The notes beneath the pieces are model-generated. The model saw nothing but the letters and a program-made list of their open reading frames with translations. It had not been told where the DNA came from and did no database searches. DNA of 64,000 nt from Gemmatimonadota bacterium (GTDB taxonomy: Bacteria > Gemmatimonadota > Gemmatimonadetes > Gemmatimonadales > GWC2-71-9): the NCBI GenBank assembly GCA_039588295.1, contig JBDHAB010000004.1, positions 64,001-128,000 of the forward strand. Reading direction: 5' to 3'. Below, piece after piece: positions 1-64,000 of this stretch (position 1 is the first letter of the stretch; each line of letters starts with the position of its first letter). The translations under genes and the position numbers were made by a program.

Positions 1-262
1 GCGCGCTGCGGTCGAGGCCGGAGACCGCATGCGTCCTCCCGAGGGATGCCGTAGACGCGACGTCGTCGCGCAGCTCAACGGCCGTTTGGGAATCCGCCAC
101 CACGATCAGGGTGTGCATTCCGCTGCCGGAGGACACCGGCAGCTGCTCGAGCAACGGCCGCAGGATCCAACCCGCCGGTGGCGCCACATAGATGAAAGGC
201 CTTCCACGATCCAACGCCGCTTGGTGCGCGGCATCGAACTCGAGCGCAAACGTCCAGGACAC
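1..262 (-). CDS. 5' part of a gene running off the window; possibly a degenerate DEAD-box/helicase-like N-terminus
   Basis: Hand-translated, absent from the ORF track. GTG at 262 preceded by GAGGGG, open to the window edge: MSWTFALEFDAAHQAALDRGRPFIYVAPPAGWILRPLLEQL...TLIVVADSQTAVEL. The family call rests only on resemblance. Confidence 0.5.
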   Translation of the reverse strand, partial: MSWTFALEFDAAHQAALDRGRPFIYVAPPAGWILRPLLEQLPVSSGSGMHTLIVVADSQTAVELRDDVASTASLGRTHAVSGLDRSA

Positions 263-373
263 GGTCCCCTCGGTTGTCAAAGAAGCGGTGGTGGTACGCG
301 CTACCGAAGGATGGTAGTTTGCACGGGGGCTGAGTGCAACGTCGCATCGGTTTCGTCCCACGAAAGGGCGCGG

Positions 374-1222
374 ATGGCTCGCTGGTGGAACCAGCTTCAG
401 TCCACGGTCTACTCCCGTCTCCGCTGGTTGCCGGAGCTCTATGCCCGAGCGCTGGCCGGGGACGACGAGGAACTGCCGCTGCCCCCGCTCGCCTCGCTCC
501 GGCGGCCGCTGGCCGAGGCGACGGTCGGCATTATCACCGCCGGCGGGGTGCATCTCTCAGCCCAGCAACCCTTCAACATGGAAGATCCCGACGGCGACGC
601 CTCCGTTCGGATCATTCCGAGTCACGCTGACCTCAGCGACCTCCGGATCACGCACGACTACTATGACCACAGCGCGGCCGATAGAGACGTGAACACCGTC
701 TTTCCGCTCGAGCGGCTGCGAGAACTGGCGCGAGCGGGCGAAATCGGTGGAGTGGCGGCGCGGCAGGTGAGCATGATGGGTCACCTTCTTGGTGCCCAAC
801 GTCGGCGTCTCGTAGAACGAAGCGCCGGGGACATCGCCGACGTGTTCAAGGAGGACGCGACCGATCTCGTCCTTGCGACCCCGGGGTGAACAACATGCCA
901 CCGGTCGGTCGGGCTGGTTGCACGCAGGATCGAGGCTGAGGGGATTCCCACGGTGACCGTGAGCGTCGTGCGTAGCATGACGGAGACCTGGCCTGCGCCA
1001 CGGAACGTGTTCGTACGGTTTCGTCTTGGGCTCGTGTTCGGGGAACCGGGCAACGTCGCCCAGCAGCAGACGATCGTGCGGGATTCGCTGCGAGCCGCGG
1101 AGCGAGTCACGAACTCCGGGCAAATGATCGAGCTTCCCTATCGGTGGCGGCGCGAAACGTACCCGCCACCGGTGGGTATCGTGGAGCGCGTACCCAACAC
1201 CTCACGACGGGGGCCGGACTGA
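374..1222 (+). CDS. Selenoprotein B of the glycine/sarcosine/betaine/D-proline reductase family (PrdB-like), Sec at UGA 887-889
   Basis: ORFs 29..889 and 953..1222 share a frame. Reading through TGA gives DLVLATPG-U-TTCHRSVGLVARRIEAEGIPTV, the PrdB/GrdB UxxC signature. N-terminal family motifs are present (ITAGGVH, HDYYDH, DVNTVFPLERLREL). Confidence 0.9.
896..922 (+). promoter_or_regulatory. Bacterial SECIS-like hairpin
   Basis: TGC-C-ACCGGTC[GGTCG]GGCTGGT-T-GCA. The apical loop starts with GG, 17 nt after the UGA. Confidence 0.75.
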
Positions 1223-2409
1223 TGCGGCTGCGCAGTACGGTAACGCTGGGGTTGACCATGGCGACGGCGAGTGTGCCGTGTGGCCCGCTCGTCGCGCAGG
1301 AACGGGAAAGCGCACGGGCGCTTGGGGTGATCACCGGCATCCTCACCCCCGGGCCGCTCAACGCCATCACGGACGTGGCGGGCGTCCGGGTGGGACATGC
1401 GACGGTGGTGCAAGGAGACTCCGTCAACACGGGGGTCACCGCCGTGCTGCCGCACGGGGGCAACGTCTATCGCGACAAGGTTCCCGCTGCCATCGTGGTG
1501 GGCAACGGGTTCGGCAAACTCATGGGGTTCACCCAGGTCCAGGAGTTGGGTGAGATCGAGTCGCCGATCGTGCTGACGTGTACGCTGTGCGTCCCCCGTG
1601 CCGCCGACGCCGTGCTCACGTATCTGCTCTCGCTCCCCGGCAACGAAACGGTCCGCTCGGCCAACGCCGTCGTGGGCGAGACGAACGACGGGGCACTGAA
1701 CCATATTCGCCTTCGGGCTATCACGGCGGACGACGTACTGCGAGCGATCCATGATGCTTCCACCGGTCCGGTGGCACAGGGAAGCGTCGGAGCGGGGCGG
1801 GGCACGCTGGCGTTCGGCTGGAAGGGCGGGATCGGCTCGTCCAGCCGCAGCCTTCCCGAACAGTTGGGTGGCTGGACGGTGGGCGTGCTGGTCCAAAGCA
1901 ACTTCGGTGGCGTGTTGACCATCGACGGCGCGCCCGTGGGCCGTGAACTGGGCCGATACTACTTGCAGGATCGCATCGGAAGCGGGTTATCCCTTCGGCA
2001 GAGAACGCTCGCAACGGGGGCGGGGTCGCGTCGGATCACCGTCGATGCAGCTGACGGGTCGGTGATGATCGTCGTGGCAACAGATGCCCCGGTGGACCAT
2101 CGAAACCTCGAGCGCCTCGCGCGACGCGCCCTCGCGGGTCTCGCGCGCACCGGCAGCGCGATGACCAACGGGTCGGGCGACTACGTCATCGCGTTCAGCA
2201 CGGTATCAGTGCGCGCGCTGGGTACGACTGCAACCGTTCCCAACGGAGCAATGAGTCCGTTGTTCCAGGCCGTGATCGAGGCGACGGAGGAGGCAATCTA
2301 CAACTCGCTCTTCCTCGCAACTACCGTACACGGCTATCGTGGGGTCGGCGAAGCCCTCCCGCTCGATGCCACACGGCAGATCCTGCAACGGTACGGTGTC
2401 GTGCGATGA
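1222..2409 (+). CDS. DmpA/P1 (S58) family aminopeptidase, predicted signal peptide
   Basis: NAITDVAGVRVGH, GNGFGKLMG, GAGRG..FGWKGGIGSSSR, and autoprocessing site NGSGD. TGATG overlap with the upstream gene. Confidence 0.9.
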   Translation: MRLRSTVTLGLTMATASVPCGPLVAQERESARALGVITGILTPGPLNAITDVAGVRVGHATVVQGDSVNTGVTAVLPHGGNVYRDKVPAAIVVGNGFGKLMGFTQVQELGEIESPIVLTCTLCVPRAADAVLTYLLSLPGNETVRSANAVVGETNDGALNHIRLRAITADDVLRAIHDASTGPVAQGSVGAGRGTLAFGWKGGIGSSSRSLPEQLGGWTVGVLVQSNFGGVLTIDGAPVGRELGRYYLQDRIGSGLSLRQRTLATGAGSRRITVDAADGSVMIVVATDAPVDHRNLERLARRALAGLARTGSAMTNGSGDYVIAFSTVSVRALGTTATVPNGAMSPLFQAVIEATEEAIYNSLFLATTVHGYRGVGEALPLDATRQILQRYGVVR

Positions 2410-3638
2410 GCGTATCTCCGAGCCCCGCGCCATTCTCGCGGTCGAAGAACCTCGTTCACGTCGAGTCCGCGATGCTGCTCGAGGTGAGGCGTGATATCGA
2501 GCGACGCCGCTCCGCGAACGAAGAGGTCATCGATCTCTCGACCGAAGAGCCGGGCTTTGAGCTCCCGCGGCTCGCGGCCGATGCAGCCGTGCGGTCCATC
2601 CAGCAGGGCAAGACGCGGCTCACCGATGCGGCGGGTATCATGGAGCTTCGCGCGGCGGCGGCCCGGCACTGGTCGTTGCTGTCGGCCGGCCGTCCGGTCA
2701 ACGCGGATCACATCGTGGTGTCGACCGGCGCACGGCACGGCGTGTTCAACGCCAGTTTCGTATTGTTCGAGTCCGGTGACCGGGTCCTCGTACCGACGCC
2801 GGCGTGGCCACCCTATCAGGCGCTCGTGCGACTGGCTCGCGCCACTCCCGTGTCGGTCGCCGGAGATCCCGAGTGGAGTCTCAAGGTCAGTGTCGACGAT
2901 CTGGAGCGCGCCACCGACGCTCGAACGGCAGGATTGCTCCTCAGCTCGCCGACGAATCCGACCGGGGCGGTGTACACCCGGCCCGAGCTGAAGGCGATTT
3001 GCCAGTGGGCTCGCGAACGCGGTGTGTGGGTCGTGATCGATGAGACGTATCGGCGATTGCACTTCGGGTCGGGACCGGCACCGTCGGCGCTCGATCTCCC
3101 CGACGAGTTGGTGGAGCAGGTCGTAGTCGTGTCTGGCTTGGGAAAGACGTATGCTATGACGGGCTGGCGAATCGGCATCACGATCGCCCCGTCGGAAGTC
3201 TCGCGCGCCATGGCCATGCTCCAGGAGTACGTCACGGGCGGGGCATCACAGCCTGCGCAATGGGCCGCAGCGGTCGCGCTCTCCGATGACCGGATCGAGG
3301 CTGAGATCGGGCGGACGTCGGATACGCTTCGCCGCCGCCGAGACGTTGTCGTACAGCTCCTGCGGGACCACCTGCCAGGAGTGGAGTTCGTTGAGCCGCT
3401 CGGGGCCTTCTTCATCTTCTTCCGGGTCGATGGGTTCTTTGGCGAGAAATGCACCAGCGCTCGATTGTTCTGCGAGGGCCTGTTGACCGACTACGGGGTG
3501 GCGTTGGCGCCCGGCGAAGCGTTTGGCGACGGGCGCTGGGTCAGGCTCAGCTATGCCGCGGCGCCGCGGGAGCTCGAGCGCGGATTGGAACGAATCGCCT
3601 CGTTCGGGCGGACGCTCACCAAGGGAGGCGTGTCGTGA
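2406..3638 (+). CDS. PLP-dependent aminotransferase class I/II
   Basis: PTNPTG, IDETY, and SGLGKTYAMTGWRIG (PLP lysine). Confidence 0.9.
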   Translation: MSVSPSPAPFSRSKNLVHVESAMLLEVRRDIERRRSANEEVIDLSTEEPGFELPRLAADAAVRSIQQGKTRLTDAAGIMELRAAAARHWSLLSAGRPVNADHIVVSTGARHGVFNASFVLFESGDRVLVPTPAWPPYQALVRLARATPVSVAGDPEWSLKVSVDDLERATDARTAGLLLSSPTNPTGAVYTRPELKAICQWARERGVWVVIDETYRRLHFGSGPAPSALDLPDELVEQVVVVSGLGKTYAMTGWRIGITIAPSEVSRAMAMLQEYVTGGASQPAQWAAAVALSDDRIEAEIGRTSDTLRRRRDVVVQLLRDHLPGVEFVEPLGAFFIFFRVDGFFGEKCTSARLFCEGLLTDYGVALAPGEAFGDGRWVRLSYAAAPRELERGLERIASFGRTLTKGGVS

Positions 3639-4159
3639 TGGGTGCCAACCGATTCGGCGCGAGAACGGAGTCGCTCGAGGGTCCCCTGCCGCATCTGGAG
3701 TACCGCTGGGACGCTGAGACGGAGATCCTGTCGGGGATGGCCAACGCGGTCGTCGGTCCCCGGGGCCTCACGGGGTCCGTCGAGCTCGAGGATGCGAAGG
3801 GCGCCGTGGTGACACTCGATTTTGCCGGGGGCGTGCTCCGCGGGCTCGAGGTGGTGGTCTGGCCAACGGTGGAATCGGTCGTGGGGCTCGCACCTCCGGC
3901 GGCGGATGAGCAGTGCCGGTTCGTGGTGCCGGCACGGCCGTCCCAGCCCGGCATCGCGGTGCTCGAGGTGGACGTACTCCTCTCGGTGGCCGCAAGCGAG
4001 GACGAATCCGTGATCCACCTAAAGGTTGGACCACGGCGAGGCCGTCGAGCCGTGGCCGTCGCCGATAACCTCCTGATCGAGCTCGACGCCGAGAGTGAGA
4101 TCGCAGGATTCTGGCTGTTGAACGTCCCACCATTTCCGACGACCAGGGAAGCACAATGA
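3638..4159 (+). CDS. Hypothetical protein
   Basis: ATG overlaps the upstream stop after GGAGG. Globular-looking sequence, coupled on both sides. Confidence 0.75.
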
Positions 4160-5808
4160 CACGGCTCGCGTGGGCAGCTGCAGCTGTGCTCGCGCTGACC
4201 GCGGCCGGGTCGAGCGTGCGAGCGCAGGACGAAGCCGGTGTGCAACTCCTTGTCAACGCGAGATTCTGGACGGGAGATAGTGCACAGCCGTGGGTGGAGG
4301 CGGTGGCCGTTCACAACGGACGGATCGTTGCGGCCGGCAGCCGCGGGGACGTTCGAAGCGTCACAGGCCCGGGCGCCCGGGTGGAGGATCTTGGAGGTCG
4401 ATTCGTCACCCCCGGCCTCATCGATACACATACGCATTTCCAGTACGCCGGTACCCTGCTACTGGGTGTGAACCTCCTCGACGTATCCGATGATGCAACA
4501 TTCAGACGCCGGATCGCCGAGGCGCATGCGCGGCTCCCGGCGGGTTCGTGGATGGTGGGTGGTGACTGGGGTGCGTACGATCTCGAGACGACGTGGATTC
4601 CGGCTCGCGCGCTGCTCGATTCGCTGGTCGGGGCACGTCCCGCGCTGCTGAACAAATGGGATCGCTCGCAGTATCTCGCGAACAGTGCGGCGCTGATGGC
4701 GGCGGGGATGGACTCGCGGATGCATGACGGCGTGCTCTCCCAGGAGGACGCGCAGGTGGTGCGCCGGGTGATGCCTACTCCCTCCTTCGAGCAGCGGCTC
4801 GCCGAAGCTCGTCTTGCGTTGGCCGACCTCGCGCGGCACGGCGTGACCACGATTCACGACATCACCGGCGCCGAGCAGCTGCGCCTGTTTGAGTATCTGC
4901 GCGCGCGAGATTCGCTGACCGTGCGGGTCTGCGCCCGCCCCACCCTCGATCACTGGGAGGACCTCGCGGCCGTTGGCATTCAGACCGGCTACGGCAACGA
5001 ATGGATCTCGATCTGTGGGCTCAAAGGGTTCGTGGACGGCATCATGGGGAATTCATCGGCCATGTTTCGTGAGCCCTATCGTCACCGCCCCGAGACGCGA
5101 GGCCGGTGGCGGACCATGATGTCGCCGGCCGGAACCATGGAGCACATGATCCGAGCCGCGGACTCGGTGGGACTGACACCCCAGATCCATGCGATCGGTG
5201 ACCTCGCAGTCGACACGTTGCTCGACATGTACGCCGAAGCAATCCGTGCCAACGGTCCCAAGGATCGGCGGTTCCGGATGATCCATGCCCAGGTGGTCGA
5301 GACCGATGACTTCGGGCGGTTCGGTGAGCTCGGGATCATTGCCGAGGTCCAGCCGTACCACGCGATCGATGACTTGCGTTGGATGGAGGATCGCATTGGC
5401 GGCCGAGCGAGTGGCGCCTACGCCTTCCGCTCGCTCGTGGATGGGGGAGCGCTCCTTGTATTTGGCTCGGACTGGCCCGGGACCAATGCGTCGTGGTATC
5501 CGGCCGATCCGGTGCTCGGCATGTATGCGGCGGTGGCCCGGCAGACCTTGGACGGGCAACCGAACGGCGGATGGTATCCGGCACAGCAGCTCACGGTGCG
5601 AGAGGCGCTCGACGCCTACACCGTCAATGCGGCGTATGCGGCGTTCGAGGAACGGTGGAAAGGTCGACTGCTTCCTGGCTTTGTCGCCGATCTCGTCGTG
5701 CTCTCCGACGACCTCTTCACCATCCCGCACGCCTCGATCAAGGATGTCCAGGTCGAGGGTACGATGGTCAACGGGCAGTGGGTCTTCCGCCGGGTGCTGG
5801 TGCCGTGA
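4156..5808 (+). CDS. Secreted metal-dependent amidohydrolase (Amidohydro_3/YtcJ-like)
   Basis: Signal peptide, [18 protein letters not shown] and GSDWP motifs. Confidence 0.9.
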
Positions 5809-5872
5809 GCCGCGAGGAAGCGCTGGCCACGTGTGCCGGTGACGGACGCTCGATCGGCGAGAAGGTGGGCGA

Positions 5873-6826
5873 CTGACTTCGTCGACTCGACTCCGGCTCG
5901 GCGAGGTGCTGCGGCGCGCGGGCGGCACGGTCGGAGCGGGAGCGCCCCTCACGCATGCGGCCCCGCCCATCAGTGCTCCATTCGCCTCCGCCGACTACGT
6001 GGAAGGCCAGCGAATTGAGCCGATCGCCGTCGGCGGTCCAGTGGAACCCCCGGATGGGGTGGCGTTCCTCGACGGTATTCAGCGGTATGCAGTGGAGGGC
6101 CGCTTCGATGTCCTGCCGGTCGTACGCGGACATGTGGCAGCGGCCGTGCTGCGACGGGAGGGCGGGACGCTCCGCGTCGCCGTCGAAGAAGCCGAGGAAT
6201 TCCTGGTGGTGCCGCTCCAGCGGCTCAGCGCAGAGCAGCGAGGCGCACTCGACGCGGTCGGTCTTCCGATCCACGACAGTCCCGAGTCGCAACGCTCGCA
6301 CCCCATCCTGGATGTGCAGCTATCGGCCAAGGTCGTGGAGCGGCGTCGGGAATCGCTCGAAACGACTGTGGCGAAACGGTATTTGGCGGCTGACGCGGGT
6401 GGGTGGTTGGTCGTGGATGGCACCATCACGACGCTCGGTGAGGTCTTCGAAGACCACCCTCGGGTCTTGGGTCTGATCAAGAGTCACGAGACGCAATTCC
6501 TCGACGGCAACGACCTGGTTGTCGCCCTCACGCTCCCGGCCGAGCACCGAACGAGTGTGTTTGCGCGTTCGGCCGGTACCCGCGCGACGGTGTACACGTG
6601 GTATCTTCGGTTATGGCCGTGGGATGAGCAGGAGCTGCTCCACGGACTGGTTCGCATCGAGCGACCCCCGGCGCGCGACGTCGTGACCGAGGCGACGCGG
6701 CTGAGCGGTTGGCTCCTCGCCGAGCGAGCGCCGCTGTCGGCGCCCGACGGGCGTTGGGACCGTCTGCTCTATCCCATCCACCAAGTGGAGACGTATTTGC
6801 GCGCCAAGGCAGGAGGTTGGTGGTGA
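5873..6826 (+). CDS. nurA: NurA-like nuclease (start uncertain: CTG 5873 or GTG 5906)
   Basis: FLDGIQR, VVDGTI and GLIKSH motifs plus RWDRLLYPI. Lies directly upstream of a HerA ATPase. Confidence 0.75.
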   Translation: MTSSTRLRLGEVLRRAGGTVGAGAPLTHAAPPISAPFASADYVEGQRIEPIAVGGPVEPPDGVAFLDGIQRYAVEGRFDVLPVVRGHVAAAVLRREGGTLRVAVEEAEEFLVVPLQRLSAEQRGALDAVGLPIHDSPESQRSHPILDVQLSAKVVERRRESLETTVAKRYLAADAGGWLVVDGTITTLGEVFEDHPRVLGLIKSHETQFLDGNDLVVALTLPAEHRTSVFARSAGTRATVYTWYLRLWPWDEQELLHGLVRIERPPARDVVTEATRLSGWLLAERAPLSAPDGRWDRLLYPIHQVETYLRAKAGGWW

Positions 6827-8766
6827 CCGCAACCGAGCAGGGGCCCATGATCGGTCGCGTGGTGGCGACCGAGGCGCTACCCGCCGGTCCGCACCAGTTC
6901 CATTTCTGGACGGCGATCGATTCGCCGATCGGAATCGGTGCGATCGTCCGGGTCGATGCGTCGAGCCCGCGCTCCGTGTATGCGGTTGTGATCGATGGCC
7001 GTGCCTACTCGGACCTGGCGACCCCGTTGCACGAGGTCGTCGCCGCACAGGGCGACCCGCGCGGTCAGACCGTGCCGACCCGGCGCACGGAGATCCGTCT
7101 CTGGACCGCCGCTGTCCTGCGACATGAGCCGGAAGAGCCGGTCCAGCCGGTCCCGTTGGCCGAGGTCCGGTTAGCCACCGAGCAGGATGTCGCAATGGCG
7201 TTGCGCATGGACGCGTACATGCGAGCGGAGACGCCGACAGGGGTCCCGATTGGCGTGTACCGCGGCGGCGGGCTCACCGCCCCCGTGCTCGTGGACGCCG
7301 ATTTCCTGCTCGGGCCCGAGTCGGCGCATCTCAACATCAGCGGGGTGTCCGGTCTGGCGACCAAGACAAGTGCGGTCGAGTTCTTCTTGTCGAGCATCTT
7401 CCAACGGTTGCCTGATCACAAGGGGAGCGTCGCGGCGGTCTGTTTCAACGTCAAGGGGCCCGATCTGTGTTTTCTCGACCAGGCCGGTGATCTCGCAGAC
7501 GCCGACCGCGAATTGTATGCGTCCCTCGGTCTCGAGGCTCGGCCGTTTGACCGTGTCCGCTATTTCGCACCGTTCAAGGCCGACGGGGTCAATCTGAACA
7601 CCTTGCGCTCCCATCCCGACGTGGTCGGATCGGTGCAGCCCCTGGTCTGGGGCCTGAGGGAAGTGCTCGGTTACCACGAGGTGCTCCTGAATCGGGACGA
7701 TATCGATGCCAAGGCGGACGCGTTCCTGGATTTCCTCGCGGATCGTGTGCTCGAGAAAGAGTTCCATGACGATTGGGGCGGCACCCATCGCGTGCGGAGC
7801 TTCGCGGACCTCGACAGGCTCTTTCGCAGCATCTTTGACGGTCTCGAGCACGCGGGACGCGGCGACGTCTGGCGGACGCACCACATCGCAACCATACGCA
7901 AGGTGCGAAACCGGTTGCTCAATATCTCGACGCGATGCAGGGGGCTGGTCACCGACGACGGGACGGTGAGCGATCTCCCCTTTGGCGCGTTCGAGGATCG
8001 GGGCATCTACGTCATCGACGTGGCCGGGATGGACCAGGTAGCGCAGGATCTAGTGTTCACGCGCGTCGTATCGATGCTGCGAGACCACTTGGAACGACGG
8101 GATCTCGGCGTCGACAACGTGATCGTGTTCGTCGACGAGCTGAACAAGTACGCCCCAACGGAAGGACCGGAAACCTACGTGCGGAAGATGTTGCTGGACA
8201 TCTCCGAGCGCGGTCGCTACCTCGGATTGGTGCTGTTTGCCACGCAACAGTTTCGCTCCCAGGTGCACCGGCGGGTCGTGGGAAACGCGGGAACGCTCGT
8301 GTTCGGCCGCATGGATATGGACGAGCTGGCGACGCCGGGGTACCAGGTATTGTCGCCGGCGACCAAGATCAAGTTGGCAACGCTTCCGAAGGGTGAGCTG
8401 ATGGTGCGGCATCCGCACTTTACCCAGCCCGTGTTCGTCCGGTTTCCGCGACCGGCGGTTCTCACGGGTCCGGCCGGCATCAAGCGCTTCCCGCCGGTTG
8501 CCGATGTGGGGTTCGAGGACGCGGTGGTGCGGCAGTTGGCCGCGCTCGACAAGCGGGTGCCGGTCGCGCGTGTCAGAGATGCGATCGCCGACCGTCGAGA
8601 GGATGATGTGCGCCGGGCCTTACTGACCACGAGACGGGTTCGCCCGGACGATGTGTTCAGCTACTTCCTTGCGGCCTTGGGTCCAGCGGTGCCCCGCGAG
8701 CACGTGCCGCAGACAGCGCACGCCGCCGCACCGCTGCGTACCGTGGACGATCCCTATGGCACGTAG
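6823..8766 (+). CDS. herA: HerA-family ATPase/DNA translocase
   Basis: N-terminal HAS-barrel-like region, variant Walker A GVSGLATKTS, Walker B VFVDELNKYAP, and ERGRYLG. GTG start after AGGAGG. Confidence 0.85.
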   Translation: MTATEQGPMIGRVVATEALPAGPHQFHFWTAIDSPIGIGAIVRVDASSPRSVYAVVIDGRAYSDLATPLHEVVAAQGDPRGQTVPTRRTEIRLWTAAVLRHEPEEPVQPVPLAEVRLATEQDVAMALRMDAYMRAETPTGVPIGVYRGGGLTAPVLVDADFLLGPESAHLNISGVSGLATKTSAVEFFLSSIFQRLPDHKGSVAAVCFNVKGPDLCFLDQAGDLADADRELYASLGLEARPFDRVRYFAPFKADGVNLNTLRSHPDVVGSVQPLVWGLREVLGYHEVLLNRDDIDAKADAFLDFLADRVLEKEFHDDWGGTHRVRSFADLDRLFRSIFDGLEHAGRGDVWRTHHIATIRKVRNRLLNISTRCRGLVTDDGTVSDLPFGAFEDRGIYVIDVAGMDQVAQDLVFTRVVSMLRDHLERRDLGVDNVIVFVDELNKYAPTEGPETYVRKMLLDISERGRYLGLVLFATQQFRSQVHRRVVGNAGTLVFGRMDMDELATPGYQVLSPATKIKLATLPKGELMVRHPHFTQPVFVRFPRPAVLTGPAGIKRFPPVADVGFEDAVVRQLAALDKRVPVARVRDAIADRREDDVRRALLTTRRVRPDDVFSYFLAALGPAVPREHVPQTAHAAAPLRTVDDPYGT

Positions 8767-9670
8767 GCCGTCGTCGCCGCTGGTGCTGTGCGGCGTCGTC
8801 TGTACGATGCTCGGCGGGGTTCCGCGTGCCGCGGCGGCGCAGGAGAGTATTCTCCTCCGGTACAACCCGCAGCCGGGCGCATGGGTGCGGCAAATCTGGT
8901 GGTCCGAGGTTACCAGCACGATTCTCGACGAGGGAGGCGGAAAGGGGGACCTGAGTGTGGAGGCGGTGGGCGTCCAGAGCATTACGTCTCGGGTTCTCGA
9001 GATCGACGACAATCGCCGGGTGCTCGAGGTGACGCGCGACTCGCTGCGTGCGCGGGTTCGACAGTTCGGTGGCATCTGGAGGACCTCGGCGGATACGAGC
9101 GGCCCGAAACCGAGTGCGCAGCTCGTTGTGGATGATCGACTGCGGGTAACGGATCTTCGGGCGCCGGCTGGCGTCAGCCTGTCCCGCCGGCACCGGGAGA
9201 CCCTCCGCGCATTCGCGGCTGGATTCGAGTTGGCCCTCCCGGAGCAGCCGATCACCGTTGGACAGACCTGGTCCGCCGACGTCATCTACCCGATCGACGA
9301 ACCCCTGGGTGTGGAGGACGAACCGGATATCGCGACGTGGTTCTCACGGTGGGATGACATCGTCGCGCGCTCGACCTTTCAGCTCGACAGCCTCGTACCG
9401 CGCGGGACCGATACCCTGGCCTATCTCCGAGTCCAGGGGCGGTTTGTGCCCGCGACCATCGCCCCCCCCGCGGAGCTTTCGGCGGGACGAGCGCGATTGG
9501 ACGGTACCTTTGGTGGAACGCTGATCTGGTCGACCAGTTGGAACGCGTTCGTGTCGGGAGCCGTTCGCAGCCTGGTGGGCATGACGGCGTTCCAGGGGCC
9601 GCCGGAGCAAGAGCGTCCGGCCTTCACGCTCCGCCTGGACATCATCAGCCGGCTGCAGGTGCGTCTATGA
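8756..9670 (+). CDS. Secreted hypothetical protein (paralog A)
   Basis: Signal peptide ending AAAAQ, beta-rich. Shares LRY/FxPQ, LPxxPV/IxxGxxW, DSxVxRxxDTLAYL and WSTxW with the next gene. Confidence 0.8.
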   Translation: MARRPSSPLVLCGVVCTMLGGVPRAAAAQESILLRYNPQPGAWVRQIWWSEVTSTILDEGGGKGDLSVEAVGVQSITSRVLEIDDNRRVLEVTRDSLRARVRQFGGIWRTSADTSGPKPSAQLVVDDRLRVTDLRAPAGVSLSRRHRETLRAFAAGFELALPEQPITVGQTWSADVIYPIDEPLGVEDEPDIATWFSRWDDIVARSTFQLDSLVPRGTDTLAYLRVQGRFVPATIAPPAELSAGRARLDGTFGGTLIWSTSWNAFVSGAVRSLVGMTAFQGPPEQERPAFTLRLDIISRLQVRL

Positions 9671-10512
9671 GCGGACGCGTCCTCGTGGCGACCGCGGCGC
9701 TCCTGGCCACCGGATTGCCGGCCGTCGCGCAAACGAGTGTCCGGCTCCGGTTCGCTCCGCAGAGGGGCGTGGCGATGCAGCGGGTGTTCCAGACGCACAC
9801 CCGCTTGTCGCTGCCCGCCCAGGACGCGGGGGTGATGCAGGTCCGGGAAGTCGGGTACGTGGGTGGCGCGACCCAGTCGATGCTCGGTAGGCGGCGCCAG
9901 GAGTCGGTCGTCCACGTCAACCTCGATTCGTTGCGGAGTCGCATGCGTGAGGCCGGCGGACCGTGGCGCGAGGTTCGCATGGCGGGGCTCGACTCCGTGT
10001 GGATGCAGGTGACATTGGACGAACAGATGCACGTGCTGCGCCAGGCTGCGGCGACCGCGGGACTCGGGCGCGACTTGCTCTTGCAGCTCCTCACCGGGGC
10101 ACCGGGGCTCGTCGTCCCGGCACGACCGGTGCGCCGTGGTGAGCAATGGCGTGCGGAACTCGACGTGGGACTTGGCGACGTTGCGCTCGGAGCGCCCGCG
10201 TCGGGGCCGGAGCGGTTGAGCGTTCGCGCGACCGTCGTGGTCGACAGTATCGTGGCGCGGTCACACGACACGTTGGCCTACCTGTCACTCCGCGGGCCCG
10301 TGGAGCCGAGGGGCGTTTCCGCACCGGGAGGACGAACGCTGCGTTACGCGGGAGGGATGACCGGCGGAGTCGTCTGGTCGACGGGTTGGGGTGGCGTCGT
10401 CTCAACGGCTATCAGGTTCGAGCTGCGGATCGACGCCCCCGCCGCCCCCGGCGACCGGACTACGCGTCCCGTGACCATCGAAACCACGATCCGACACGCT
10501 GTGGTCCCGTGA
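9667..10512 (+). CDS. Secreted hypothetical protein (paralog B)
   Basis: Signal peptide ending AVAQ, ATGA overlap, paralogous to 8756-9670. Confidence 0.8.
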   Translation: MSGRVLVATAALLATGLPAVAQTSVRLRFAPQRGVAMQRVFQTHTRLSLPAQDAGVMQVREVGYVGGATQSMLGRRRQESVVHVNLDSLRSRMREAGGPWREVRMAGLDSVWMQVTLDEQMHVLRQAAATAGLGRDLLLQLLTGAPGLVVPARPVRRGEQWRAELDVGLGDVALGAPASGPERLSVRATVVVDSIVARSHDTLAYLSLRGPVEPRGVSAPGGRTLRYAGGMTGGVVWSTGWGGVVSTAIRFELRIDAPAAPGDRTTRPVTIETTIRHAVVP

Positions 10513-10515
10513 ACC

Positions 10516-11706
10516 ATGAAGCTCGCTCATCTCGCGGACGTCCACTTGGGCTTCCGCCAGTACCATCGGCTCACACCTCACGGGATCAATCAGCGCGAGG
10601 CGGATGTCGCGGCTGCCTTTCGCCAGACGATCGAGGACATCATTCGGGCGGCTCCCGACGTCGTCATCATTGCAGGAGATCTGTTTAACTCCGTACGGCC
10701 GACGAACCCAGCCATCCTCCACTCGTTTGGCCTGCTGAGCAATCTCCGCTCATCGCTGCCCGCCACTCCGGTCGTGCTTGTTGCGGGCAATCACGACACG
10801 CCACGCTCCACAGAGACCGGCACGATTCTCAAGCTGTTCGAGGCGGTCGACGGTGTGCATGTCGTGGCTGATCGGACACGCGACCTCGCGTTCCACGCAG
10901 GGGATCTCACGATACGATGTGTGCCGCACGTTGCGTGGCTGACGGCCCCACGACCGACCCTCACCCCTCCGCGCGGATCCGGCCGCAACATCGTCGTGAC
11001 ACATGGAGAGATTGCGGGAGTCATACGTCCGGATGCCTGGGCGCTCGAATACGGTGGTGCGCTCGTGGACCGTGCCGAGCTACATGCAGAGCGCTGGGAC
11101 TACGTGGCGCTGGGACACTATCACGTCGCCCACCAAGTGGCCGACAACGCCTGGTACAGCGGCGCGTTGGAATACGTGAGCACCAATCCTTGGGGTGAGT
11201 TGCAGGATGAGGCTCGAGAAGGACGGGCGGGTCAGAAGGGCTGGCTACTCGTCGAGCTTGGCGATGGTGCACCCAACGTACAGTTCCGGCCGATTTCGTT
11301 GGCGCGCAGCCCCATCGACCTGCCGGCGATTCATGCCGCCGGTCTCAACGCGGGGGAGATCGATCAGCAGGTATACGAGCATGTAGACGCTGTCGACGGC
11401 GGCATCGACAACCACATTGTTCGCCAGCTCGTCTTCGACGTACCAAGGCCCGTCGCTCGCGACCTGAACCACGCGCGACTGCGTGAGCTCAAGGCGCGGG
11501 CGCTCCACTTCAACCTCGACGTGCGCAGGCCGCCATCCCGCCGCGAGGTCGGTGTGGGAGCCCCCGGGGAACGTCGTACGCTGGCGGACGTTGTCACCGA
11601 ATACCTCAGCGAACGCCTTCTGGATGCCGAGGTGCCTCGCGATCGACTGGTGGCGCTCGGGAAGCAGTACCTCGAAGAGGTCGAGAGAGGGTTGCTCGAG
11701 GAATAG
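10516..11706 (+). CDS. sbcD: Mre11/SbcD DNA repair nuclease
   Basis: Metallophosphoesterase motifs DVHLG, AGDLF, GNHD, THG and ALGHYH. Confidence 0.92.
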   Translation: MKLAHLADVHLGFRQYHRLTPHGINQREADVAAAFRQTIEDIIRAAPDVVIIAGDLFNSVRPTNPAILHSFGLLSNLRSSLPATPVVLVAGNHDTPRSTETGTILKLFEAVDGVHVVADRTRDLAFHAGDLTIRCVPHVAWLTAPRPTLTPPRGSGRNIVVTHGEIAGVIRPDAWALEYGGALVDRAELHAERWDYVALGHYHVAHQVADNAWYSGALEYVSTNPWGELQDEAREGRAGQKGWLLVELGDGAPNVQFRPISLARSPIDLPAIHAAGLNAGEIDQQVYEHVDAVDGGIDNHIVRQLVFDVPRPVARDLNHARLRELKARALHFNLDVRRPPSRREVGVGAPGERRTLADVVTEYLSERLLDAEVPRDRLVALGKQYLEEVERGLLEE

Positions 11707-14136
11707 ATGCGACTCCACCGCCTCAAGCTGCTCAATTTCCGGCAACACGCGTCGACGGAGATCGTCTTCGGATCCGGAATCACGGCGATCATCGGGCCTA
11801 ATGGATCCGGCAAGACGACGCTGCTCGAGGCGATTGCGTGGGCGTTCTACGGTAACCCGGCGGCGCGCGGGTCCCGCGATTCCATTCGCTGGAACCGTGC
11901 GGCGGCACGGGCGTCCGTGCGCGTCGAGGTGGAGTTTGGGCTTGGTGCGCATGAGTTCCGCGTCGCGCGGGGACTGTACGCGGCCGAGTTCTACCAGGAT
12001 CGATTCGACGCGCCCACCGCTGTCGGGCATCAAGAGGTAACGAGTAGGGTGGCACGACTCCTCGGTATGTCGCGGACGGAGTTCTTCAGTACCTACTTCA
12101 CGGGACAAAAGGAACTCGCGGTGATGGCGTCGCTCGGGCCCGCCGACCGCGCCAGGTTTCTCTCGCGCGTACTCGGATATGAGAAACTCAAGCTGGCGCA
12201 GGATCGGCTGCGCGAGACCCGCTCCTCGTTGCGCGGCGAGTTGGCCGGCCTCGAACGCGGGCTCGCTGACCCGGACGAGCTGAAACGCGACTATGACGCC
12301 GCGGCTGAGCGGCTGGCGGAGGTCAAACGTGAGGCGGCGGCCGCGGAGACCGCTACAACCGCTGCTCGGCAACGACTCGACCGCGAGGGGCCGGTCTGGA
12401 CGAAGATGGTGGCATTGCGTGAACGCTCGCTTGCGCTCGATGGCGAGCGGCGGATCGCCGAACGGGACGTGGGGGAGGCACGCCGCGAGTTTGAGCGGCT
12501 CGATCGCGAACTCGCCGACGCGCTCGCCGCTAAATCGAGCCTCGAGGAGTTGGCATCGGACCTCGAGGCCGTGGACCCGTTGAAGGAGGAACTCGACCGG
12601 CTTGAGCGTGAGGCGCAGAACGCTGGTCGACGCCGCTCGGTCACCGGACAGCTGAGCGAACTCAGTGGGCAAACGGAACGCACGATCCAGCGCCTGGACC
12701 GCCTCTCGAGTATCGGCGACGCGCTACAACAGGCTCGCGCGGAGCTGGAAACGGCGCGCCGCGGGCTGCAGGAGGCCGAGCGAAGTGAAGCGGACGCGCG
12801 CACCGTGTGGGTGCGAGCCAAACAGGATGCCGAGACGAAGCGGCAGAACCTGCGCGACCAGTACCTCGACCACCAGAAGCACCGACAGAGTGTCCTCAGC
12901 GCTGGGGCGGATGGTGAGTGTCCGATCTGCCGCCGTCCGCTTGGCGCCGTCTATCAGACCGTGCTGGAGACGCTGGGCCGACAGATGGAGGAGATCGAGG
13001 TAAAGGGCAAGTTCTTCAAGCAGCGCATCGAGCAGCTCCAGAAGCAACCCCCAGAGGTTGGGGACGCGGAGCGAGCTGCCCAAGAGGCCCGGACGCACGT
13101 CGAACACACCGTTCAAGAAGTTGCGCGGTGCGAAGATCGCGTGCGTGAGGAAAAGGAGATGCGGTCCGAGCTGGAACGTCTCCAAGCAAGGCGGCAAGAG
13201 CTGGAGAACGAGATTGCGCAGCTTTCCGATGCATATGATGCAAGCCGCCACGAAGAAGTACGCCAGCAGCTACGCGCGCTCGAACCCACCATTCGGACGG
13301 CTGCGGAGCTGGGTATCAAGGCATCGCGTGCGGAGGCGCTCGTGCAGGAGGCGGAAGCTGCCGAGCGCAACGCCTCGGAGCGGGAGACCCGTGCGCGTGA
13401 TTTCGCCGAGGCCCTGCAATCGCTGGGATTCAGCGAACAGGCCTTCGCAGAAGCGCGGGCGCGGTACGAGGAAGCGGAAGCCGAACGCCAGGAAACCGAG
13501 TTGCGTGTGGCTTCGGTGCAGGGGGACCTGCGCGCGGCTGAAGCTGCGGCCACGCATGCGAAACGCCGCATCGAAGAGCGCCGGGAACGCGCGGATCGGA
13601 TCCAGGAGACCAAGACGGAGCTTGCGTTGCACGACGAGCTTGATCGTGCGTTGCAGGACCTCCGCGCCGAGCTCAACGCGGCGATGCGGCCGGAACTGGC
13701 GGAGCGGGCGTCCGACTTCTTGGGTAGTCTCACGGATGGTCGGTATGCGGAGCTGGAGCTCGACGAGCACTACGAGGTCCTGATCGTCGAAGACGGTCAG
13801 GCCAAACCCGTGATCTCGGGAGGTGAGGAGGACATGCTCCACCTCTCCTTGCGACTCGCCATCAGCCAGATGGTTGCCGAGCGGGCTGGGCAACCACTGT
13901 CGCTGCTCGTGCTTGACGAGATCTTTGGCAGTCTGGACGAGGCACGACGTCACAATGTCGTGGCATTGCTGCGTGGACTGGCGGATCGGTTCCCCCAGGT
14001 CATCCTGATTACCCATATCGAATCGGTGCGGGACGGAGTCGATCGAGTGCTGCGAGTCGAATTGGACGAAGAAACGGGCGCTGCTCGACTGACCGATGAC
14101 GAGATACCGGTTGGAGGTGCGGATGTGGCGGCCTGA
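11707..14136 (+). CDS. sbcC: Rad50/SbcC SMC-family ATPase
   Basis: Walker A GPNGSGKTT, coiled coils, zinc hook CPIC, signature ISGGE, Walker B LVLDEIFGSLD. Confidence 0.92.
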   Translation: MRLHRLKLLNFRQHASTEIVFGSGITAIIGPNGSGKTTLLEAIAWAFYGNPAARGSRDSIRWNRAAARASVRVEVEFGLGAHEFRVARGLYAAEFYQDRFDAPTAVGHQEVTSRVARLLGMSRTEFFSTYFTGQKELAVMASLGPADRARFLSRVLGYEKLKLAQDRLRETRSSLRGELAGLERGLADPDELKRDYDAAAERLAEVKREAAAAETATTAARQRLDREGPVWTKMVALRERSLALDGERRIAERDVGEARREFERLDRELADALAAKSSLEELASDLEAVDPLKEELDRLEREAQNAGRRRSVTGQLSELSGQTERTIQRLDRLSSIGDALQQARAELETARRGLQEAERSEADARTVWVRAKQDAETKRQNLRDQYLDHQKHRQSVLSAGADGECPICRRPLGAVYQTVLETLGRQMEEIEVKGKFFKQRIEQLQKQPPEVGDAERAAQEARTHVEHTVQEVARCEDRVREEKEMRSELERLQARRQELENEIAQLSDAYDASRHEEVRQQLRALEPTIRTAAELGIKASRAEALVQEAEAAERNASERETRARDFAEALQSLGFSEQAFAEARARYEEAEAERQETELRVASVQGDLRAAEAAATHAKRRIEERRERADRIQETKTELALHDELDRALQDLRAELNAAMRPELAERASDFLGSLTDGRYAELELDEHYEVLIVEDGQAKPVISGGEEDMLHLSLRLAISQMVAERAGQPLSLLVLDEIFGSLDEARRHNVVALLRGLADRFPQVILITHIESVRDGVDRVLRVELDEETGAARLTDDEIPVGGADVAA

Positions 14137-15091
14137 GAGGCTGCTGCTGGGTCCGCGGATGGCGTCGCCGGCAGACATCGAATCGCTGAATCGCGTGTTC
14201 GCGGACGCGTTCACGGAACGCTATCACCGCGACGGATTGGTCGGCGTGCGGGTTCCGCAGCTCAACCCGGACATTTGGCGGTACGCGCTTCGGGACGCAG
14301 GGGCGGGTGCGATGCTGTGGTACGATGAACACGATGGGCTGGTGGCCTTCAACATGGTCCACCGCTCCGGGGCTGAAGGGTGGATGGGCCCGCTTGCCGT
14401 GCGCACCGATCGCCAGGAGATGGGGGTAGGGAGGACCATCGTCTCGGCTGCGATCGACTGGTTGTCCACGCAGGGGGTCTCGACCATCGGCTTGGAAACG
14501 ATGCCGCGAACCGTCGAGAATATTGGCTTCTACAGTCGCATGGGCTTCGCCCCGAATCATCTGACCGTGACGATGACGGGTCATGCCGCCCGACGACGCG
14601 TGGCCGGCAAGGTGGTCCGGCTGAGCGAGCTCAGGCCTGACGAACGGTCGGCGCTTGCCGAACGGTGTCGTAGGCGTCTCGAACAGTCAGCCCGAGGCTA
14701 CGATTACCGTCGTGAAATGGATTTGACGGCAGAGCTTGCGTTGGGCGACACGATTGTCGTGGAGGGTGACCGGGACGTCGCCGGATTTGCGATTTGGCAC
14801 TCGGCCGCGCTGGTCGGTGGGCGGCCGTCCGAGGAACTCCGTGTGCTCAAGTTGTTTGCGGACTCTATCGAGACCTTCGTGCGCTTGCTGGTGGCCTTGG
14901 AAGGGTGCGCGGCAGCGGTGGGCGTGCGTCTCGTGGCGATTCGGTGTCAGACCGGTCTCACGCACGCGTACGGGGCGTTGGTGGAACGCGGCTACCACGT
15001 CCGCTGGACCGATCTCCGCATGACATTGGAGGGCTACGCGGAGCCGACCCTTCCCGAGAGCGAGGTCCTCTTCTCGAACTGGGAAATCTGA
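14123..15091 (+). CDS. GNAT-family N-acetyltransferase (tandem domains)
   Basis: GPLAVRTDRQEMGVGR acetyl-CoA motif and NIGFYSRMGF. Confidence 0.85.
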   Translation: MWRPERLLLGPRMASPADIESLNRVFADAFTERYHRDGLVGVRVPQLNPDIWRYALRDAGAGAMLWYDEHDGLVAFNMVHRSGAEGWMGPLAVRTDRQEMGVGRTIVSAAIDWLSTQGVSTIGLETMPRTVENIGFYSRMGFAPNHLTVTMTGHAARRRVAGKVVRLSELRPDERSALAERCRRRLEQSARGYDYRREMDLTAELALGDTIVVEGDRDVAGFAIWHSAALVGGRPSEELRVLKLFADSIETFVRLLVALEGCAAAVGVRLVAIRCQTGLTHAYGALVERGYHVRWTDLRMTLEGYAEPTLPESEVLFSNWEI

Positions 15092-15244
15092 TTAGCGTCG
15101 CGGTGTGGAGACCAATCCCCGAGCGACCAGCACGCATCCTGCTGCGAGGAGTGTGTGGACCCAGCCGCTGGGTATGGCTGCGACAAAGGCGAGTGCCAAC
15201 CAGCCCACCAGACAGATGACACCCGCCAAGAGATAGACGTTCAT
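15092..15244 (-). CDS. 50-aa two-helix membrane protein (lmo0937/DUF5670-like)
   Basis: Hand-translated MNVYLLAGVICLVGWLALAFVAAIPSGWVHTLLAAGCVLVARGLVSTPRR, with a GGAG RBS. Below the ORF-track size cutoff. Confidence 0.7.
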   Translation of the reverse strand: MNVYLLAGVICLVGWLALAFVAAIPSGWVHTLLAAGCVLVARGLVSTPRR

Positions 15245-15272
15245 TCCGACTCCAGGTTTGGGATTGGATTTC

Positions 15273-15301
15273 TTGACGCCATCTGGACCCCGGCCTATTA
15301 T
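15273..15301 (+). promoter_or_regulatory. sigma70 promoter of the ncRNA
   Basis: TTGACG-17 bp-TATTAT, ending ~7 nt before the RNA stem. Confidence 0.8.
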
Positions 15302-15307
15302 AGCGCT

Positions 15308-15464
15308 AGCGGGAGCGAAGAGCTGGATTATTGAGCCAACAAGCTCGACGACGTGCCCGGTTTTCGGTTGCCGATGGCAGGCCCTCTCGGGACGCCAGAC
15401 GCAGCGGTTGGGGCACGGTTCCTTTGGTTTCGGGCTTCAATAATGCTCTTCGTTCCCGTTTTTT
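15308..15464 (+). ncRNA. ssrS: Probable 6S RNA
   Basis: Rod fold: 15309-15323 pairs with 15445-15459 and 15327-15337 with 15433-15444. A ~14/15-nt central bubble is closed by CGTGCCC/GGGCACG, followed by an apical stem-loop and a T-run. Confidence 0.75.
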
Positions 15465-15635
15465 GCATCTCTAGGCCGCTCATGTGATCGATGACGGCTG
15501 CGCCACACCTCCAGCACACATCGTGGTACATTTACCGTCCCAATGAGTACCTGGACGCTGGGTCCGTGCCGTTCCATCGCCACGATGGCGACGACCGCCG
15601 AACACGGCGCTTGACGCAGCAGGAGGAGTGACGAC

Positions 15636-16277
15636 GTGACGAGTCGACAGCGTGGCCAGACCGCACCATCAAGCCGCACACCGGATGTGCTCGAGATGAC
15701 GCGGGGCGCTGCGGAAGCCGAACTTCAGACGCTCGTCCACCGCATGCTCCAATTGCTCGGGGAGGATCCGGAGCGCGAGGGACTGGAACGTACACCGGCG
15801 CGTGTCGAGTCGTCACTCCGTTGGCTCACGCGGGGTTATGGCCAGTCGGTGACCGAGGTCGTGTGCGACGCCGTGTTCGAGGAGCCGCACGAGAGCATGA
15901 TTCTGGTGCGCGACATTGAGCTATACTCGCTGTGCGAGCATCATATGCTGCCGTTCTTCGGTAAGGCACACGTCGCGTACCTGCCCAAAGGAAAGATCAT
16001 CGGTCTCTCGAAGGTCCCTCGTGTCGTCGATGTCTTTGCCCGGAGGCTACAGGTCCAGGAGCGGCTCACCGACCAGGTCGCGGATGCGCTGATGGAAGTG
16101 CTCCAACCGCATGGAGTTGGCGTGGTGATCGAGGCGTACCACCTCTGCATGATGATGCGAGGGGTGGAGAAACAGCACTCCAAGACCGTGACGAGCGCCC
16201 TGCGCGGCAGTTTCCTCGACGGCACCACGCGAGACGAGTTCTTGCGACTTGCGCACGGTGGGAGTTGGCTGGAGTAA
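15636..16277 (+). CDS. folE: GTP cyclohydrolase I
   Basis: [31 protein letters not shown] and [11 protein letters not shown]. Confidence 0.97.
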
Positions 16278-16972
16278 TGTCGTTGGCAGGCAAGATCGCG
16301 ATCGTGACCGGCGCCAGTCGAGGCATCGGGCGGGAGATCGCCGATCGTCTCGTGAACGAAGAAGTGCAGGTGGCGTGCTTGGCACGAACCCTCACCGCTC
16401 GGCACGAGGCGCGACGCTTGGAGATACCGTGTGACGTCACGGACGAGCACCAGATCCAGCGGAGCGTCGAACAGGTGCTGGCGACGCTGGGCGTACCGGA
16501 TATCGTGGTGAACAATGCGGGTACCTTTCTGATCAAGCCACTGCACGATACGAGTAGTCGGGAGTTCATGGACCAGCTCACCGTGAACACGGTCGGACCG
16601 TTCTTGCTGCTTCGTGCGCTCGTGCCCCACTTGGTCAAGAAAGGCGGAGGCCACGTCGTCACCATCGGCAGCGTGGTGGATCACCGACCGTATGCGGGGA
16701 ACGCCGCCTACGGCGCCAGCAAGTATGGAGCACGGGGTCTCCACGAAGTGTTGGTCGAGGAAATTCGGAACACGGGAGTCCGTACCACCCTGATCTCACC
16801 TGGTGCCACCGACACGAAGCTCTGGGACTCACTCGATCCGGATGGTCGAGACGATCTTCCGGACCGGCGTGACATGCTGCTCCCATCGGATGTAGCAGAT
16901 GCCGTCATCTACGCGGTGACGCGGCCACCACGCGTCAATGTCGAGTGGATTCGGCTTATGCCGGCGGAGTAG
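16277..16972 (+). CDS. SDR-family oxidoreductase
   Basis: TGASRGIG, NNAG and YGASK. TAATG-coupled to folE. Confidence 0.92.
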   Translation: MSLAGKIAIVTGASRGIGREIADRLVNEEVQVACLARTLTARHEARRLEIPCDVTDEHQIQRSVEQVLATLGVPDIVVNNAGTFLIKPLHDTSSREFMDQLTVNTVGPFLLLRALVPHLVKKGGGHVVTIGSVVDHRPYAGNAAYGASKYGARGLHEVLVEEIRNTGVRTTLISPGATDTKLWDSLDPDGRDDLPDRRDMLLPSDVADAVIYAVTRPPRVNVEWIRLMPAE

Positions 16973-16997
16973 CAGCGAACAGCGAAGTTCCAATCCC

Positions 16998-17594
16998 ATG
17001 TTCATTGCGCTCGCCGAATTCCTGCGCTGTCCGGCTGGTCATGCAGAGGACACGCAGTGTGTGGTTCTTCCGGAGCAGATGGTCGACCGGGATGTCCGAT
17101 CGGGGGTGGTCGGCTGTCCGATCTGCCGCCGTGAGTATCCCATCGTGAACGGCGCGGCCGTGTTCGGCGCGAGTCCGGCCCGCCCAACCGGCCTCGTCGC
17201 GGCGCTCCCAGACCCTGCCGTGGTGCAGGCGTTGCTGGGGATCGCTGGCCCGGGCGGTTACGTGGTGCTGGCCGGCTCGGCCGTGGGACTGACGGCTGGG
17301 CTTCGCGCGCTGCAGTCCGGCGTACACATCGTTGCCGTGAACCCGCCGGACGATCGGGAGACCCCGGGCGGTGCGGTGAGCGTGGTGTGCCACGACCGGA
17401 CGTTCCCGCTCAAGAGCGCTATGGCCCGCGGTGTGGTCATTGGGTCGGAGTATGCGTGCCAGCCGTGGCTCGATGAGGGCGCGCGCCTGTTGCTCAAGGG
17501 CCTGCGGCTCGTCGTGCTCCACGAGGGGATTACGATCGAGACGGTCGAGGGGCTCGCAGAGGGCGACGGGCACTGGGTCGGGCGCAAACGCTGA
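16998..17594 (+). CDS. Hypothetical protein with a Trm112-like N-terminus
   Basis: FLRCP...GCPICRREYPIVNG pattern. Confidence 0.65.
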   Translation: MFIALAEFLRCPAGHAEDTQCVVLPEQMVDRDVRSGVVGCPICRREYPIVNGAAVFGASPARPTGLVAALPDPAVVQALLGIAGPGGYVVLAGSAVGLTAGLRALQSGVHIVAVNPPDDRETPGGAVSVVCHDRTFPLKSAMARGVVIGSEYACQPWLDEGARLLLKGLRLVVLHEGITIETVEGLAEGDGHWVGRKR

Positions 17595-17663
17595 TTCGCG
17601 CCACAGCTGCCGCTCAACCGTGACGTTCGAACGCTCGAGCGGGAACTCGCCGCTCTGGCAGGC

Positions 17664-19463
17664 CTACGAGGCGTAGAGCGCGTCGATCTTGTCCTGGTAC
17701 TTCTCCTCGATGACGCGCCGTTTGACCTTAAGCGTCGGCGTGAGCTCGCCGCGCTCAATGGTGAAGTCCTCCTCGATGAGCGCGATCTTCTTTGGCATCT
17801 CGAAGCTTGCCAAGTCGCGCAGGCTCCCCATGACCTCGCGCTCGATCTTCGCCGCAACGTCCGGCGTCGCCAGAAGGGTGCTGTTGTCGGTGTAGCTGAT
17901 ACCGCGCTGGCTCGCCCAGGCCTTCATGGCCTCGAGATTGGGGACGACGAGGAGAGACGGGAACTTTCGCTTGTTGCCGATCATGACCACGTTCAAGACG
18001 AATTTGTTCGTCTTGATCATGTTCTCTATGGGCTGCGGCGCGACCTTCTTCCCTCCGGCCGTGACAATGAGATCCTTCTTGCGGTCGGTGATCTTGACGT
18101 AGCCCCGCTGGTCGAGTTCGCCGATGTCGCCGGTATGGAACCAGCCGTCCGGATCGATCGCATCAGCCGTGGCTTCAGGCTTGTTGTGATATCCCTCCAT
18201 GATGTTCGGTCCTCGAGCGAGGATCTCCCCGTCCGGTGCAATCTTGACCTCGACGCCCGGGATCGGCGGACCCACCGTTCCAATCCCCAGTGCGTCCAAT
18301 GGGTTGGCGGCGATGACCGGTGACGTTTCCGTCAGACCGTATCCCTCGACGATTGGGAGTCCGGCGGCGAAGAAGAATTTGGCGATCTCGGGATTGAGGG
18401 GGGCACCGCCCGAGACGAAGAATCGAATGCGGCCACCGGTTCGCGCGCGGAGCTTCGAGAAGACGAGCTTGTCCGCAATCGCCTTCTTCATGGCGAGGGT
18501 GGCCGGAATGGTTTCACCGGCAAGCGTCAAGTCGGCCCAATGCTCTGCGTTGCGCCGAGCCCAGAAGAAGATCCGCCGCTTCAGCGCGCCACCGGCCATC
18601 GCGTTTTCGAGGACCCGTGCGTAGATCTTCTCGAACAGCCGAGGCACCGAGATCACAACCGTCGGCTTGAGTTCACCGAGGTTAGCCGGGACCTTCTCGA
18701 TACTCTCTGCGTAACTGATCGTCGTACCACTGTGGAGCATGGTGTAGTGCCCCGCCATGCGCTCGAAGCTGTGGGACAGCGGTAGTAGCGACAGGCAGGA
18801 GTCGTCGGGCGTGATCGACAGAACCTTGAGCGCGGAGACGACGTTCGAGCAGAAATTGCCGTGTGTGAGCCTGACCCCCTTTGGCACACCGGTGGTGCCC
18901 GACGTGTAGATCAGCGTGGCGAGGGTACCAGGACCGATCTTTAGCGCGTCCTCGCGGTAGGTCGGGTAGTGCGATTCCGCTGCGTTTCCGCGCGCCATGA
19001 GTTCCTGGAAACTCAGCACCCCCTCCCCGGCCATGCCTTCGACCGGCTCAAACACGATCACCCGTTCGAGATGCGGCACGGTGTCCCGAATGGCAGCCAC
19101 CTTCTCGAATTGTGCTTGGTTCTCCACAAAGACCGCGCGTGAACCGGAGTCGGCGAGGATGTAGGCCACCTGCTGCGCGGGGAGCGTCGGATAGACCGGT
19201 ACGTCGGCGGTGCCGATCGACAGGCAGGCATAGTCTGCCACCGCCCATTCTGGTCGGTTCTCCGAGAGGATCGCGATGTGGTCGCCCGCCTGGACGCCTA
19301 GCTCTCGGAGGCCGAGGGCGGTGTGATGGACGCGGCGTGCAAGCTCCTGATGGGTGACGTCCTTCCACGTGTCACCGTCCTTGAAGCGGAGTGCCGCCCG
19401 CTTGGTGCCAAACCGCTCGATCGCGGTGAAGAACAGTTCGTTTAGTGTCTGCGGCGCGTTCAC
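17664..19463 (-). CDS. Long-chain fatty acid-CoA ligase
   Basis: YTSGTTGVPKG, GYGLTE, GWFHTGDIG, TDRKKD and TPTLKVKR. Confidence 0.93.
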   Translation of the reverse strand: MNAPQTLNELFFTAIERFGTKRAALRFKDGDTWKDVTHQELARRVHHTALGLRELGVQAGDHIAILSENRPEWAVADYACLSIGTADVPVYPTLPAQQVAYILADSGSRAVFVENQAQFEKVAAIRDTVPHLERVIVFEPVEGMAGEGVLSFQELMARGNAAESHYPTYREDALKIGPGTLATLIYTSGTTGVPKGVRLTHGNFCSNVVSALKVLSITPDDSCLSLLPLSHSFERMAGHYTMLHSGTTISYAESIEKVPANLGELKPTVVISVPRLFEKIYARVLENAMAGGALKRRIFFWARRNAEHWADLTLAGETIPATLAMKKAIADKLVFSKLRARTGGRIRFFVSGGAPLNPEIAKFFFAAGLPIVEGYGLTETSPVIAANPLDALGIGTVGPPIPGVEVKIAPDGEILARGPNIMEGYHNKPEATADAIDPDGWFHTGDIGELDQRGYVKITDRKKDLIVTAGGKKVAPQPIENMIKTNKFVLNVVMIGNKRKFPSLLVVPNLEAMKAWASQRGISYTDNSTLLATPDVAAKIEREVMGSLRDLASFEMPKKIALIEEDFTIERGELTPTLKVKRRVIEEKYQDKIDALYAS

Positions 19464-19519
19464 GGCGTTCCCTCCGGCGCTACGGGTGGCGACCGGGTAC
19501 ACAGAGGCTTGGTCTGCCC

Positions 19520-20263
19520 TCAGTTGTTCTCAAACAAGACCACGAATCGTACAGGCGAGCCCATCACCGTGTCCGCACGAGCGGTGAGGGCGACCGATTC
19601 AATGATCGCACTGTCCGGCTGCGTGACCCCGCTCGTGCGTCGCGCCACGACGGCGGCCTGACCGTTCACGTCCGTCGTGAGCATGACGGCGTGCGGATCG
19701 GGCCCGGGGACCGTATCGGACTGCGTCAGGAAGAACCCGTCTGCTGCCGCGGAGCCCGGTGCGGGATCGACAGTGGCAAAGTGCACCGTAATTCCTGCGA
19801 GCGCGAGCTGCGTGCCCGGTGAGGTCGTGAGATCATACACGACGACGGTGAGCGGCGGTGAGTTCACGACCGCGGTATCGACGGTCACGCGCACCTCTCC
19901 CGTCGCAGCCACGGAATCGGGTGCCGCGAGCACGGTGATCTGGATCGAGCCCGACGCGAGGTTCTCCACCCGAGCCTGTACGCGCCCTGTGCCCGGCGCA
20001 TTCGCCGTCACGAGGCCGGTTACGCTATCGATCGTGAATCCGACCTGACCCGAATCTACGTCGAGCCCGACCCAACGAATGACTGCCTCGGGCACCGTGT
20101 CACCAGCGGCGCTCACCGCACGAGCGCGGAGCTGCAGCGTGTCGCGCTCCTCGACGGTCCGGCTGGTCGGCCCGACAACCTCGATGGCCACAACACGATC
20201 GAAGTCTCCGGTGATCTCACTGCACGCGAACGTGCAGACCACCATCAGAATCCAGCGCCTCAG
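19520..20263 (-). CDS. Lipoprotein with Ig-like beta domains (start CTG 20263 or ATG 20245)
   Basis: Lipobox-like TFA-C and V/T-rich beta strands. Confidence 0.7.
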   Translation of the reverse strand: MRRWILMVVCTFACSEITGDFDRVVAIEVVGPTSRTVEERDTLQLRARAVSAAGDTVPEAVIRWVGLDVDSGQVGFTIDSVTGLVTANAPGTGRVQARVENLASGSIQITVLAAPDSVAATGEVRVTVDTAVVNSPPLTVVVYDLTTSPGTQLALAGITVHFATVDPAPGSAAADGFFLTQSDTVPGPDPHAVMLTTDVNGQAAVVARRTSGVTQPDSAIIESVALTARADTVMGSPVRFVVLFENN

Positions 20264-20694
20264 GAGCCCCCCGTCTCGTCCAGCTCCGACAACGCCCGCT
20301 GTGCGTGCTCAATCCACTTCTCGGCTTCCGGACCGCGGGGCGGCCGGCGAAGGAAGGTGTGGAGGTGGTTGGTGGCCGCATCGATTTCGCCACGGCGAAT
20401 CAAGAGGAAGGCGAGTCCATAGTGCGCGCCGGCCAGATCGGGGTCGATCTCGAGGGCGCGACGGTAGTGCCGGATAGCGTCCTCGTAGCGGTTGGTCTTG
20501 GTGAAGGCGATGGCGATGTTCTGGAGGACTCGTGGGTCGGCGGGGTGATCCCGGAGCGCCAACCGGTAGGAGGTCAGCGCTGCGTCGAAATCACCCTGCC
20601 GCTCGAGGGCGAGCGCCTCGTTCAGGTAGTCCAACCGCTGCGGCCTGACGGCAGCGTTCGGTCGGCGGCCAAAGAGACGGTTCCAGAACCCCAT
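20260..20694 (-). CDS. Tetratricopeptide repeat protein
   Basis: TPR consensus repeats, e.g. AIRHYRRALEIDPDLAGAHYGLA. Confidence 0.88.
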   Translation of the reverse strand: MGFWNRLFGRRPNAAVRPQRLDYLNEALALERQGDFDAALTSYRLALRDHPADPRVLQNIAIAFTKTNRYEDAIRHYRRALEIDPDLAGAHYGLAFLLIRRGEIDAATNHLHTFLRRPPRGPEAEKWIEHAQRALSELDETGGS

Positions 20695-20832
20695 TCGAGC
20701 GTGAAGATAACCTGGCGAGCGCGTGACGCCTAGACGGGGGATGATGGCGCGGTGGTGAGGCAATCGAAGCCACATGCGATGCATCCCGAGTGGCGCCATT
20801 GTCACCGCCGTGACCCTGCGGTAGTATGCCAG

Positions 20833-21369
20833 ATGATGCGTGATCCGCTACTGAACCGCGACTCCCGAGAAGTCCTCGAGGTCGACTGGACACTGTTCGG
20901 CGAACTCTGCCGAGGGCTGGCGCTGCGCATCGCGCAGGATTATGAGCCCGACCTGGTCATCGGCATCGCGAAAGCGGGTGTCCTGCCTGGCGCCGTGGTC
21001 GCCTCGATCTTGGGGTGCGATTTCGCCGCAATGACAATCACCCGCCGCCAGATGGCCCGCCGTCCAACCCTCGTATCGGGTCCGCCGTCATCGGTGACGG
21101 GTCAACGAGTGCTGCTTGTCGACGAGACCTGTGATTCCGGCGACACCCTCAAGGTCGCCCTAGCGGCCGTGCGGCGGCTTGCACCGGCGGAAGTGCAGAC
21201 TGCGGTGTCGATCAAGACGGGCGCGTACGTGCCGCACTATCACGCGCTCGCGACCGAGAACTACATCATCCTTCCGTGGGATCGTGAGATCATTCTGGAT
21301 GGAGAACTCACCCTGCGCCCGGAGTATGCGGAAAAGCTCGACGCCCTCGACCCGGAGCGCGGGCTCTAG
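20833..21369 (+). CDS. Phosphoribosyltransferase family protein
   Basis: PRPP loop VLLVDETCDSGDTL. Confidence 0.88.
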   Translation: MMRDPLLNRDSREVLEVDWTLFGELCRGLALRIAQDYEPDLVIGIAKAGVLPGAVVASILGCDFAAMTITRRQMARRPTLVSGPPSSVTGQRVLLVDETCDSGDTLKVALAAVRRLAPAEVQTAVSIKTGAYVPHYHALATENYIILPWDREIILDGELTLRPEYAEKLDALDPERGL

Positions 21370-21387
21370 GGTCCTGGCGCTCTTCGG

Positions 21388-21942
21388 CTACGCGCCGACC
21401 ACGACCGCGTAGTCCTGCCCTTCGCTGATCGCGTCGTACACCGCCGAGAGTGTCTCGGGTGAGCCGGCGAGAAACCGGCACCGGTCATCTCCTTGACCAC
21501 GACACTCCATTTCCATCACCGCGAGTGGGCTCCCCTCGGCCAGCGTGGTGAGGAAGCTGGCCAGAAAGCCCGTGGAGAAGAAGCACGATGGACCGTCGGA
21601 TGGTGCATCGGTGTCGGCTTCAGCCCAGTTCTCCGAGGAAAGGGCGAATGCCCGGTCGCCAACGCGCTCGGTAACCACCGTGCCCCAGCCCAACTCCTGG
21701 AGAAACGTGGACAGGACCTCAGTCAACGCATCTGCGTCGAGGTCGCCAGGATGGGGAACGGCCGCAAACGTCGGAAGCCACTCAGCGAAGGCACGGAACA
21801 CTTCCTCTCCCGCGGCATAGCCCATCTCCTGCAGACGCGTCGCTCCCGCATCCTCGCCGAGGTCTTCGAGCAGTGCAGTGCGCATGGCGCGAAGCGCTGC
21901 GGCGCCGATGCCGATCACACCTTGTCGGTATGCGTGGGTCAT
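21388..21942 (-). CDS. Stand-alone V4R domain protein
   Basis: LGWG, C.F..GFL and E.ECRGQGDDRCRF. Confidence 0.85.
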   Translation of the reverse strand: MTHAYRQGVIGIGAAALRAMRTALLEDLGEDAGATRLQEMGYAAGEEVFRAFAEWLPTFAAVPHPGDLDADALTEVLSTFLQELGWGTVVTERVGDRAFALSSENWAEADTDAPSDGPSCFFSTGFLASFLTTLAEGSPLAVMEMECRGQGDDRCRFLAGSPETLSAVYDAISEGQDYAVVVGA

Positions 21943-22121
21943 GGTCGGAAGCGGTTTGGGATGAGGCAACTTAGGATACCTGCACGATCGTACGCAAGAG
22001 CCGCATGACGCTCGATCGGTCGTGCCGGCGCATGGAACATCGACTTCGCCCGGTGCGGCCCCCTCGACGGCCCTGGGAGCGCGGGGTAAAATGCAGCGTA
22101 CCCTCGTATTGGAGGACGTTC

Positions 22122-23492
22122 GTGCGTCGACTCGCCATGCTGGGTCTGCTGCTTGCCACGCCGCTGATGGCGCAGACCGTTCCGAAAGACGCTCCACCAG
22201 TCGCCGCGCTTCCCGGCGCGGGTCGTGCGATCGAGTTGGAGGTGTACCGCGCGCGCCGAACGCGGCTCATCGAGCGGGTTGGCCACGGGGTGATCGTCGT
22301 TGCAGCGGCGAGCCGCCGCAATCTCGAAGCACTCGTCCTTCAGGACAACGATTTCAGACAGGACGACTACTTCATGTATCTGACGGGGCTCGAGTCCCCG
22401 GATGCCTGGCTGCTATTGACTGCAGGCCCCGGCGGGGTGACCGAGATGTTGTTCCTGCCTCCCACCAGCCCAGTGCGTGCGCGCTGGACCGGGGTGCAGC
22501 TCGGTCCGGGGGAGACGGCGGTCCGATTGACCGGTATCGCGCGCGTCGCGGTCATGACGCCCGAAGCCCTCGAAGACGCGGTAGCTGAGGCCGTGTCGAG
22601 TGGAGGCGGACCGCTCTACACTGTGGTCACCCGTGGGGGCGAGGTGCATCCGCTCCTCGAGCGGTGGCGCTCCGAGTCCGACCGGCTGCAGAACGTCCGG
22701 CCGACCCTGGATAGCATGCGGGTCATCAAGGATGAGCACGGTCTCGCGGCGCTGCGCCGCGCCATCGCGATCACCGGTGAGGGCATCCGAGCGGGCATGC
22801 GGGTGGTGCGGCCCGGAATGTTCGAGTACCAGCTCGAGGCCGTCATCGAATACAGGTTCCGCAGCTTCGGAGCCGACCGCATGGGCTTCCCATCCATTGT
22901 CGGCAGCGGTCCCAACAACACGGTACTGCACTACGACGTCAATCGTCGAGAGATGCGCGATGGCGACCTCGTGGTGGTGGATGTCGGTGCAGAGTACGCG
23001 CACTACACCGCAGACATCACCCGCACCTTCCCCGTCGGCGGAACGTTCACCGACAGGCAGAAAGCCGTGTACGATCTGGTGCTGGGAGCGCAGGGCGCCG
23101 TCATTCAGGCCATCAGGCCAGGTATCACCCTTGGCGACTTGAACCGCGTCGCGAGGAACTACCTCGCTGAGCATGGGGACGAACTCTGCGGTGCCGATGA
23201 CTGCAGCCGCTATCTCATGCACGGAGTGAGCCACTGGCTCGGCATGCGGGTACACGACGTTGGCGCCGGACGCATGCCCCTGCAGCCGGGCATGGTGTTG
23301 ACGGTGGAGCCGGGTGTGTACCTTGAGAAGGAGTCTCTTGGCATCCGCATCGAGGATGATGTCCTGGTGACGGAGCACGGTGCCGAGGTCCTCTCGGCTG
23401 CGGTGCCGAAGACGACAGAGGCAATTGAGGCGTTGATGCAGGCGCGCAGCGCAGAACCCGGGAACGTGGGGGTGCCCGATGGCGCGAGATAA
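22122..23492 (+). CDS. pepP: Xaa-Pro aminopeptidase (M24B), signal peptide
   Basis: FRQDDYFMYLTG, DVGAE..YTADITRT, HGVSHWLG, TVEPG and IRIEDD. Confidence 0.9.
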   Translation: MRRLAMLGLLLATPLMAQTVPKDAPPVAALPGAGRAIELEVYRARRTRLIERVGHGVIVVAAASRRNLEALVLQDNDFRQDDYFMYLTGLESPDAWLLLTAGPGGVTEMLFLPPTSPVRARWTGVQLGPGETAVRLTGIARVAVMTPEALEDAVAEAVSSGGGPLYTVVTRGGEVHPLLERWRSESDRLQNVRPTLDSMRVIKDEHGLAALRRAIAITGEGIRAGMRVVRPGMFEYQLEAVIEYRFRSFGADRMGFPSIVGSGPNNTVLHYDVNRREMRDGDLVVVDVGAEYAHYTADITRTFPVGGTFTDRQKAVYDLVLGAQGAVIQAIRPGITLGDLNRVARNYLAEHGDELCGADDCSRYLMHGVSHWLGMRVHDVGAGRMPLQPGMVLTVEPGVYLEKESLGIRIEDDVLVTEHGAEVLSAAVPKTTEAIEALMQARSAEPGNVGVPDGAR

Positions 23493-23808
23493 AGAGCTCG
23501 ATCTGGTCGAGGATGACGAGGACTTCTCCGACGAAGAGGAACTCGAGGCATTGGTCGAAGCGGAGGGTGCAAGTGGGCTTATCGGCTTCATCGGTGGGTT
23601 GCTGCTCGGCACGCTGATCGGCGCTGGCGTCGCACTGCTGGTGGCGCCGGAACGTGGGGACGTGACGCGCCGGCGGATCCGCACGAAGGTCCGCGATGTG
23701 ACGGGCGACGCCCGTGAGCAGTTCGAGGACCTCCGCGATGGTGCGGAGCGAGAGCTCCGCCGCCGCCGCCGCAAGATCCGGCGACGCCTGAATCGCGGCG
23801 CTTCCTAG
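23479..23808 (+). CDS. YtxH domain protein
   Basis: FIGGLLLGTLIGAGVALLVAPERGDVTR. Confidence 0.85.
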   Translation: MARDKELDLVEDDEDFSDEEELEALVEAEGASGLIGFIGGLLLGTLIGAGVALLVAPERGDVTRRRIRTKVRDVTGDAREQFEDLRDGAERELRRRRRKIRRRLNRGAS

Positions 23809-23821
23809 GACTAGACGGCGA

Positions 23822-24613
23822 TCAGGTTTGCTCGCGGATCTCCGCGACGAGCCGGCGGGCTTCGGCCTGATGCTCGGGATCGGAGACGTCGCTCGTCGGG
23901 GGGAGTTCGAGCACTGCCTCGAGCTCCCGGCGTGCTTCGGCGTAGCGCGCGAGATCGAGGTAGACCTGCGCGAGTTCGAGATGATGATAGAGATAGTCCG
24001 GTTTGAGCTGGACTGCGCGCTCCAGGTGCACGACTGACGAATCCCAACTTGCGATGCCCAGGAACCCGCCGCCGAGGAACGTCTTAGCGAAGAACTTCGC
24101 CAGACCGGATAGCCGCATCACCTCGGCGTGCCACGCCCCCAGCACGTGAGCGGCCCCGTCGTGCTCGGGGTCGAGTTCGATTGCCCGCGCGGCTCCCTCG
24201 TAGATCTGCTTGGCGAAGCGGACGCGTTCTTTGCCGCCCTTGGTGCGCGAGAGCCGACCAAGGGCCTGGGCGAACATGAAGTGGCCGTCGACGCCCAGCG
24301 AGTCGGCCCGGACGGCCGCCGCGGCGTAGAGGTGTGCGACCCCGTAGAGGCTGTCACGTAGCTTCCGCTGGTCGTCGCCAAGCTGCTTGGCAACGTCGAT
24401 CTGCGCTCGGGCGAACTGCCACATTGCGTCGTAGCTCTGGTTCGCGAGGTAGGCGGCGCGGAACGCTTCGAGTGCCTCGGCGGGCCGGAGGGCGTCCGTG
24501 AGACTGTCTCCCCGCGCCATGTGCTGCTCGTATGTCAATGACGATTGGGCCAGCAGCATCGGTGCCGAGACGACGCTCAGCGCTAACAACCCGAGGGCAC
24601 GAAGACCGCGCAT
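23822..24613 (-). CDS. Secreted TPR-like protein
   Basis: Signal peptide and helical repeats. Confidence 0.8.
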   Translation of the reverse strand: MRGLRALGLLALSVVSAPMLLAQSSLTYEQHMARGDSLTDALRPAEALEAFRAAYLANQSYDAMWQFARAQIDVAKQLGDDQRKLRDSLYGVAHLYAAAAVRADSLGVDGHFMFAQALGRLSRTKGGKERVRFAKQIYEGAARAIELDPEHDGAAHVLGAWHAEVMRLSGLAKFFAKTFLGGGFLGIASWDSSVVHLERAVQLKPDYLYHHLELAQVYLDLARYAEARRELEAVLELPPTSDVSDPEHQAEARRLVAEIREQT

Positions 24614-24664
24614 GAAACAACTCCGGAATCGGGGGCGCAACGGGAAACGCAAAGTGGGCTGCTA

Positions 24665-25996
24665 ATGATTGTAATACCCTTGATCGAGCGCAAGCGCGAC
24701 GGCAAGCGCCTTACCGAAACCGAGTGGCACGAACTCGTTGCGGCGTACGCGCGTGGAGCAGTGCCGGACTACCAGATGGCGGCGCTCATGATGGCCGTGC
24801 GCCTGAACGGTCTCGAGCCGGCAGAGCTCACGGCGCTCACGGACGCGATGTGCGAGTCCGGCACCCAGCTCCGGTTCGGACCGGACGTGCCACCACGGGT
24901 GGATAAGCACTCGACGGGAGGTGTGGGAGACAAGGTCTCCATCGTGCTGGCCCCACTCATGGCGGCGGCAGGCGTGGCGGTGCCGATGGTGTCCGGCCGC
25001 GGACTCGCTCACACCGGCGGGACCCTGGACAAGCTGCAGTCGATCCGTGGCTTCCGGGTGGATCTCTCCCTCGAGGAAGCCGTCGCACAGGTCGGACGCA
25101 TCGGAGCCGCGTTGATCGGTCAGACCGCCGAGATCGCCCCGGCCGATCGGAAGCTGTACGCGTTGCGGGACGCGACGGCGACGGTCGATGCGATTGCGCT
25201 CATGGCGGCGAGCATCATGTCCAAGAAGTTGGCCGAAGGGTTGAACGGCCTCGTGCTCGACATCAAGCGCGGCAGTGGAGCGTTCCTCCCCGACCTCGAT
25301 GATGGATTGGAGCTGGCCCGGATCATGGTCCGACTCGGGGCGGATCGCGGATGCCTGACCGTGGCGCTGCTGACCGCCATGGACCGGCCGCTGGGACACG
25401 CATGTGGCAATGCGATCGAAGTTGCAGAGTCGATTGCGGCGCTCCGAAACGAGGGCCCCGCCGATCTCTTAGAGGTCGTCTACCGGCTGGGCGTGGAAAT
25501 GCTCCACGTGGTCGGAATCGAGCCCGACCGTCAACGCGCTCGGGCGACGCTCGAGGCAACGATGGCGACCGGCCGGGCGCTGAACAAGTTCCGCGAGATT
25601 GTCGCCGCCCAGGGCGGTGATCCGCGCGTCGTAGACGATGTGAGTCTCCTCCCGAGGGCCCCGGTGGTGAAGGACTATGCGGCGACAAGATCCGGCTATG
25701 TCGCGGGCGTCGAGCCGCGCAGGCTGGGCCAAGCGATCGTCACCATGGGTGGCGGACGTCAACGCATGGAGGACGCGGTGGATCCGGCAGTCGGGTTGGT
25801 CGTGCACCGCAAACCGGGCGACCGCGTCGAGCGGGGTGAGCCCGTCGTCACGATCCACGCGCGCGATGCCGACGGACTCGCCGAGGGTCAGCGGGCGCTC
25901 GGCGAGGCGGTACAGATCGTCCCGGAAATGCCCGACTCGGCGCTGCCGCTGATCTCACACCGCGTGACGGTGGACGGCGTTGAAGAGCTCGCGTAG
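24665..25996 (+). CDS. pdp: Thymidine/pyrimidine-nucleoside phosphorylase
   Basis: DKHSTGGVGDK, SGRGLAHTGGTLDKL and SIMSKKLAEG. Confidence 0.95.
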   Translation: MIVIPLIERKRDGKRLTETEWHELVAAYARGAVPDYQMAALMMAVRLNGLEPAELTALTDAMCESGTQLRFGPDVPPRVDKHSTGGVGDKVSIVLAPLMAAAGVAVPMVSGRGLAHTGGTLDKLQSIRGFRVDLSLEEAVAQVGRIGAALIGQTAEIAPADRKLYALRDATATVDAIALMAASIMSKKLAEGLNGLVLDIKRGSGAFLPDLDDGLELARIMVRLGADRGCLTVALLTAMDRPLGHACGNAIEVAESIAALRNEGPADLLEVVYRLGVEMLHVVGIEPDRQRARATLEATMATGRALNKFREIVAAQGGDPRVVDDVSLLPRAPVVKDYAATRSGYVAGVEPRRLGQAIVTMGGGRQRMEDAVDPAVGLVVHRKPGDRVERGEPVVTIHARDADGLAEGQRALGEAVQIVPEMPDSALPLISHRVTVDGVEELA

Positions 25997-26067
25997 CCCG
26001 AGTCTCGATTTCGGCCGATGCTGACCGCTGGTGCCCGCGAGACGGTCGACCGGTGCCGGACTTGGCG

Positions 26068-26301
26068 TTACGGCCTTGGCGCGCCGGGGCCCCAGTCCGG
26101 CAGCTCGTCTTCCGCTTCTTCCGGTGTGGTGAAGGCGTCGAGGTCACGGACCTCGTTTTCGGCTTGCTCGAGCGTGTCCCGGTCGATCTCGTCGTCCGCT
26201 CCGAGGGCGTCCTCAGGACCGCTGGCGGCGGGCCGTGCGAGCAGCCAAGCCAAGGCGGCGAGCAGAACGAGAATGACGACACCGAGCGCAACGGATGACA
26301 T
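26068..26301 (-). CDS. Small membrane-anchored acidic protein
   Basis: N-terminal TM helix and acidic tail, co-directional with arsC. Confidence 0.7.
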   Translation of the reverse strand: MSSVALGVVILVLLAALAWLLARPAASGPEDALGADDEIDRDTLEQAENEVRDLDAFTTPEEAEDELPDWGPGAPRP

Positions 26302-26304
26302 CGG

Positions 26305-26715
26305 TCAACTCTCCTGCTCCTGCCAGAACGCGTCGATGCGTTGCTTGATCAAGTCCCGGACCATACGGAAGGATGCGCGTTGTGCCTCGTCGGTGGGTGC
26401 TGGGGCAGCCGGATCCGGCATTGGCCAGGCGAGGCGACGACCCTGGGTGCGGGCCACAGGACACTCCTCCTCCGCGCACAGCGTGACGACCACGTCGGCA
26501 TCGGCGAGGGGCACTGCGCTCAGTCCCTTGGATCGGTGCGCGCCGATGTCGATTCCGATCTCGCCCATCACCTCTCGTGCCAGGGGGTGTACGACACTGG
26601 GTTGGGAGCCGGCGCTGTGCACTTGCCAGTGTGGCGGTGCGCTCGATCGGGCGAGTCCCTCCGCCATCTGACTCCGAGCGGAGTTCGCGACACACAAGAA
26701 GACGATCTGGGGCAA
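26305..26715 (-). CDS. arsC: Arsenate reductase/LMW phosphatase family
   Basis: CVANSARSQMAE P-loop, SAG, CAEEECP and DPA. Confidence 0.85.
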   Translation of the reverse strand: MPQIVFLCVANSARSQMAEGLARSSAPPHWQVHSAGSQPSVVHPLAREVMGEIGIDIGAHRSKGLSAVPLADADVVVTLCAEEECPVARTQGRRLAWPMPDPAAPAPTDEAQRASFRMVRDLIKQRIDAFWQEQES

Positions 26716-26721
26716 ACGGAA

Positions 26722-27111
26722 CTAGGCGGAGGATCCCAGTTCGTCGAGAATGTCCGGGGCCCGAACCAGAACGAGAATCGCTGCCTGCGGCACGACGAGG
26801 TAGCGTTGTCCCTCGAAGGTGATCTCGACGGCCGCCTTGCGGAAGAACAGCGCGAAGTCGCCGACCCGGGCCTGTGTGGGTACGAACCGGGGCTCGGCGC
26901 CTTCCACCTTCCACGGCTCGTCGCTGAGCTCGGTCGGTGCCGAGAGGGGTGTTCCCGGACCCGTGGCAACGATGCGGCCGCTCTGCACTGCTTGATGGTC
27001 GACGGCCGTCGGTGGCAGGTACAGCCCCACGTTGGTGCGCTCCTCCCCCTCCTGCGGCACCACGAGGACCCGGTCGCCCACCACGACGAGCTTCTTCACA
27101 GGATCGGCCAT
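26722..27111 (-). CDS. GroES-family co-chaperone (no groEL adjacent)
   Basis: VVGDRVLV, GLYLP, G.IVATGPG and VGD. Confidence 0.85.
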   Translation of the reverse strand: MADPVKKLVVVGDRVLVVPQEGEERTNVGLYLPPTAVDHQAVQSGRIVATGPGTPLSAPTELSDEPWKVEGAEPRFVPTQARVGDFALFFRKAAVEITFEGQRYLVVPQAAILVLVRAPDILDELGSSA

Positions 27112-27170
27112 GCTTCAAATGAAACGGTGGCAGACGGCAGGCGCCAGGGGAGAGGGCCGGCGACCCCCGC

Positions 27171-29723
27171 TCATTCGGCGATTTCCCGGAGCATCGCGAG
27201 CGGCGGGCGGTTTGCGAGGTCTCGACCACCCCAGAATCCGATGATGGTCGTGAGCGCACAGGCACCGACTCCGAGCACTGCCAGCGGGAGCAGTGGGAGA
27301 CTGAAACGCAGGTCAAACAGGAATCGCGTCGCGGCCCATCCGGCGATTCCCGCCAGCACGATGCCACTTACCGCCGCCAACGACCCAAGTGCCAAGTACT
27401 CGACTCCCAGGATGCGGACGACCTGGCGTGTCTCTGCGCCGAGCGTCTTGAGGAGCACGTTTTCCCGGAGCCGTTCGTACCGGGAGGTCGCCACAGCAGC
27501 GATCAGGACGGCGATGCCGCACACGATACTGAAGAGCGCCATGACACGAACCGCAAGCGTGACGCTTTGAACCACGGTGTCGATGGTTTCCTGCACGAGC
27601 CGGAGGTCGACCACCGATACGTTCGGGTGGTTGACGACCAGTTCCCGTTGCAGCGTCATGTTGGCCTCGAGGTCGCCGACATGGGTCAACATCACGAAGG
27701 TCTGCGGCGCCTGCTCGAGGGCCCCGGGCTCGAAGACAACGAAGAAGTTCGGTTCGAATCTCGCCCAATCGACCGTGCGGACGCTCGCGATCTCGCTCTC
27801 CACGGTGACCCCCTGGACGTCCCAGGTGATGTGATCTCCGAGGTCGACCCGGAGTTCCTCCGCGAGGCTCTCTTCGATCGAAATCCGCACGACGTCCGGT
27901 TGGACGGTCGGCGTCGGGCGATGCCACCATTCGCCGGCGACGACGGTTTCGGAGTTGACAACGGTGTCGCGATAGGTGTTGCGATACTCTCGGCGCAGCG
28001 CCCACCGCGAGGGCCGCTGGCCGGTGGTATCCCGCAGCAGGGAGTCGACCGACCGCTCGTTGATCGCGGCAATGCGTGACGGAACCATGGGGACCGGTGC
28101 GAGACTCGTGTCGGCATGGATACGCAGGAGTCGTTCCACCCCGGCCACCTGATCCGGTTGAACGTCGAACACCACGAGATTCGGCCGGTCGGTTCGCATA
28201 TCGAAGGCAAGCTGATCCAGGATGTTGCGCTGTACGACGTCCAGGGATCCCAGCAAGAAGACGCCGAATCCCACCGTGAGCGTGACCGAGACGGTTTGGT
28301 TGTGCGGCCGGAAGAGGTTGGCGACCCCCTGGCGCACGACGTACGGGGCGCGACGAGGGAAGAAACGGTGGGTGGCCCGCATCAAGGCCCATGCGGTTAC
28401 CCAGAGGGCGCACATGGTGACCGTAATGGCGATGGCAAACGCGAGCCCCGCGGCGGGTACTGGTGCCTGAGATAGACACAGCCCCAGGACCGTCAGACCC
28501 AGAACCGCATACGTAGCGACCCGCCAGACGTCGATTCGTCGTGCAGGGGCGTCGAACCCTCGCCGAAGTGCGCGCAGCGGTGCGACGCCCCGGATGGTGA
28601 GAAGCGGCAGGACGCCGAACGCCAAGGCCACCCACAACCCGAGTCCGAGCCCGGCGAGGACCGGTCCGGGCCGGATGGATGTGCCCACCTCCAGCGGGAG
28701 AAAATCGGCGAGGAGCCCCGGAAGGCTCCGCTCGACGAGCAGTCCGATCGCGATCCCGATGGCCGACCCCGCCAGTCCAATGAGCACCGCCTGGAGGAGG
28801 TAGACGGCGAACACCGTCCGTTGGGAGGCACCGAGGCAGCGAAGCACAGCGACCGTGTTGAGCTTGCGCTTCACGTAGACGTTCACGGCGCTCGCCGTTG
28901 CCACCCCGCCCAGCAGCAGCGCCATGAGTCCCACGAGCCCGAGAAAGCGACCGAGCGCGTCGGAGTACTCCGCCAGACTCTCCTCGCGGTCCGCCGCAGT
29001 CGCGGCGCGGACCCGAGCCTCCTCGAGGAGGTCTTCGTATTCCTCGATGAAGGCGCTGGCGGCCGCACCGTCGCCGAGGTTCAGGTACGCGGCGTATCGA
29101 GCGCGGCTTCCAAAGCGGAGGAGGTTCGTCTCTTGAAGGTGCGCGGCGGGGATGTAGACGCGTGGCCCGATCGCGGCCTGAATCCCTACCTCGCCGGGGA
29201 TCCGTTCAAGCGCCGCCGCGACCACGAAGTCGGCGTCGCCGATACGGAGCGTGTCTCCGACACCGGCATCCAAGTACACGAGTCCGGAAGGATCGGCGAG
29301 CACCAAACGCCCAGCTGCCCGCAGCACGCCCCATCGACCAGCGGGATGCGTCTCGATCGTTCCGTAGTAGGGATACTCACCTGCTACCGCACGCACGTCG
29401 ACGAGTCGGGTACGACCGGTGCGCGGCGCCAACACCATCGAGGTGAAACTGGTGATGTAGGAGACGGCCGTGCCGGATCCTTCGAGGGAGTCGAGAACGG
29501 CTTGTACCGGTTCCGGGAACGGACGGGAGCTGCGCAGTTCCATGTCTGCGCCAAGGAGCCCACGCGCTTGTTGGTGAATCGCGGCCGCCACGTCGGCCCG
29601 GAACGAGATGATCGCGACGAGTGCCGCAACGCCCAGCGCGATGGCTCCCGAGTAGAGACCGATCTGCTTTCGACCCGAGCGCGCCTCGCGGACGGCCATC
29701 GCGAGGACAAACCCGTGGGTCAC
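27171..29723 (-). CDS. ybbP: ABC transporter permease, YbbP/FtsX-like
   Basis: LLGAD, YPYYG, two FtsX halves and RTVDWARFEPNFF. Confidence 0.88.
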   Translation of the reverse strand: MTHGFVLAMAVREARSGRKQIGLYSGAIALGVAALVAIISFRADVAAAIHQQARGLLGADMELRSSRPFPEPVQAVLDSLEGSGTAVSYITSFTSMVLAPRTGRTRLVDVRAVAGEYPYYGTIETHPAGRWGVLRAAGRLVLADPSGLVYLDAGVGDTLRIGDADFVVAAALERIPGEVGIQAAIGPRVYIPAAHLQETNLLRFGSRARYAAYLNLGDGAAASAFIEEYEDLLEEARVRAATAADREESLAEYSDALGRFLGLVGLMALLLGGVATASAVNVYVKRKLNTVAVLRCLGASQRTVFAVYLLQAVLIGLAGSAIGIAIGLLVERSLPGLLADFLPLEVGTSIRPGPVLAGLGLGLWVALAFGVLPLLTIRGVAPLRALRRGFDAPARRIDVWRVATYAVLGLTVLGLCLSQAPVPAAGLAFAIAITVTMCALWVTAWALMRATHRFFPRRAPYVVRQGVANLFRPHNQTVSVTLTVGFGVFLLGSLDVVQRNILDQLAFDMRTDRPNLVVFDVQPDQVAGVERLLRIHADTSLAPVPMVPSRIAAINERSVDSLLRDTTGQRPSRWALRREYRNTYRDTVVNSETVVAGEWWHRPTPTVQPDVVRISIEESLAEELRVDLGDHITWDVQGVTVESEIASVRTVDWARFEPNFFVVFEPGALEQAPQTFVMLTHVGDLEANMTLQRELVVNHPNVSVVDLRLVQETIDTVVQSVTLAVRVMALFSIVCGIAVLIAAVATSRYERLRENVLLKTLGAETRQVVRILGVEYLALGSLAAVSGIVLAGIAGWAATRFLFDLRFSLPLLPLAVLGVGACALTTIIGFWGGRDLANRPPLAMLREIAE

Positions 29724-30412
29724 GAGCGGGCTGTCTCCGAGTTGGGGACGATTCGGCCGCCTGAGAGCCGCACGATCCGGTGCGCGTTGCGAGCGAGTTG
29801 CTGGTCGTGGGTGACCAGCACCAACGTCGTCGCCGCCTCCTGATTGAGCGCAATGAGGAGATCGATGACGGCGCCACCGGTTTCTGCGTCGAGGTTTCCG
29901 GTTGGCTCGTCGGCGAACAGGATCTTCGGTTGATTCGCGAATGCGCGGGCGAGCGCCACACGCTGCTGCTCACCTCCGGACAACTGTGCCGGATAGTGAT
30001 GGACGCGTTCGGCCAGCCCTACGCGGCCGAGGAGCTCCCGCGCGCGCCGGTCCGCTGCGGCGCCGTGACCGGCTGCAGGGTGAAGCTCCACAGGCACCAA
30101 CACGTTTTCGAGCGCCGTGAGTGTGGGAATCAGCTGGAAGGTCTGAAACACGAAGCCGACTTTCTCGGCCCGGATCCGCGCGCGCTCGTCCTCGCTGAGT
30201 CCTCCCAGCTCCTGACCGTCGAGCCGGACGCTGCCACGCGTCGGTCGATCGAGACCGGCCAGCAACCCCAGCAGCGTGGTCTTGCCACTCCCGGAAGGCC
30301 CGACGATGGCGACGAACCCCTGAGGCTCGACCGCCAGGCTGATGTCCCGCAACACCGTGAGCGGACGGCCCCCGCTCATGTATGTTTGTTCCAGGTTCTC
30401 GGCGACAATCAT
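29720..30412 (-). CDS. ybbA: ABC transporter ATP-binding protein, YbbA-like
   Basis: GPSGSGKT, LSGGEQQRV and DEPTGNLD. Confidence 0.92.
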   Translation of the reverse strand: MIVAENLEQTYMSGGRPLTVLRDISLAVEPQGFVAIVGPSGSGKTTLLGLLAGLDRPTRGSVRLDGQELGGLSEDERARIRAEKVGFVFQTFQLIPTLTALENVLVPVELHPAAGHGAAADRRARELLGRVGLAERVHHYPAQLSGGEQQRVALARAFANQPKILFADEPTGNLDAETGGAVIDLLIALNQEAATTLVLVTHDQQLARNAHRIVRLSGGRIVPNSETARS

Positions 30413-30413
30413 C

Positions 30414-31118
30414 ATGACACGCAAGATACTCGCACTCACGGTTGCAACGCTGGTCGCAGCGTGCGGAGGTGAATCGCCCGGAGGCGGGGGGGGGGGCCGT
30501 CAGGCCGCTGCGGAGGAAGGCGCTTCAGCGATTCGGGAACGCGCGGTGGTGCTGGTCGTCGGCACGAGCCTCACCGCCGGCCTCGGTGTGGAGTTGGAGC
30601 AGGCGTATCCGGCGTTGCTGCAGGCGAAGGTCGACAGCGCGATGCTCCCGTTTCGAGTGATCAACGCGGGAGTGAGCGGGGAAACCTCGGCTGGCGGCGT
30701 GCGGCGAATCGATTGGCTGGTGCGCGAACCGGTGGCCGTCCTGGTGCTCGAGCTCGGCGCCAATGATGGGTTGCGCGGGCTCGACCCAAGCGCGATGCGC
30801 GATAATCTGCAGACCATTATCGATCGTACACGGGCCGCGCACCCGAACGTACGGGTCGTGCTCGCCGGCATGGAGGCGCCCCCCAACATGGGTGGCGGAT
30901 ACACCGATGCGTTCCGCGAAGTGTACCCTCGCCTCGCGCGGCACAACAACGCCACGCTCATCCCGTTTCTGCTGGATGGAGTGGCCGGTGTGCCCGAGCT
31001 CAATCAGGGGGACGGGATCCATCCCACGGCCGAAGGTCAAGCGCGCATTGCCGAGACGGTGTGGGCCTGGGTGCAACCCGTCCTCCACGAACTGGCAGCG
31101 GAGCGTGTGATCCGGTGA
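30414..31118 (+). CDS. tesA: SGNH arylesterase/thioesterase (lipoprotein)
   Basis: GTSLTAG, NAGVSGETSAGG, GANDG and DGIHP, with lipobox VAAC. Divergent from ybbA. Confidence 0.9.
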   Translation: MTRKILALTVATLVAACGGESPGGGGGGRQAAAEEGASAIRERAVVLVVGTSLTAGLGVELEQAYPALLQAKVDSAMLPFRVINAGVSGETSAGGVRRIDWLVREPVAVLVLELGANDGLRGLDPSAMRDNLQTIIDRTRAAHPNVRVVLAGMEAPPNMGGGYTDAFREVYPRLARHNNATLIPFLLDGVAGVPELNQGDGIHPTAEGQARIAETVWAWVQPVLHELAAERVIR

Positions 31119-31155
31119 GGTGCCGCACGCGCGAGAAAGGGGTGAGAGGCAGCTG

Positions 31156-31794
31156 ATGACGGTACCCGTGCAGCAACCGGGTAAGATCGTGTGCGTCGGT
31201 CGCAATTACGTCGATCACGCGAACGAACTCGGCAACGTCGTACCCGAGCGCCCGCTGTTGTTCTTCAAACCGCCGTCCGCCGTCATTGGGGACGGGGACC
31301 CGATCGTCGTCCCCGCCGCATCGCAGCGGGTCGAGCACGAAGCGGAGATCGGTGTGATCGTCGGCCGCACCCTGCGACGGATTTCCGAGTCGGACGCGCT
31401 CGGCGGTGTTGCTGGCGTCGTGTGTGTCAACGACGTCACGGCAAGAGATCTCCAGCGTACTGACAACCAGTGGGCTCGGGCCAAGGGGTTCGATACGTTT
31501 TGTCCCATCGGACCCAGGATGGTGCCGTTGGAGTACCTGCCCGCATGGTCGGAGCTGGAGGTCTTCGGTCGTGTGAACGGGGACCTGCGGCAACACGGTG
31601 CAGCACGCGACATGATGTTCGGGATCCCCCGCATCCTATCGTACATATCGCACATCATGACGCTCGAGCCTGGTGATCTAGTTGCGACGGGAACGCCAGC
31701 CGGGGTCGGCCGGCTGGCACCGGGCGACATCGTGGAGGTTGAGGTGTCGGGGGTCGGAACTCTGCAGAACCCCGTGGTGGCGGAGTCCAACTGA
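31156..31794 (+). CDS. Fumarylacetoacetate hydrolase family protein
   Basis: CVGRNY, HEAE, NDVTARD, AKGFDTF and TGTPAGVG. Confidence 0.93.
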   Translation: MTVPVQQPGKIVCVGRNYVDHANELGNVVPERPLLFFKPPSAVIGDGDPIVVPAASQRVEHEAEIGVIVGRTLRRISESDALGGVAGVVCVNDVTARDLQRTDNQWARAKGFDTFCPIGPRMVPLEYLPAWSELEVFGRVNGDLRQHGAARDMMFGIPRILSYISHIMTLEPGDLVATGTPAGVGRLAPGDIVEVEVSGVGTLQNPVVAESN

Positions 31795-31796
31795 TT

Positions 31797-31824
31797 CCGG
31801 GCGCCCGCCGAGTCGGGCGCCCGG
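31797..31824. terminator. Hairpin between convergent genes
   Basis: Perfect 11-bp inverted repeat CCGGGCGCCCG/CGGGCGCCCGG. Confidence 0.65.
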
Positions 31825-31829
31825 GCAGA

Positions 31830-32678
31830 TCATGCCACGGCGCGTGTGTCTTCGCGCTTCGCCGCCTCCCACCCGATGATGGCCTTCTTGCGCGCGGCGC
31901 CCCATCGGTACTCACCGAACGCCCCCGTGCTCTGAATCACGCGGTGACAGGGAATCAGATACGCAATCGGATTTCGCGCGATGGCACCACCGACGGCGCG
32001 GTGCGCCTCGGGCCGGCCGATGCGACGCGCTATGTCGCGGTATGACACCAGTGTCCCCGGTGCGATACGCAGGAGCGCCTCCCACACCTTGATCTGGAAA
32101 TTGGTGCCACGGAGGTCGAGCGTGAGCGGCCCTGGTCGTCGCTGGCTGGCGAACACCAGTTGCGCAGTCCTGGCCGTCACTGTGGAATCCTGCACCAACG
32201 TGGCGTCAGGCCAGCGGGTCTGGAACTCGCGCACCACTGGGTGTCGCCCGGCTTCGCCGACGAATGCCAAGGCACACAGCCCCCGAGGCGTGACGCCAAA
32301 CAACCCTTCGCCGAACGGTGTCTCGTGGAATCCGTAGCTGATGGTCAGACCTCTGCCGCGCTCCTTGAACTCCCCCGGTGTCACCGCCTCGACTCCCACA
32401 AACAGGTCGTGGAGTCGCCCACCGCCCGATAGCCCCGCCTCGTAGGAGGTTGCGAGAACGCTCCGTCCTTCCGCAAGCGCCGCTTTGGCATGCTCGATGG
32501 TGAGAAACTGCAAGAAGCGTTTGGGCGACACGCCGGCCCACCGTTTGAAGAGTCGTTGGAAGTGGTGCGGGCTCAGCCCGACAGCCGTGGCCACTTCGGC
32601 CAGTGGCGGTTGCCGACGATACTCCGCTTCGAGGAATCGAATGGCCTGTTCCACTCGGATGGCGTCCTGTGCCGACAT
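31830..32678 (-). CDS. ada: AraC-HTH / methylated-DNA-protein-cysteine methyltransferase fusion (Ada-like)
   Basis: SPHHFQRLFKRWAGVSPKRF, GTNFQIKVW and IPCHRV. Confidence 0.9.
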   Translation of the reverse strand: MSAQDAIRVEQAIRFLEAEYRRQPPLAEVATAVGLSPHHFQRLFKRWAGVSPKRFLQFLTIEHAKAALAEGRSVLATSYEAGLSGGGRLHDLFVGVEAVTPGEFKERGRGLTISYGFHETPFGEGLFGVTPRGLCALAFVGEAGRHPVVREFQTRWPDATLVQDSTVTARTAQLVFASQRRPGPLTLDLRGTNFQIKVWEALLRIAPGTLVSYRDIARRIGRPEAHRAVGGAIARNPIAYLIPCHRVIQSTGAFGEYRWGAARKKAIIGWEAAKREDTRAVA

Positions 32679-32781
32679 TGTCACTCCGTTGGTCGCTGAC
32701 TGCGCGAAGTTCCGCCATTCGCGGTCGCAGAGCAACCCGGTTCTTGCGTCCCCTCAATGCCGCCGGAGCTGGGTCGCCGTG

Positions 32782-33690
32782 CTACTGCCGCGGGTGATCG
32801 TCGAACAGGTCGAGGTCTGCCTCGAAGAGGCTCAGCGCGTCGATCGTGATCGGCCCGTAGCGAGCCAGCCAGTGCAGGTGTGGTCCGGTGACCCGTCCGG
32901 TCGCACCGACCCTGCCAATCACCTGACCGGGAACGACGGTGTCGCCGGCGGCGACCAACAGCTCGCTCAGATGCATGTATGCGGTCACCAGCCCGCGACC
33001 GTGATCGAGGTAGACCACGTTCCCGGCGTAATAGAACTCGTCCGCAAGGGCAACGACCGCGTGGTTGGGGGCGGTGACGGAGTCCCCCGGATTGCCCGCC
33101 AGGTCGACGCCCATGTGTCGGCTCTGCAGCTGTCCATTGAACTCCCGCCCCTTGCCGTACCGGGACGTCACGCGTCCGGACACCGGTGCCCGGAACGCGC
33201 CGGTCCAGAGACGGGGCGTGTCATGGGACGCGTTCGACAATGCTCGGGCCCGCGCGCGTTCCCGCGAGATACGAGCTTCCAGGCTGGAGTCGGGGCGCTC
33301 CGTGAACCGGGGCGCCACGCTGAGGCGTTCGGTCGCGAACTCCCCGGCGGTGACTGGGATACGTACGAACGGCTCCTCCGTGGATCCATCGCCGAAGGTC
33401 AGCTCGAGCATCAGTGGGAGGCTGCCGTCCGTTCCGATTGGAATGCCGCCAAGTGCCCGATACCGCCCATCCATGCCCCGCTCGAAATGCAGTGCCTGAC
33501 CCGCCAAGGTGCCCCGGAAGCTGGTGGGTCCCGCGGCAGCGTGCGGGCGCACAACGATCTGCACGATGGTTCCCTGTCTCGGCTCGGACGGAATCCAGTC
33601 GATCTCGGCACCGGGGGCCTGGTGCTGAGCGATCGCCGGGCTCGTGCCAACGAGGACGGCGCTGAGGAGGCAGGTGATGCCGCGCGTCAT
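32782..33690 (-). CDS. M23 family peptidase
   Basis: HMGVD, YMHLS and GPHLHW, with a signal peptide. Confidence 0.9.
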   Translation of the reverse strand: MTRGITCLLSAVLVGTSPAIAQHQAPGAEIDWIPSEPRQGTIVQIVVRPHAAAGPTSFRGTLAGQALHFERGMDGRYRALGGIPIGTDGSLPLMLELTFGDGSTEEPFVRIPVTAGEFATERLSVAPRFTERPDSSLEARISRERARARALSNASHDTPRLWTGAFRAPVSGRVTSRYGKGREFNGQLQSRHMGVDLAGNPGDSVTAPNHAVVALADEFYYAGNVVYLDHGRGLVTAYMHLSELLVAAGDTVVPGQVIGRVGATGRVTGPHLHWLARYGPITIDALSLFEADLDLFDDHPRQ

Positions 33691-33725
33691 GGCCGATGGT
33701 GATGCACCCGCGAGGATGGCCGTGA

Positions 33726-35210
33726 TCACTCGGGGGCAACCTCGCGCCCCTTGGCCCGGAGCACCATGCGCCGGATTTCCTCGAGCAGTTCGGGACCGTC
33801 AAACACGATGCCGTCCTTGATCGTGAAGCGAACGCCGCCCCGCTGGACGGCGCGACCGTTCTCCAGAACGGTCACACCCGTGCCATAGAGCACCTTCAGG
33901 TTGTGAAGCGGGTTCCCGTCGACAATCATGAGGTCCGCTTCGAACCCGGGGCGCACCACACCGGTGGTGGTGAGTCCGAGTGCCTTCGCACCGTTGGAAG
34001 TCGCGTGCTGAATCACCTCCAACGGGTGGAAGCCTGCTTCTCGGTGGAGTTCCATCTCGCGAACGGTTCCGAATCCGTAGAGATGGTAGATGAATCCGGC
34101 GTCCGAACCCACCGTGACGTTTCCGCCCCGGGCGGCGTATTCCCGCACCCACCGCATCCAGGTGCGGTAATTCTCCCGCCACATGACCTCGTCATTCGTG
34201 GTCCAATCGAGATGATAGGAACCGTGCTTGGTTGGGTCAGGCTCGAAGAACGCGAGCACGTTGGGCATCGCATAGTCCTCGAACCACGGGAGATTGCGCG
34301 CACGAGTCAGATCGCGGTTGGCCTCGTATACGGCGAACGTTGGGTCCCAGGTCACGCCGTGCGCCAGCATCGTGTCGAGCACGGCCGAGAGCAACGCGGG
34401 GTCCGCCTGCCGCCACAGATCTCCCGCCCAGCGAAACCGGTCGAGCTCATCGTCGTAGTTATACGTCTCCGGGAAATCTTGCGGGCCCGGGATCGCGGCA
34501 TCGGGAATCCCGTACCAGTGCTCGATCGTGCGGATACCCAAGCGAGCGGCGTCGAGCACGTCGAACTCCTGGATCTTCATATCCGTGGCGACCGGTAAGT
34601 CGAGCTTGTTGGCCTCCTCGATGAGCGCGCGCCACACGTCGGGACGCAACACGAAGACCTTGAGGCCGTGGGCCCCACGATCTTTGGCGCGACGCACCGC
34701 CGCCCGTGCCTCGGCGGGCGTGTTGCCGCCGGCGAAGGCGTAGGGGATGATCGTCGGGGCGGCAATACGATTCTCGCGTGAGAGGTGTGCGTGGTGCACC
34801 ACCGTGTCGAGGCCCTCGCCCGAGCCCGGATCGCGAATCGTCGTGATCCCGTGCGCCAGCCAAAGCTTGTAGACGTAGTCCTTTGGCAGCGGCTCGCCGT
34901 TGCGGCTGAACATGATATGGCCGTGTAGGTCCACGATCCCAGGCATGACGTACATCCCGGTTGCGTCGATGACCCGGTCGGTGTCGTCGGGCACCGTTGG
35001 CCGATGCGGTTGGATGCTGCTGATCGTGGAGCCCTCGATGAGAATGTCCACCGGTCCCCGAGTCGGGTTCCCAACGCCGTCGATTACGAGCGCGTTCCGG
35101 ATGAGGAGACGGTCGTACCGCACGCCGGCAGAGGGCGTCGGAGCTTGCGCGACGAGCGGGACGGCGCGCGCCAGGAGGACGATGGTGAGCCAGCCGGTAA
35201 CCCTACGCAT
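33726..35210 (-). CDS. Secreted amidohydrolase family protein
   Basis: PGIVDLHGH, GSDAG and ADL..VDGNPL. Confidence 0.88.
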   Translation of the reverse strand: MRRVTGWLTIVLLARAVPLVAQAPTPSAGVRYDRLLIRNALVIDGVGNPTRGPVDILIEGSTISSIQPHRPTVPDDTDRVIDATGMYVMPGIVDLHGHIMFSRNGEPLPKDYVYKLWLAHGITTIRDPGSGEGLDTVVHHAHLSRENRIAAPTIIPYAFAGGNTPAEARAAVRRAKDRGAHGLKVFVLRPDVWRALIEEANKLDLPVATDMKIQEFDVLDAARLGIRTIEHWYGIPDAAIPGPQDFPETYNYDDELDRFRWAGDLWRQADPALLSAVLDTMLAHGVTWDPTFAVYEANRDLTRARNLPWFEDYAMPNVLAFFEPDPTKHGSYHLDWTTNDEVMWRENYRTWMRWVREYAARGGNVTVGSDAGFIYHLYGFGTVREMELHREAGFHPLEVIQHATSNGAKALGLTTTGVVRPGFEADLMIVDGNPLHNLKVLYGTGVTVLENGRAVQRGGVRFTIKDGIVFDGPELLEEIRRMVLRAKGREVAPE

Positions 35211-35296
35211 GTTGCGGCCTCTTGTGGGGCGAGGAAGTGGCCCAGCGAGCGACGAAGATGATGCCGGATGGACCTGATTGGAAGGGTCCAGGGGGA

Positions 35297-36028
35297 TTAC
35301 CCGGTGGCCAGCCTTCGATGGGTGGACTGCTCGACCTGCAGAGCGCCGAACCGGCGCTCGCGACGGTGAAACTCGGACACCGCGAGTGCCAAGTCGGCGC
35401 GGCGGAAATCCGGCCACAGCACTGGCGTGAAGTAGAGTTCCGCGTACGCCGACTCCCACAAGAGAAAGTCGGAGAGACGCTGCTCGCCCGCGGTGCGCAC
35501 GATAAGGTCGGGTTCGGTCACGCCTTGCGCGACAACGTGGTGTAGCATCTCCGCAGTGATCGCGTCCGGCTGGAGTGTACCGGCCGCGACCTGCCGCGCG
35601 CACTCCCGTGTGGCTTCCGCGAGGGCCCACCGCGATCCGTAGTCGATCGCGAGCCGGAGGTGCAGGCGATCGCCCGCCAGGGTGGCGCGTTCGGTACGCT
35701 CGAGCTCGGCGAGCGCGGATTTGGGAATGCGGCCTCGCCTGCCGATGTGCGTGACGCGCACCCCGTTGGCCAGCAGGTCATCCCGCTCACGCTGACAGTA
35801 TTCACGGAGCAGCCAGAAGAGGCGCCCGACCTCGCTCGGCGGACGCTTCCAGTTGTCGCTCGAGAAGGCATAGAGGGTTACGGTCGTGATGCCCAGGTCC
35901 GGTGCACCCTCCACGATGTCGCGCACCGCGTCCACCCCCGCAAGGTGGCCGCGCCATCTGGGCTTCCCCTGCATGCGCGCCCAGCGGCCGTTGCCGTCCA
36001 TGATGATTCCAACGTGCAAGCCGCTCAT
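35297..36028 (-). CDS. uppS: Undecaprenyl diphosphate synthase
   Basis: HVGIIMDGNGRWA, YAFSSDNWKRP and RTAGEQRLSDFLLW. Confidence 0.95.
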   Translation of the reverse strand: MSGLHVGIIMDGNGRWARMQGKPRWRGHLAGVDAVRDIVEGAPDLGITTVTLYAFSSDNWKRPPSEVGRLFWLLREYCQRERDDLLANGVRVTHIGRRGRIPKSALAELERTERATLAGDRLHLRLAIDYGSRWALAEATRECARQVAAGTLQPDAITAEMLHHVVAQGVTEPDLIVRTAGEQRLSDFLLWESAYAELYFTPVLWPDFRRADLALAVSEFHRRERRFGALQVEQSTHRRLATG

Positions 36029-36348
36029 GCCCGCTCCAGCGCGTCGCGCGCCTCGCTCAAAATCGTCTCCATCTGCTCCAAGTACGCCTCCAACGCACGT
36101 CGACCCTTGGTGGTGAGTCGATACTCGGTGCGCGGTTTCCGATCCTCATAGCCCTTGCTGGCTCTGATGTAGCGCGCGTCTTCGAGCTTGCGCGCGTGCA
36201 CGCTGAGGTTCCCGTCCGTCGTCCCCAGCACCCGTTTGAGGTCCCCAAACGTCATGCTGTCCTCTGCAGCGAGCGCCGACACAATCCCGAGACGAATCCG
36301 CTCGTGAATGAGACGATCCAGCGTTTCGGACACAGCACTACCCGCCAT
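36025..36348 (-). CDS. Winged-helix transcriptional regulator (HTH_34-type)
   Basis: LDRLIHERIRLGI, TDGNLSVHARKLE and PRTEYRLT. Confidence 0.88.
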   Translation of the reverse strand: MAGSAVSETLDRLIHERIRLGIVSALAAEDSMTFGDLKRVLGTTDGNLSVHARKLEDARYIRASKGYEDRKPRTEYRLTTKGRRALEAYLEQMETILSEARDALERA

Positions 36349-36919
36349 GCCGCAGCACGATATCAAGGCCGATGGCGAGGTGAAGACCACCGAACCCGGT
36401 TGCCAACAGCACCAGGCCGAACTCGGGACGCAACAGCGCGACCGCGCCGAGCACCAGGAAGACGACCCCCATCCAGCGAATGGCCCGGATCGAGAACTCG
36501 CCGCCCGCCGTGACGCCGGCCCCGTACAGGGCCAGCCACGTTCCGGGAAGAAGGTCGGCGCTGTCGCCGGTCGCCAGCGCGCCGGTGAGCAACGCCCCGG
36601 CTGCGAGCGCTGGCGCCATGACCCACGCCATTCTCCGGATCGCGCCGGACCAGATCGGGACGTTGGTCCGCCGCGCCTTGGCGACGTTGAATCCAATGGC
36701 CATGGTCACCGAGACGATGGCTGCCGGGACCCACACGCGCAGGTCGGCGGCGGCGTTTCCACTCCAGGCGATCCACGCGGCCAGAAGCCCGACCCCGCCG
36801 ACACAGATCAACCCCCAGCCGGAGACCGCCGTAAAGGACGACGCCGACTCCATGGTCCGACGGATATACGCCAGCGTTTCCTTGGCGCTTTCCCGATCCT
36901 CGTGTGTGGGTGTTGTCAC
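36338..36919 (-). CDS. Multi-pass membrane protein
   Basis: About 6 TM segments and LAYIRRTME. Overlaps the regulator gene. Confidence 0.8.
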   Translation of the reverse strand: MTTPTHEDRESAKETLAYIRRTMESASSFTAVSGWGLICVGGVGLLAAWIAWSGNAAADLRVWVPAAIVSVTMAIGFNVAKARRTNVPIWSGAIRRMAWVMAPALAAGALLTGALATGDSADLLPGTWLALYGAGVTAGGEFSIRAIRWMGVVFLVLGAVALLRPEFGLVLLATGFGGLHLAIGLDIVLRHGG

Positions 36920-36950
36920 CGCGCCCCCGCTGAGCTGGTGAGGGTAAAGG

Positions 36951-36967
36951 ACTTTATACTACAAAGT
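36951..36967. promoter_or_regulatory. Palindromic operator candidate
   Basis: ACTTTATACTACAAAGT, an AT-rich dyad just upstream of the membrane protein-wHTH-uppS operon. Confidence 0.6.
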
Positions 36968-37126
36968 AAGTTGCCCGGCGGCGTCCGCAAGGCCAACCAC
37001 CTTCGGGCGGGGACTAGAACGGGGCGCGGCAGCATGCCTGGAATGTGGGCCCGGCCAGTTGACCTGTCGTGCCGGGTGGCGCTGCCGCACGCAACACACG
37101 TATGGTACGCAACCGGGAGATGGGTC

Positions 37127-38053
37127 ATGACGGCTCGCCAGCTGCTGCGCATCGGTATTGCCCTCGCGATTGCCCTCTTCCTCTGGGGGCTCTCGGAGAT
37201 CCTCAGCGGGGGCAGCGACGTCATCGAACGCGCCGTTCTGATCCGTGCCGTATCGGAGACGGAGATCGACACCATCACGTTCGCGAGACCCGCCGACACC
37301 GTTCGCCTCGTTCGAGCGGCGAACGGTCGGTGGACGGTGAATGGTCACGCCGTTTCCCCCGCGGCGGTGGGGGAGCTGGTGCAGCTGCTTGCCGAGCCGG
37401 TGCTTGGCAACCTGGTGGCGCAGAATCGTTCATCCCACGCTCGAATGGGTGTGGACAGCGCGGGCAAGCTGGTCCGCATCGCCCGCGGCGACGAGGCATT
37501 GGCCGAGGTCATCCTGGGTGAGCCAGGACGCGCGTTCCGCTCCGTCTATGCGCGGCGCGTGGGCGACGATCCTGTGTTTGTGCTCGAGGGGCCGCTCGTC
37601 GCTCTTGTCGATCGCTCGGTCACCGATTGGAGGGACAAGCGGATCGCAGCCGTTGAGCCTGATTCGGTTGCGCAGGTCCTGATCATGCGAGATGGCGAGC
37701 GGTACGCGCTACACCGTTCCGACCGCGCGTGGCGGTTCGCCGACGGAGGTGAGGTCGACTCCGCTGCCGTTCAACGCATCCTGAGCGAGCTGCGCGATCT
37801 GTCCGCACAGGGCACGGCGTTTGCGACCCCCGAACAGGCGGACTCCGCGGATCTCGGTCAGCCGGACCGGGAGGTGACGCTCCTCGGCATGCGCGGCGAC
37901 ACGCTGACAGCGCTCGCCTTCGACTCGATAGACGGTGGCTATTGGGTGCGACCGGTCGGAGGCGAAACCCTGTACCGCCTGCATGATTGGAAGGTGAACG
38001 TGTTAACGCCAGCCGATTCGACGCTCAGAAACAGGGAATCGAGCCCAGGGTAG
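37127..38053 (+). CDS. DUF4340-like exported protein
   Basis: N-terminal anchor and two repeated domains joined by DWRDKRI. Confidence 0.75.
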   Translation: MTARQLLRIGIALAIALFLWGLSEILSGGSDVIERAVLIRAVSETEIDTITFARPADTVRLVRAANGRWTVNGHAVSPAAVGELVQLLAEPVLGNLVAQNRSSHARMGVDSAGKLVRIARGDEALAEVILGEPGRAFRSVYARRVGDDPVFVLEGPLVALVDRSVTDWRDKRIAAVEPDSVAQVLIMRDGERYALHRSDRAWRFADGGEVDSAAVQRILSELRDLSAQGTAFATPEQADSADLGQPDREVTLLGMRGDTLTALAFDSIDGGYWVRPVGGETLYRLHDWKVNVLTPADSTLRNRESSPG

Positions 38054-38081
38054 GGCTGAGACCAGCCTCACCAGGTCCACG

Positions 38082-38804
38082 TCACTCCAGCAACGCTCGC
38101 GCCTTCCGAAAGACGCCATACCACATTGCACGGGTCAACCGCCCGGTGTTCGTATTCTGCCGGGAGGGGTGATATGAAGAGAGAAGAACCGGCCCGTCCG
38201 GGAGCGTGTGCGTGCGCCCGTGGTGGAACTCTGGTCGGTCTCGCGGCGCGAACCGGCTCCACCATCCCGATGCCTTGAGCCACTGCCGATGTGCGACGTG
38301 TCCCAAGGTCATCACGACTCGCGTGTGCACGAGCAAGCGGATCTCCGTTTCCAGAAACGGCTGACATCGATCGAGTTCCGCCTGTGTCGGGCGATTCGCG
38401 GGCGGCGCACAGCGCCCGCCCGCCGTGATGTAGCAGTCGTGGAGTGTGAGTCCGTCGTCGCGGGAGTCCGAGGTGGGCTGGCTCGCGAACCCGTGACGAT
38501 GCAGCGCGTCGTAGAGCCAATCGCCGCTCGAATCTCCGGTGAACATCCGGCCGGTGCGATTTGCGCCGTGGGCGGCGGGAGCCAGCCCGACGACCAGCAG
38601 GCGGGCCTCGGGGTCGCCGAATCCGGACACCGGTCGGCCCCAGTAGCTCCAGTGCCGATACGCGGGCTTCTTCACGGCAGCGATGCGCTCGCGGTACTCG
38701 ACCAGGCGCGGGCAGCTGGTGCAGCACTCCACGTCCCGACGCAGCGCGGCGAGCGTTCGGTAGCGCTTCACCCCGTTGCTCGGGCCTGTCCCGAACCCAG
38801 GCAT
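38082..38804 (-). CDS. Uracil-DNA glycosylase, family 5 (Fe-S)
   Basis: CCTSCPRL, GLAPAAHGANRTGRMFTGD and YHPSRQNT. Confidence 0.92.
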   Translation of the reverse strand: MPGFGTGPSNGVKRYRTLAALRRDVECCTSCPRLVEYRERIAAVKKPAYRHWSYWGRPVSGFGDPEARLLVVGLAPAAHGANRTGRMFTGDSSGDWLYDALHRHGFASQPTSDSRDDGLTLHDCYITAGGRCAPPANRPTQAELDRCQPFLETEIRLLVHTRVVMTLGHVAHRQWLKASGWWSRFAPRDRPEFHHGRTHTLPDGPVLLSSYHPSRQNTNTGRLTRAMWYGVFRKARALLE

Positions 38805-38951
38805 CTCATGGCTTGCTGTTAGGCTCCTTGGTGCGCCCGGTCAACATGTCCATCTCACTGCCCAGCGCGCTAGCCCTATGAGCACCGGGCGTCCGTGCTG
38901 ATCGGGCGACAGGCGCGCGGTGACGGCACCCGGGTCCTCGTCAAGCGCAAA

Positions 38952-38982
38952 CGCCCCCACCAGCATGTGGCCGGTGGGGGCG
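38952..38982 (-). terminator. Terminator after the LysM gene
   Basis: 13-bp stem CGCCCCCACCGGC/GCTGGTGGGGGCG on the minus strand, followed by TTT. Confidence 0.6.
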
Positions 38983-39009
38983 CGAAACTGCGATCTTGGA
39001 TGGCAGTGG

Positions 39010-39462
39010 TCAGTTGGCCGGAGGGATCCGCAGCACCTGACCAGGATAGATGAGGTTGGGGTCTTCGAGCATGGGCTTGTTCGCCTCGAAGATGACCGGG
39101 TACTTCTTGACATCGCCGTAGAACTCCTTGGCGATCTTGGAGAGTGAGTCACCCTTCTGCACGGTGTAGAACTGTGCCTGTGCTTCAGGGGCGATGGTCT
39201 CCATGCGGTCGTCAACCTGTGCCACACCATCGCTGTTGCCCAGCGCCAGCACTGCCTTCTCGCGATCGGCCTGCGATTTGGCCTTTCCGGTGATCGTCGC
39301 GATCCCATCGTCGTACTTGACCCGAAGGTCTTCGATGTCCAGCCCCAGGCCCATCACGTACCGCAAGAGCTTGTTTCCCTTCATCAGCTCTCGGTTCTGC
39401 TCATCGCGGGCATCCGCTTCGTCCTTGCGTCCCGCGCCCTTTACGAAGTCAAACAGACCCAC
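39010..39462 (-). CDS. BON-LysM protein (Kbp/YgaU-like)
   Basis: MGLFDFVK, YTVQKGDSLSKIAK and IYPGQVLRIP. Confidence 0.93.
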   Translation of the reverse strand: MGLFDFVKGAGRKDEADARDEQNRELMKGNKLLRYVMGLGLDIEDLRVKYDDGIATITGKAKSQADREKAVLALGNSDGVAQVDDRMETIAPEAQAQFYTVQKGDSLSKIAKEFYGDVKKYPVIFEANKPMLEDPNLIYPGQVLRIPPAN

Positions 39463-39503
39463 TGTACACTCCTTGTTCTAGAGACAACGATGAGACGGCA
39501 TTC

Positions 39504-40100
39504 CTAGCGCTTGCCGAACAGGCCGCCAAGTAGCCCTTTGCCCATGTTGGCGATATCGTCGGCAATGTTACCGTCGCCATCCTGGTCGAGCAGCTTACCG
39601 AGCATGCCAAACGCCGGGTTGGACTGCTCGATTGCCTGACGCTCACCGCCCAGCATGCCGGCAAGACCGCCGGCGTCCATGTTCTGGGTCCGCCGCTGGC
39701 GGCCCAGTGCGCCCATCACCACCGGTGCGAGCATTGGGAGGAGCTTGGTCACCATCGACGTGTTTAGGCCACTCGCCTTGCTCACGCCTGCCTCGACCGC
39801 TTGGCGCTTGTTACCCAACACGTGACCGAGAATCCCGTTGCCATCGTCGATGTTCGGTGAGTTGAGAAACCCGCCGAGGTCGTCCAGTACCGCTCCGTCG
39901 TGTTTGTCGAGCGCGCGGTTGAGCGCCTCAGCGCCGTCCGCCCGCGAAGAGTTCTTGGCGAGCGCACCGAGCAGCATGGGAAGTGCGGCACCCACCGCCT
40001 GCTGGGTTGCACCCGAGTCCGCTCCAAGCTGTCGGCTCAGCTGACCGAGATTGTCGCCGCCCGTGAGCTGTTGAGTGAGCATCTGAAGCAAGCCTGACAT
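39504..40100 (-). CDS. DUF937 family protein
   Basis: DGNGILGHVLG, LPMLAPVVMGAL and LDQDGDG. Confidence 0.85.
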   Translation of the reverse strand: MSGLLQMLTQQLTGGDNLGQLSRQLGADSGATQQAVGAALPMLLGALAKNSSRADGAEALNRALDKHDGAVLDDLGGFLNSPNIDDGNGILGHVLGNKRQAVEAGVSKASGLNTSMVTKLLPMLAPVVMGALGRQRRTQNMDAGGLAGMLGGERQAIEQSNPAFGMLGKLLDQDGDGNIADDIANMGKGLLGGLFGKR

Positions 40101-40302
40101 TTGTAACCCCTTAGAAGAAGAGACGGCCACCTGATCCACGCGTTATAAGGCAACATCCGTACCGATCCGATTGCTGCGGAATCATGGCATCCGGTGCCGG
40201 TTCGGGGCATCAAATCTACCCGCGATGCTCCGTTTCGGGAGGGATGTACCGAAATGGGCACCTGCCGTCAATGAGCACGGTGGCCGCCAGCCGTTGGTGC
40301 CG

Positions 40303-40494
40303 TCACCGAATCCGCGGCGCCACGCCTGTCTTCTCGAGGATCACCTCCATGGGGCAGAACCGTGTGAAGCTCGACTGCAGCAGGTTGAGCCCGACAAAGG
40401 CGGTGAAGAGATACCAATACGGGCTTACCCAAAAGCCCAGTGCGAGCGACAGGAGTACGAACGCGCCTGCGATGCGTCGAATGAGATAGTGCAT
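40303..40494 (-). CDS. DUF2892 (YgaP-like) membrane protein
   Basis: FTAFVGLNLLQSSFTRFCP. Confidence 0.88.
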   Translation of the reverse strand: MHYLIRRIAGAFVLLSLALGFWVSPYWYLFTAFVGLNLLQSSFTRFCPMEVILEKTGVAPRIR

Positions 40495-40496
40495 GA

Positions 40497-40787
40497 CTAC
40501 AGGACCTCCATCGTATCGAGGATGTATGCCTTGAGTCCCTCTTCCGGACCCGCCTGATCGCGCAGAGCTCGCAAATCGACGCAGAGCGTCTCGCAGTCGC
40601 CGTCGTTGATGGCGACGAAGTACAGCGTGCTCGACCCCGGAAACGCTCGGGTACCCAGTTTCCGGCCGGATTCCCCTTTGCCGAACACGTTGGGGAACTC
40701 GCTATAGCCAGGGACCCCGTGTTCGTCCAGCACGCGTTCGACGTCGCTCCGGTGATTCGAATCGACGAAGATCAGGAGCAGTTTCAT
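40497..40787 (-). CDS. P-II-like transporter-associated protein
   Basis: GYSEFPNVFGKGESG..GTRAFPG, ATGA-coupled to the RND gene. Confidence 0.8.
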   Translation of the reverse strand: MKLLLIFVDSNHRSDVERVLDEHGVPGYSEFPNVFGKGESGRKLGTRAFPGSSTLYFVAINDGDCETLCVDLRALRDQAGPEEGLKAYILDTMEVL

Positions 40788-43700
40788 TTGTGCATCTCAT
40801 AGTAGAGGAGTGGAATCGCGACGAGCGTGAGGGCAGTGGCCACCACTGCACCACTGATGAGGGCGATCCCCAGTCCCTCGAAGATCGGATCGCGCACCAT
40901 GACAAATCCGCCGATCACAACTGCGAGCGCCGTCAGCACAATGGGTCGGGCGCGAATGAGCCCCGATGCGATCACGGCTTCGCGCAGCGAGCGGCCGCGT
41001 TCGAGCCCCAACTCGACGAAATCGACCAGTAAGATCGAGTTTCGCACGATGATGCCCGCTAGCGCGATCATGCCGATCATCGAGGTCGCCGTGAAGAACG
41101 CTCCGGTCAACGAGTGCGCCGGCAGGATGCCGATCAGCGTGAGCGGGATCGGTGCCATGATCACCAGCGGCACGGTGAACGACTGGAACCACGCTACGAC
41201 CAGGACGTAGATCAGGAGCAGCACCGCGGCGAAGGCGATGCCGAGATCGCGAAACACTTCGATCGTGATCTGCCACTCACCGTCCCAGACGAGAAACGGC
41301 TCTTCCGTGAGGGTTGGGGAGCGTACCCAGTGGCGTGTGAGCCCGTCGGTCGCGTCGTCCAGCGGTCCGCCCATCTCCAGCATGGCGTACGCGGGACTCT
41401 CGAGCCGTCCTGCTACGTCGGCTGTCACGTACACGACGGGCCGCAGGTTCTTGTGGAAGATCGGGGTCTCAACGGCGACGCTGTCGAGTGACGCCAAGGT
41501 GCCAAGTTGCCGGGCGCCACGTGGTGTGGCGATCGGCAGGGTGGCAAGATCGGCTACGGAGGCGACGATCGAATCCGCGAGGTGCACGCGAATCGGCACC
41601 GGTTCACCGGCGGCGTCGTCATGCAGCAGCCCTGCGTCGGCACCGCCCATCGAGGCCGCGACCGTTTGTGCGATCGCACGCGGGCTGGTACCGATGCGCA
41701 GCGCCTCGGCCTGCGAGATAGCGCCTCGCACCTCGGCGTGCGCGGCCGAGACGGACCAGTCCACGTCGACGACCCCGTCCGTCTGTTGGAAGACGTCGCG
41801 CACCCGCTCTGCGAGAGAGAGCTGCTCGGCATAGGTCGGCCCGTAAATCTCGGCGGTGAGCGTGGCCATGACCGGGGGTCCGGGCGGGATTTCGGCCAGC
41901 TTGACTGACGCATCGTAGGCGCGAGCGACCGAGTCGATGGCCGGCCGCATCCGTGAGGCGATGTCGTGACTCTGTTCCGACCGGTCGTGTTTCGGCTTCA
42001 GGTTGACTTGCACGTCCGCTACCGTGGGACCGCGGCGGAGGAAGTAGTGGCGAACGAGCCCGTTGAAATTGAAGGGGGCGGGTGTGCCGGCGTACGTCTG
42101 GATGTTGCTCACCGCGTCATCTCCGGCGGCAACGAGCGCGAGCGCCTGGGAGACTTCGGCCGTTCGTTCCAGCGATGTGCCCTCGGGCATGTCAACGATG
42201 AGTTGGAACTCACTCTTGTTGTCGAACGGCAGCATCTTGATCGTCACCAGCCTGAGTGGCACCAAGGCGGCCGACAGCACCAACATGCCCACCATCACGG
42301 CGTAGGTGGTGCGTCGTCGCCGAGTGCTGCCGAGGAGGCGCTCCATGTTCCGCCGGTACCACCGCGCGATCCGTCCGGTCGGAACGACTTCGTCCGTCGA
42401 CTCGACCGGGGCTCCGGATGGTGGTGAGCCGTTGTGCTGTTTCACGAGGCGCACCGCGAGATAGGGCGTGACGATAAAGGCCACGGCGAGCGAGAAGAGC
42501 ATCGCCATGGACGCACCCACGGGAATCGGGCGCATGTACGGTCCCATGAGCCCCGACACGAACGCCATGGGCAGAATCGCCGCTATGACGGTGAGGGTGG
42601 CGAGGATCGTCGGGTTCCCGACTTCGTCCACCGCGACGACCGCGGCTTCGTCCGGATGTCGGTGCTTTAGACTGAGATGTCGCGCGATGTTCTCTACCAC
42701 CACGATGGCATCGTCCACGAGGATACCAATGGCGAAGACGAGCGCGAACAAGGTGATCCGGTTCAGCGTGTATCCGTAGAGCCGATACACGAAGAGCGTG
42801 AGCGCGAGCGTGACAGGAACCGCCACCAGCACCACGACGGCCTCCCGCCACCCGAGCGTGACCCACACGAGGAGCACGACTCCGACGGTGGCTGCCAGTA
42901 TGTGGAGGAGGAGCTCCTGGGACTTCTCGGTCGCCGTCTCGCCATAGTCCCGCGTCACCGTGACCCGCACATCGTCGGAAATCACGCGTCCCCGAAGATC
43001 CTCAACGCGCTCGAGAGCGTGGTGGGCAATCGTAGCGGCGTTCGTTCCTTCGCGTTTCGCCAGCGCGATGGTTACGGCCGGCTCGAACTGCTCGCCCGCT
43101 CCGCCACCGGGGAGGAAGGCCACATAGTGCTCTGGCTCGGCCGGTCCGTCGCGCACGGTTGCCACATCTCTCAGCCGAATTGCGCGATCGTCGACCACGG
43201 CGACGACGACCTCGCTGACCTGATCGGCACTCCGCAGCAGGTGGCCGATGCGGACCGGAATGCTGCGATTCCCTGACACGAGGGCGCCGGTGGGGAGTTC
43301 CGCGTTTGCCTCCCCCAGCGCGTGCAGCACGACGGCACCCGAGAGTCCGCGCGCCGCGAGCGCCTGGGGATCGAGCATCACCGATACCTCGCGTGGCGCA
43401 CCCCCGATCACCCAGGTTTCGGCGACGTCCGGAATCCGCTTCAACTCTGCCGCCAACTCGACGGCTTGTTGGCGGAGCAGGTATCCGTCCCCGGCGTCTC
43501 CACCTCCGGAGAGCGTGAGCGTGAGAATCGGCACCTCATTGATGCCATGGAGCGTGACATAGGGCGGCGTAGCCCCTGGCGGCACCTTGTCCATGTTGGC
43601 CAGCAGTTTTCCGTGGAGCCGCGTGAGCGCGATCTCGGGCTCCGTTCCGACCGCGAAGCGCGCGGTGACCAACGCGCCGTCGGATTGCGCCATGCTGTAG

Positions 43701-43954
43701 ACGTAATCGACGTCAGGCACCTCCCAGATCGCGCGCTCCAGTGGCTCGACCAGACGCCGCTCGACCTCCCGAGGGCTCGCGCCGGGCAGTCCAACCGCGA
43801 CGTCGATCATCGGAACGCGAATCTGTGGCTCCTCCTCCCGCGGCGTCGTGAGCACAGCGCCGACGCCGAGGACGAGCGATGCCGCTATGAGCAGCGGCGT
43901 CAGCTTTGAATTGAGGAATCGCTGCGCGATCGCGCCGGAGGGGCCGGTCTTCAT
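40784..43954 (-). CDS. RND efflux permease
   Basis: PREEEPQI, GILVDDAIVVVEN, GIIVRNSILLVDF and RARPIVLT. Confidence 0.95.
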   Translation of the reverse strand: MKTGPSGAIAQRFLNSKLTPLLIAASLVLGVGAVLTTPREEEPQIRVPMIDVAVGLPGASPREVERRLVEPLERAIWEVPDVDYVYSMAQSDGALVTARFAVGTEPEIALTRLHGKLLANMDKVPPGATPPYVTLHGINEVPILTLTLSGGGDAGDGYLLRQQAVELAAELKRIPDVAETWVIGGAPREVSVMLDPQALAARGLSGAVVLHALGEANAELPTGALVSGNRSIPVRIGHLLRSADQVSEVVVAVVDDRAIRLRDVATVRDGPAEPEHYVAFLPGGGAGEQFEPAVTIALAKREGTNAATIAHHALERVEDLRGRVISDDVRVTVTRDYGETATEKSQELLLHILAATVGVVLLVWVTLGWREAVVVLVAVPVTLALTLFVYRLYGYTLNRITLFALVFAIGILVDDAIVVVENIARHLSLKHRHPDEAAVVAVDEVGNPTILATLTVIAAILPMAFVSGLMGPYMRPIPVGASMAMLFSLAVAFIVTPYLAVRLVKQHNGSPPSGAPVESTDEVVPTGRIARWYRRNMERLLGSTRRRRTTYAVMVGMLVLSAALVPLRLVTIKMLPFDNKSEFQLIVDMPEGTSLERTAEVSQALALVAAGDDAVSNIQTYAGTPAPFNFNGLVRHYFLRRGPTVADVQVNLKPKHDRSEQSHDIASRMRPAIDSVARAYDASVKLAEIPPGPPVMATLTAEIYGPTYAEQLSLAERVRDVFQQTDGVVDVDWSVSAAHAEVRGAISQAEALRIGTSPRAIAQTVAASMGGADAGLLHDDAAGEPVPIRVHLADSIVASVADLATLPIATPRGARQLGTLASLDSVAVETPIFHKNLRPVVYVTADVAGRLESPAYAMLEMGGPLDDATDGLTRHWVRSPTLTEEPFLVWDGEWQITIEVFRDLGIAFAAVLLLIYVLVVAWFQSFTVPLVIMAPIPLTLIGILPAHSLTGAFFTATSMIGMIALAGIIVRNSILLVDFVELGLERGRSLREAVIASGLIRARPIVLTALAVVIGGFVMVRDPIFEGLGIALISGAVVATALTLVAIPLLYYEMHK

Positions 43955-44952
43955 AGGACGACCCGATCGCCGGGCTCCAGACCGCTCAGTACCTGAATCC
44001 GATCGCCTGCGCCCACCGCTCGTCCAAGTCGGATCCACCGAACCGCGACCCCGTCCGCGGTCAGGACGCGAACGCCGGTCAGCTGACCGCGCCGCACCAC
44101 GGCGTCTGCCGGGATCGCAATGCCATCGGCGCTGCCCGAGGGAATCAACGCCGTGACGGAGATTCCGGTTGGCCAGTCCGCTGGGAGGCTAGCGCGCACC
44201 TCGACCGTGCGGGTCATCGGATCGGCGCCGGGGGCAACTGCGCGAATGGCCGCCGTCGTCGACCGTCCATCGGAAGCGGAGATGCGGACGGGAGCGCCGG
44301 GTTCCAGCGTGAGCGCGAGGTCGGCGGGGACGGCGAGGACGGCATCGCGCGGTCCCGAGTCTTCGATCACGAGAAGCGGGATCCCGGGTGCCGCGACGTC
44401 ACCCGCGTCTGCGTATCGCGCCACCACGGCACCGTGAAACGGCGCACGAATGGTGGCGTAGCTCGCGGCTGTTTCCACCTCGGTGCGTGTGGCCTCTGCC
44501 AGCGCCACTTGGCTTTCCGCTTGCGTGAGGGCGAGGTGCGCGCCGTCTTTCTGAACGGCCGCCACGACGTCCTGTGCGTAGAGCGTGTCCATCCGCGCGG
44601 CTTGACGAGCCGCCTCGTCTCGCGCCGCGATCGCCGCGGTCACGGCTGCCTCGGCCTTGGCGCGAGACGCGGCGATATCGCCGGTCCCGAGCCGAATCAA
44701 CGTCTGACCGGGTGCGATCCGCGTCCCCACATCCACACGCAGCTCGGAGATGCGTGCCATAATGCGTGTGGTTATCTCAGCGCGGTGGCGAGCGGCAACG
44801 GTACCCTCGACCGGCGTCGTCACGGCCAAGGGCTCAGCGTGAATCGTGACGGTCGTGGGTGTGACGTCCGTCGGCGCGTGCGGGGTCGACGGCGCCGGCC
44901 CGCAAGCGGCCACGGCCACCGCGAGGGCACCCCATGCCAAGCGTCTTATCAT
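43951..44952 (-). CDS. RND periplasmic adaptor (MFP), lipoprotein
   Basis: Lipobox VAAC, IRAPFHG, DPMTRT and SGLEPGDRVV. Confidence 0.92.
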   Translation of the reverse strand: MIRRLAWGALAVAVAACGPAPSTPHAPTDVTPTTVTIHAEPLAVTTPVEGTVAARHRAEITTRIMARISELRVDVGTRIAPGQTLIRLGTGDIAASRAKAEAAVTAAIAARDEAARQAARMDTLYAQDVVAAVQKDGAHLALTQAESQVALAEATRTEVETAASYATIRAPFHGAVVARYADAGDVAAPGIPLLVIEDSGPRDAVLAVPADLALTLEPGAPVRISASDGRSTTAAIRAVAPGADPMTRTVEVRASLPADWPTGISVTALIPSGSADGIAIPADAVVRRGQLTGVRVLTADGVAVRWIRLGRAVGAGDRIQVLSGLEPGDRVVL

Positions 44953-46271
44953 TGATCGTACACTCCGTAGGCGAGTTCGAGGGCCGCGGTGGCGACCAGG
45001 AGGTCGTGACGTGCGGCCAAGAGGTTGAGCGTCGCGGCGGTTACCGCGGCTTGCACATCCAGCAGCTCGGTAATCGATGACGCACCGGTGCGGTACCGAA
45101 GTCGGGCCTGGGCGAGTGTTTCTGCTGCCTCGTTGGCGGCGCGTGCCGCGACGTCCGCCCGTTCACCGGCGGCGGTGAGCATTCGCTCGGCCTGGAGGAC
45201 TTCGACGGTCGCTTGTCGTTGCGCTGCCTCGAGTCGCGCTGCGGCCGCCTGGTGGTTGGCCTGCGCAGCTCGCACGGACCCGGGTCCCGAGAGTCCCTGG
45301 AGTGGCCGCCACGTGAGGCCGACGCCGATCGTCCAATCCCCGCTGCCCGCGGCGAACGGCGCGCTGTTGCTGTAGTGTGCGAACGACGCAAAGGCCGCGA
45401 TCGATGGCAGCTGTGACGCCCACGCTTTGCGCACGCTGGCTCGAGCGGCATCCGTGCCGTGCGCTAACGCCGTCAAGTCACCGCGATCGCCGACGGAGCA
45501 GTCCAGTGCGCCCGCCGCGCAGGCCCCGGTCCCCGCCTCGTGCGCCAACGAGTCGGTCAGCGAGAGCGGCAGGGAATCGGGCAATGCGAGCAGCGCTCGC
45601 AACGCCGAGAACGCGTTCCGAGCCTGCGCATCGGCGCCGAGGCGTCGCACCTCCAGTTCGGAGGCCTTGAGCCGTGCCAACCGCGCGTCGAGTCCGGTCA
45701 CCAGGCCTTGTGCCCGCATGGCCTCCGCCTGGCGGACGTGTGCGCGCACGGCGGTGAGTGCCGTGTCCAACGCCTCCACCTGGTGGACGGCGAGCTGTGC
45801 GTCCCAATATGCTTGGGTCACGGAGAACCGGGTTGCGCCTGCCGCGCGCCGGGCGGCTGCCTGTTGCGCAGCAGCCGCACGCCGGGCCGCCGCAAAGCCG
45901 AACAGTCCTTCGGGGGCGAACAGCGGCTGTTGGATGGTCGCCCCGGCGCTGTACCCCGAGTACGCGTCGGGTCGGTTCAGGGCGTTGAGATCGAGGTCGG
46001 GCGCCTGGAAGTTCTCCTGCCGCAGCTTGAGTCCGAAGACGGCAACGGGATCCGTGGTTCTGAGACCGTGAAGGTCGAGCGTCACGGTTGGCAGGAAGGC
46101 CTGGGTGGCCTGCAGTGGAAGCTGTGCAGCCGCATGCGCGGCGGCGCGTTCTGCCCTGAGGCTCGGATTGGCCTCGCGGGCACGCTGGAGCGCAGCGTCC
46201 ACCGATAAGTGCACGGTATCGGCAGCGGTCAGCTGAGCACCTAGCATTAATATGTTAATAGTCATAGACAT
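44949..46271 (-). CDS. TolC family outer membrane protein
   Basis: A..ANPSL, QAFLP and RYRTGASSITELLD. Confidence 0.9.
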   Translation of the reverse strand: MSMTINILMLGAQLTAADTVHLSVDAALQRAREANPSLRAERAAAHAAAQLPLQATQAFLPTVTLDLHGLRTTDPVAVFGLKLRQENFQAPDLDLNALNRPDAYSGYSAGATIQQPLFAPEGLFGFAAARRAAAAQQAAARRAAGATRFSVTQAYWDAQLAVHQVEALDTALTAVRAHVRQAEAMRAQGLVTGLDARLARLKASELEVRRLGADAQARNAFSALRALLALPDSLPLSLTDSLAHEAGTGACAAGALDCSVGDRGDLTALAHGTDAARASVRKAWASQLPSIAAFASFAHYSNSAPFAAGSGDWTIGVGLTWRPLQGLSGPGSVRAAQANHQAAAARLEAAQRQATVEVLQAERMLTAAGERADVAARAANEAAETLAQARLRYRTGASSITELLDVQAAVTAATLNLLAARHDLLVATAALELAYGVYDQ

Positions 46272-46315
46272 ATGTTATAGCTCAACAAAAAAGGGGCTTC
46301 CAATAACTCTTCCAG

Positions 46316-46624
46316 TCACATGTCGCACCGGCGAATACAGTCCAGAATGTGCTGCACCTTGGGTTCGATGATGCGATAGAACACATGATTCCCATCCCGC
46401 CGCGCGGCAACGATGTCACAGCCGCGCATCTTCGCGAGATGCTGGGAGACAATTGCCTGGGGCAGGCCCAGGGCCTCCTGGATCTCCGTCACTGCCACCT
46501 CGCCGGGCTCGAGCACCTCGACGATCTTCAGCCGGTCGGGGTGGCCGAGCATCTTAATGATGTCGGCAGCCCGGGCAAGCTGCCGGGGCTCGATGGTCCG
46601 AACCAAGTTCGCGGGTGTCATCAT
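46316..46624 (-). CDS. ArsR/SmtB regulator with Cys residues
   Basis: LGHPDRLKI, VSQHLAKMRGC, RRDG..VFY and C-terminal DCIRRC. Confidence 0.92.
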   Translation of the reverse strand: MMTPANLVRTIEPRQLARAADIIKMLGHPDRLKIVEVLEPGEVAVTEIQEALGLPQAIVSQHLAKMRGCDIVAARRDGNHVFYRIIEPKVQHILDCIRRCDM

Positions 46625-46631
46625 ATAGGCA

Positions 46632-46660
46632 ATTCTACTATAGTCATAATACTATGTCAA
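46632..46660 (-). promoter_or_regulatory. sigma70 promoter of the ArsR-efflux operon (near-leaderless)
   Basis: TTGACA-17 bp-TAGAAT on the minus strand. The ATG follows the -10 box after 7 nt. Confidence 0.8.
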
Positions 46661-46728
46661 GGCCGAGCAGTTGTCCAGTTTGGCACTGCTCCCGAAAGGA
46701 TTGAAATCCCGGCCCAGTCGCGCCAGGA

Positions 46729-48749
<2,021 letters not shown>

Positions 48750-48814
48750 TCGGGTGGGGTTTCTCTAAGCCTTTCTCTGCCAACTGGTTAGGGTCGAGCG
48801 CAGAGGTCCCGCGA

Positions 48815-48840
48815 TGTCCGGCGGCGAGGGCCGCCGGACA
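48815..48840. terminator. Hairpin between dciA and gyrB
   Basis: Perfect 11-bp inverted repeat TGTCCGGCGGC/GCCGCCGGACA. Confidence 0.55.
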
Positions 48841-48894
48841 GCCCTCGGAGGCGGACGCGCCTGGCACGCCGACCCTGGCGGTCGGGCGCCCCGG

Positions 48895-49197
48895 TTACTC
48901 TGCGCGCCACACGATTCTGCGGATCTTTTTCCCCCGTTGACCGAGCTTGCGAAGGATCTCCGGCGACATGAGCTGCAGCTCCTGCATCCACGCGGCCGAC
49001 GCGACGCTCACGATCAGCGTACCGTCCCGAGTGACGAAGTGCGGTGTGGTCACCGTGGCGATTTGCGGCCCGACCAGCTGATCCCATTCGGGAATGACGC
49101 TTGCCTGATCGAGTCGGCGCTTGATGCCTCGGCGTTTGATGTAGGCCTCGAGTGCCTCGTCCATCGGCGTCACCGGGGTCTTCTTTCTAGCGCTCAA
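48895..49197 (-). CDS. dciA: DUF721 / DciA family protein
   Basis: W..LVGPQIA, GTLIVSVASAAWMQEL; located between recF and gyrB. Confidence 0.85.
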   Translation of the reverse strand: MSARKKTPVTPMDEALEAYIKRRGIKRRLDQASVIPEWDQLVGPQIATVTTPHFVTRDGTLIVSVASAAWMQELQLMSPEILRKLGQRGKKIRRIVWRAE

Positions 49198-50257
49198 TCG
49201 TGCCTCCTCGCATGGACCACCGCGGTCGGTCGAGCAGTGACGCAGGAACCTCGGACTCCCGGGGTGCAGCGATCACGGCTTGGCCCGGCAGTGTCTCGCG
49301 AATCAGCGCCAGCAAGTTTGCCTGGCGTTGCTCGTCGAATTCAGCGAAGACATCGTCGTAGAGCGCAATGGGGGCCACGCCTCGCGTCTCGCGAATCGTC
49401 TCCGCTTCCACCAAGCGCAACGCCACCGCCGCCGTTCGCTGTTGTCCTGCCGATCCAAACGTCCGCAACTCCTTCCCGTTCAGCACCAACGTCAGGTCAT
49501 CCCGATGCGGCCCCACGGTTGTGACACCGCGCCGGGCATCGCGTTCGGCGGCGCGATCCAGCGCATCCAGAACCACCGTGGGTGAATCGATCTCGCGATG
49601 ATGGTCCGCCGCGTAGTCGATCGCGGGGGATTCCGTCTCGCCGAGTGCGAGGCAGAAGTCGCGGTAGCGGGCAGCCCAACGCGCGGTCCACCGCCGACGC
49701 GCAGCGGCGACGGCGGCGGACGAGGTGGCAAACGGGGCGTCGAACGCCCGGGCAGCGTCGCCATCGGCTCGGCGAAGCGCCGCGTTCCGCTGCTTGAGCG
49801 CCTGCCGCATCGTCGAGAGGGACGCCAAATACCCAGGTTCGCTCAGCGCGAGGAGGATGTCCAGATACCGCCGCCGTCCCGCTGGTCCACCGGCAACCAC
49901 CGTGCGGTCGGCGGGAGAGAGCGCGACCGCGACGACGCTCCCGACACCGTCGGCCAGTTTCTTGAGCTCTCCCCGGTCAATCGTCACCTTCTTGCGCCGA
50001 CCGGCGACCTCGTAGCCGACGGTGACGCGATGGCCGGCGGTGCCGGCGATGAAGAATCCATCCTCCTCGAACCGTACGAGTTCGCGGTCCTTGGCGCCAC
50101 GCAGTGAGCGGAACAGGACGAGGTAGTAGATCGCCTCGAGCAGGTTGGTCTTGCCGTGGCCGTTGGGACCGATGACTACGACGCCTTCCGGTGGAAGTTC
50201 GAGGTCGAGTGCGGCGAAGTTGCGGAAGTTCCGTGCGACGAGCTGTGTCAGCTGCAC
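49187..50257 (-). CDS. recF: DNA replication/repair protein RecF
   Basis: NFRN, GPNGHGKTNLLEA, GPHRDDL, GSAGQQR and DDVFAEFD. Confidence 0.96.
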   Translation of the reverse strand: MQLTQLVARNFRNFAALDLELPPEGVVVIGPNGHGKTNLLEAIYYLVLFRSLRGAKDRELVRFEEDGFFIAGTAGHRVTVGYEVAGRRKKVTIDRGELKKLADGVGSVVAVALSPADRTVVAGGPAGRRRYLDILLALSEPGYLASLSTMRQALKQRNAALRRADGDAARAFDAPFATSSAAVAAARRRWTARWAARYRDFCLALGETESPAIDYAADHHREIDSPTVVLDALDRAAERDARRGVTTVGPHRDDLTLVLNGKELRTFGSAGQQRTAAVALRLVEAETIRETRGVAPIALYDDVFAEFDEQRQANLLALIRETLPGQAVIAAPRESEVPASLLDRPRWSMRGGTIER

Positions 50258-50270
50258 GGCGGTTCAGCTA

Positions 50271-50717
50271 CTACTGCAGCACGAACGAGCGGTCTGCGCT
50301 CGCCCGGTTGTCGAGCGAATCAGTCGCCACGATCCGGAGCGTGATCTGCCCCGTCACGCCGACCGGCGTCGGGATCGGGTAGTCGACCACGAGGACGGTA
50401 TCGTTCGGGAAGATATTGGGAAAGCCGAGGGCGAACGCGCCCAACACCCCGGCGGCGACTGCGCTCAGGGTGGTTCGGTCGCTGACCCGAACGCGCACGA
50501 CGATCTGACTCCCGGGGGCGTAGACGCTGTCTGCGACCGCCGGTTCGAGGAACTCGATTCGGGGTGGGAACGTGTCGGGGTCGAAGGGCGACGGATTGAA
50601 GATTGGCCGCGTGGGCTCGCCACACGCGAGTGCCGCCCAGGCGATCCCGACGTGGCACGCGAGGGTGAGGCAGACCGCCCAGGGTCGGCGGGCTCGATGG
50701 GACAGGCGTCGGGTCAT
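50271..50717 (-). CDS. Hypothetical lipoprotein (Ig-like)
   Basis: Lipobox ALAC and a beta-rich body. Confidence 0.65.
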   Translation of the reverse strand: MTRRLSHRARRPWAVCLTLACHVGIAWAALACGEPTRPIFNPSPFDPDTFPPRIEFLEPAVADSVYAPGSQIVVRVRVSDRTTLSAVAAGVLGAFALGFPNIFPNDTVLVVDYPIPTPVGVTGQITLRIVATDSLDNRASADRSFVLQ

Positions 50718-50718
50718 G

Positions 50719-51234
50719 TCAGTGCGACAGTTCCAGGTTCAGGAGCTTCCGCTTCAGATCCAGGCCCCCACCGTAGCCGCCGAGCTTGCCGCCAGCTCCG
50801 ACCACACGATGGCACGGAATGACGATTGGCACGGGGTTGCGCCCGTTTGCAGTTCCCACGGCGCGCGCCGCGTTGGGTCGACCGATGCTCCAGGCAATTT
50901 GACCGTAGGTGGCCGTCGCGCCGTACGGGATCCGACGCACGGCGTCCCACACGAGACGGTCAAACGGCGTTCCCACGGGCTCCACGCGAAAGCCGAACTC
51001 ATCGCGTTGGCCGGCACAGAACTCCTGGAGTTCCGACGCAACGCGACGCTCGAACGGCGTCTCAGGTGCTCTGGCACCGCGAGCGTTCAGCTCGATGCGC
51101 GTCACGGCATCCGCGGCGGCGGTCACGGCGACAGTGGTCAGTGCCATTTCGACGGTAAACGGTTGCGCTGGGTGCATCCCGACTCGTACGAGAGGATCGT
51201 CGCCGGCGTTCGGCACGCCGGCCAGTTCGTTCAA
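50719..51234 (-). CDS. ogt: Methylated-DNA-protein-cysteine methyltransferase (start uncertain)
   Basis: GTPF..VW, IPYG, ARAVG and IPCHRV. Confidence 0.9.
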   Translation of the reverse strand: MNELAGVPNAGDDPLVRVGMHPAQPFTVEMALTTVAVTAAADAVTRIELNARGARAPETPFERRVASELQEFCAGQRDEFGFRVEPVGTPFDRLVWDAVRRIPYGATATYGQIAWSIGRPNAARAVGTANGRNPVPIVIPCHRVVGAGGKLGGYGGGLDLKRKLLNLELSH

Positions 51235-51410
51235 TAATATCTCGGTCGCCGCGCCGCGTGTGAGTCACGCCACGGATCCGCAGGCGGCTCCTTGCCGAGG
51301 CTCGATGAACCGCGCTTCACGATTCCTTCACGAAATCTACGACACCGCGCACCCACTGATGCTCGGACGTTCCCGAGTGGTCACCTCCTCGAACCTCCGA
51401 GGCCACCTTC

Positions 51411-52136
51411 ATGCCTCAACAGCTCCCCCGACTGGCCGTGGTGTTCGTGCTCGCCATCGTGGGACTGGTCGTAGCGCGCCAACTACTCATTCCAGAGACC
51501 TTTGGCGACCGCGGTCACTATCGGGCGGCAGCGGTCGACTCGATCGCCGCCCACGAGAAGAAGTACGCCGGCCACCAGGAATGCGCGCTCTGCCATACCA
51601 ACGTCGCCGAAGTGCGGGCTGAGGGGAACCATCGAATGGTGTCGTGTGAGGTCTGCCATGGGCCCGCGGCCACCCACGTAGCGGCGCCGCTCGACGTGAA
51701 ACCGCCGATTCCGCGCAGCCGCGATCTTTGCGTGTTGTGCCACGCGTATAACCCGTCGCGCCCAACGGGCTTTGCCCAGATCGATTCCGTCGCGCACAAT
51801 CCTCGCATCCCCTGCTCCCAGTGCCACGAACCCCACGCGCCCGAGCCGCCGGCGGTGCCACAGGAATGCGCTGCCTGCCACGGTCAGATTGCCAGCCAGA
51901 AAGCGGTCTCCCATCACTGGGCGCTCGATTGCACCACGTGTCACCAAGCGCCGGAAGAGCACAAGCTGAACCCTCGGGGGGTTCGACCCACGAAGCCGGT
52001 GAATCGGGCGTTCTGCGGCGGCTGTCATGCAATGGGTCCCGGCGCGGGCGACATCCCGCAAATCGACCTGCGGACCCACGGTGAGCCCTACCTGTGTTGG
52101 CAGTGTCACTATCCTCATCTTCCCGAGGCGCGGTGA
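51411..52136 (+). CDS. Octaheme cytochrome c, N-terminally anchored
   Basis: 8 CxxCH: CALCH, CEVCH, CVLCH, CSQCH, CAACH, CTTCH, CGGCH, CWQCH. Confidence 0.92.
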   Translation: MPQQLPRLAVVFVLAIVGLVVARQLLIPETFGDRGHYRAAAVDSIAAHEKKYAGHQECALCHTNVAEVRAEGNHRMVSCEVCHGPAATHVAAPLDVKPPIPRSRDLCVLCHAYNPSRPTGFAQIDSVAHNPRIPCSQCHEPHAPEPPAVPQECAACHGQIASQKAVSHHWALDCTTCHQAPEEHKLNPRGVRPTKPVNRAFCGGCHAMGPGAGDIPQIDLRTHGEPYLCWQCHYPHLPEAR

Positions 52137-52951
52137 TGGCGGAACAGGACGAGGTGATCGCACAGGAATCCTCCCGGTCGGGTCACGGAGCGGTGGATCG
52201 ACGGGCGTTCCTGAACGAGATGCTTGCAGCGTGCGCCGGCGGTGCACCGCTCCTCTTGGGGGTTCTGCGGTTGCCCGTTGCGGGAGCGCAAGGTCAAGCC
52301 GGTGCGGCGTACGAGCCGTCAGAGCACTTGTACGGGATGGGGATCGACATTCAGAAATGCATCGGGTGTGCGCGGTGCGTGGTCGCGTGCAAGACCGAAA
52401 ACGATGTACCGCAGGAGCCCCACTTCTTCAATACCTGGATCGAGCGATACGTGCTTCGCGGTGAGCGTGAGGTGGAGGTCGACAGTCCCAACGGGGGCAT
52501 CGACGGATTTCCGCCGCTCGAAAGCCCGGCGGAAATCCGCCGGTCGTTCTTCGTGCCCAAGCTCTGCAACCACTGTGCGAACCCTCCGTGCGTACAAGTG
52601 TGTCCGGTTGGCGCGACGTTCATCACGGAAGACGGGGTGGTGCTCGTCGACGACGAGTACTGCATCGGATGCCGGTATTGCATCCAGGCCTGCCCCTATG
52701 GCGCCCGGTACATGCATCCCGAGAAGCACGTGGCGGCCAAGTGCACGTTTTGTTATCACCGGCTCGTTGACGGTCTCGTGCCTGCGTGCGTCGAGGTGTG
52801 CCCCACCGGGGCGCGCGTGTTCGGAGAGCTCAACGACACGCCGACGCCGCTCGCGCGGTTCATGCGGTTCAACGACCTCCAGGTGCTCAAGCACCATCTG
52901 AACACCAAACCCAAGGCGTACTATGCGAATCTCGACGTCGAGGTGAGCTGA
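52136..52951 (+). CDS. NrfC/DmsB-like 4x[4Fe-4S] protein, Tat signal
   Basis: DRRAFL plus CIGCARCVVAC, CNHCANPPCVQVCP, CIGCRYCIQACP and KCTFC..PACVEVCP. Confidence 0.93.
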   Translation: MAEQDEVIAQESSRSGHGAVDRRAFLNEMLAACAGGAPLLLGVLRLPVAGAQGQAGAAYEPSEHLYGMGIDIQKCIGCARCVVACKTENDVPQEPHFFNTWIERYVLRGEREVEVDSPNGGIDGFPPLESPAEIRRSFFVPKLCNHCANPPCVQVCPVGATFITEDGVVLVDDEYCIGCRYCIQACPYGARYMHPEKHVAAKCTFCYHRLVDGLVPACVEVCPTGARVFGELNDTPTPLARFMRFNDLQVLKHHLNTKPKAYYANLDVEVS

Positions 52952-52953
52952 CG

Positions 52954-54162
52954 GTGCAGGGATACATCTACCCGAACGAACTCGAGCACCAGTGGGGCCT
53001 GCTGATCGTTCTGTACCCGTATTTGACGGGCCTCGTGGCGGGAGCGTTCATTCTCGCGTCGTTGGAGCGGGTGTTCAATGTCAAGGAGGTGCAGCCCACC
53101 TACCGCCTGTCGCTGCTCACGGCGCTCGCGTTCCTCGTGGTGGCGCCGCTTCCGCTCCTGGCCCACCTCGGGCATCCGGAGCGCTCCTTCGAGATCTTCC
53201 TCACGCCGAATCGCCAGTCGGCCATGGCCATGTTCGGGTTCGTGTACGCCTGGTATCTCATGGTCGTGCTGCTCCTGGAGATCTGGTTCGACTACCGGAA
53301 GGACATGGTCCTCTGGGCGCGGAGCGAGCGGGGGTGGAAACGGTGGCTGCACTACGGCCTCACACTGGGAGCGACGGACCTATCGGACAAATCACTCCGG
53401 TTCGATGAGTCCGTCGGGCGCTGGATCACCATCATCGGGATCCCGTCGGCGTTTCTGCTGCACGGCTACGTGGGGTTCATCTTCGGGTCGATCAAGGCGA
53501 ATCCGTGGTGGAGCAGCGTACTGATGCCGGTGGTATTCCTCTTCTCGGCCATCGTCTCGGGCATCGCCTTGGTGCTCGTGCTCTACGTGCTCACTACGCT
53601 GTTCCGGTGGCGCCCGGTCGACATGAAGTGCCTCGACAAGCTCGCGCAGTTCTTGTTCTACGCCCTCGTGGTCGACTTTGCGCTGGAATCATTGGATTTC
53701 ATTCATCGACTGTATGAGGCGGAGGAGTCGATCGAGATCTTGTCACAGATGATGCAGCATCGCCTCACGATTAGCCTAATCGTGCTCCAAGTCCTCATGG
53801 GCACGGTGATTCCGCTGGTGACGCTGGCCCTCATCTCTCCGGGCCTTCGCAAGCACGGCTTCGTCAAGCTGCCGCCGGAGCTGCGACAGCTGATCTACCT
53901 CGTGGCGGCCGTATTGATTCAGATTGGCATCTTCTCGATTCGCTGGAACGTTGTGATCGGCGGTCAGCTGTTCTCGAAGAGCTTGAAGGGCTTGACGGTC
54001 TACCGGGCCGACGTGTTCGGCGTCGAGGGCCTGGTGATGACGATCGGCTTGCTGTGCCTGCCGTTCGTCATCCTGTGGGTTTTGGTCAAGATCCTGCCAC
54101 CGTGGACGGACACGCAGCCCGAAGCGGCCTCCGTGAACGAGGGGTCGCCTGCGGGTACCTGA
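52954..54162 (+). CDS. NrfD/PsrC-family membrane quinone-interacting subunit
   Basis: WGLLIVLYPYLTGLVAG, HLGHPER and RWNVVIGGQ, with many TM helices. Confidence 0.92.
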   Translation: MQGYIYPNELEHQWGLLIVLYPYLTGLVAGAFILASLERVFNVKEVQPTYRLSLLTALAFLVVAPLPLLAHLGHPERSFEIFLTPNRQSAMAMFGFVYAWYLMVVLLLEIWFDYRKDMVLWARSERGWKRWLHYGLTLGATDLSDKSLRFDESVGRWITIIGIPSAFLLHGYVGFIFGSIKANPWWSSVLMPVVFLFSAIVSGIALVLVLYVLTTLFRWRPVDMKCLDKLAQFLFYALVVDFALESLDFIHRLYEAEESIEILSQMMQHRLTISLIVLQVLMGTVIPLVTLALISPGLRKHGFVKLPPELRQLIYLVAAVLIQIGIFSIRWNVVIGGQLFSKSLKGLTVYRADVFGVEGLVMTIGLLCLPFVILWVLVKILPPWTDTQPEAASVNEGSPAGT

Positions 54163-54199
54163 GCACGAGGTGAGACACTCGACGACCTCGGCAGGATGA

Positions 54200-54494
54200 T
54201 GAGTGTTCCCGGCCGGTATTCGGGGCTCTCAACGTCCTCGCCGGTCTCGGCCCGGCGGGGCCACGTTCCACGGCAGCGGCGGTTTCGGGCCGTCCCGCTG
54301 TGCCGCTAGGCGGGGCCTGCGACCTGACCACCGTGGCCGATCTCGGCTCCAACGCCGGAGTCCTCGCTGCGTTATGGAATCATGTCGTTATCTTGGATGA
54401 CAATCCTGGCGCCGCGGCGGCGTGGTCGACGCTGAGCGGGCGTGAACCGGCGGTCTTGGCAGCACTCTTGAAGACCATGAGGGGAGGTCGTTGA
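54200..54494 (+). pseudogene. Possible decayed c-type cytochrome remnant
   Basis: One frame reads GATFHGSGG (CxxCH-like). A different frame reads VLAALWNH...WSTLSGRE.AVLAALL and ends overlapping the next start. Confidence 0.4.
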
Positions 54495-55771
54495 TGGCCG
54501 GATGGCGGATGCCCCGTGTGCTCGCCGTCATGATGCTTGGGGCAGCGACGCACTCATGGTCCGGCCAGGCGCATGCGCAGGAGCCGCCGACTGACAACTG
54601 CCTGAGTTGTCACAGTGTGTTGGACGACGAGCGCCTCTCCGCGCCAGCCAAGGCGTTCCCGGCCGACATTCATGCGGTGCGGGGGCTCGGCTGCTCTGCC
54701 TGTCACGGCGGCGACCCGGCTGCCGGGTTCGATGGCATGGATCCGGCGAAGGGGTTCCTCGGGCGGCCGGGACGGCGCCGTTCGGTGGATCTCTGTGGTC
54801 GCTGTCACTCCGACGCCGCATTCATGCGCCAATACAATCCGTCGCTTCGCGTCGATCAGGTGGCCGAGTATGTCACGTCGGTCCACGGCCGCCGGCTCGT
54901 GGAGCTGGGCGACACAGCGGTCGCGGTGTGTACAAACTGTCACCCGGCACACGCCATCACGCCACCCACCGACCCCGCGTCGAGCGTGAATCCGCTCAAC
55001 GTGGCGAATACCTGCGGGACGTGCCACTCCCAGGCCGACTACATGCAACCCTATGGTCTGGCGACGGACCAACAAGAGAAGTATCTGCGCAGCGTGCACT
55101 GGGAGGCGATGTCCGTGCGGCGGGATCTGTCGGCCCCGACGTGCAACGACTGCCATGGCAACCACGGAGCGGCACCTCCAGGAATCTCGTGGGTCGGCAA
55201 TGTGTGCGGGCAGTGCCACTCGGTGATGGCGGACTATTTTGCTCAGAGCCGGCATGCCAGCACCTTCGCCATGCTAGGCGTTCCAGGCTGCGCGACCTGC
55301 CACAACAATCACGAGATCCAGTGGGCCGGCGATACGCTGTTGGGACTCGGTGAAGGAGCGGTATGCGGCCGCTGCCACGCCGCTGGTGACGGAGGTGGCG
55401 AGACGGCGCGCGCGATGCGTACGCTGGTAGATTCGCTCCGGACCGCGTTCGATAGTGCCCACGCAAAGCTGCTGAAGGCCGAGCGGGCCGGAATGGAAGT
55501 GAGTCAGCCCCTGTTCGAGCTGGGTGGAGCGAACAACGCGTTGATCACAGCGCGCGCGTCGGTCCACTCGTTCGAAGTGCTGAACGTGAAAGAGCCAGTC
55601 GATGAGGGGTTGGCGATCACGGCCACGGCGCAGAGTCGGGGTGAGGAAGCGCTGGGTGAATTGCGGTTTCGCCGGGCCGGATTGGTGATCTCGGTGACGA
55701 TCATCCTCGCGCTCATCCTGGGCCTGTTGCTCAAGATTCGCGATATCGAACGGGCGAAGTCTACGACCTGA
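54494..55771 (+). CDS. Nonaheme cytochrome c, C-terminal TM anchor (paralog 1)
   Basis: 9 CxxCH, Sec signal peptide, helical stalk and C-terminal hydrophobic helix. Confidence 0.92.
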   Translation: MAGWRMPRVLAVMMLGAATHSWSGQAHAQEPPTDNCLSCHSVLDDERLSAPAKAFPADIHAVRGLGCSACHGGDPAAGFDGMDPAKGFLGRPGRRRSVDLCGRCHSDAAFMRQYNPSLRVDQVAEYVTSVHGRRLVELGDTAVAVCTNCHPAHAITPPTDPASSVNPLNVANTCGTCHSQADYMQPYGLATDQQEKYLRSVHWEAMSVRRDLSAPTCNDCHGNHGAAPPGISWVGNVCGQCHSVMADYFAQSRHASTFAMLGVPGCATCHNNHEIQWAGDTLLGLGEGAVCGRCHAAGDGGGETARAMRTLVDSLRTAFDSAHAKLLKAERAGMEVSQPLFELGGANNALITARASVHSFEVLNVKEPVDEGLAITATAQSRGEEALGELRFRRAGLVISVTIILALILGLLLKIRDIERAKSTT

Positions 55772-55788
55772 ACTCACGAGGCAACCCG

Positions 55789-56271
55789 ATGGTTGAGAAC
55801 CGGCCGGCCCCGGAGACGTCGCGCAGGCGCTTCATCGACTGGCTCCTCAGCAGAACGCTCACGACATGGCTGCTGAGCACGAGCGTTGGAGGCCTCTTGC
55901 TCGCGATTCTGTACCCGGCAGGCCGGTATCTCGTGCCGCCGCAGGCCGTGGAGTCGACGTCCGCCTCAGTGACGGTGCCCTTCACGCCGGAAGACTTGGA
56001 GCCGAACACGGGAGAGATCTTCAGATTCGGCAGTCGCGCGGGAATCCTCGTGCGGACGCCGACGGGCGAGCTCCGTGCGTTCTCCGCCGCGTGCACCCAC
56101 TTGGGTTGTATTGTCCAATACCGCCCGGACGTCGGCCACATCTGGTGTGCGTGCCACAATGGTCACTTTGACCTCAACGGCCGCAACATCCAAGGCCCGC
56201 CTCCGGCGCCGTTGGAGACCTACGCCGTCAATGTTCGCGGCGATCAGATTGTCGTGAGCAAGGGGAGCTGA
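55789..56271 (+). CDS. Rieske [2Fe-2S] protein of a Rieske/cytochrome b complex
   Basis: Tat motif SRRRFI, CTHLGC, CACH and GPPPAPL. Confidence 0.95.
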
Positions 56272-56275
56272 GAAG

Positions 56276-57373
56276 ATGGCGTGGTGGGCTGGGTGGATGG
56301 CGCGCGGTGCGACCTGGCTGGACCAGCGTGTGGGACTCGCCGGCGTCATGATGCTTGCGAAGAAGAAAGACGTCCCGGTTCACCGCCACACGATTTGGTA
56401 CTACCTGGGTGGCATGACGCTTTTCCTCTTCGTCGTGCAGATCACCACCGGGATGCTGCTGCTGTTCTACTACCGGCCCAGCGCCGAAGAGGCCTACGAG
56501 TCCGTCCAGTTCCTGATGGCGACGGTGCAGTTTGGATGGCTGGTGCGGTCCATTCATTCGTGGTCGGCGAACCTGATGATCCTCACGGCGTTTCTGCATC
56601 TGTTCAGCGTGCTGCTCATGAAGGCGTACCGGCCGCCGCGGGAGTTGACGTGGTTCTCAGGCATTGGACTCCTTGGGCTCTCCATGGCGTTCGGATTTAC
56701 CGGGTACCTGCTGCCGTGGAATGAACTCGCGTACTTCGCAACGCGAGTCGGGACCGAGATCGTCGGGGCCGTGCCGTTCGTGGGAGATTTCCTGCTCCGC
56801 GTCGCGCGTGGCGGTGATGATGTGACCGGCGCAACGCTCACGCGGTTCTACGCGTTTCACGTCGCGGTGCTGCCTGGAGTGGCCTTCCTGTTCCTTGGTC
56901 TGCACTTGTTCCTCGTGCAGAAACAGGGGATGAGTGTTCCACCCAGCATCGAGCGTGGCGGCGGTGCCAACCGCGTCATGCCGTTCTTCCCGGATTTCCT
57001 GCTGCGCGATCTCGTGGGTTGGCTCACGGCGCTCGCGGTGCTTGCTGCGCTCGCCGCATTCCTCCCGGCCGAGCTGGGCGACAAGGCGGATCCGTTTGCA
57101 CCGGCGCCGGCGGGGATCAAGCCTGAGTGGTATTTCATGTTCATGTTTCAGACGTTGAAATACCTCCCGGGTCACATTCTCGGCATCGAAGGTGAAATCG
57201 TGGGGATACTCGGCTTTGGATTGGCTGGAGCACTTCTCTTGCTGATCCCGATCCTCGATCGCCACACCGCGCGGGGGCAACCGAGCAAGCTGTTTACCTG
57301 GATTGGCGTTGGCGTCATCGCGTACATGATCGTGCTGACCTATCTCGGCTACACGGCGAGTCCCACACAGTAG
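56276..57373 (+). CDS. Cytochrome b of a Rieske/cytochrome b complex, intact Qo motif
   Basis: Four heme His (RSIHSW..FLH; AFHV..GLH), GYLLPW and IKPEWY. Confidence 0.95.
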
Positions 57374-57555
57374 TCCTCAAGTGAGCTGAGTAACGGGGTG
57401 TGGAAGACCGTGTCACTGTCCCGCCGTGGGCCCGAAGTAAGTACAGAGTGAAGGTCTCTTCAGAAACGGCCGCCTCTATTGCCGAGGCATCGGGCCGATC
57501 GTAATGTGTAGTCGATTCGTTCCGATTTTATATGCCTCCGAGGGGGGGTATGCCC

Positions 57556-59136
57556 ATGAGACATCGATTCGTCGGACGGGCACTGCCTGTGATGGTGGTG
57601 CTGGGATTCCTGATCGCGGGTGCCTGCACGGAGGAGACGATCTCCTTCCGTACACCGTTCAACGCGCCGCCAGACGACGTCAACGGATTCCTTGGCTATT
57701 TCTCTGCCGAGGATCGTCAGACGACGTGCGGCAACTGTCACGCGGACACCCAGGTGGAGTGGCGGGAGACGCATCACGCGCATGCGTGGAGCACGCTGCA
57801 GGCCTCCGGTAGCGCGCAGTCGTTCTGCGAGCCGTGTCATACGATCAGTGAGAACGGGAACGCGGTTGAGGGTTCGGCCGGGTATCCCGCACTCGTGTCC
57901 GACCCAACTGCGCCACTGGACAGCGCCGTGATCGCGGTCTATCACGACGTGCAATGTGAGAACTGCCATGGTCCCGGCATCGACCATGTCACCAATCCGT
58001 CCGCGATGCAGCCGCTCGCCTCGATCGCGGTCGCCACCGACGCCACGAACGGCTGCGGCGAATGTCACTCGGGAACCCATCATCCCTTTGTCGAGCAGTG
58101 GGAGGCCTCCGCGCACGGTACGGGCGGCAGCTTCACATATGCCGGGGGTCGTGCCAGCTGCAACCAGTGCCACAGCGCTCAAGGGGCGCTCGTGGAGCAG
58201 TTCGGTGAGAACGCTCGCTTCCTGGAGAAGGATGGCGACCCGCTGCCGATCGTGTGCATCGTGTGCCACGATCCGCATTCCGCGACCTTCAGCGGCCAAC
58301 TGCGGGCCCCGCTCTCAGGGTTCATTACCAACAATCTCTGTATCAAATGCCACAACCGACGAACGGTTCCCGGGGCGGGATCGCGCGGTCCCCACGCCGC
58401 ACAGGGGCCGCTGGTTCTGGGCCAAACCGTCGCGTGGTGGCCTCCAGGGTTCGACTGGCTCGAGGGCCTCACGGCGAGTCACGGTGATACCGACGTGAAC
58501 CCGAGGCTCTGCGGCACGTGTCATGTGGAGATGTTCGAGATCACCGACGCGGCCACGGGCGACTTCGTGTTCCAGAGCGTCGGACACCTGTTCGAAGCCA
58601 TTCCATGCGTGGACGCCCAGGGGATTCCGGTCGGTGGCGACTGCAGCAATGATCAGCGTCGGTTCGATGCCTGTGCCGGGTGCCATGGCTCTGCAGGTGC
58701 CGCGCGAGCCACCTTCGAAAGCTTCCAGGCCGAGCTGGATCTCCTCCTTCAGCAGATCTGGACGGACAGCGACGGCAACGAGATTCTCGACCCAACGGAC
58801 GCGGGGCTGCTCCCCCAGATCGTGGCCGCCGCGGGCGGGAAGGAGCTGGACCGCTCCGATACGCTGTTCACCTTCGCAGAGGGCGTGCTCTACAACGCAC
58901 AGATCGCGGCAACGCACAACGAAGAACAGTTCTTCAGCGGCGACGTCATCGTCGCGCCGGACGACACGGTCCACTTCTCGGCCCACCACACGGCCGGCAA
59001 CGGGGTGCACAACCCCGCGTTCCTCGAGGCGCTGCTGAAGGCGTCGATTCAGGGAGCAGCCGACTTTTACGGGATCGTGCTCCCGGCCGATTTGGACCTC
59101 ACGCTGCCGCCGCTGGCCGAGGCGCGACGGCCGTAG
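57556..59136 (+). CDS. Nonaheme cytochrome c lipoprotein
   Basis: Lipobox AGA-C, 9 CxxCH and C-terminal GVHNP. Confidence 0.9.
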   Translation: MRHRFVGRALPVMVVLGFLIAGACTEETISFRTPFNAPPDDVNGFLGYFSAEDRQTTCGNCHADTQVEWRETHHAHAWSTLQASGSAQSFCEPCHTISENGNAVEGSAGYPALVSDPTAPLDSAVIAVYHDVQCENCHGPGIDHVTNPSAMQPLASIAVATDATNGCGECHSGTHHPFVEQWEASAHGTGGSFTYAGGRASCNQCHSAQGALVEQFGENARFLEKDGDPLPIVCIVCHDPHSATFSGQLRAPLSGFITNNLCIKCHNRRTVPGAGSRGPHAAQGPLVLGQTVAWWPPGFDWLEGLTASHGDTDVNPRLCGTCHVEMFEITDAATGDFVFQSVGHLFEAIPCVDAQGIPVGGDCSNDQRRFDACAGCHGSAGAARATFESFQAELDLLLQQIWTDSDGNEILDPTDAGLLPQIVAAAGGKELDRSDTLFTFAEGVLYNAQIAATHNEEQFFSGDVIVAPDDTVHFSAHHTAGNGVHNPAFLEALLKASIQGAADFYGIVLPADLDLTLPPLAEARRP

Positions 59137-59197
59137 CGGCGAGGGAACGAGCCGCTGGCGAGACCCGTGCGCCGGCGGTTGCCCGAGTGGTGCCGTG

Positions 59198-59230
59198 CCG
59201 GCCCCGCCCTTTGCGAGGGGGCGGGGCCGG
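59198..59230 (+). terminator. Strong intercistronic hairpin
   Basis: CCGGCCCCGCCC/GGGCGGGGCCGG stem with no long U-run. Confidence 0.5.
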
Positions 59231-59308
59231 TTGCATAACAGGGCGTGGCATCACACTGTTCGGCCGTGGTTCGTCGAGTCAACGTCACCCAGTTCGAGCA
59301 GAGGGGTC

Positions 59309-59767
59309 ATGCAGGACACGAGTCAGGCGGAGCGGGAGAGCGGGGGAGTCGGCTTCAACGAGCTGCTCCTTGGCGCCGTCATCGTGCTGATGGTGGTGGG
59401 CATCGGGTTGGGCACGGCGCTCTACGTACTTCCGGGGGAGCATCTCGAGATTCCCGAGTTACAGCCTGCGGTTCGCGTCGTGCGGGAGGAGGATTTTCCG
59501 GTCGGGGCGAGCCGGCTCATTCGGTGGGGGGAGCGGGCCATTTTGGTGGTGCGACCCGCGCTCGATCGATACGTCGCGGTCGAAGGGACGTCGCCAAGCG
59601 ACGGATGTATTTTGCGGTGGGAAGAGGACGCGGTGAGGATCGTCTCGCCGTGCAGCTACGTCGTGTATGACTTGGATGGGAACGCCGTAGCGGGCCTGGC
59701 TACGGCTCCGCTCCAGGCATACTCCGTCTTCGTCCGGGACGGGATCGTCTACGTGGGAGGAGCGTAG
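59309..59767 (+). CDS. Rieske-fold protein lacking all four Fe-S ligands (pseudo-Rieske)
   Basis: Aligns to 55789-56271: CTHLGC->SPSDGC and CACH->SPCS. TM anchor present, no twin-arginine motif. Confidence 0.85.
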   Translation: MQDTSQAERESGGVGFNELLLGAVIVLMVVGIGLGTALYVLPGEHLEIPELQPAVRVVREEDFPVGASRLIRWGERAILVVRPALDRYVAVEGTSPSDGCILRWEEDAVRIVSPCSYVVYDLDGNAVAGLATAPLQAYSVFVRDGIVYVGGA

Positions 59768-59771
59768 CGTC

Positions 59772-61085
59772 ATGCGTCGGACCCTGAACGCGGTGCACGG
59801 CTGGCTCGTCGGTGTGTGGGAGGACATCAAGGCGAGCACCGACTCCAGCCTGCTCGGCATGGCGCGGTTCGTCGGCTTGCTCTACGGTCCGATCGATCGG
59901 AGTCTGCGGATCGATCTGGCCCTCCGCAAATCGCTGCGCTACCGGCTGGCGCCTCAGGTCGGATGGCGTCATGCCCCTGGGGGCGTGACGTACCTCCTGT
60001 TCATCGTGTTGGTGGTGACCGGCGTCTTGATGGCGGCGTACTACCGCCCCTCTGTGGAAGAGGCCTACCCCAGTGTTCAGCACATCGTCTCGGAGGCGCG
60101 CTTTGGCTGGCTGGTTCGCGATCTCCATTACTGGTGTGCGAATCTCATCGTGATTGCGGTTCTCGCGCACATGGCGCGGGTCTTCTTCGAGGCGGCCTAC
60201 AAGCCGCCGCGAGAGACGAACTGGCTCATTGGGCTCCTGCTCCTGTTCGTAGTCTTGGCGTTCGGAGCTACGGGGTACCTCCTCCCCTGGGACCAGTGGT
60301 CGTACTGGACGGTCACGGAGGTTCTGAACGCCGTGGCCCACATCCCACTGGTCGGAAGACCAATCGCGGACGCGGCGATGGGAGACGTGATTCCGTCCGG
60401 TGCCACGCTCAGCCGCTTCTTTGCCCTCCACGTGATCGTGCTGCCCTGGATTGCATTCGCACTCTTGGGCTATCACTTCACGCTCGTTCGCCGCCGCGGC
60501 ATCGCCCCGGCGATGGACAGCGAGGACGAGGCGGCTCGGTGGCGCAGCAGTGGAAAGCACGAGCCGGGGGAGAAGCCGCAGGGCGTGCCGTTCTTTCCCA
60601 CCCACCTCCTGCGATCGTTCTCCGTTGCCGTCCTGACGCTTGCGGTCGCCATCACGCTTGCCGTGCTGTTCCCGCGGGTATTGGCCGACCCCGCCGATCC
60701 GTATGCGCTCCCGGACGAACTGGTGTCGACCTGGGTGCCGGTTGACGTGTCGCTCGCTCTCATCCGACTCGCAGGGCCGTGGGGCTTCGCCCTGTTCACG
60801 CTGCTCGGAGTGAGTCTGGTGTTGATCCCGTTGCTCGACCGAGGGCCGGAACGCCGACTCCGACGGCGTCCGATCGTCGCCACGTTGGGCCTCACCTTCT
60901 TCGTGGGGTATCTGGCGCTGTGGATCGCTGGGCGCGCGATCGGTTCGGTCCCGCCGTCTGCCTCGCTGGGTGAGGCTGTCGAGGAACGGGCGGTCCCGGT
61001 CGGCTCGTCGGCCCGCCCGCCTCAGGTGCAGCCGGCACGGCCGGCCGCTGCCCCGGAGAATGCGGACGAAGGAGGTGGACGGTGA
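59772..61085 (+). CDS. Second cytochrome b: heme ligands kept, PEWY absent
   Basis: RDLHYW..LAH, ALHV..GYH and GYLLPW. The ef-loop reads PDELVSTWVPVDVS. Confidence 0.92.
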   Translation: MRRTLNAVHGWLVGVWEDIKASTDSSLLGMARFVGLLYGPIDRSLRIDLALRKSLRYRLAPQVGWRHAPGGVTYLLFIVLVVTGVLMAAYYRPSVEEAYPSVQHIVSEARFGWLVRDLHYWCANLIVIAVLAHMARVFFEAAYKPPRETNWLIGLLLLFVVLAFGATGYLLPWDQWSYWTVTEVLNAVAHIPLVGRPIADAAMGDVIPSGATLSRFFALHVIVLPWIAFALLGYHFTLVRRRGIAPAMDSEDEAARWRSSGKHEPGEKPQGVPFFPTHLLRSFSVAVLTLAVAITLAVLFPRVLADPADPYALPDELVSTWVPVDVSLALIRLAGPWGFALFTLLGVSLVLIPLLDRGPERRLRRRPIVATLGLTFFVGYLALWIAGRAIGSVPPSASLGEAVEERAVPVGSSARPPQVQPARPAAAPENADEGGGR

Positions 61086-62320
61086 TCGGTGGCGGCGTGC
61101 TCCTGACACTCGTGGGCGTGGTGGCCGCGAGCGAAGGTGGAGGCATCACCGCCACCCGAGCAGCGCTGCCGCAGCGCTCGGTGAGCCAGGACAGCACGTA
61201 CGGGTGTATCGTGTGTCACGCCGATAAGCGGCGCGCCTTCTCGCAGGGCGTGCACGCTGAGCGGGGTATTCGGTGCGAAGACTGTCACGGCGGCGACCCC
61301 TCGCAGTATGAGACACCCGCGGCACATCGGGGACGGTTCGTCGGCTCGCCGACCAAACGGGAGACGGTCGAGCTCTGCGCATCGTGTCACTCCGATCCCA
61401 ACCAAATGCGTCAGTACGGTCTCTCGGTCGACCAGCTCGCCGAGTTTCGCACGAGCCGGCACGGACAGCTGTTGATGGAGCAGCGCAACCGGGACGCGCC
61501 GACCTGCACGGACTGTCACCACGCGCATTTGATTCGGCCTGCGAGCGATGCGCGGAGCGAGATCTATCCCTCCAACATCCCAGGCACCTGCGCGGTGTGT
61601 CATGAGAACGCTTCGTTGATGGCCAAGTACGGGATGCCAACGGACCAGCTGGAGCGCTTCACCGTCGGCGCGCACGGCGTCGCGGTGTTCGAGAAACGCA
61701 ACTTCGCGGCGCCCACATGCATCGGGTGTCATGGCTCCCATGCCGCGCTTCCCCCGGCCGTCGCGGAGATCACCCACGTGTGCGGTAAGTGTCACGTCCT
61801 GCTCGCGCGAGCGTTCTATGAGGGGCCGCACGGGGAACCGGCGCAAGCCGGTGGACTCTCCGGGTGCGTGGGGTGTCACAGCAACCACGGGACGGAACGC
61901 ATCCCCCCGGAGCAGATTGGGGAGCTCTGCACGACTTGCCACGACGCGGAGAGCCGCATGGCCGCGGTGGGCTTCGAGATCGAGGAACAGGTGGGCCGGG
62001 CAGGCGAGGAGCTTGCCGCTGCCGCCGTGGCAATCGACGAGATGGCAGCGAACGGACGGGAAACGGCGGATGACCGGTTCCGCTATCAGGCGGCGTTCAC
62101 GGCCTATCAGCAGCTGGCCAAGGTGCAACACTCGCTCGACCTCGAGCAACTCGAGGAGCTCGGGCGAGAGGTGCGCTCGAACACGGGGATCATTCGCGCG
62201 ACGGCGGAGGCGTACGCGGAGGAACGGTGGGAGCACAAGCTCGTGCTGATCCCTGTCTGGTTCCTCGCGCTTTCGGCACTCGTGTTTGCCTGGTTCAAAC
62301 TTCGAGAGCTAGGACGGTAG
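61082..62320 (+). CDS. Nonaheme cytochrome c, C-terminal TM anchor (paralog 2)
   Basis: 9 CxxCH with the same spacing and motifs as 54494-55771 (CHGGDP, MRQY, DQ.AE..TS.HG, APTC). Confidence 0.92.
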   Translation: MIGGGVLLTLVGVVAASEGGGITATRAALPQRSVSQDSTYGCIVCHADKRRAFSQGVHAERGIRCEDCHGGDPSQYETPAAHRGRFVGSPTKRETVELCASCHSDPNQMRQYGLSVDQLAEFRTSRHGQLLMEQRNRDAPTCTDCHHAHLIRPASDARSEIYPSNIPGTCAVCHENASLMAKYGMPTDQLERFTVGAHGVAVFEKRNFAAPTCIGCHGSHAALPPAVAEITHVCGKCHVLLARAFYEGPHGEPAQAGGLSGCVGCHSNHGTERIPPEQIGELCTTCHDAESRMAAVGFEIEEQVGRAGEELAAAAVAIDEMAANGRETADDRFRYQAAFTAYQQLAKVQHSLDLEQLEELGREVRSNTGIIRATAEAYAEERWEHKLVLIPVWFLALSALVFAWFKLRELGR

Positions 62321-62322
62321 CG

Positions 62323-64000
62323 GTGGCTGAGCAACGTTGGCGCCTGCGGAAGCTGTCGCGGCCCCTCAAGCTGGCGGTGCAGATCGGCGTTCTCGCGATC
62401 ATCCTCGCGACGATTGGCGCGGTGGGGTTCATCGAGTACTCGGGCCAACCGAGTTTCTGTCGCAAGTGTCATGTCATGGAGCCGTACTACCAGTCCTGGG
62501 CGACATCGACGCACAACGACGTGAAGTGCATCGAATGCCACTATGCGCCGGGACTGCGTGCGGAGGCCATGGGCAAGTTCCAGGCGGCGAACCAGGTAGT
62601 GAAGTACGTCACCGGGGCATACGGAACGAAGCCCTGGGCAGAGATCGAGGACGCGGCGTGCTTGCGCTCTGGCTGCCACTCGTTGCGCAAGGTGGAAGGA
62701 GTCGTCAGCTACAGCCCGGGTCAGCACAGCAATGTCATCGTTCGGTTCGATCATACGCAACATCTGGGTGAGCTCCGGCGCGGCAAGCAACTCCGCTGCA
62801 CGAGCTGCCACTCGCAGATCGTCCAGGGCAACCACTTGGCGGTCACGCCGCAGACGTGCAACCTCTGTCACTTCAAGAAACGCGTGACCGCCGATCCGGT
62901 TGCGGACTGCGTCGCGTGCCATCGATCGCCGCCCAGGATCGTGTCGCCGGCCGGGTTCGTGGTCGATCATCCGCAGTACGTCCGTGATCTCGTGTCGTGC
63001 AGCTCCTGTCACCAGGAAGTGGTGAGTGGCACCGGTGAGGCACCGGACTCGCGATGCTATACCTGTCACAACGAACCCGACCGCCTCGCGGAGTTCGACA
63101 ACACCGAACTCCTGCACCGGGTTCACATTGCCGAACACAACGTCGAGTGCGCCCAGTGCCACACGCCGATCGAGCACCGCACGGTCTCGCTCAGCGTCAC
63201 GGCGGAGCTCGACTGTGCGTCGTGTCATCGGAGCGTTCACGAAGCACAGCAGCGCCTGTACGCCGGCATCGGCGGTCACGGCACCGAAACCACGCCGAGC
63301 TCGATGTTCCTGGCGCGTGTGTCCTGCGAGGGCTGTCATGAGCTGCGCAAGGAGATTCGCGGGCACGAGCAGGTGAACCTGGCCGGTGAGGCATCGTGCC
63401 TCTCGTGTCACGGCATCCAGTACGCCAACATTTTGCCGTCCTGGCAGCAGGAGATGGATCGCAAGGTCCGGGCGGCGGGTTCGGCGGTTCGTGGAGCGCG
63501 GCGAGCGGCGGGGTCAGGTCCGTCGAGCACGCGCGCTCGGGTCGACAGCTTGCTCGGTCTCGCAGAGGACAACGTCGAGTTCGTGCGGCTCGGTAAGGGC
63601 GCGCACAATATCGCCTACGCCGACCGGTTGCTCCGGGCCAGCCTCGATCTGGCGCGCGAAGCGGTGCGCACCGGGCCGTTGTCGTACCGCGTCCCCAGCG
63701 TCGACCTGGGTCCCGAAATCGGTGAGAATGTCTGCTTACAGTGCCATTTGGGAGTCGAGCGGCGGACCGTGACGTTCCAGGGTACGAAGTTCAACCACGA
63801 GCGTCACGCGGTCGACGCAGGTCTGCCGTGCACCAGCTGTCACACGGGCCTCGATGACCATGGGAAGAACCTGCTCTCGAGCACCGCAGACTGCGTCGGC
63901 TGTCATCATCGAGAGGTGAGTCCAGAGACCTGCGCGCATTGCCACGCGGGTCCGGGAGGCGCGCCCGAACGCGTGGTGAGCCATCCCGTGGGGGACTTCC
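62323..64000 (+). CDS. Large multiheme cytochrome c with NapC/NirT-type N-terminus (runs off the window)
   Basis: Hand-translated, absent from the track. TM helix, then PSFCRKCHVMEPYYQSWATSTH. 15 CxxCH plus one CLRSGCH before the edge. Confidence 0.92.
   Translation, partial: MAEQRWRLRKLSRPLKLAVQIGVLAIILATIGAVGFIEYSGQPSFCRKCHVMEPYYQSWATSTHNDVKCIECHYAPGLRAEAMGKFQAANQVVKYVTGAYGTKPWAEIEDAACLRSGCHSLRKVEGVVSYSPGQHSNVIVRFDHTQHLGELRRGKQLRCTSCHSQIVQGNHLAVTPQTCNLCHFKKRVTADPVADCVACHRSPPRIVSPAGFVVDHPQYVRDLVSCSSCHQEVVSGTGEAPDSRCYTCHNEPDRLAEFDNTELLHRVHIAEHNVECAQCHTPIEHRTVSLSVTAELDCASCHRSVHEAQQRLYAGIGGHGTETTPSSMFLARVSCEGCHELRKEIRGHEQVNLAGEASCLSCHGIQYANILPSWQQEMDRKVRAAGSAVRGARRAAGSGPSSTRARVDSLLGLAEDNVEFVRLGKGAHNIAYADRLLRASLDLAREAVRTGPLSYRVPSVDLGPEIGENVCLQCHLGVERRTVTFQGTKFNHERHAVDAGLPCTSCHTGLDDHGKNLLSSTADCVGCHHREVSPETCAHCHAGPGGAPERVVSHPVGDF

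Follow-up and report, generated by a model that had tools for sequence, protein, structure and literature searches.

What can a Rieske-type protein and a cytochrome b still do when the [2Fe-2S] ligands of the former and the PEWY motif of the latter have both been lost? This question is raised by a locus of a Gemmatimonadota bacterium (assembly GCA_039588295.1, contig JBDHAB010000004.1, positions 64,001 to 128,000; this stretch of 64,000 nucleotides is referred to as the window), in which an intact Rieske/cytochrome b module is followed by a second pair of genes, here named psISP (pseudo-Rieske) and b2 (Table 1). A preliminary description had proposed that this second pair joins the intact module at 55789–57373 in an obligate, half-inactive heterodimer.

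Table 1. Features of the psISP/b2 locus and its surroundings; positions are counted from the first nucleotide of the window.
Feature	Position	Strand	Remarks
8-heme cytochrome c + 4Fe-4S protein + NrfD-family membrane protein	51411..54162	+	Additional quinone-linked module within the cluster
mhcB, cytochrome c with nine hemes (intact module)	54491..55771	+	Context
ISP1, intact Rieske (SRRRF, CTHLGC, CACH, GPPP)	55789..56271	+	Context
Cytochrome b1, intact (four His, PEWY), proposed heterodimer partner	56276..57373	+	Context
mhcC, 9-heme cytochrome c located between the modules	57556..59136	+	Often, not always, upstream of psISP
psISP, pseudo-Rieske (P0001, 152 aa)	59309..59767	+	Open reading frame, Rieske fold
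Former ligand box 1, SPSDGC	59591..59608	+	TCG CCA AGC GAC GGA TGT; CxHxxC in intact Rieskes
Former ligand box 2, SPCS	59645..59656	+	TCG CCG TGC AGC; CxCH in intact Rieskes
Cytochrome b2 (P0002, 437 aa), long, with conserved N-terminal extension	59772..61085	+	Sequence and fold
STWV at the PEWY position	60726..60737	+	Alignment
mhcD, 9-heme cytochrome c, membrane-anchored at its C terminus	61082..62320	+	Its start and the b2 stop overlap
mhcE, 21-heme cytochrome c with NrfH/NapC-like membrane head	62323..64000	+	Continues beyond the window, as far as G000:C4:128344

Conserved losses in psISP and cytochrome b2

The product of psISP consists of a single N-terminal transmembrane helix and a Rieske fold that lacks the [2Fe-2S] ligand set and retains the disulfide C100–C115. 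The sequence agrees with the preliminary description in the positions of both former ligand boxes, the intact reading frame with a ribosome-binding stretch (GAGGGG, 3 nt 5′ of the ATG), the retained disulfide cysteines, the altered loop (GLAT where the intact Rieske has GPPP) and the absence of the twin-arginine (Tat) motif SRRRF. The statement that all four ligands have become Ser holds for this genome, but in the homolog alignment, which comprises 120 listed sequences of 129 found, only the second Cys-ligand site (Ser113) is Ser throughout (120 of 120). The loss is not a chance event: neither Cys ligand is kept in any of these 120 (of 129), and homologs with intact Cys ligands, which would mean lineage-specific decay, did not appear among them. 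In the same 120 (of 129), the His sites vary freely, with His at the first position in four sequences and at the second in none, while C100 is conserved in 119, C115 in 120, and Asp98, instead of the Leu following the ligand His, in 117. The motif RRxF was found in none of 84 psISP sequences, and [RK]RxF in 19 of 20 ISP1 orthologs.

An AlphaFold model of psISP (pLDDT 88.8) has the Rieske domain of Chlorobaculum (8hn2, rmsd 1.5 Å) as its closest match in the PDB, with 4aiv and 3c0d also among the fold matches; Pfam Rieske_2 is a weak match. The top cluster in the ESM Atlas is the family of psISP itself, with 248 members and Gemmatimonadota as the commonest phylum; two Actinomycetota clusters also appear there, at 0.89–0.90. 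A HMMER search of 50% representatives gave 27 matches at 1e-10, and among the matches listed most are members and fragments of the psISP family, followed by ordinary intact Rieskes. The Rieske fold is common to NirD, the small subunit of nitrite reductase, which is soluble and cytoplasmic and is not known to carry a cluster, and this likeness accounts for the JGI label of psISP (“nitrite reductase/ring-hydroxylating ferredoxin subunit”); psISP differs from NirD in its transmembrane anchor, its respiratory-type disulfide and its cytochrome b partner. A metal cluster built from the leftover Ser, Asp and Cys residues was considered and ruled out, since positions 95, 97 and 116 are too variable. 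The remaining residues may form a mononuclear metal site or a redox-active dithiol.

Cytochrome b2 keeps the four heme His and has lost PEWY, as had been described, and both features extend to its homologs: H119, H133, H220 and H235 are present in 101 of 101, PEWY in none of 101, and S[T/S]W in 98 of 101. The Qo region is remodelled (T180, E183, STWV); Thr180 occupies the position of the “WGA” glycine in 96 of 101 homologs, where all 34 of 34 b1 sequences have Ala together with PEWY, and a bulkier residue at the corresponding glycine (Rh G158/Sc G143) is reported in sections of PMC7908018 to block Qo binding. The nearest solved sequence is that of cytochrome b6 (2zt9, E 5.6e-49), and the full cytochrome b fold is present. 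On the N side, Arg240 (101/101), His278 (97/101) and Arg281 (101/101) are conserved and the heme cn Cys is absent; at the position of the bc1 Qi Asp (D245 in b1), 80 of 101 b2 sequences carry Ser, which leaves N-side quinone chemistry uncertain. The Qi/Qn site is built from His and Asp in bc1 and from Arg with heme cn in b6f. Compared with bc1 and b6f complexes, b2 thus shares the fold, the four heme His and the Arg at the b6 N-side position, and psISP shares the Rieske fold, the anchor, the disulfide and a gene position just upstream of its cytochrome b; the differences lie in the absence of [2Fe-2S] ligands, Tat motif, PEWY and cn Cys, in the Thr at the WGA glycine, and in the 9- and 21-heme cytochromes that replace c1 or f. 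To judge from the sequences, canonical Qo chemistry by the psISP/b2 pair is not possible, and the missing cluster would exclude bifurcated quinol oxidation and a Q-cycle.

Distribution, selection and ancestry of the module

psISP and b2 are confined to an identical set of 42 of the 401 genomes of the phylum, with a clean score gap, and the psISP matches, from several families, are full-length and without internal stops. The correlated loss proposed from a single locus is therefore borne out, with psISP and a PEWY-less b2 together in 42 of 42 genomes and the Tat motif missing throughout. In the closest psISP/b2 pairs dN/dS is approximately 0.1–0.17, and it is also low between genomes that lack b1 (0.078/0.75 for G056/G321 and 0.087/0.70 for G076/G269 in psISP; 0.096/0.58 for G076/G269 in b2); the medians, for which dS is saturated, are 0.34 for psISP and 0.28 for b2 versus 0.25 for ISP1 and 0.19 for b1. 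By these ratios, psISP and b2 are under purifying selection. A decaying duplicate of the intact module would show lost catalytic residues and medians slightly above those of the intact genes, as observed, but this explanation is almost certainly wrong: full-length genes are found across 42 genomes from several families, dN/dS stays far under 1, some of the newly acquired residues are invariant, and the ancestry is separate from that of b1. The losses are old and selected, in line with the earlier argument against recent decay. The codon argument then offered, that each Ser codon required two base changes, is weak: a single substitution turns TGC into TCC, relatives do use TCC at these positions, and synonymous positions are close to saturated; the case against decay is instead carried by conservation and dN/dS.

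The gene b2 lies directly 3′ of psISP in all 45 loci drawn and in L086, and mhcD and then mhcE follow wherever the contig and runs of N permit. The preliminary description omitted these constant partners, with which b2 has a complete set of subunits that runs parallel to the b1 set. Two loci, L064 and L073, seemed to hold b2–mhcD fusions, but these were discounted: each locus has N-runs, one of which is read through in L064, and in L073 the last b2 helix is missing and an mhcD-type signal peptide is still present. A promoter and terminator scan of 54000–62400 gave no signal above shuffles.

Between the two modules, identity amounts to 40% for b1/b2, 32% for ISP1/psISP and 32% for mhcB/mhcD. 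An AU test of b1 and b2 as one clade (LG+G4 tree of 21 rows, with L142 and most b1 and b2 rows left out) gave a p-AU of 0.035. A split with support 89/92 (the branch not being starred) puts b2 on the same side as the G006/G009 and L132–L141 operons, in which the gene order is that of the b2 operon but the Rieske is intact; L132–L141 have lost one bH His and the PEWY Glu and have kept the cluster. On this evidence, b1 and b2 are not sister paralogs. In a quick tree, b2 sequences from b1-lacking genomes were scattered at several places among b1-bearing ones. Across 24 genomes, the distance correlation of b1 with b2 (Spearman 0.14) was the lowest of 15 gene pairs, compared with 0.66 for b1–mhcB and 0.50 for b2–mhcD, although this is a weak measure by which psISP–b2 reach only 0.31.

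Possible partners and electron routes

An obligate b1/b2 heterodimer would hold one active Qo site and one [2Fe-2S] cluster per four b hemes. Adjacent modules in the window’s genome, its three genus-mates and genus g20 speak for this arrangement, as do the parallel subunit sets, but a b1 ortholog is absent from 11 of the 42 psISP/b2 genomes, psISP and b2 are absent from 18 of 49 b1 genomes, and b1 lies within 25 kb of the pseudo-module in only 23 of the 31 genomes that have both, so that the expected constant neighbourhood of an intact pair fails. Moreover, b2 does not decay without b1, is not its sister, and has operon relatives with an intact Rieske. The genome counts thus largely refute obligate pairing, which is very improbable. 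A complex prediction with two copies of b2 residues 8–390 and b1 residues 8–222 as partner gave scores of 0.00 and 0.00, the threshold being 0.32; the controls were not folded, and the outcome counts neither for nor against binding.

A looser association is also doubtful, but deserves more weight: b2 could pair facultatively with whichever intact Rieske/cytochrome b is available, receiving electrons over a bL–bL bridge and serving as a second b-heme wire with mhcD and mhcE as output chain, while psISP fills the second Rieske position. Some intact Rieske/cytochrome b is present in 40 of the 42 genomes, and in 4 of the 11 that lack b1 a different intact pair lies 10–20 kb from psISP; together with the proximity of b1 in 23 of 31 genomes, these observations count against a stand-alone complex. 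Such pairing would account for electron supply to the b2 hemes without a Rieske cluster, and the L132–L141 relatives have lost a different part of the machinery, as pseudo-enzyme partners might. Engineered bc1 dimers (B–B and BS–B fusions) with a one-sided defect still pass electrons between the bL hemes on the catalytic time scale, as described in PMC4330944, but these are artificial and combine two near-identical cytochromes b. One conserved b2 surface would have to fit four cytochrome b families that are 31–40% identical to b2. In two genomes, G191 (4 contigs, 96% complete) and G269 (20 contigs, 93%), no match to PF00033, PF00032 or PF13631 was found except b2 and hence no partner; the DNA flanking the module contains no N-runs in either, and both are incomplete MAGs. 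Within the four genomes of genus g52, b2 is 75–83% and psISP 81–90% identical, while the other cytochrome b is b1-like in G016, a b–c fusion 38% identical to b1 in G076 and G207, and not found in G269. Furthermore, the two modules frequently stand in divergent or convergent orientation instead of forming one operon, and the low b1–b2 distance correlation points in the same direction.

Lys82 and Asp89 of NrfH have a role in quinol binding. The head of mhcE matches NrfH of D. vulgaris (2j7a, E 4.5e-8) and scores below the NrfH family cut-off, and the heme 1 motif CxxCHxM and Lys82 are present in 40 of 40 rows of psISP loci. At the position of Asp89, which sections of PMC4683180 name with Lys82 as a conserved NrfH residue, mhcE has Gln (30/40) or Met (10/40), and the residue is likewise Gln or Met in intact-Rieske operons. 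It is conceivable, but unlikely, that this head is a periplasmic-side quinol oxidase, that b2 and psISP serve chiefly as a membrane scaffold on which the 30-heme chain is mounted, and that the b hemes act as electron buffer or redox sensor. The lack of a Qo motif and of the Qi Asp in b2 would fit. The altered Asp89 position argues against this reading, as do the four heme His present in 101 of 101 homologs and the many invariant pocket residues, which would hardly be expected of scaffolding alone.

We lean slightly toward the reading that psISP, b2, mhcD and mhcE form an independent quinone:multiheme oxidoreductase of four subunits that runs no Q-cycle, within a cluster for extracellular electron transfer. 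What can be counted as established for it are the ligand, Tat and PEWY losses, the WGA Thr, the b-heme His pairs, the gene order, the selection and the persistence without b1. The four genes, which would be co-translated, may descend from an intact Rieske/cytochrome b/9-heme/20-heme operon whose complex abandoned bifurcated quinol oxidation. b2 would form a homodimer, clamped by psISP, which would be inserted into the membrane without Tat, fold with its periplasmic disulfide and cap the former Qo pocket. Menaquinone would react at a cytoplasmic-side pocket with the conserved H67, R240, H278 and R281, and single electrons would cross the membrane by way of bH and bL. The gap between bL and the c heme is spanned in bc1 by the Rieske cluster. 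For the b2 complex, we infer a path from bL either to an mhcD c heme close to the membrane or to the mhcE head (heme 1), although a bL–bL bridge to an active partner would be a simpler solution of that gap, which counts against the stand-alone reading. From there, the 30 c hemes would lead to the porin-cytochrome conduit of the cluster. In the outward direction, which is modestly preferred, quinol would be oxidized at the cytoplasmic face and proton-motive force spent to reach low-potential acceptors, while the intact module would serve high-potential acceptors; alternatively, the same wiring could take up electrons and reduce menaquinone.

Relation to known complexes and implications

The cluster also contains a porin-like protein, a 12-heme protein and multiheme or FdnI-like b proteins, assigned by similarity labels only, and separate genes of CbcL/CbcBA/ImcH-like architecture (G000:C4:136815–141885). 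The b subunits of CbcL, CbcBA and ImcH of Geobacter are not known to belong to the bc1/b6 family. These systems, diheme b with multiheme c and no Rieske cluster in CbcL and CbcBA and a membrane-bound multiheme c in ImcH, are described in sections of 10.1101/2021.04.15.440034 as specific for acceptor potential and different in growth yield. The multiheme set of the cluster resembles these potential-specific quinol oxidases and, by analogy, the psISP–b2 module most likely works like them; they differ in having no Rieske-fold subunit.

The Geobacter Cbc6/ExtMNOPQ cluster (GSU2935–2930) has a Rieske protein, a cytochrome b and cytochromes with 10 and 12 hemes, all encoded close to a porin gene (sections of PMC2825233 and PMC5877670). 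The best NCBIfam match of b2 is ExtP (NF040969), at 212 bits and thus below the cut-off of 290. Subfamily L cytochromes b have SxWF for PxWY (sections of Dibrova et al., 2017; PMC5600118), with SAWF in Gmet_0539/3585 (its Fig. S1), which recalls the S[T/S]W of b2. However, descriptions of ExtO make it a Rieske Fe-S protein, ExtP is a short cytochrome b and CxGG is typical of subfamily L, whereas b2 is long, lacks a Cys before GG, has S[T/S]W[V/I/A] and is encoded with a cluster-less partner; the shared SxW may be convergent. Literature searches yielded no description of a cluster-less psISP/b2 module and no natural bc heterodimer: the parts consulted of PMC5317091, PMC12954380 and PMC3509893 contain no cluster-less or heterodimeric case, and the main text of a preprint on extracellular electron transfer in peat (10.64898/2026.05.27.727921) no match to the terms for the module.

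Taken broadly, the module is rather probably a descendant of complex III without a Rieske cluster or Q-cycle, in which bH and bL form a transmembrane wire from a cytoplasmic-side quinone site to a 30-heme chain and the Rieske protein is only a structural clamp, and which may also form a half-active bc heterodimer where an intact module is present; the sister lineage L132–L141 would have lost the opposite branch. Because that lineage lost a bH ligand and the PEWY Glu and kept the cluster, one operon family provides natural knock-outs of either arm of the Q-cycle. The Rieske cluster is the defining feature of cytochrome bc complexes, and a family in which selection maintains the fold, cytochrome b and the two b-heme sites in its absence implies a second, Q-cycle-free use of the scaffold. 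The family offers natural variants for studying the share of the Rieske anchor in dimer assembly, direct exchange between b hemes and multiheme c, and natural bc heterodimers. Labels such as “Rieske (2Fe-2S) protein” and “cytochrome bc complex cytochrome b subunit” would lead metabolic models to be given an impossible Q-cycle, where roughly one in ten of the Gemmatimonadota genomes sampled would instead possess a Geobacter-like set of quinone-to-surface pathways.

The cluster-less module and its genomic setting

Re-reading of the window (G000:C4:64001-128000) agreed with the motifs and codons given in the preliminary description for the Rieske-fold protein without cluster ligands (psISP) and its cytochrome b lacking PEWY (b2), which lie downstream of an intact Rieske/cytochrome b pair (ISP1/b1).

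Coordinates of the Rieske, cytochrome b and multiheme cytochrome genes in the window
Gene	Position	Features
ISP1	55789-56271	Intact: SRRRF, CTHLGC, CACH, GPPP
b1	56276-57373	Intact: four His, PEWY
psISP (P0001)	59309-59767	ORF; Rieske fold without cluster ligands
b2 (P0002)	59772-61085	ORF; full cytochrome b fold
mhcD	61082-62320	9-heme cytochrome, C-terminal anchor
mhcE	from 62323	21-heme cytochrome, NrfH-like head

The psISP model (pLDDT 88.8) retains the transmembrane helix and the Rieske domain (rmsd of 1.5 Å against 8hn2), b2 folds as a complete cytochrome b, and GC3 is 0.79-0.81 across psISP, b2, ISP1 and b1. psISP presumably also resembles NirD. Among 401 genomes of the phylum, psISP was detected in 42 (E<1e-39; next match 6e-14) and b2 in the identical 42 (E<1e-120; next match 1e-84); the relatives with names are Gemmatimonadota. 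The b2 gene immediately follows psISP in all loci drawn, mhcD and mhcE come after b2 wherever the contig permits, and the unit consists of these four genes.

Both modules are located inside a cluster of ~30 kb, which also holds NrfD- and HybB-like modules, multiheme/FdnI-like proteins, a porin-like protein and a 12-heme protein; labels outside the window derive from ORF reading, part of them scanned against a library. The 9-heme subunit of the intact module (mhcB) shares 32% identity with mhcD. Genes resembling gyrB and recF, recognized from translations, occupy window positions 46729-50257 directly upstream of the cluster, and three putative glycine-cleavage-H relatives just past the window (G000:C4:128676-136288; ORF reading only) lie on either side of a 4Fe-4S/HybB-like pair and a two-component system within it. 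A third Rieske/cytochrome b pair, accompanied by an 8-heme cytochrome, was found elsewhere in this genome (G000:C72:5918-9300, L098), which therefore holds two intact modules and one cluster-less module. An orphan intact Rieske gene with a Tat-like motif and 63% identity to ISP1 lies outside the window, downstream of a two-component system (G000:C53:9128-9628), and no cytochrome b match was obtained on its contig.

Residue conservation and selection

In the psISP alignment (120 listed of the 129 homologs found), the first Cys site is occupied by Ser in 79, Ala in 36, Gly in 4 and Asp in 1 and the second by Ser in 120/120; the His sites are variable, with His at the first in 4/120 and at the second in 0/120 (1/42 in the genome set). 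The disulfide Cys are retained in 119/120 and 120/120, and the tip has gained near-invariant Pro96, Asp98 and Leu130. The b2 alignment comprises the query plus 100 taken from the 119 further homologs listed among 1062 found, and contains all four heme His in 101/101 and S[T/S]W in 98/101; Thr180 (96/101) occupies the position of the WGA-motif glycine, and Glu183, a new residue, is present in 98/101. At the cytoplasmic face, Arg240 and Arg281 never vary and 97/101 sequences have His278; the Asp retained by b1 is mostly Ser in b2; the Cys for heme cn is absent from these 101 sequences. The correlated loss described earlier was borne out: RRxF was found in 0/84 psISP versus 19/20 ISP1, the Cys ligands in 0/120 psISP homologs and PEWY in 0/101 b2 sequences, and both genes occur in the same 42 genomes.

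The dN/dS ratio (Nei-Gojobori), previously proposed as a check, is well below 1 (0.09-0.17 for the closest pairs quoted); medians from pairs with dS<1.5, which saturation inflates, are 0.34 for psISP (630/861 pairs), 0.28 for b2 (668/820), 0.25 for ISP1 (370/561) and 0.19 for b1 (472/528). Conservation and low dN/dS rule out decay and show that the module is under selection.

Relationship to the intact module

A heterodimer of psISP/b2 with b1 had been proposed, and this claim is only partly supported, its obligate form being contradicted by the distribution of the genes: a b1 ortholog (E<1e-100) is present in 31 of the 42 psISP/b2 genomes and absent from 11, and 18 genomes carry b1 (E<1e-120) without psISP or b2, counts given without a significance test because kin are not independent. 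Nor is psISP/b2 always next to an intact pair, since b1 lies within 25 kb in only 23 of the 31 genomes with both, frequently in a rearranged order or on the other strand. Nine of the 11 b1-less genomes carry an unrelated intact pair, 10-20 kb from psISP in four and on a different contig in G207, G076, G321, G397 and G333; in the other two, G191 (4 contigs, 96%) and G269 (20 contigs, 93%), both incomplete MAGs, three Pfam models match b2 alone. The unrelated pair lies in or beside the multiheme cluster in four b1-less genomes (L096, L099, L106, L121), as though the intact module could be exchanged. Members of genus g52 share 75-90% identity in the b2 module but differ in their other cytochrome b, which resembles b1, is a b-c fusion or was not found. 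In G296, b1 is split over two overlapping ORFs by a frameshift or assembly error (L038:12128-13203), and the b2 module is whole.

The b2 genes of b1-less genomes fall at multiple points of the tree and are still under selection. b1 and b2 share 40% identity, their union as a single clade was rejected (p-AU 0.035), and b2 stands on one side with same-order operons having an intact Rieske protein (G006/G009, with PDWY and PEWY, and L132-L141; support 89/92, not starred). Distance-matrix agreement for b1-b2 is 0.14, the lowest among 15 gene pairs, on a weak measure that gives only 0.31 for psISP-b2. An obligate b1/b2 heterodimer is unlikely because of the genome counts, selection without b1, separate ancestry and the distance matrices.

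The G006/G009 operon (L076/L077, on G006:C20 and G009:C3), from a different class of the phylum, is a fully intact four-gene operon with CxH/CxxH, PDWY or PEWY, a 9-heme and a 20-heme cytochrome; its cytochrome b, split in G006, has Lys at the WGA glycine position. The metagenomic loci L132-L141 (P0406, P0408, P0409) encode an intact Rieske protein, then a cytochrome b, a 9-heme cytochrome (and an NrfH-headed multiheme one); the cytochrome b has PPWY-type motifs and Arg replacing the helix-B His for heme bH, so that this sister operon has lost the opposite Q-cycle arm.

Predicted electron path and related systems

Absence of the cluster means absence of a high-potential acceptor at the Qo site, which by established knowledge excludes bifurcation and the Q-cycle (excerpts of PMC5600118 and PMC7908018). 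PEWY loss is insufficient proof by itself, because Glu mutants retain considerable activity (excerpts of PMC7908018) and APWY, PPWY and SxWF are known variants (excerpts of PMC4122944 and PMC5600118); larger residues at the WGA glycine prevent Qo binding (PMC7908018, same excerpts). Lacking the defining cluster and Qo features, psISP/b2 is not classed as a working bc complex.

We propose that b2 forms a dimer held by the pseudo-Rieske as a clamp, that a quinone site would lie on its cytoplasmic side, and that the chain of c-hemes would receive single electrons through bH and bL, with the membrane potential driving reduction of low-potential hemes in the outward direction. The putative link from bL to the c-hemes is the weak step. 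A bL-bL bridge to an active partner (PMC4330944), as in a facultative heterodimer, would provide this link. Against a self-standing b2 complex, some intact partner occurs in 40/42 genomes, b1 linkage is frequent and both genomes that lack a partner are incomplete MAGs. We nevertheless regard a facultative heterodimer as rather improbable, the weight that it keeps coming from the bL step that the bridge would fill. The NrfH-like head of mhcE could itself oxidise quinol, but the position of Asp89, a residue involved in quinol binding in NrfH, is Gln or Met in 40/40. The Met-bearing loci (L043, L044, L047, L050, L053-L056, L065, L072) are exactly the b2 clade with b1 mostly missing or unlinked, and confinement to one clade points to a single event.

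For the psISP/b2 module, the nearest described arrangement is Cbc6/ExtMNOPQ of Geobacter (excerpts of PMC2825233 and PMC5877670). The full-text literature searched, most subscription journals being outside its scope, contains no description of a cluster-less Rieske/cytochrome b complex or a natural heterodimer. The psISP/b2 module is real and conserved, apparently undescribed so far, and by descent a Rieske/cytochrome b operon; its proposed outward transfer would correspond to the low-yield role of CbcL and CbcBA in Geobacter (excerpts of 10.1101/2021.04.15.440034).
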